The notes under the pieces are model-generated. The model worked only from the letters and a program-made list of their open reading frames with translations. It ran no database searches and was not told where the DNA came from. From NCBI RefSeq assembly GCF_004010195.1, contig NC_057718.1, positions 99,182,060 through 99,202,059 on the forward strand: a stretch of DNA of 20,000 nucleotides. The letters run 5' to 3'. This DNA is from Chiloscyllium plagiosum (Eukaryota). Numbering within the stretch: position 1 is the first letter of the stretch; every line of letters starts with the position of its first letter. Below, piece by piece: positions 1-20,000 of the stretch. The position numbers and the translations under genes are program-made.

Positions 1-203
1 TCTCTGGCTGAAGAAATGTCTCCTCATTTCCGTTCTAAATTGACCCCCTCTAATTTTAAGGCTGTGCCCACTGGTCCTAGTCTCCCCGCTTAATTGAAAC
101 AACTTCCCAACGTTCCCCCTTTCTAACTCATGCATTATCTTGTAAGTTCCTATTAGATCTCTCCTCAACCTTCTAAATTCTAATGGATACAATCCCAGGA
201 TCT
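1..203 (-). mobile_element. CR1-clade LINE, ORF2 C-terminal fragment (decayed, runs off window start)
   Basis: Minus-strand translation gives ILGLYPLEFRRLRRDLIGTYKIMHELE...GETRTSGHSLKIRGGQFRTEMRRHFFSQR, the typical CR1 ORF2 C-terminus. Confidence 0.85.
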
Positions 204-239
204 TGTGAGGGAAATGGATGTTGCTCTACATTTGTGCAG

Positions 240-1010
240 GTGCCCGTTTTGATCTCTTTATTTAAGAAAGCAAATAAATGTCAAAGCCTAGCAGAGAAAT
301 TTCACTTGATTGATACCTGGGGTGACAGGATTATCTATTGAGGAAAGGTTGGACAGGGTGGGTCTGTATCCGTTGGAGCTTAGAAGAGTGACAGTTACTG
401 AGATAGATAAGATCCTGAGGGGACTTGACAGGGTGGATACGGTGAAAGGGTGTCTCCTTCTCATGGGAGAGACTAGAACTGGGGGGGATGCAGTTTAAAA
501 ATAGGGGCTCTCCTGTTTAAGACTGAGAGTAGGAGGATTTTCATTCTTATTTTGAAACTCTGTTTTTGTAGATTAGATTAGCTACAGTGTGGAAACAGGC
601 CTTTGGCCCAGCAATCCCATACTGACCCTCCAAAGAGTAACCCACCCTGACCCAGTTCCCTCTGACTAATGTATCTATAATTCCAGGCAATTTAGCATGG
701 CCAATTCACCTGGCCTGCACATCTTTGAACTGTGGGTGGAAACCAGAGTACCTGGAGGAAACCCACGCAGGCAGAATGTGCAAACAGAGAGTCACCCACG
801 ATTGGGATCAAACCTGGGACCCTGGTGCTTTGAGGCAGCAGTGTTGACCACTGAGCCACCGTGCCGTTTCTCAGAGAATGTTGGAGGGAGGGTCACTTGA
901 ATATTTCCAGGGCAGAAATGAATTCTTGACTAACAAGGGAGTCAAAGGTTATCGGGGGTAGATGTTTAGAGCCCAGTCAGATCTTAATGAATGGCCTACT
1001 CTTTCTCCCA
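240..1010 (+). mobile_element. Old CR1-clade LINE 3' fragment, interrupted by a SINE at about 570-866
   Basis: ORF 310-498 (IPGVTGLSIEERLDRVGLYPLELRR...KILRGLDRVD...MGETRTGG) is a CR1 ORF2 C-terminus. CR1-like sequence resumes at about 868 (tctcagagaat...gtcaaaggttat...gaatggcctact). Confidence 0.8.
570..866 (-). mobile_element. tRNA-derived SINE, HE1-like (elasmobranch)
   Basis: The reverse complement starts ggcacggTGGCTCAGTGG...cagGTTTGATCCC (Pol III A and B boxes) and ends in a CR1-like tail (gggccaaaggcctgtttccacactgtag + ctaatctaatc). Confidence 0.85.
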
Positions 1011-2269
1011 AGTCATGACTTTACATTCAGGGAACCCAATCAAAGATTCTGTGATTATGTTCAATAATCTTTTATTTGATTTCGAGGGAGTCCCTCAACT
1101 TCCTACTTATAAACATAATCTCATACAGGGGTTTAATTGTAAAGACCCAACATGTGATATTTCTCCATCGACAGTTCCTGTACATTGTCCTGCATCGTGT
1201 TATGTATTGTGTAAAAATCGACTTGTGAATGATTTTCAGTGCAGAAGCTGTTTGCAAATGGGGGCTTTAAAAAGTCCCCCCCTTTTGTCCATGCCGCCCC
1301 CCCCTCCCCCCGACCCCCTCCCCTTTAGTCTGGACACTGAGTCATTCATTTTCAAATAATTTTCAATGGCTTCAGAGCAAAGCTAAACACATTCTAACCC
1401 AAAGGCCACATTTATGTAAACAAGTTCATTTCAACTGAGGCAGAGACATTGCTAACCATTGTTAGACATGTGGAAACAAAGGGCAGGCGACGATTAACCC
1501 TATCAGCTTGTGGTGCCTTGAGACTGAGAGGTCAGCTAATAGTCAGCAGTCCAGGGTGGGTAGAGTTTCCCACACTCTCACTGTTGCCTGTTCCCCTTAA
1601 GCTATCTGGTTCTTTATCCTGAATCATGGGGAGTTGCTTTTATCAGTTTACAGCTGTTCCCAGAGAAGTGAAATTGACCACTAAAAGGCTGATTGTCAGA
1701 TATGAAGTAAAGATCAGCTCCTGACACCTTCGGACGGTAAATTGAGCAGGATTGAAAGCAGAGTAGATGGTATTTATAGAAGCAGTTATACTGGCTGAAA
1801 AATGGATGTTAGAGTAGCAGTGAATCCTGAAATATAAAAGGCTTTCCTATTAAGGGTCACTTTAGAAACTGGAAATATCTCCTTGCGTTTCTGAACAACG
1901 TAAATGATAATGATTATATGTACTACAACATTCGCAAGAAATATTTGGGAATTTCCTTAACTGTTTGTTTAACCTATTGAAATCACTGAAAAAAACAGAA
2001 CCGTGTCATTTAGTTATTGCCCATTGCACTGTTGAGAAGAATGAATCTAAAAGCCACAATCTGCACTTAATTTTGTATGGCTCACTCCTGTGGCTTGGAT
2101 GTGGCTCCTCCAGAGAATTGACCACATTGTACATGGTGGTTCTTTTTAGGATGAATTAGATTTTCTTCCAAGCATGGCTGAACGGCTTTACCCCCTCCCC
2201 TTCCAACAGACCAGTCTACATGAAAGAATGGAAAAGCGCAGCAGGTCAGGCAGCATCCAGGGAACAGGA

Positions 2270-2307
2270 GAATCGACGTTTCGGGCATAAGCCCTTCTTC
2301 AGGATTC
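2270..2307 (-). ncRNA. Putative minimal type I hammerhead ribozyme
   Basis: Minus strand reads GAATC-CTGAAGA-A-GGGC-TTAT-GCCC-GAAA-C-GTC-GATTC: helix I GAATC/GATTC, core CUGANGA and GAAA, helix II GGGC/GCCC, palindromic ACGT helix III and a GUC cleavage triplet. Confidence 0.7.
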
Positions 2308-2340
2308 CTGAAGAAGGGCTTATGCCCGAAACGTCGATTC
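2303..2340 (+). ncRNA. Putative minimal type I hammerhead ribozyme (mirror copy)
   Basis: GATTC-CTGAAGA(2308-2314)-A-GGGC-TTAT-GCCC-GAAA(2328-2331)-CGTC-GATTC; helix I has one U-U mismatch at the palindrome axis. Confidence 0.6.
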
Positions 2341-2464
2341 TCCTGTTCCCTGGATGCTGCCTGACCTGCTGCGCTTTTCCAGCAACACATTTCCAGCTCT
2401 GATCTCCAGCATCTGCAGACCTCACTTTCTCCCCTACGTGAAAGAATGGACTAGTACATTTTCC

Positions 2465-2560
2465 TAATCAACCCGTTCAAAGATGTTATTACACACCTCT
2501 GGAGCAGGTGGGACTCAAACTTGAGCCTCCTGGCTCTTGGGTAGGGATACTACCACAAGA
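2465..2560 (-). mobile_element. Short tRNA-like SINE fragment
   Basis: The reverse complement (gtggtagtatccctacc...aagtttgagtcccacctgctccagaggtgtgtaataacatc) matches the + strand copy at 3372-3475. Confidence 0.6.
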
Positions 2561-2619
2561 CCTTTTGGAATGAACCAGGATCTAGATATAATAGAGAGTG
2601 GCTGATGCTCAATGGAGCA

Positions 2620-3085
2620 TATAGAGCCACAGAGGTGTATAACACAGAAACAGACCCTTTGGTCCAACTTGTCCGTATGACCAGATAATTAATCAATTAA
2701 TAATCAATTAATCTAGTCCCATTGGCCCATATCCATCTAAACCCTTCCTATTCATATACCCGTCCAGATGCCTTTTAAATGCTATCATTGTACCAGCCTC
2801 CGCCACTTCCTCTGGCAACTCATTCCATACACATACCATCCTCGGCATGAAAATATTACCCCTTAGGTCCTTTTTAAATCTTTCCACTCTAACCTTAAGC
2901 CTATGTCCTCTAGTTTTAGATTCCCCAACTTCGGAAAAAGACCTTGGCTATTCACCCTATCCATGCCCCTCATGATTTTATAAATCTCTCTAAGGTCACC
3001 CTCAGCCTCCGATGCTCCAGGGAAAACAGGCCCGGCTTATTCAGCCTCTCCCTGTAGCTCAAACCCTCCAATCCCGGCAACATCC
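2620..3085 (-). mobile_element. CR1/HER1-like LINE, 5'-truncated 3' end
   Basis: ORF 2970-3233(-) contains RMLPGLEGLSYRERLNKPGLFSLEHRRLR; the 3' UTR is homologous to the copies at 5070-5484 and 13745-14178. Confidence 0.9.
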
Positions 3086-3114
3086 TAAAAGACTGGTTTC
3101 CTTTGTTTATATTG

Positions 3115-3161
3115 TGCTGTGGTAGTGTCCCTATCCCTGAGCCAGGAGACCTGGGTTCAAG
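3115..3161 (+). mobile_element. SINE 5' (tRNA-like head) fragment
   Basis: gtggtagtgtccctatccctgagccaggagacctgggttcaag: A/B-box-like head similar to 2465-2560 and 3372-3475. Confidence 0.5.
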
Positions 3162-3371
3162 AAATACCCCTACCCCTTTCCCGGCATATCCATCACCTTT
3201 GATGATTGGCATTGCCAATAATAGCCTTTGCACATAGATTAATCAATTAGAAGATTGATTATCATTAACTGGTTAAGAAATACTACAGGTGATTTAGTGA
3301 TGAAGGAAATGTGTTCACTTGCGTGTAAGAGCACTTCTGAATATAAAAAGAAATCAATAAAGGGTGTATTT

Positions 3372-3475
3372 CATGGTGGTGCAGTAGTCCCAACTTCTAA
3401 ACCAGGAGATCTAGGCTCAAGTCCCAACTGCTCCAGAGGTGTATAATAACACGTCTGAACAGGTCAATTAGGAAA
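3372..3475 (+). mobile_element. Short tRNA-like SINE
   Basis: catggtggtgcagtag...ggctcaagtcccaactgctccagaggtgtataataacac; an inverted homolog of 2465-2560. Confidence 0.6.
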
Positions 3476-3960
3476 AGACTGGATTTCAAGGGGCTTTAAA
3501 TGTAAATTCAATCCTCTGCTTCCCCTCCTTTCCTGAGGTTTTACTTGTTTTCAAAACTCGACTCATTTCCCCAATTCCTGCCCCACCCTGTTGTGTGATT
3601 GTTTAGGTTTCATTTAAACATTGTACGTTTATACAATTAAACAACATTATGAAATATGATTTTCAGAGAGAAAGGTGCTACCTCGTCTTCACAGCCTCTC
3701 TGTGGACTGGAGTCAGTGGTCTGTGCTTAGTTAGTTATGTGCACATAATATGTAAGTACAGAGCTCAAACTGCACCAATGCTTTGTTGCTGTCTGCAGAT
3801 ATTTGCAGATGACATCTATATTGCAATAATAGAGATCCCCTACCTATTGCTAGGGACCATGCAAATTCATCAGGACCTTTCAATTAGGAAAGGATTGGGT
3901 TTGTGGCTGACCTCTTGAATACACAGATCCATGGGTAATGAATCCACACACATTAAGAAT

Positions 3961-4274
3961 CCATGGTGGCTCAGTGGCTAGCACGGCTGCCTCACAGCAT
4001 CAGGGACCCATGTTCTATTTCACCCCGGGTGACTGTCCTTGTGGAGTTTGCTTATTCTCTCCATGTCTACATGGGTATCCTTCAAGTGCTTCCTCGTCCA
4101 AAGCTGTGAAGGTTCGGGTGGATGGACAATGCTAAATTGCCTATAGTGTCCAGGAATGTGCAGGTCAGGTGGGTTAGAGAATGAAGGTCTGGATAGGATG
4201 CTCTCCAGAGGGTCAGTGTGGACTCGATGGGCTGAATGGCCTGCTTCCACACTGTAGGGATTCTACGATTCTAT
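3961..4274 (+). mobile_element. tRNA-derived SINE, HE1-like, near full length
   Basis: Head catggTGGCTCAGTGGctagcacggctgcctcacagc, body gtggagtttgc...gctaaattgcctatagtgt, and CR1-like tail gggctgaatggcctgcttccacactgtagg(gattcta)x2. Homologous to 570-866. Confidence 0.85.
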
Positions 4275-5069
4275 AATGAAGTATGACTAGTTAGTGTTGT
4301 TACTAAATCTCAAGACATCTGTCTCAACAAGACTCTGATCTTTGTAGGATATGTTATGTGGACTCAGGGCCATACTTAGTAGTGGCAGTGAAGATTTACC
4401 CAGGAAACCGCATCATGATGGCAACAAGTGAGGACTGTAAGTGAAAGGTGATAGCTGGTTGGTACTACAAGTTGAAAAAGTGAGGCAGCTGTTCTTTTTA
4501 CATCAGGCATTCTTCCTCACTTACCTGAGCTCACAGCTGAATTTATAACGACAACCAAGACGCAAGGCTAAAATCTGCATTGAAGTCAGAAATATGTGTG
4601 AGCATTCTGTCTCTTTAAAAAAAGCGATAAGACAGAACCGATCTGATTTTCAGAAAAAGGCAAATTTGCAAATACTGAAAGACAGCTTCAACCTACCAAA
4701 GTGCTCCTTGACCAAATTATAGAAAAATACACTGAACAAAACCTATCCAGTATCTAAAAGGTCTTCCCCCGTGTCCAAGCACCTGCTGCTTCTGCCATCT
4801 TGCTTCTTCAAAATGGCGTGAAAAATTTTTAAAAATGCATGACATCACAACTTTCCCAAACACTAGCCATTGGGATCAACCTACAACTTGTAAAGATACA
4901 ATGTCAAAACAGAAAAAAACCCCAGCAAAACCTAAAAAGAAAAGAATAATTACTATGTCACTGCAATTTTCTATCCCAGCAATTTAAAGAACTGATACAA
5001 AACAATCTTCAAGCAATGATTCATAATCCATTGACATCCTGACAGAATTTCAGCTATTTAGAGAAATGC

Positions 5070-5484
5070 AGAGAGATTGAATAGTCTAGGGCTGTTTTCT
5101 CTGGAGCATCAGAGGCTGAGAGGTGATGTTATAGAAGTTTATAAAATCATGAGGGGCATGGAAACGATGAATAACCAAGGTCTTTTTCCCAGAGTCCAAA
5201 ACTAGAGGGCATAGGTTGAAGGTGAGAGGAGAAAGATTTAAAAGGGACCTAAAGGGGCAACGTTTTCACACAGAGGGTGGTGCGCGTATGGAATGAGCTG
5301 CGAGAGGAAGTGGTGGAGGCTGGTACAATGACAACATTTAAAAGGTATCTGGACGGGTATATCAATAGGAAGGGTTTAGACGGATATGCTGGCAAATGGG
5401 ACTAGATTAACTTAGGATATCTGGTTGTCATGGGCAAGTTGGACCGAAGGGTCTGTTTCCGTGCTGTACATCTCTATGATTCTA
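5070..5484 (+). mobile_element. CR1/HER1-like LINE, 5'-truncated 3' end
   Basis: Encodes ERLNSLGLFSLEHQRLRGDVIEVYKIMRGM; ends in ggaccgaagggtctgtttccgtgctgtacatctctatgattcta. Confidence 0.9.
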
Positions 5485-6216
5485 AAGAACCAGTCTTAAT
5501 TCCTCAGACCAATGAAAACTTAATCAAAAAAATACGCATTCAAGCTCCTTATTGCTTTGGGAATCAAAGGACTTAAACGAGTCAAGTCCTCTGATATTTA
5601 ATATGATGAGCACAAAGATCCTGATAAAACATTGAATGTTTCAGGTGACAAAGTAGAAATTTAAGTTAACTCCAATATACACAAGTTTGAGAAGATGACA
5701 ATGATAAGTAAAACAATTGACCACTGTGCAGGTAAGTGACACCAGAAAGTCAAGGAATATGATTTCACCAAGATCACTTGAACTCGTCATTATCTTTACT
5801 GTCATTAGATTGTTCAGAAAGACCCTTCTCGAAGAAGCTGAAGAATCTGCTGTGGGTGTACTGATGAAAGAAGGACATTGGATGAAGTAATTGCAGGAGC
5901 ACAGTAAAATCTTCAGGTCCTTGACTACACAACTGCTCTTGCAGCCATGAACAGCATCATTAGCATATCCAGCTCTTAAAGCAACTTGGCTCTAAAAGCA
6001 ATAGCATGTTCTTAAAATTTGACACTTCAGAAATGAACTTGGCTTCAAAGCTTCTATTTAGTATGTTTGGCGTGGTTTAACAGGTATTAGAGAATGTTAA
6101 TTACTGAGGAAGTGTAGACCAGGTACTGGATATAATTACAGACTACATTTGACAAAGGAAAAGCCAAATGTTAATAGTTATCCCTCCACTGTCCAAATGG
6201 TCACTTAAAGCTCATA

Positions 6217-6380
6217 AAGTCAGAGTCATACAGCACAGGGCAGACACTTTGGTCCAACCAGTCCATGCCGAACATAATCCCAAACTAAACTAGTCCTACC
6301 CTGCTGGCTCCTGGCCCATATCCCTCCAAACCTTTCCTATTCATGTATCTATCCAAATATCTTTAAAACATTGTAATTGT
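6217..6380 (-). mobile_element. CR1/HER1-like LINE extreme 3' fragment
   Basis: agtcagagtcatacagcac...ttggtccaac...ggcccatatccctccaaacctttcctattcatg, homologous to the start of 13745-14178. Confidence 0.8.
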
Positions 6381-6944
6381 GTTTCCTTTTAGAATTTATC
6401 TCCAGAATCGCTCGTTGTGAATGGCTTGTTGTTGTTGCCAGCCCGTTTCCAAGTGTGTTCCAAATGACGTTTGTATTTTTCCTGCTCGAGGCATATTTAT
6501 CCAGCTCTAGGTATACTGCTCCAGATTTACTTATCCTGCTCGAGATTTACTGCTCTAGGGTATACTAAGACAGCACTTTCCTTCAGAAAGCAACAATCAT
6601 TTTGAAATATTAATCTGGGAGTTATAAAGATTTGAAAGGAAGAAAGCATCAGCATTTATTTTGGGCTTTTTATATCCTATGAGTATACATATAGCATCAC
6701 CTTGTGCATAGTTGTGATTCTTATCAAATGTAATTATCAAAGTCAGTTTGCAATAATTTTCATTTAAGTGCTTAATGTTGTAAGCAGTATTTCAGTTTCT
6801 AAGCAAAACTGGCCCATTGGTCAGCACTTGACGTAGTTGGTTGGGCAGCATTCAGTATTTGTCAGTTGTGAGTCCTCAAAATCTACCCCAAAGTGTGGGT
6901 GTGCATGAGTAGCTTAATCATGTTGAATGGTGGGGGAGATTGCT

Positions 6945-7125
6945 GGGTACTAATCCTGGAACTCTCTCTCTCAGAACACTGTGGGGTATACATAAACCAT
7001 ACGAATTGCAGTGGTTCAAGGAAGTGTCCTAATACCCCTCTTCTCTTGGGCAATTAGGGATGGGCAATAAACATTGGTCCAGCCTGTAACATTCATGGAT
7101 GTCATTTACATTCTGTGAGTGAGCA
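6945..7125 (+). mobile_element. Old LINE (CR1/L2-like) 3' end fragment
   Basis: atcctggaactctct...gcagtggttcaag...gggcaattagggatgggcaataaa resembles a LINE 3' end I recognise from shark genomes (recall, not a search result). Confidence 0.55.
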
Positions 7126-7769
7126 ATAGTAAGGTTCGAGGGGTGGATGGCCCATACCCATTTCTCATCTCCTGATCTTTACCATTCTGATCTCTTCTGT
7201 TTTTCCTTCTGCCACTTCCACATGAACAGATGCCGCCGATAATTCCACTGTCTGATAGACTGGGCTGTCAACATTTGGCAAAGGCTAGGTCTGAGATTTA
7301 TGTTTGTGAGTCAGCTACAGTAGGGTGGTGTCACCCTCCACCTGAATCTTATCTGTCTTTTGTACAGCAGCCCACGCATAGGGTGGGGTGATAAGGACAC
7401 CCTGGAATCCGAAAGTGAGACGGGGCAATGATCGTGGTGTAAGGCAAATATTTTTTGAATGCTGTCCAAACCCATGATCCAATGAACATTGGGAAAAGCT
7501 TCCAGTGCACCAAGAAACCTGGTGATAGCATGTGAAGCTTCCTACAACACAGGTCTACATTAAGTCACATGCCACTTTTCCCTTAGCTTTCATGACCCAG
7601 CCCCTGGGTAGTTTTGTGATGTTCAGGCCCTCAACAGTGTTCTTTAAGCTCACTATTCTCGAGAGGCAAACAAGGTAATAGGAGGTGCTCGTAATGCTGA
7701 GTTTAATTAAAAGGTAACTGCAATTAAATTCAAAGCTCCTGGCCAATCAATGGTTTTCTTTACAGACTA

Positions 7770-7955
7770 ATGTGGCACATAATTCAGCCCATTCTGCTCT
7801 TCTAAATGCTGTCCAATTTGACCTGTCACCTGCCTTCTCCCCATAACCTTACAAATTTAACCCTTTTCATTACTTTTCCAATTCCGTTTCTCATCTGTTT
7901 CCACAATCCTTTTTGAAGTGGATTTTAGATTACAAGACATCTTACGTAAAAGTAC
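7770..7955 (-). mobile_element. Very decayed CR1-like 3' fragment
   Basis: attcagccca...cctgccttctccccataacctt...ttttccaattcc pattern of an antisense CR1 3' end; heavily diverged. Confidence 0.35.
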
Positions 7956-7959
7956 TGAT

Positions 7960-8647
7960 TGTAACGAGGTCAGCCAGGTTGATCTCATAGAATATGAGTT
8001 CCCTGATTGGGGCTATTAATCTGGTCCAATCAGGGAGCCCTGGCTGACAGATAAGAACAGGAGTGTGCCAACTGGCTGCCCCTCTTCCGCAGTTACATTA
8101 GCGCCCAGGTGTCTCTGGAAAAGGAGCACGTGGTGTCCACCGACACCCTAGAGTTGTTCAGGGAGAGGTGGGTGCCGCAGGGAGTTGAGTGTATTATTTC
8201 CCCCTCCAACTCTATTTTGATTTGATCCCTGCCCTCCCCTTCACTGTTTGATCACGCAGCATTGCCCTTTGATGTGAAGGGGACGGCTTGTCACAGGCCA
8301 CTCGGGTGTTTCCTTTCTTCCTGGCGGTGGAAATCTGAAGAAAGATTCGTGCACCTTGTGTCTCTCACTGTGTCTCACACCTGTACACACACAACGTGGG
8401 GGCTGGGGGAAATATAAGAAAAAAAAAACAAGAATGTCTTGGTCTTTCTGACAGCTGGCTCTGAGGGAGCTGGATCGGTACCAAGGACTCTCCATGTGTA
8501 ATTAAAAAAAAGAAAAAAAAGAAAAGAAAAAAAGTAAAGAAAAAAAAAGGAGTGTGTAAGGTTCTGTACATCCTGAGAGCTGGTTCTGAGACAGCTGGAC
8601 CAAAGGCGACTTGGTGATGGGATACCAGCCTTCATGGAGTTATTTCA
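7960..8647 (+). mobile_element. Solo LTR (about 200 bp; 7960-8067 + 8557-8647) split by a LINE insertion
   Basis: Begins TGTAAC and ends TTATTTCA (TG...CA with a weak terminal inverted repeat); contains inverted CCAAT boxes and a TATA-like gataagaa. No clean TSD is visible. Confidence 0.6.
8068..8547 (+). mobile_element. 5'-truncated L1/Tx1-like non-LTR retrotransposon with A-rich tails and TSD
   Basis: Open frame 8067-8225 (ANWLPLFRSYISAQVSLEKEHVVSTDTLELFRERWVPQGVECIISPSNSILI*) resembles a Tx1 ORF2 C-terminus. A-tails at 8419-8428 and 8504-8548; TSD aggagtgtg at 8059-8067 / 8548-8556. Confidence 0.75.
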
Positions 8648-9030
8648 CTATCATTTCATTTCTGGTCCTTTTACCAATTACCTCGAATCTTGAATTTTGG
8701 TGAATAGAGAGGCATGTTGCTGAAATGTCCAACTTGCACTAATCAGGGCTACAACACAAGAATGTCACATTTTTAAATCATTGTAACAATTGACACTTTG
8801 AGAGAACAGGATCATGATTGGTTAATACCTTGACTCACATTGGCTGAGGCAATCTTGCTGAGAAAGCAATGTAGATCCTTAGCTCCTGGATAATTCAAAA
8901 AAAGGTGGAAGGCTATTCCTCCTGCTTGCTGAGAATGGGGCCCTGCACATGAATAAGTGACAATTCTAACAAACATAAATGAGACAATTTGTGAATTTAC
9001 AGATTTTACCTTCAACTAATTGTTAGTGTC

Positions 9031-9260
9031 AGCAGAACAGGAATTGCTGGGAAAGCTCAGCAGGTCTGGCAGCATCTGTGGAGAGAAACCAGAGTTAGTG
9101 TTTCTGAGTTACAGGATCAGAACAGTTCTGAGGAACGGTCACTGGACCCCAAGTGTTAAGTTTGATTTTTGTCCACACTGCTGTCAGGCCTGCTGAGATT
9201 TTCCAGCAATTTTTGTTTTTGCTTCTGATTTCTAGCATCTGCTGTTCTTTTAGTTTTTAT
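9031..9260. mobile_element. Old Penelope-like element with decayed inverted arms
   Basis: Imperfect inverted repeat 9042-9074 / 9179-9211; hammerhead remnant CTGAGGA..GGTC-actg-GACC (9128-9150); tail tctgatttctagcatctgc similar to the 2397-2417 tail. Confidence 0.65.
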
Positions 9261-9739
9261 TTGGTTGTTAGTGTAACTTATAGCACACTCGGGGTTCTTC
9301 AACAGTGCTGACCAGTTTTATAATCGCATGTAACAATGAAAGTTTTGATTTGAGTTTTACAAGTGTGGCTTGGCTGAGTACAGCCTGTACTTTGCCTTTT
9401 ACAGACAAGAACATGTTGTTTGATTTGACCGGGGAGTTATGGCCCATATAACCAACATCGTAACTACGTTGGAATTTACACAGCACGTTGTTCAATTGTA
9501 TGGTAGACAGTACATCATTTTGGACTAATAGAGCACTCTGTTAGTAGAAAATTTGGCTTATGCAGCTATGTTCCTCCATGCCTAATTATTGACCTTTTGG
9601 CTTTGACATCAGCAGAGTTGACTTACGAGGTCCTTAATAGTGTCTAATTAGACACTTGCCCACAAGTTATAGATAGCCATTTCCCCTCCCAAACAAGCAT
9701 GTTCTAAAAGAGGCTCAATAATTTATAAGAGGGATCACC

Positions 9740-9803
9740 AGAATTGTTAACTCTGCTTCTCTCTCCATTGGTGCTGCCAGACCTACTAAGTATCTCCAGC
9801 AAT
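9740..9803 (+). mobile_element. Penelope-like fragment interrupted by CR1
   Basis: gttaactctgcttctctctcc...gctgccagacctactaagtatctccagcaat resembles the right arm of 9031-9260; continues as ttctgtt after 9945. Confidence 0.5.
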
Positions 9804-9945
9804 GACGGCTATGTGAACCGGAAGGGTTTAAAGGGAACTGGCCCAAAAGTTGGCAAATGGGATTAGATTAATTTAGGATATCTGGTCCGCATGGACGAGT
9901 TGGACTGAATAGTCTGTTTCCATGCTGTACATCTCTATGACTCTA
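9804..9945 (+). mobile_element. CR1/HER1-like LINE extreme 3' fragment
   Basis: Homologous to 5350-5484; ends in gctgtacatctctatgactcta. Confidence 0.85.
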
Positions 9946-9983
9946 ATTTCTGTTCTCGTTTGTTCCCAATAATTCAGCGCAGA

Positions 9984-10060
9984 CTGCCTGAAACATCATC
10001 TCTCCTGCTCCTCGGATGCTGCCTGACCTGCTGTGCTTTTCCAGCACCACACTCTCGATC
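9984..10060 (+). mobile_element. Penelope-like single arm, same family as 2229-2433
   Basis: tgcctgaaacatc...tctcctgctcctcggatgctgcctgacctgctgtgcttttccagca closely matches 2323-2384. Confidence 0.7.
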
Positions 10061-10169
10061 CCCAGGTGTTAGTGGTAGTTTTGCACGAGAGAGTGCTGGC
10101 AAGCACATGATAACTGGCGAGCAGGAAGTTATGGTTATCTGACTCCATTCCATCTGAAGATACTAACTA

Positions 10170-10630
10170 TAATCAGGAGTGGGCCGTTCAGCCCCTCAAT
10201 CTGCTGTTCAATCAGGTCATAGCTTATCTCTGAACAATAACCTTTCACCCCTTGCTTATTGAAAACCAATCCACCTCTGCCTAAAAATATTCAGATTCTT
10301 CTTTCACCATATTTTCAAGAGAGTTCCACAGACCATGTAAGAAAAATAACCTTCCAAATACTGTCCTACATAGGCAATCCTTTAATTTTCTTTCTACATT
10401 CTTCCAGAAGAGGAAACTATCTCAGCTCATCTACCCTGTCATAGCCCCTCAGGATCTTCCATGTTTAAAATCAAGCTCCCTCTTCTGCTTTAAAGTCCAA
10501 TCAAACCCTTCCTCAAAAAACACTCCCCTGCCCCAATCCACACTCCCCCCTCTCCCCCCCCCAGGTTTAGATATTATTCTTGTAGATGTTTCTGATGCAT
10601 TTACATCCTTTCTTATGTACCAGGACCTCC
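10170..10630 (-). mobile_element. Ancient CR1-like LINE 3' portion (decayed)
   Basis: caggagtgggccgttcagcccctc...; the minus strand contains WYIRKDVNASE (CR1 PYLRKDV..LE-like). Confidence 0.55.
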
Positions 10631-10990
10631 GACAGCAAGGGGGCAATGCTGAGAGAGGCCAGACAAAGTTGTTGAATTGACTTTTTCAGGAAAGAAAGAG
10701 TGTCTTTGGTGGGTAGAGGGCTGATGGAAATGGGGAGCAGTCAGACAAAGCAAGCTTGTCGTGCCAATGTAACCCACACGATAATTTCACATACACTTTG
10801 CTAATAGTTCCTTGTTTATTGTTAACTTCCCCTCATCTCTGTAATGACCTGATGCCAGAGGAAGTGAGAATCCTTGCTTCATGATCTTTGGGTCATCTGT
10901 GTGTTCAAATCTCACTGTACACTTCAATAAGTAGACTAATACTGTACACAATACTCCAGATATGATCTCACTAATGCCCTGTAGGACAGA

Positions 10991-11345
10991 GTTGTATAAA
11001 GTTAAAAATCACACAATTGTTAAAGTGCACTTGAGAATGTAACTTTTAAAAAAAGTTTTGCGATTTACATATGAAAGAACTGAAACCAACATGGTCTTTC
11101 TAAAAGATGAGAGACTTAACAAATAAGCAGGGTCTTTTTCAATATATAATTTCAGTTACACCACACTGGAAACTTTTGCTATAATTTCTGTGTCTTACAA
11201 TTTTATTCTCCACAACCACCTGATGAAAGAGCAGTGATCTGAAAGCCAGTGCTTCCAAATAAACCTGTTGGACTATAACCTGGTGTTGTGTGATTTTTAA
11301 TTTTGTCCACCCCAGTCCAACACCGGCATTTCCAAATCATGACTA
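10991..11345 (+). mobile_element. Penelope-like element (second family) with a short 5' inverted piece and TSD
   Basis: Hammerhead-like CAC-CTGATGA-a-AGA..TCT-GAAA-gcca-GTG (11217-11251), then AATAAA. 10998-11016 is an 18/19 inverted match of 11286-11304. Flanks are ctgtaggacaga (10979-10990) / ctgtatgacaga (11346-11357). Confidence 0.7.
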
Positions 11346-11362
11346 CTGTATGACAGATACAT

Positions 11363-11983
11363 TTTTATGGACCAGGCCAGATCCCCTCAAAACATTTCAA
11401 GACAGTAGTCTGGACCCTAACGTTGCTAGTTGTTTTAAGCAGGGGGTAAGTGGATAATTCAGGAGGGATGCAGCTGGTCAAACCATTTAGTTTTAAACAT
11501 AAACAGAAGAGAACGGAATACAGAATGACTTAACCTGTCCAAAACCCCAACAGATTATCCCGAGTTAATGATGCTGTTCCAAGTTCCTTCAACAATCCCC
11601 ATAAACACCTCTTGGTAAAAAAGAAAAAATCAAACACATGGCAGAGATATTCAACATAGAACACCTTCTTCCATGTAGCTGTTTCTTGGAACAGCAGCCT
11701 CGAAACTGACTGCTTTCAGTGTCCAGGCAGACTGCTCAAACCAAACCAAACCAAATCAGGGAAAAGCTGAGCTGGGAGAACTGGCCACGTCCCTTTCATT
11801 GTACAAGTGGTTTTTTAAAAAAAAGTTGAAAGCCTTTTGCATGAGCCAGTATCTGTTAGCTCTAATCAAACTGGCCCCTAAAACCCATCCAAACCAGACC
11901 TCTCAGAATCATTGCTTTTACGATCTCTCTAAAAAAAAATGTTAAGGACAGCATAACCTTGTTAATGGAGCAACATCATCATA
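11363..11983. mobile_element. Probable old solo LTR-like insertion
   Basis: Non-CR1 block interrupting an antisense CR1 that is visible at 10940-10985 and resumes at about 11985; degenerate TG..CA-like ends and no clear TSD. Confidence 0.35.
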
Positions 11984-11984
11984 C

Positions 11985-12610
11985 TTTACATTCCTAGCTT
12001 TATATTCAATTCCACTTGCAATGATCTGTAACTTTCTTTCCTGAAACACAACATGCACAAGGCTACAGAGATCCTGTGTCTTAGAGCGCTGCAATCTCTC
12101 ATGACTTAAATAAAATGCTTTTTAAAATTCTTCCTTCGCCAATTTGACATGTTTGCACATTGTACACTATTTGCCAGATCTTTACCCATTCACTTAACCT
12201 ATCTCTACCTCTTTGTAGTCTCTCCTTCTACCCTCTTCACTATTTATTTTCCTCTCCATCTTTGTGTCACCAATAAAGTTAGTACCATTCCTCTGGTTGT
12301 TTCAGCCAAGCCATGTGTATTAATTGCAACTGAGGTTATCAAATGGAAAATGACCCATTTATGCCTGCTCTCTGTTTGCGTGCCAACCTCCCAGCTGGAT
12401 AAATATGTTAGCCCCTACCTGATGAGCTTGAATTTTCCGTGGTATCCTCTGATGTGACACCTTATCAAATGCTTTCTGAAAGTTTAAGTACAGTACATCT
12501 ATTAATTCCCTTTATTAACAACACAAGTTAACTCAGCAAGAAAATCCACTAAATTGGCTAAGCATGATTTCTCTTTCTCTGAAGCCATGTTGACTCAGCA
12601 TGATTAGCTC
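11985..12610 (-). mobile_element. Ancient CR1 LINE reverse-transcriptase region (decayed)
   Basis: Minus strand around 12420-12600 gives SQHGFRE... and DVLYLNFQKAFDKVSHQRIPRKIQAH, the CR1 RT motifs QHGF and DFxKAFDKV. Confidence 0.85.
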
Positions 12611-12779
12611 TCTACCAGTTTGAAAATTCAGCCCTGGATTGTGTGTGCTAGCACCTCTCCCCATGTCCTCAACATGCCAAGTCATGGGACTGGGGGGATA
12701 TCAGTGACTGTGCTCCTTTGAACTTGCTTTGGCAAGGGTCTATTTGTTGCCTCACAAAACGTGATAAAGGCTTATGATG

Positions 12780-13620
12780 TATCATTTCTACCATTTGGAA
12801 ATGTGGGTTCTAAAATGCACAAACCAGGTATAGCTTTAAGTTTGATTTATATATCTATACTTTGTGCGTTATGAATGGAAGGGCATGGTTTGAATGTCAT
12901 TTAAAATTTGTTCTGAGTGGCACTTGAACATCCAAAGTTAGTTGATTTTTAGTGAAGACTTGTAGCAGAGCTTGAGGTGAATAGTTCAGTGCATTAGAAA
13001 CAAGCATAGAAGCAAAATACTGCTGTTGATGAGCAACAGGAGTCCAGTATCAGAGAAACACAGGAACAGTCCGCAGGTTGAAAAGGTGTGCAGGCTCAGT
13101 CACACTAAAGGGTTGCTGTTAATTAGTAGTTTTCAAAAAGTCAAAACTGGGGAATAACTCCAGAGTGGATTAGAAGAAGAGTTCAATAGCAGAAAACGGG
13201 TGGATGTTGAAGATATGGAAAACCCTATGTGTTATTTTGAAAGTCTTTAGAGATTAGTCAGAAGAACACTCCAGAATGTAATTGCAGCTTTGTCAACTGA
13301 ACAAAGGACTCTAACATAGAGATAGGATGGCCCTTCGCTGTGGTTTGAGTATTTGTAGAGTTGTTGTTGAGGTAAAAGGTTTAAATCTTTATTTATGATA
13401 TGTGAAATAAGACAATTTCAAATAGTTCTTGTGTAGTGTAAATAAATTCATTGTTTTTCCTTTTGTACATGGTAACCTTGATGTCTTTTTGTTGAAAGTA
13501 CAATTACAGCCCCTTCTGAACATGACTAATTAACATAACTAAAGGAAAAGTAAAAATTATGATCTTTCAAGCCAAGTTTCTCACACCCAGCCACATCACA
13601 TTTTCTGGCCTCGAGCAGCC
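12780..13620 (+). mobile_element. Possible decayed LTR-like repeat
   Basis: AATAAA at 13441 with T-rich downstream sequence and an end segment (attatgatctttcaagccaagtttc) reminiscent of shark LTR 3' ends; boundaries uncertain. Confidence 0.25.
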
Positions 13621-13744
13621 TTTGACAGGACTGATGAATATTTTCTTTAATGCACGTTGTAATTTTAAAGAAAGGATTCACAGATTTTTAAATTTTAAAA
13701 CTATCCATTCAACAATGGATCCTTTAGCTTGTTACATACCTTAC

Positions 13745-14178
13745 AGTCATAGAGTCATCGAGATGTACAGCACAGAAAGAGACCCTTCAGTCCAACTCAT
13801 CCATGCCGACCAGATATCCCAACCTAATCTAGTCCCATTTGCCAGCACTTGGCCCATATCCCTCTAAACTCTTTCTATCCATGTACCCATCCAGGTGCCT
13901 GTTAAATGCTGTAATTGTACCAGCCTTCACCACTTCCTCTGGCAGCTCATTCCATACACAGACCACTCTCTGCGTGAAAAAGTTGCCCCTCAGGTCCCTT
14001 TTAAGTCTTTCACCTCAAACCTATAACCTCGAGTTTTGGATTCCCTCACCCTGAGGTAAAAAAGCCTTGGTTTTCACGCTATCCATGCCCCTCATGATTT
14101 TATAAACCTCTATAAGGTCACCTCTGAGGCTCCAGGGAAAATCGTGCTGACCTATTCAGCTTCTCCCCAGCAACGTCC
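13745..14178 (-). mobile_element. CR1/HER1-like LINE, 5'-truncated 3' end
   Basis: Reverse complement of the same family as 5070-5484 (agtcatagagtcatcgagatgtacagcac...ctcatgattttataaacctctataaggtcacc). Confidence 0.9.
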
Positions 14179-14280
14179 TCATTTAATTTTTTTCTGAGTG
14201 GTGTTTTCCGGTGCTCGTTGATTTTTCCCAAGCATCAGGCGTTGTGCGATAATAGTGCAAGGGTTTGTTAAATCCACAGG

Positions 14281-14505
14281 CTTTACAGAAGCACCTGATG
14301 TTTGTAGCTCTGTGTGTGTGTGTGTGTGTGCGTGTGTGTGCATGTGTTTGTGTGTGTGTGATCGGAGGTTGCTGGACAAGAAACTACATGCAAATGGCAA
14401 TATATACCTGCACTCACAGAATAGGCCACCCATAGCTTTGTTTGTGATGAGTCAGAAGGTACACTCTGTTGTGTCAGAGGGTGGGCAGGAGCCAGGAGTT
14501 CACCA
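14281..14505 (+). repeat. Left arm of a long inverted repeat
   Basis: 14361-14420 matches the reverse complement of 15360-15419 at 58/60; homology extends to ctttacagaagcac on one side and to ...gagggtgggcagg...cacca on the other. Confidence 0.9.
14311..14360 (+). repeat. Imperfect (TG)n microsatellite
   Basis: About 25 dinucleotide units with a few interruptions. Confidence 0.95.
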
Positions 14506-14689
14506 TCCGAAGTGAAAGATGAAAAGCCGATTCACCAGCGACAGCAGCGTAAAAGAGTCTGAAAATAAGCTGAACTGTGACCGGGAGGTATAGCAGGTCA
14601 ATCAGCTGCATGAAGAGAGATACATTTGCAATCTCAACAGTGGTGCTAAATATTCTCAATTCACAAATGCAAAGCAGTTGTAAACAGCT

Positions 14690-14980
14690 GAAGGTTTAGC
14701 AAGCAGAGGTCACGGATTTGACAAAAAGAGCTAACGTGAGGCAAAAAAGCTTTTGGTGCAGCAGATGGTCAGGGTTAGGGTTGTGCTGCTCATCGAGCTG
14801 GTGATCACAGACTCAATAGAAAGCATTCAAAAATAACCTGGTTAAGTTCTTGGAGGCACACTTTGTGACATGGATGTGGGGCTGAGAGAAGGGGAGTGAG
14901 AATGAATGGAGCGTTTTTGAAAGAGCCACCACAGGCTTGATGGGCCAAATGACCTCCTTCTGCTCTGAACCATTCTAAAA
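14690..14980 (+). mobile_element. Ancient CR1-like 3' end inside the inverted-repeat spacer
   Basis: Ends in aaagagccaccacaggcttgatgggccaaatgacctccttctgctctgaaccattcta, a typical CR1 3' hairpin/tail. Confidence 0.65.
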
Positions 14981-15274
14981 CATCAACCTTTGCAGCCAGG
15001 GTAGCACACTGAGGCTGGGTGACTTGGGAAGGGGGGGGAGGGGGTTCCAGCTCCAGAATTATGAGCAGATGAGGTCCAATTTTAACCGACTCAAAACTCA
15101 TCCACGACTGCTGCTGTAAACTATTCCTGTCACGATCTGTTGTCTTAGTCAGCCACAGGGATCTCTCTTACACCATCTCCAACTGCTCTGTCGCATCCAA
15201 TGTCCCTCTTTTTACTCCTCTCCCTCCACCTCGTCCCCTCGAAGCAATCTCTTTTCTTCACTCAGCGCGTCTCC

Positions 15275-15466
15275 TGGTGGAGTTCTGAGCCCTGCCCACC
15301 CTCTGGCACAACAGAACGTACCTTCTGACTCATTACAAACAAAACCATGGACAGCCTCCTCTGTGAGCGCAGGTATACATTGCCATTTGCATGTAGTTTC
15401 TTGTCCAGCAACCTCCGATTACACATGAAAAGCTACAAATATCGGGTGCTGTGTGCTTCTGTAAAG
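15275..15466 (-). repeat. Right arm of the long inverted repeat
   Basis: Reverse complement of 14281-14505, lacking the expanded (TG)n. Confidence 0.9.
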
Positions 15467-15689
15467 ACAAGTGACTGACAAATTGGTACTTGGTTTTCAG
15501 GATGTCACCCTTTTAGAATTCTCTGTACTCTTTCAGTTTCAATCATCTCCTTATAGGCCTCATGGCCTGTCTATGGCATTTGTAACCCACAGCTTAGTAT
15601 CTGCATTGTAAAGGGCTCCACAGAGCTTTACGTAACAACAATGGTCAAGTTAACATCAGGCACATAATTTCAGCTGGCACTGAGAGCAT

Positions 15690-16568
15690 AGTACTGAGGG
15701 CAGGACTGTAACATCGTACTGAGGGCAGGACTGTAATGCCGTGCTGGGGGCAGGACTATAACACTGCACTGAGGGCAGGACTGTAACACTGTAATGAGGG
15801 CGGGACTGTAACGCTGTACTGGAGGACGGGACTGTAACACCATACTGGGGCCGGACTGTAACACTGTTCTGAGGGTGGGATTGTAACACCGTACTGAGGG
15901 CAGGACTGTAACACTGCACTAAGGGCAGGGCTGTAACACCGTACTGGGGTGGGACTGTAACGCTGTACAGAGGGCGGGACTGTAACACAGTACTGGGGCC
16001 GGACTGTAACATCGTAGTGGGGGTGGGACTGTAACACCGTAGTTGGGGGTGGAACTGTAACACCACTCTGGGGGTGGGACTGTAACACTGTACTGAGGGC
16101 AGGACTATAACACCGTACTTGGGGAGGGACTGTAATGCTGTAATGAGGGTGGGACTGTAACGCCGTACTGGCGGGCGGGACTGTAACGGCATACTGAGGG
16201 TGGAACTGTAACGCTATACTGAGGGCGGGACTGTAACACTGTATTGAGGGCAGGAATGTAATGCCATACTGCTGTGGGGACTGTAACACTGTACTGGGGG
16301 CAGGACTGTAACGCCACACTGAGGAAGAGACTCTAAAGCTGTACTGGGCTGGGGTATGTAATGCCATCTTGGAGTGGGGACTGTAAAGTCACACTGGGGA
16401 CAGGTCTGTAACACCGCACTGAGGGCGAGTCTGGAACGCTGCACTGAGGGCAGGACTGTAACATGTACTGCTGTGGGGACTGTAACGCCATATTGGGGTG
16501 GATACTGTAATGTCGTACTGTGGGCGGAACTGTAATGCTGCACTGAGGATGGAACAGTAATGCTGTAA
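15690..16568. repeat. 25-bp tandem satellite, subfamily A (consensus approx. CTGTAACACTGTACTGAGGGCAGGA), about 35 diverged units
   Basis: ggact(g/a)taa recurs at 15703, 15728, 15753 and onward (period 25). Confidence 0.95.
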
Positions 16569-16589
16569 GAGCCAAAATAATACTATATT

Positions 16590-19500
16590 AAGGAAAACAC
16601 TATAATACTGTATTGAGAGAGCAAAAGCAATGCTGTACTGAGGGAGAGACTGTAATGCTGTAGTGAGGGAGACACTGTATCACTGTGCTGAGGGAGAGAC
16701 TGTAACGCTGTGCTGAGGGAGATACTGTAATGCTGTACTGAGGGAGACACTGCAAAGCTATACTGAGGTAGATGCTGTAATGCCGTATTAAGGGAGACAC
16801 TGAAGTGCTGTAGTGAGGGAGACACTGTAATGCTGTACTGGGGGAGACACTGTAATGCTGTACTGAGGGAGACACTGTAATGCTGTACTGAGATAGATAC
16901 TGTAATGCTGTAGTGAGGGAGACGCGGTAATGCTGTAGTGAGGGAGACATTGTAATGCTGTACTGAGAGAGACACTGTAATGCTGTACTGAGGGAGACAC
17001 TGTAATGCTGTACTGAGATAGATACTGTAATGCTGTAGTGAGGGAGACGCGGTAATGCTGTAGTGAGGGAGACATTGTAATGCTGTACTGAGAGAGACAC
17101 TGAAGTACTGTAGTGAGGGAGACACCGTTATGCCGTACTGAGGGAGACATTGTAATGCTGTACTGAGGGAGACATTGTAATGCTGTACTGAGGGAGACAC
17201 TGTAATGCTGTACTGAGGGAGACACAGTAGCACTGTGCTGAGGGAGGGACTGTAGTGCTGTAGTGAGGGAGACACTGTAATGCTGTACTGAGGGAGACAC
17301 TGTAGTGCTGTAGTTTGAGAGACACAGTAATGCTGTACTGAGGGAGACACTGTAGCACTGTGCTGAGGGAGGGACTGTAATGCTGTAGTGAGGGAGACAC
17401 TGTAATGCTGTGCTGAGGGAGAAACTGTAATGCTTTAGTGAGGGAGACGCGGTAATGCTGTACTGAGGGAGACACTGTAATGCTGTAGTGAGGGAGAAAC
17501 TGTAATGCTGTGCTGAGGGAGACACTGTAATGCTGTAGTGAGGGAGACGTGGTAATGCTGTACTGAGGGAGACACTGTAGTGCTGTACTGAGGGAGACAC
17601 TGTAATGCTGTACTGAGGGAGACACTGTAATGCTGTACTGGGAGAGACACTTTAATGCTGTACTGAGGGAGACACTGTAATGCTGTACTGATGGAGAGAC
17701 TGTAGAGCTGTAGTGAGGGAGACACTGTAATGCTGTGCTGAGAGAGACACTATGATGCTGTACTGAGGGAGACATTGTAGTGCTGTAGTGAGGGAGACAC
17801 GGTAAGCTGTACTGAGGTAGATACTGTAATGCTGTAGTGAGGGAGACGCGGTAATGCTGTAGTGAGGGAGACACGGTAATGCTGTACTGAGGGAGACACT
17901 GTAGCACTGTGCTGAGGGAGAGACTGTAATGCTGTGCTGGGGGGAGACACTGTAAAGCTATACTAAGGTAGATGCTTTAATGCTGTATTGAGGGAGACAC
18001 TGTAATGCTGCACTGAGGGAGACACTGTAATGCTGTATTGAGGGAGACACTGTAATGCTGTACTGAGAGAGACACTTTAATGCTGTACTGAGGGAGACAC
18101 TGTAATGCAGTACTGAGGGAGAGACTGCAGTGCTGTAGTGAGGGAGACACTGTAATGCTGTACTGAGAGAGACACTGTGATGCTGTACTGAGGGAGATAT
18201 TGTAGTGTTGTAGTGAGGGAGACACGGTAAGCTGTACTGAGGTAGATACTGTAATGTTGTACTGAGGGAGACACTGTAGCACTGTGCTGAGGGCGACACT
18301 GTAATGCTGTACTGAGGGAGACACTGTAATGCTGTGCTGAGGGAGACACTGTAATGCTGTAGTGAGGGAGACGCAGTAATGCTGTACCGAGGGAGACACT
18401 GTAGCACTGTGCTGAGGGCGAGACTGTAATGCTGTACTGAGGGAGACACTGCAATGCTGTACTGAGGGAGAGACTATAATGCTGTAGTGAGGGAGACCTG
18501 GTAATGCTGTAGTGAGTGAGACACTGTAGTGCTGTAGTGAGGGCGACATTGTAATGCTGTACTGAGATAGATACTGTAATGCTGTGCTGAGGGAGATACT
18601 GTAAAGCTATACTGAGGTAGATGCTGCAATGCTGTACTGAGGGAGACACTGTAATGCTGTAGTGAGGGAGACACTGTCAACCTATACTGAGGTAGATGCT
18701 GTAATGCTGTGCTGAGGGAGACACTGTAATGCTGTAGTGAGAGAGACACTTTAATGCTGTACTGAGGGAGACACTGTAATGCTGTACTGAGAGAGACACT
18801 GTAGCGCTGTACTGAGGGAGACACTGTAGTGCTGTACTGAGGGAGACAATGTAATGGTGTACTGAGGGAGACACTGTAGTGCTGTACTGAGATAGATACT
18901 GTAATGCTGTGCTGAGGGAGATACTGTAAAGCTATACTGAGGTAGATGCTGCAATGCTGTACTGAGGGAGACACTGTAATGCTGTAGTGAGGGAGACACT
19001 GTAGTGTTGTAGTGAGGGAAACACTGTAATGCTGTACTGAGGGAGACACTGTAAACCTATACTGAGGTAGATGCTGTAATGCTGTGCTGAGGGAGACACT
19101 GTAATGCTGTAGTGAGAGAGACATTTTAATGCTGTACTGAGGGAGACACTGTAGTGCTGTAGTGAGGGAGACACTGTAATGCTGTACTGAGAGAGACACT
19201 GTAGCGCTGTAGTGAGGGAGAAACTGTAGTGCTGTAGTGAGGGAGACACTGTAATGCTGTACTGAGGGAGACACTATAAACCTATACTGAGGTAGATGCT
19301 GTAATGCTGTGCTGAGGGAGACACTGTCATGCAGTACTGAGAGAGACACTGTAGCGCTGTACTGATGGAGACACTGTAGTGCTGTACTGAGGGAGACAAT
19401 GTAATGGTGTACTGAGGGAGACACTGTAGTGCTGTAGTGAGGGAGACACTGTAATGCTGTACTGAGAGAGACACTGTAGCGCTGTACTGATGGAGACACT

Positions 19501-20000
19501 GTAGTGCTGTACTGAGGGAGACAATGTAATGGTGTACTGAGGGAGACACTGTAGTGCTGTAGTGAGGGAGACACTGTAATGCTGTACTGAGGGAGACACT
19601 GCAATGCTGTACTGAGGGAGACACTTTAATGCTGTAGTGAGGGAGACGTGGTAATGCTGTAGTGAGTGAGACACTGTAGTGCTGTAGTGAGGGAGACACT
19701 GTAATGCTGTACTGAGGGAGACACTGCAATGCTGTACTGAGGGAGACACTTTAATGCTGTAGTGAGGGAGACGTGGTAATGCTGTAGTGAGTGAGACACT
19801 GTAGTGCTGTAGTGAGGGAGACACTGTAATGCTGTACTGAGGGAGACACTGCAATGCTGTACTGAGGGAGACACTTTAATGCTGTAGTGAGGGAGACGTG
19901 GTAATGCTGTAGTGAGTGAGACACTGTAGTGCTGTAGTGAGGGAGACACTGTAATGCTGTACTGAGGGAGACACTGCAATGCTGTACTGAGGGAGACACT
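16590..20000. repeat. 25-bp tandem satellite, subfamily B (consensus CTGTAATGCTGTACTGAGGGAGACA), about 136 units, runs off window end
   Basis: Uninterrupted 25-bp periodicity with recurring variant units; 125-bp higher-order repeat at the right end. Confidence 0.98.

Follow-up and report, generated by a model that had tools for sequence, protein, structure and literature searches.

Insertions of Penelope-like elements (PLEs) are 5′-truncated and often have an inverted truncated copy beside the 5′ end (Craig et al. 2021, PMC8557442). In a rotifer PLE the inverted pLTR is 37 bp shorter than the direct ones, duplications of 8-10 bp are found, and the head-to-head junctions are palindromic, which was explained by self-priming (Arkhipova et al. 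2013, PMC3846280). Minimal hammerhead ribozymes sit in the pLTRs of PLEs and are sometimes paired on opposite strands; a monomer showed no cleavage and dimers showed weak cleavage (PMC4209133), and dimer cleavage of PLE hammerheads by Luense et al. is described in a review (PMC6765202). The protein of an anole PLE nicks and extends both strands and was modelled as a dimer, with a cDNA start downstream of the hammerhead and no requirement for hammerhead cleavage (Frangieh et al. 2024, PMC11167929); our own subtraction from those data places the cDNA start of this element, PAc, 85-92 nt past the hammerhead cut. For Penelope-like elements the literature already documents inverted 5′ copies, palindromes at the junction and hammerheads paired on opposite strands. 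Self-priming has been proposed as the origin of the inverted ends (PMC3846280), and later steps are left unvalidated in PMC11167929.

The locus studied is an inverted-arm insertion at 2216-2450 of the window, the whole 20,000-nt stretch of DNA that was analysed, and very probably represents a PLE stump to which an inverted pLTR is attached. Four of 24 listed public sequencing runs were mapped on positions 1650-2620 at 85% likeness, three DNA-type (X1, X5 and X13) and one RNA (X22). X1 and X5, the latter a second sample, are from organism A, X13 is from a related species, organism B, and X1 may be the source sample of the window. The features of the locus are:

2216..2232, plus strand: left target-site duplication of 17 nt, ending in the 4 nt TGGA that also form the outer end of the short arm
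2229..2304, minus strand: short inverted arm, mirror of 2306-2381 with a head-to-head joint, 100% complementary over 76 nt; left junction contained in a contig of run X1 (1650-2255)
2275..2302, minus strand: core of a minimal type I hammerhead within the short arm, by descriptor match, predicted cut after 2275, helix I of 5 pairs and a G.U
2305, no strand: axis base T inside a native A-T-T just 5′ of the hammerhead core; loose ends before 2304 in three runs
2304..2433, plus strand: long arm, the hammerhead-headed end piece (about 130 nt) of a Penelope-type family, by contig mapping with loose-end clusters at 2304 and 2432/2433
2308..2335, plus strand: minimal type I hammerhead core of the long arm by descriptor match and published consensus line, predicted cut after C2335
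2434..2450, plus strand: right target-site duplication, 17 nt, by repeat comparison, with CG where the left one has CA

Sequence comparison of the two arms (2229-2304 and 2306-2381) confirmed the mismatch-free 76-bp palindrome around 2305 that had been noticed in the letters, as well as the 17-bp flanking repeat with a single CpG-type difference (16/17 identical). By chance, such a 17-nt repeat would lie no more than 10 nt from both ends with a probability of about 4e-6, and with the arms lying head-to-head the proposed inverted-end insertion with a target-site duplication stands. The element is asymmetric, as the long arm overruns the palindrome by 52 nt to 2433 (128 nt counted from 2306), so that an inverted arm of 76 nt faces a direct arm of 128-130 nt whose 5′ end adjoins the inverted copy. 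MITEs and other DNA transposons are defined by inverted repeats at both termini, and this class was rejected on the right 52 nt (2382-2433), which are without a mirror at the left end.

We wrote a strict descriptor for type I hammerheads and ran it on the 20 kb, with 200 dinucleotide shuffles of positions 1-15600 as control. It matched only 2308-2335 (+) and 2302-2275 (−), the shuffles giving a mean of 0.015 matches and a maximum of 1, and the predicted core on each strand is thereby borne out, the two matches being one sequence and its mirror and not independent. A loose hammerhead pattern alone was not significant, its 8 matches being reached in 10/200 shuffles. The plus-strand core consists of CUGAAGA, an unpaired A, a 4-bp helix II with a UUAU loop, GAAA and a palindromic ACGU replacing helix III, and it agrees with the core CUGANGAH ... 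GAAAN-NUH, the G10.1-C11.1 pair and the unpaired base before helix II. With positions 15.2/16.2 palindromic and helix III absent in the monomer, self-pairing of ACGU (−1.7 kcal/mol) makes a dimer helix possible; the dimer hammerhead was not adopted by an unconstrained two-strand fold of the motif. Helix I has 4/5 pairs on the plus strand, with one U.U mismatch, and 5/5 on the minus strand, just as had been proposed, and about 3 pairs plus a mismatch in the native family. The accompanying proposal that the palindrome axis supplies the 5′ strand of helix I was not supported: copies match through A2304 in the loose-end data, 4/5 letters of the plus-strand 5′ helix are native, and the inversion contributes only G2303 (and a G2302 wobble). 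The perfect minus-strand helix I arises because GATTC is nearly self-complementary.

A search with hammerhead models, which the sequence-only reading had recommended, succeeded in part, our strict descriptor being positive on both strands and Rfam giving no hammerhead family among its 9 matches at E up to 1. The Rfam hammerhead models expect a full helix III. Metagenome, prokaryote-genome and viral contigs gave 0 matches each to a 30-letter hammerhead pattern, which is what a vertebrate repeat should give. The long-arm motif fits the consensus line of the Penelope-associated minimal hammerheads in the supplement of PMC4209133, and the same CUGAAGAA...GAAA-C-G-U-C pattern is seen there in fish entries marked as PLE-linked, in agreement with the earlier assignment to Penelope-type minimal hammerheads; a shark entry was found neither in the part of the alignment examined nor by a term search of two of the three supplement files.

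The number of contigs mapped was 98,798 for X1, 63,736 for X5 and 68,461 for X13, with nearly all depth on the long arm. Summed depth was 1-10 million over 2211-2441 compared to about 9-18 on the left flank, and although depth is not a copy number, this shows that the family is very abundant in both organisms. Among the best 18 of 1360 rows of loose-end data, contigs ended at 2432/2433 in all three DNA-type runs (X1 1115+479, X5 650, X13 1180+467) and before 2304 in the same runs (X1 607, X5 422, X13 534), and consensus agreement beyond both points was 0.34-0.36, as for unrelated flanks. Many copies therefore span about 2304-2433, and the 3′ end of the family at 2432/2433 lies 97-98 nt past the predicted hammerhead cut. 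The cluster at 2304 is partly forced by the native sequence stopping there in this reference, and some copies extend upstream of 2304, since the same six letters close the loose-end consensus of each of the three runs. It is the long arm of about 130 nt that appears to be the recurring unit. The open 40-codon frame of the arm, a short query and hence a weak test, gave no protein match among 3 candidates, none at E up to 0.001 among 1.84 billion representatives, and no link to an RT/GIY-YIG frame. From the RNA run X22, of which about 6% was read, too little for an expression test, 0 reads fell on 1650-2620. No title or abstract within the literature search described a shark palindromic PLE family, most subscription papers and the repeat databases lying outside that search.

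Two more head-to-head insertions with duplications occur in the same window. The one at 9020-9274 is an older hammerhead element of a related family, with arms 69% alike, an axis (A9124) that precedes a decayed core at 9128 by four bases, and a perfect 10-nt duplication (9020-9029 / 9265-9274). The other, at 10979-11357, has the same layout and belongs to another family, with an 11/12 duplication, a short inverted copy of the 3′ part at about 10991-11016, a core-like CTGATGA at 11220 and about 200 nt of extra upstream sequence. Single-arm remnants lie at 9985-10060 (85% to the long arm over 67 nt, 9985-10051) and 9720-9803 (74% over 39 nt, 9764-9802), and for neither was a duplication found; the former has a variant 3′ part, the same as that of loose ends at 2389/2397 in the mapped runs. 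The window further contains a 25-bp tandem array of two sub-types at 15691-20000, which runs off the window end (about 34 and 136 copies; 72% and 83% matches), a short dispersed repeat at 2459-2533 and 3402-3476 in two inverted copies 79% alike with high depth in three DNA-type runs, and 151-nt inverted repeats at 14355-14505 and 15275-15425, 87% alike and 769 nt apart, which may be DNA transposon ends. Copies of one dispersed repeat are found in both orientations at 2622-3085, 5090-5484, 9804-9945 and 13750-14132, 79-87% alike, presumably LINE tails.

The insertion is young, as had been supposed. A contig of organism B follows the window from 1650 up to the last base of the left duplication, 2232, with 25 substitutions in 583 nt of flank, and then leaves the reference for 42 letters. 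In an empty site these 42 letters would correspond to 2451-2492, and the contig would stop close to the point from which 31-letter words lie entirely within the repeat 2459-2533. The suggested look for an empty site in a relative is thus answered by an exact break point, from which we infer the empty site itself. The filled site is seen in X1, possibly the source sample, whose contig 1650-2255 covers unique sequence on the left and the outermost 27 nt of the short arm with 1 other letter; X5, the second sample of organism A, has no cover at 2149-2210. At the divergence between the two organisms, 76 identical pairs would have P = 0.035. At 2350 and 2393, 98% of the depth of organism B and 63-71% of that of organism A have letters other than those of the window (best 40 of 113 difference rows); the rarity of the window letters in B also speaks for a recent insertion, and they mark a subfamily that grew in the lineage of organism A.

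Arm junctions of other copies were taken from the best 15 of 837 joints, of which 13 left-to-right joints were kept and two, one strand change and one joint in the neighbouring repeat, were set aside; copies with this same axis give no joint, and the counting in X1 is incomplete. In 10 of the 13 listed joints one arm ends at 2300-2315, the 5′ edge of the hammerhead, and in those joints the end of the other arm varies between 2336 and 2409. A single one of the 13 is symmetric. With such variable joints among those listed, the stopping points of the two arms are therefore independent and junctions vary from copy to copy, the present copy being the case where both arms reached the 5′ edge of the hammerhead. 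Several junction contigs have a depth of 100-350, compared to 9-13 for the single-copy flank; this depth gives no copy number, and it may come from amplified palindromic composites or simply from repeat words where contigs end. The replicating unit is probably not the palindrome itself, and the claim of a palindromic unit of roughly 200 nt spreading as such was not borne out, as arms meet at many places.

For a transcript of the whole element, folding models predicted that the hairpin beats the best hammerhead-keeping fold, the margin being 56.5 kcal/mol on the plus and 53.3 kcal/mol on the minus strand, and that the probabilities of helices I and II round to 0, while the isolated motif came within 0.6 (−) and 3.6 (+) kcal/mol of its optimum. 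The antisense arm is transcribed before the core on either strand and there is therefore no early window for the ribozyme. By these predictions the ribozyme is switched off in through-transcripts, and not in competition with the double-stranded hairpin as the sequence-only reading supposed. Double-stranded RNA would be expected if the locus were transcribed. A role in siRNA production and cruciform formation, the latter plausible for a perfect 76-bp palindrome, are possibilities that would be side effects. A sigma-70 scan was set aside as irrelevant to a vertebrate.

Three other explanations of the locus were weighed. If the whole palindrome of about 205 nt were a non-autonomous element, transcribed and re-inserted with a fixed axis as originally thought, the clean duplication bounding the element would be accounted for, and in its favour are also the second element in the window with its axis 4 nt before the core compared to 3 here, older axis-spanning copies such as 2265-2376 with 15 other letters, and the depth of some other junction contigs. 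This is nevertheless unlikely given the wide variation of the listed junctions. Loose ends do not cluster at 2229 in the best 18 of 1360 rows, where 2304 and 2432/2433 are strong, although the test has little power, left-arm pieces fitting at two places; the outer end of the short arm is a 4-nt match to this very target; and the whole RNA, with a stem of about −170 kcal/mol, would probably be a poor template.

A selected or functional hairpin, acting as a self-silencing ribozyme or as an siRNA or miRNA source restraining the family, would draw on the perfect 76-bp stem predicted to form from either strand and on the small RNAs yielded by PLE copies in a rotifer (PMC3846280). It is very improbable, as the insertion is apparently absent in the related species and so not conserved, youth alone explains the perfect arms, and a crude pattern scan found no TATA or pol III B-box in 2100-2500. 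Eight of the 9 Rfam matches (E up to 1) were miRNA models lying on the hairpin, all below gathering with 24-55 bits against cut-offs of 94-104 (the best 54.7 against 97), and a miRNA precursor was rejected, these being hairpin artefacts. The least credible of the three is that the mirror arm, or its perfection, is an artefact of assembly or polishing. Inverted PLE structures do trouble assemblies (PMC8557442), and among the contigs listed there is none that covers the element in full and none of 99% identity that crosses the axis or the right junction; yet the X1 contig enters the short arm from unique flank, albeit in what may be the source sample, and a true insertion agrees with both the duplication and the point where the organism B contig breaks off.

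The element is most likely a Penelope-like stump whose inverted short arm was built during this insertion. The insertion would be made by a Penelope-like RT/GIY-YIG protein, whose endonuclease would nick both strands 17 nt apart. The bottom-strand 3′ end would prime cDNA at the usual start of the family (2433), extending to the 5′ edge of the template before the hammerhead (2304), and the top-strand 3′ end TGGA would pair with UCCA at 2378-2381 of the template RNA and give a second cDNA up to the same edge. The two cDNA ends could then be joined through one A-T pair, with repair filling in the duplication, and the product would be an inert by-product from which read-through RNA forms a 76-bp hairpin burying the ribozyme. 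Alternatively, the first cDNA may have been copied by fold-back, closed by the same 4-nt match, which fits this copy. Within the stump reading the balance tips slightly towards two-ended priming, and fold-back is less favoured because it predicts symmetric junctions, which are rare among those listed. Two of the 13 listed joints (best 15 of 837) start again at 2336, immediately past the predicted cut, with a crude P of about 0.012 for a position chosen after seeing the joint table, which makes it a lead only. The joints at 2336 in other copies are 2257-2336, 2299-2336 and a backward joint 2392-2336.

A wider proposal, which we hold only tentatively, is that the family is a genome-scale record of PLE integration, in which both nicks prime cDNAs on a hammerhead-headed non-autonomous RNA of about 130 nt and these are joined head-to-head, a minority of templates starting at the cut (2336). 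If true, it would be genomic evidence that minimal hammerheads cut in vivo, and it would replace the published proposal of self-priming on antisense for inverted pLTRs. The single locus matters little, being one of very many dead-end copies, and its value is that of a clean, young example. With an abundant family, young copies and inferred empty sites in a relative, the origin of inverted ends and the in vivo role of the hammerhead can be addressed by junction counting.

Compared to known systems, the motif resembles the minimal PLE hammerheads of PMC4209133 in its CUGANGA-H core, G10.1-C11.1 pair, unpaired base before helix II, palindromic 15.2/16.2, lack of loop 3, short helix I and opposite-strand pairing. 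It differs from them in a helix II of 4 bp and in cores that are 5 nt apart, where the opposite-strand pairs described there are about 100-700 bp apart. The non-LTR retrozymes (Li et al. 2026, bioRxiv 10.64898/2026.07.22.740005) are likewise non-coding and PLE pLTR-derived with a type I hammerhead, but those are head-to-tail tandems with at least 2 hammerheads on one strand; the arms here are head-to-head, and with one core per strand and no tandem array at the element this class was rejected.

The anole Poseidon PAc (PMC11167929) has its cDNA start at a similar distance past the hammerhead, 85-92 nt compared to 97-98 nt here, and both strands are nicked and extended there, which fits two-ended priming here. 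PAc is however autonomous, the likeness is one of layout, and reverse transcription of PAc starts without target homology, in contrast to the 4-nt target match at the end of the short arm here. The element lacks the ORF and the second direct pLTR of EN+ PLE insertions (PMC3846280, PMC8557442), keeping only about 130 nt of the end, and its 17-nt duplication is longer than the 8-10 nt of the rotifer elements (PMC3846280). It has in common with EN+ PLE insertions the shorter inverted copy placed head-to-head at the 5′ end, the junction palindrome, strong 5′ truncation, a target-site duplication and a defined 3′ end.

Follow-up and report, generated by a model that had tools for sequence, protein, structure and literature searches.

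The 3' end of a LINE lies within an LTR-like repeat in the 20,000-nt window (the whole stretch of DNA that was analysed) and is followed by a second, diverged stretch of LTR sequence, which raises the question of how this compound 3' end arose. The initial annotation had proposed that a Tx1-like element targets a short word of this LTR and that it brought the extra stretch with it from a donor seated at the same position in another LTR copy. Our leading explanation, which we hold at about even probability, is likewise that a 5'-truncated Tx1-related LINE sits at a 13-nt word within a solo LTR-like repeat, on its TATA-like box, and that 8429-8503 was carried in by 3' transduction from a donor at the same word. 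The features of the locus are as follows.

7951..8066, + strand: 5' half of the LTR-like repeat, very abundant and about 0.24 kb long when empty (from contig boundaries)
8006..8057, + strand: predicted promoter-like motifs, ATTGG at 8006, CCAAT at 8026 and an A-rich TATA-like box at 8050-8057 (from motif positions)
8054..8067, + strand: target word copy 1, left target-site duplication (from the direct repeat)
8067..8219, + strand: final 50 codons of ORF2 with their stop, in a 5'-truncated Tx1-related LINE (from BLASTP)
8220..8418, + strand: LINE 3' UTR, without the continuation found in most RNA reads of the family (from RNA reads)
8419..8428, + strand: first A-run, ten A (from the sequence)
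8425..8437, + strand: target word copy 2, 10/13 identical to copy 1
8438..8506, + strand: piece A, LTR sequence from the target to ATTAAA (from joints and depth)
8504..8548, + strand: second A-rich tail with G/GT interruptions (from the sequence)
8543..8556, + strand: target word copy 3, the right duplication if piece A was transduced, 11/13 identical to copy 1
8557..8601, + strand: piece B, a second, rarer LTR version after the target, without an equivalent of 8477-8500 (from alignment)
8602..8653, + strand: 3' end of the LTR-like repeat (contig stops at 8647)

The Insert Is Related to Tx1 LINEs

The LINE copy is 5'-truncated and 351 nt long, with an open frame at 8067-8216 (a 49-aa piece) and a stop at 8217-8219. 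Its Tx1-like identity, first proposed in the initial annotation, was borne out by protein comparison. The window peptide matched the C-terminus of the Xenopus Tx1 ORF2 (P0013) in BLASTP (E 1e-6, 33% identity over 42 aa, falling at residues 1251-1292 of 1308), and profile comparison with the same C-terminus gave a probability of 99.9%. A full HMMER scan with the peptide returned nine matches with E <= 0.001, namely three whale shark models, one bamboo shark model, one eel immunoglobulin-type protein (P0006), which was treated as a chance match, and four others. The shark relatives suggest that the host is itself a shark. P0011 was found via an alignment of the query with six hits or cluster members; it is 53% identical to the window peptide and 41% identical to the Xenopus Tx1 ORF2 over 99% of its length (E 1.5e-138), and its matches to RVT_1 and zf-RVT are weak and below the Pfam cut-offs. 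Against an L1-type ORF2, that of Polypterus (LORF2), the peptide gave no match (best E 1.3), and the 49-aa piece belonged to no family in Pfam and gave no matches in a word-index protein search. An APE-type endonuclease, a reverse transcriptase and a C-terminal zinc knuckle are absent from the truncated copy. Features of the Tx1 type, i.e., 5' truncation, an A-rich tail and a target-site duplication, are present, and the sequence comparisons support the placement of the insert among Tx1-related LINEs.

No relatives of the ORF2 were found in viral and prokaryote genome contigs, and the LINE UTR motif was not found in metagenome contigs. Local folding of the 3' UTR was no better than that of shuffled sequences (z -0.75). 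A bamboo shark CutA gene model (P0007) contains about 40 residues of this LINE's ORF2 end, as an exonisation or a mis-predicted exon. A description of this shark Tx1 family was not found in the literature outside Repbase entries and subscription papers.

The Host Repeat Resembles a Short, Dispersed LTR

The fit of contigs to the repeat starts at 7952/7956 with unrelated left flanks in 788 and 756 contigs, respectively (run X1; flank agreement 0.35-0.4), and ends at 8647 with unrelated flanks in 515 (X1), 210 (X3) and 382 (X11) contigs, as counted in three DNA runs among 24 of 1,939 rows listed. The repeat is dispersed, has sharp ends and carries promoter-like and poly(A)-like motifs, and from this anatomy we infer that it is a short, dispersed LTR. 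No internal gag-pol was seen in the window, which holds a single LTR copy, and neither a partner LTR nor an internal region was found there; further copies of the LINE piece or of the LTR were also not found in the window. With either choice of boundary, no duplication of host DNA surrounds the LTR. At its ends, 5 of 155 places depart from the family majority, going by the 40 difference rows listed (of 292). In metagenome contigs the LTR motif gave one match, which lies in GC-rich bacterial-type DNA and was read as chance, and viral contigs gave none.

The segment 8000-8036 of the LTR forms an imperfect palindrome (30/38) that encloses both opposed CCAAT-type motifs. At 8620-8799, organism B matches the right end of the LTR and its flank at 178 of 180 positions, and the LTR insertion is therefore common to both organism labels. 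A search of 7800-8800 against Rfam returned nothing above threshold, which indicates that the target is not a known small-RNA gene; an snRNA target was rejected on these grounds.

Insertion at the LTR Site Is Very Probably Recurrent

Among the 12 junction rows listed (of 604), six join LTR positions 8052-8066 to the LINE interior, with LINE breakpoints at 8138, 8232, 8236, 8237, 8257 and 8286, and in none of the 12 is the LINE connected to the LTR 5' half at a different place. The six LTR-to-LINE junctions span two organism labels and all have one orientation. The joint from 8060 to 8257 was recovered from X1 as well as X3, its short side being 55 letters long; one of the six junctions is well anchored, the other five being listed without anchor lengths, and the rows at 8236 and 8237 are possibly one event or a misalignment. 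The junctions fit independent 5'-truncated insertions at one site and in one orientation, and we consider it very probable that the LTR site is a recurrent target for the LINE family.

Exclusive targeting is another matter. Plain LTR sequence continues past 8066 in 633 X1 contigs, most sampled LTR copies being empty at the site, and in summed depth the LINE end is no lower than the LTR, although this is a poor measure of copy number. The empty LTR contigs and the high LINE depth argue against exclusive targeting, and it is doubtful that the family is essentially restricted to this site. The counts cover 5' junctions, as contigs break at the tails. In one X3 row (8428 to 8195), a further LINE piece comes after the LINE tail, and the spacer between them does not resemble the target. 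The proposed LTR targeting thus held up as recurrent insertion; a strict, family-wide specificity would go beyond these junctions.

These counts also bear on whether there is any true sequence-specific targeting at all. The TATA-like word might instead be an A-rich hot spot for an abundant LINE with little selectivity, or two LTR loci might have recombined to give the locus. Such readings would fit the great abundance of both families, the predominance of empty sites among the LTR copies sampled and the lack of a host duplication around the LTR. However, all six listed LTR-to-LINE junctions fall within 8052-8066 in one orientation, and Tx1-clade endonucleases are often specific according to the available portions of PMC4494074 and PMC1950540, so that we regard such a hot spot or recombinant as rather improbable. 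If the LINE targets this word as tightly as the listed junctions imply, the locus would add a Tx1 family of shark type whose defined 13-nt target lies at an LTR promoter, and with it a suitable substrate on which a new sequence-specific endonuclease could be assayed.

The Locus Contains Three Copies of the Target Word and Two Tails

A perfect 9/9 direct repeat was found at 8059-8067 and 8548-8556. Around it, a 13-nt word occurs three times (8054-8066, 8425-8437 and 8543-8555), with identities of 10/13 between copies 1 and 2, 11/13 between copies 1 and 3 and 10/13 between copies 2 and 3, and the target is better read as this word than as the 10-nt word first proposed. Copies 1 and 3 resemble each other most (11/13, with the 9/9 core), as a true duplication would predict. 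The other elements of the compound end were likewise confirmed as initially annotated, namely the A-run (8419-8428), the ATTAAA, a poly(A)-signal-like hexamer (8501-8506), the second A-tail (8504-8548) and the 9/9 target-site duplication. The second tail contains 39 A in 45 nt, with interruptions at a period of 13-14 nt. It starts at 8504 and overlaps the hexamer, rather than following it at a spacing of 10-30 nt.

Family RNA Mostly Leaves the Window Copy Before the LTR Sequence

If 8429-8503 were present in all copies of the family, it would be a fixed, captured 3' UTR, as pointed out in the initial annotation. This was not so. Among 275 RNA reads at 8409, 128 leave the window sequence at 8418 and 81 at 8412, both groups on non-LTR sequence, and only four of the 275 reach 8445; a fixed captured 3' UTR was therefore rejected, and the window copy lacks the common 3' continuation of its family. 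The 128 reads leaving at 8418 share a single continuation (agreement 0.9), which by eye forms a 9-bp stem with a 6-nt loop and is possibly a 3' recognition structure of the LINE family. The RNA reads contain at least two types of 3' end for the family, the stem-loop-like continuation (128 reads) and the A-run; A is found at 8418 in 37 of the 45 reads that cover this position.

Two Versions of the LTR Follow the LINE

The likeness of 8448-8476 to 8573-8601, on which the proposal of an extra LTR copy was built, was confirmed at 24/29, the next best 29-mer in the whole window on both strands reaching 18/29. Random 112-nt slices of the window (1,910 in all) scored at most 31 in local alignment, compared with 40 for the observed match. 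Over the longer stretch of 8425-8476 against 8543-8601, there are 39 matches and 13 mismatches (of 52) and one 7-nt gap.

Piece A is ordinary LTR sequence, its clear LTR likeness beginning at 8445-8446, whereas 8438-8444 aligns poorly. Of the 15 best-supported joints (of 770), 12 link 8053-8066 to 8446-8457 and none links it to 8557, and the depth of piece A is 190-340 times that of piece B. Piece A, rather than piece B, resembles the common type among the LTR family copies. The bases of piece A that are absent from the local LTR were also found to be genuine family sequence, given that contigs joining 8476 to 8607/8608 carry about 33 letters in between; a shared loose end in front of 8608, which on inspection by eye agrees with 8477-8503, is present in 305 (X1) and 249 (X11) contigs. 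Run X3, which differs from X1 in sample and study, contains a contig of 190 nt that matches 8447-8636 without a difference. This shows that the compound 3' end is real and occurs in a second sample, and an assembly artefact was rejected.

The divergence between the two pieces bears on an old local tandem duplication of the tail, the target and an LTR stretch, produced by slippage between the tail and the AATAAA-like run and followed by decay and two deletions. The microhomology would account for the start of the second tail, and the 5 differences in the 29-nt core have a P of 0.14-0.62 at 5-10% divergence per copy. However, the 13 mismatches in 52 and the 7-nt gap give a P of 1e-5 to 1e-3 at 3-5% per copy and reach 0.13 only at 10%, with the 3-5% estimate of age resting on 40 of 292 difference rows listed. 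As the LINE is younger than the LTR and the LTR ends are little diverged, we judge such a duplication very unlikely, and the earlier statement that the copy is too diverged for a local duplication is upheld if the locus is as young as the LTR ends suggest. By sequence, the most likely sources of pieces A and B are two LTR copies that had each been connected, at the same word, to a LINE tail.

3' Transduction Is the Leading Explanation for Piece A

Whether piece A itself arrived by 3' transduction is, in our estimate, an evenly balanced question. Under this explanation, the endonuclease of the element would nick the 13-nt target word, and a donor would have sat at the same word in another LTR copy. 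With its 3' end shrunk to ten A's, the donor would have been read through into the LTR flank, and reverse transcription would have started at a tail joined to the AATAAA-like hexamer of that LTR, be it by unusual polyadenylation or by a template switch between two LINE RNAs. The product would then have been inserted at the same word here with a duplication of 9-13 nt, and the recipient LTR would separately have lost about 27 nt. In line with a transduction, flank DNA lies between two A-tails, inside the duplication and outside the consensus end of the family.

Several observations speak against it. The second tail begins inside ATTAAA, while transductions normally end 10-30 nt past the signal according to the available portion of PMC13009371. 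The deletion in piece B ends exactly where piece A stops, a coincidence that transduction leaves unexplained. Finally, it is piece A and not piece B that resembles typical family copies. The second tail may moreover be encoded by the element instead of being a fresh poly(A), as the 13-14 nt pattern and a similar GT interruption in the tail of another copy (the X3 row 8428 to 8195) suggest, and an element-encoded tail would hint at a template switch or at a patch.

In a second parse, 8438-8506 may be native and the tail together with 8549-8601 imported, which needs no deletion. Here, the LINE duplication would consist of target copies 1 and 2. About 98 nt (LINE tail, target and piece B), copied from another LINE-LTR junction, would later have entered the AATAAA-like site with the help of microhomology between A-runs, either to patch a DNA break or by a transduction of the orphan type. 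A single event would then account for the tail within the hexamer, for the apparent deletion and for the LTR picking up again precisely at 8602-8605. Indeed, an intact LTR results when 8506 is connected to 8605, the stretch lacking in piece B ending where piece A stops, and if 8067-8437 and 8507-8604 are excised, a complete repeat of 234 nt remains in which every part of the family is present. The standing of piece A as the common type (12 of the 15 top joints of 770, depth ratio 190-340) points the same way, and break patches are known as class 2 templated sequence insertions (PMC5110952, in the text available). However, copies 1 and 2 of the target differ at 3 of 13 positions and copies 1 and 3 at 2 of 13, a likelihood ratio of about 2.5-4 in favour of transduction at 3-5% per copy. 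The imported segment would have no 3' poly(A) and a duplication of 3 nt at most, and the G common to 8067 and 8556 would be due to chance. We therefore consider the patch unlikely, though a serious competitor.

The beginning of LTR likeness at 8445-8446, which in the family register is about 30 nt past the TATA-like box, also raises a stacked second insertion, in which piece A and its tail would be a short LTR transcript, running from close to its start site as far as the hexamer, retroposed in trans by the LINE protein at the same word. The three target copies do alternate with two tailed inserts. Yet, at 10/13 to each of the others, copy 2 of the target has diverged furthest, the position of the tail and the deletion in piece B stay unexplained and no clustered RNA starts were found, which makes a stacked insertion the least credible of the explanations considered. 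Even taken together, the alternatives other than the patch are improbable.

Transduction of piece A thus remains our leading explanation, and the earlier proposal that the donor was read through to the LTR poly(A) signal has about even odds: the flank lies between two tails and is not fixed in the family, but the tail starts inside the hexamer and a parse free of deletions exists. Under either transduction or patch, the extra piece records a second LINE-LTR junction and lends modest independent support to recurrence.

The LTR Promoter Could Plausibly Drive the LINE

A full-length copy at this site would lie in sense orientation just past the TATA-like box, and its transcription from the LTR, in the manner of the promoter hijacking proposed initially, is plausible, as judged from this arrangement; the truncated copy here is uninformative on this point. 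RNA reads are sense-biased over both families, and no RNA source containing the stretch itself was listed. Only seven of 1,788 are at least 99% alike, and no clusters of RNA starts or ends were listed, so that the reads are uninformative on the locus and on promoter use. A closed LTR-to-LTR cycle, in which the LINE would use the promoter and the poly(A) signal of the LTR and its read-through RNA would carry the target word, seems quite unlikely to us. If it were true, the target word in the RNA would pair with the nicked DNA and steer insertion to another LTR, and the LINE would live wholly off the expression signals of the LTR while silencing the LTR promoter.

Comparison With Known Systems

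Two crocodilian Tx1-clade LINEs, Tx1-8_Crp and Tx1-4_AMi, prefer LTRs (PMC4494074, Kojima 2015, in the text examined), where a family is regarded as target-specific when one sequence type makes up >20% of its flanks. The host group and the LTR family differ from those described there, and neither the position within the LTR nor 3' transduction of LTR sequence is reported for the two elements in the examined text of that study. Tx1L of Xenopus laevis, the ORF2 of which is P0013 ("Transposon TX1 uncharacterized 149 kDa protein"), has a homologous ORF2 C-terminus. In the available portion of PMC1950540, Tx1L inserts at one site in another transposon by means of a specific endonuclease, which nicks almost only its target. 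This target is the DNA transposon Tx1D, in contrast to the LTR found here.

The compound end is like the transductions of L1, R7Ag and R1Bm, as far as the available texts describe them, in that two A-runs enclose flank-like DNA and are followed by a target duplication. A two-tail read-through RNA has been described for L1 (PMC3649969, in the portion available), and for the site-specific R7Ag a shorter poly(A) tail gave 3' transduction, which is also known for R1Bm (PMC7265360, in the portion available). Unlike in the available accounts of these three elements, the tail lies inside the hexamer here, and the target repeat itself forms the flank. Class 2 templated sequence insertions, which patch a break from a distant locus without canonical duplication or poly(A), have been described in humans, according to the available text of PMC5110952. 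No Tx1 element with a TATA-box target in an LTR was found in the literature outside Repbase. Since both the LTR preference of Tx1 LINEs and transduction by site-specific LINEs are already published, the locus is a new example and no new principle.

Other Features of the Window

A perfect 76-bp inverted repeat with a 1-nt spacer occupies 2229-2381, its retroposon-like end recurring at 9031-9086 and 9985-10046; it is either a fold-back insertion or an assembly artefact. Copies of the 3' end of another abundant retroposon lie in both orientations at 2622-3050, 5071-5484, 9804-9945 and 13750-14132, one of the four being free of weak tblastn hits and non-Tx1 in pattern. A separate weak RT-like match was found at 12368-12493 (E 0.02). 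Two 151-nt inverted arms (14355-14505 and 15275-15425) with 87% complementarity, separated by 769 nt, may delimit a non-autonomous DNA transposon. From 15691 to 20000, a 25-nt minisatellite with two unit variants (about 34 and 136 copies) extends over more than 4 kb and runs past the end of the window.
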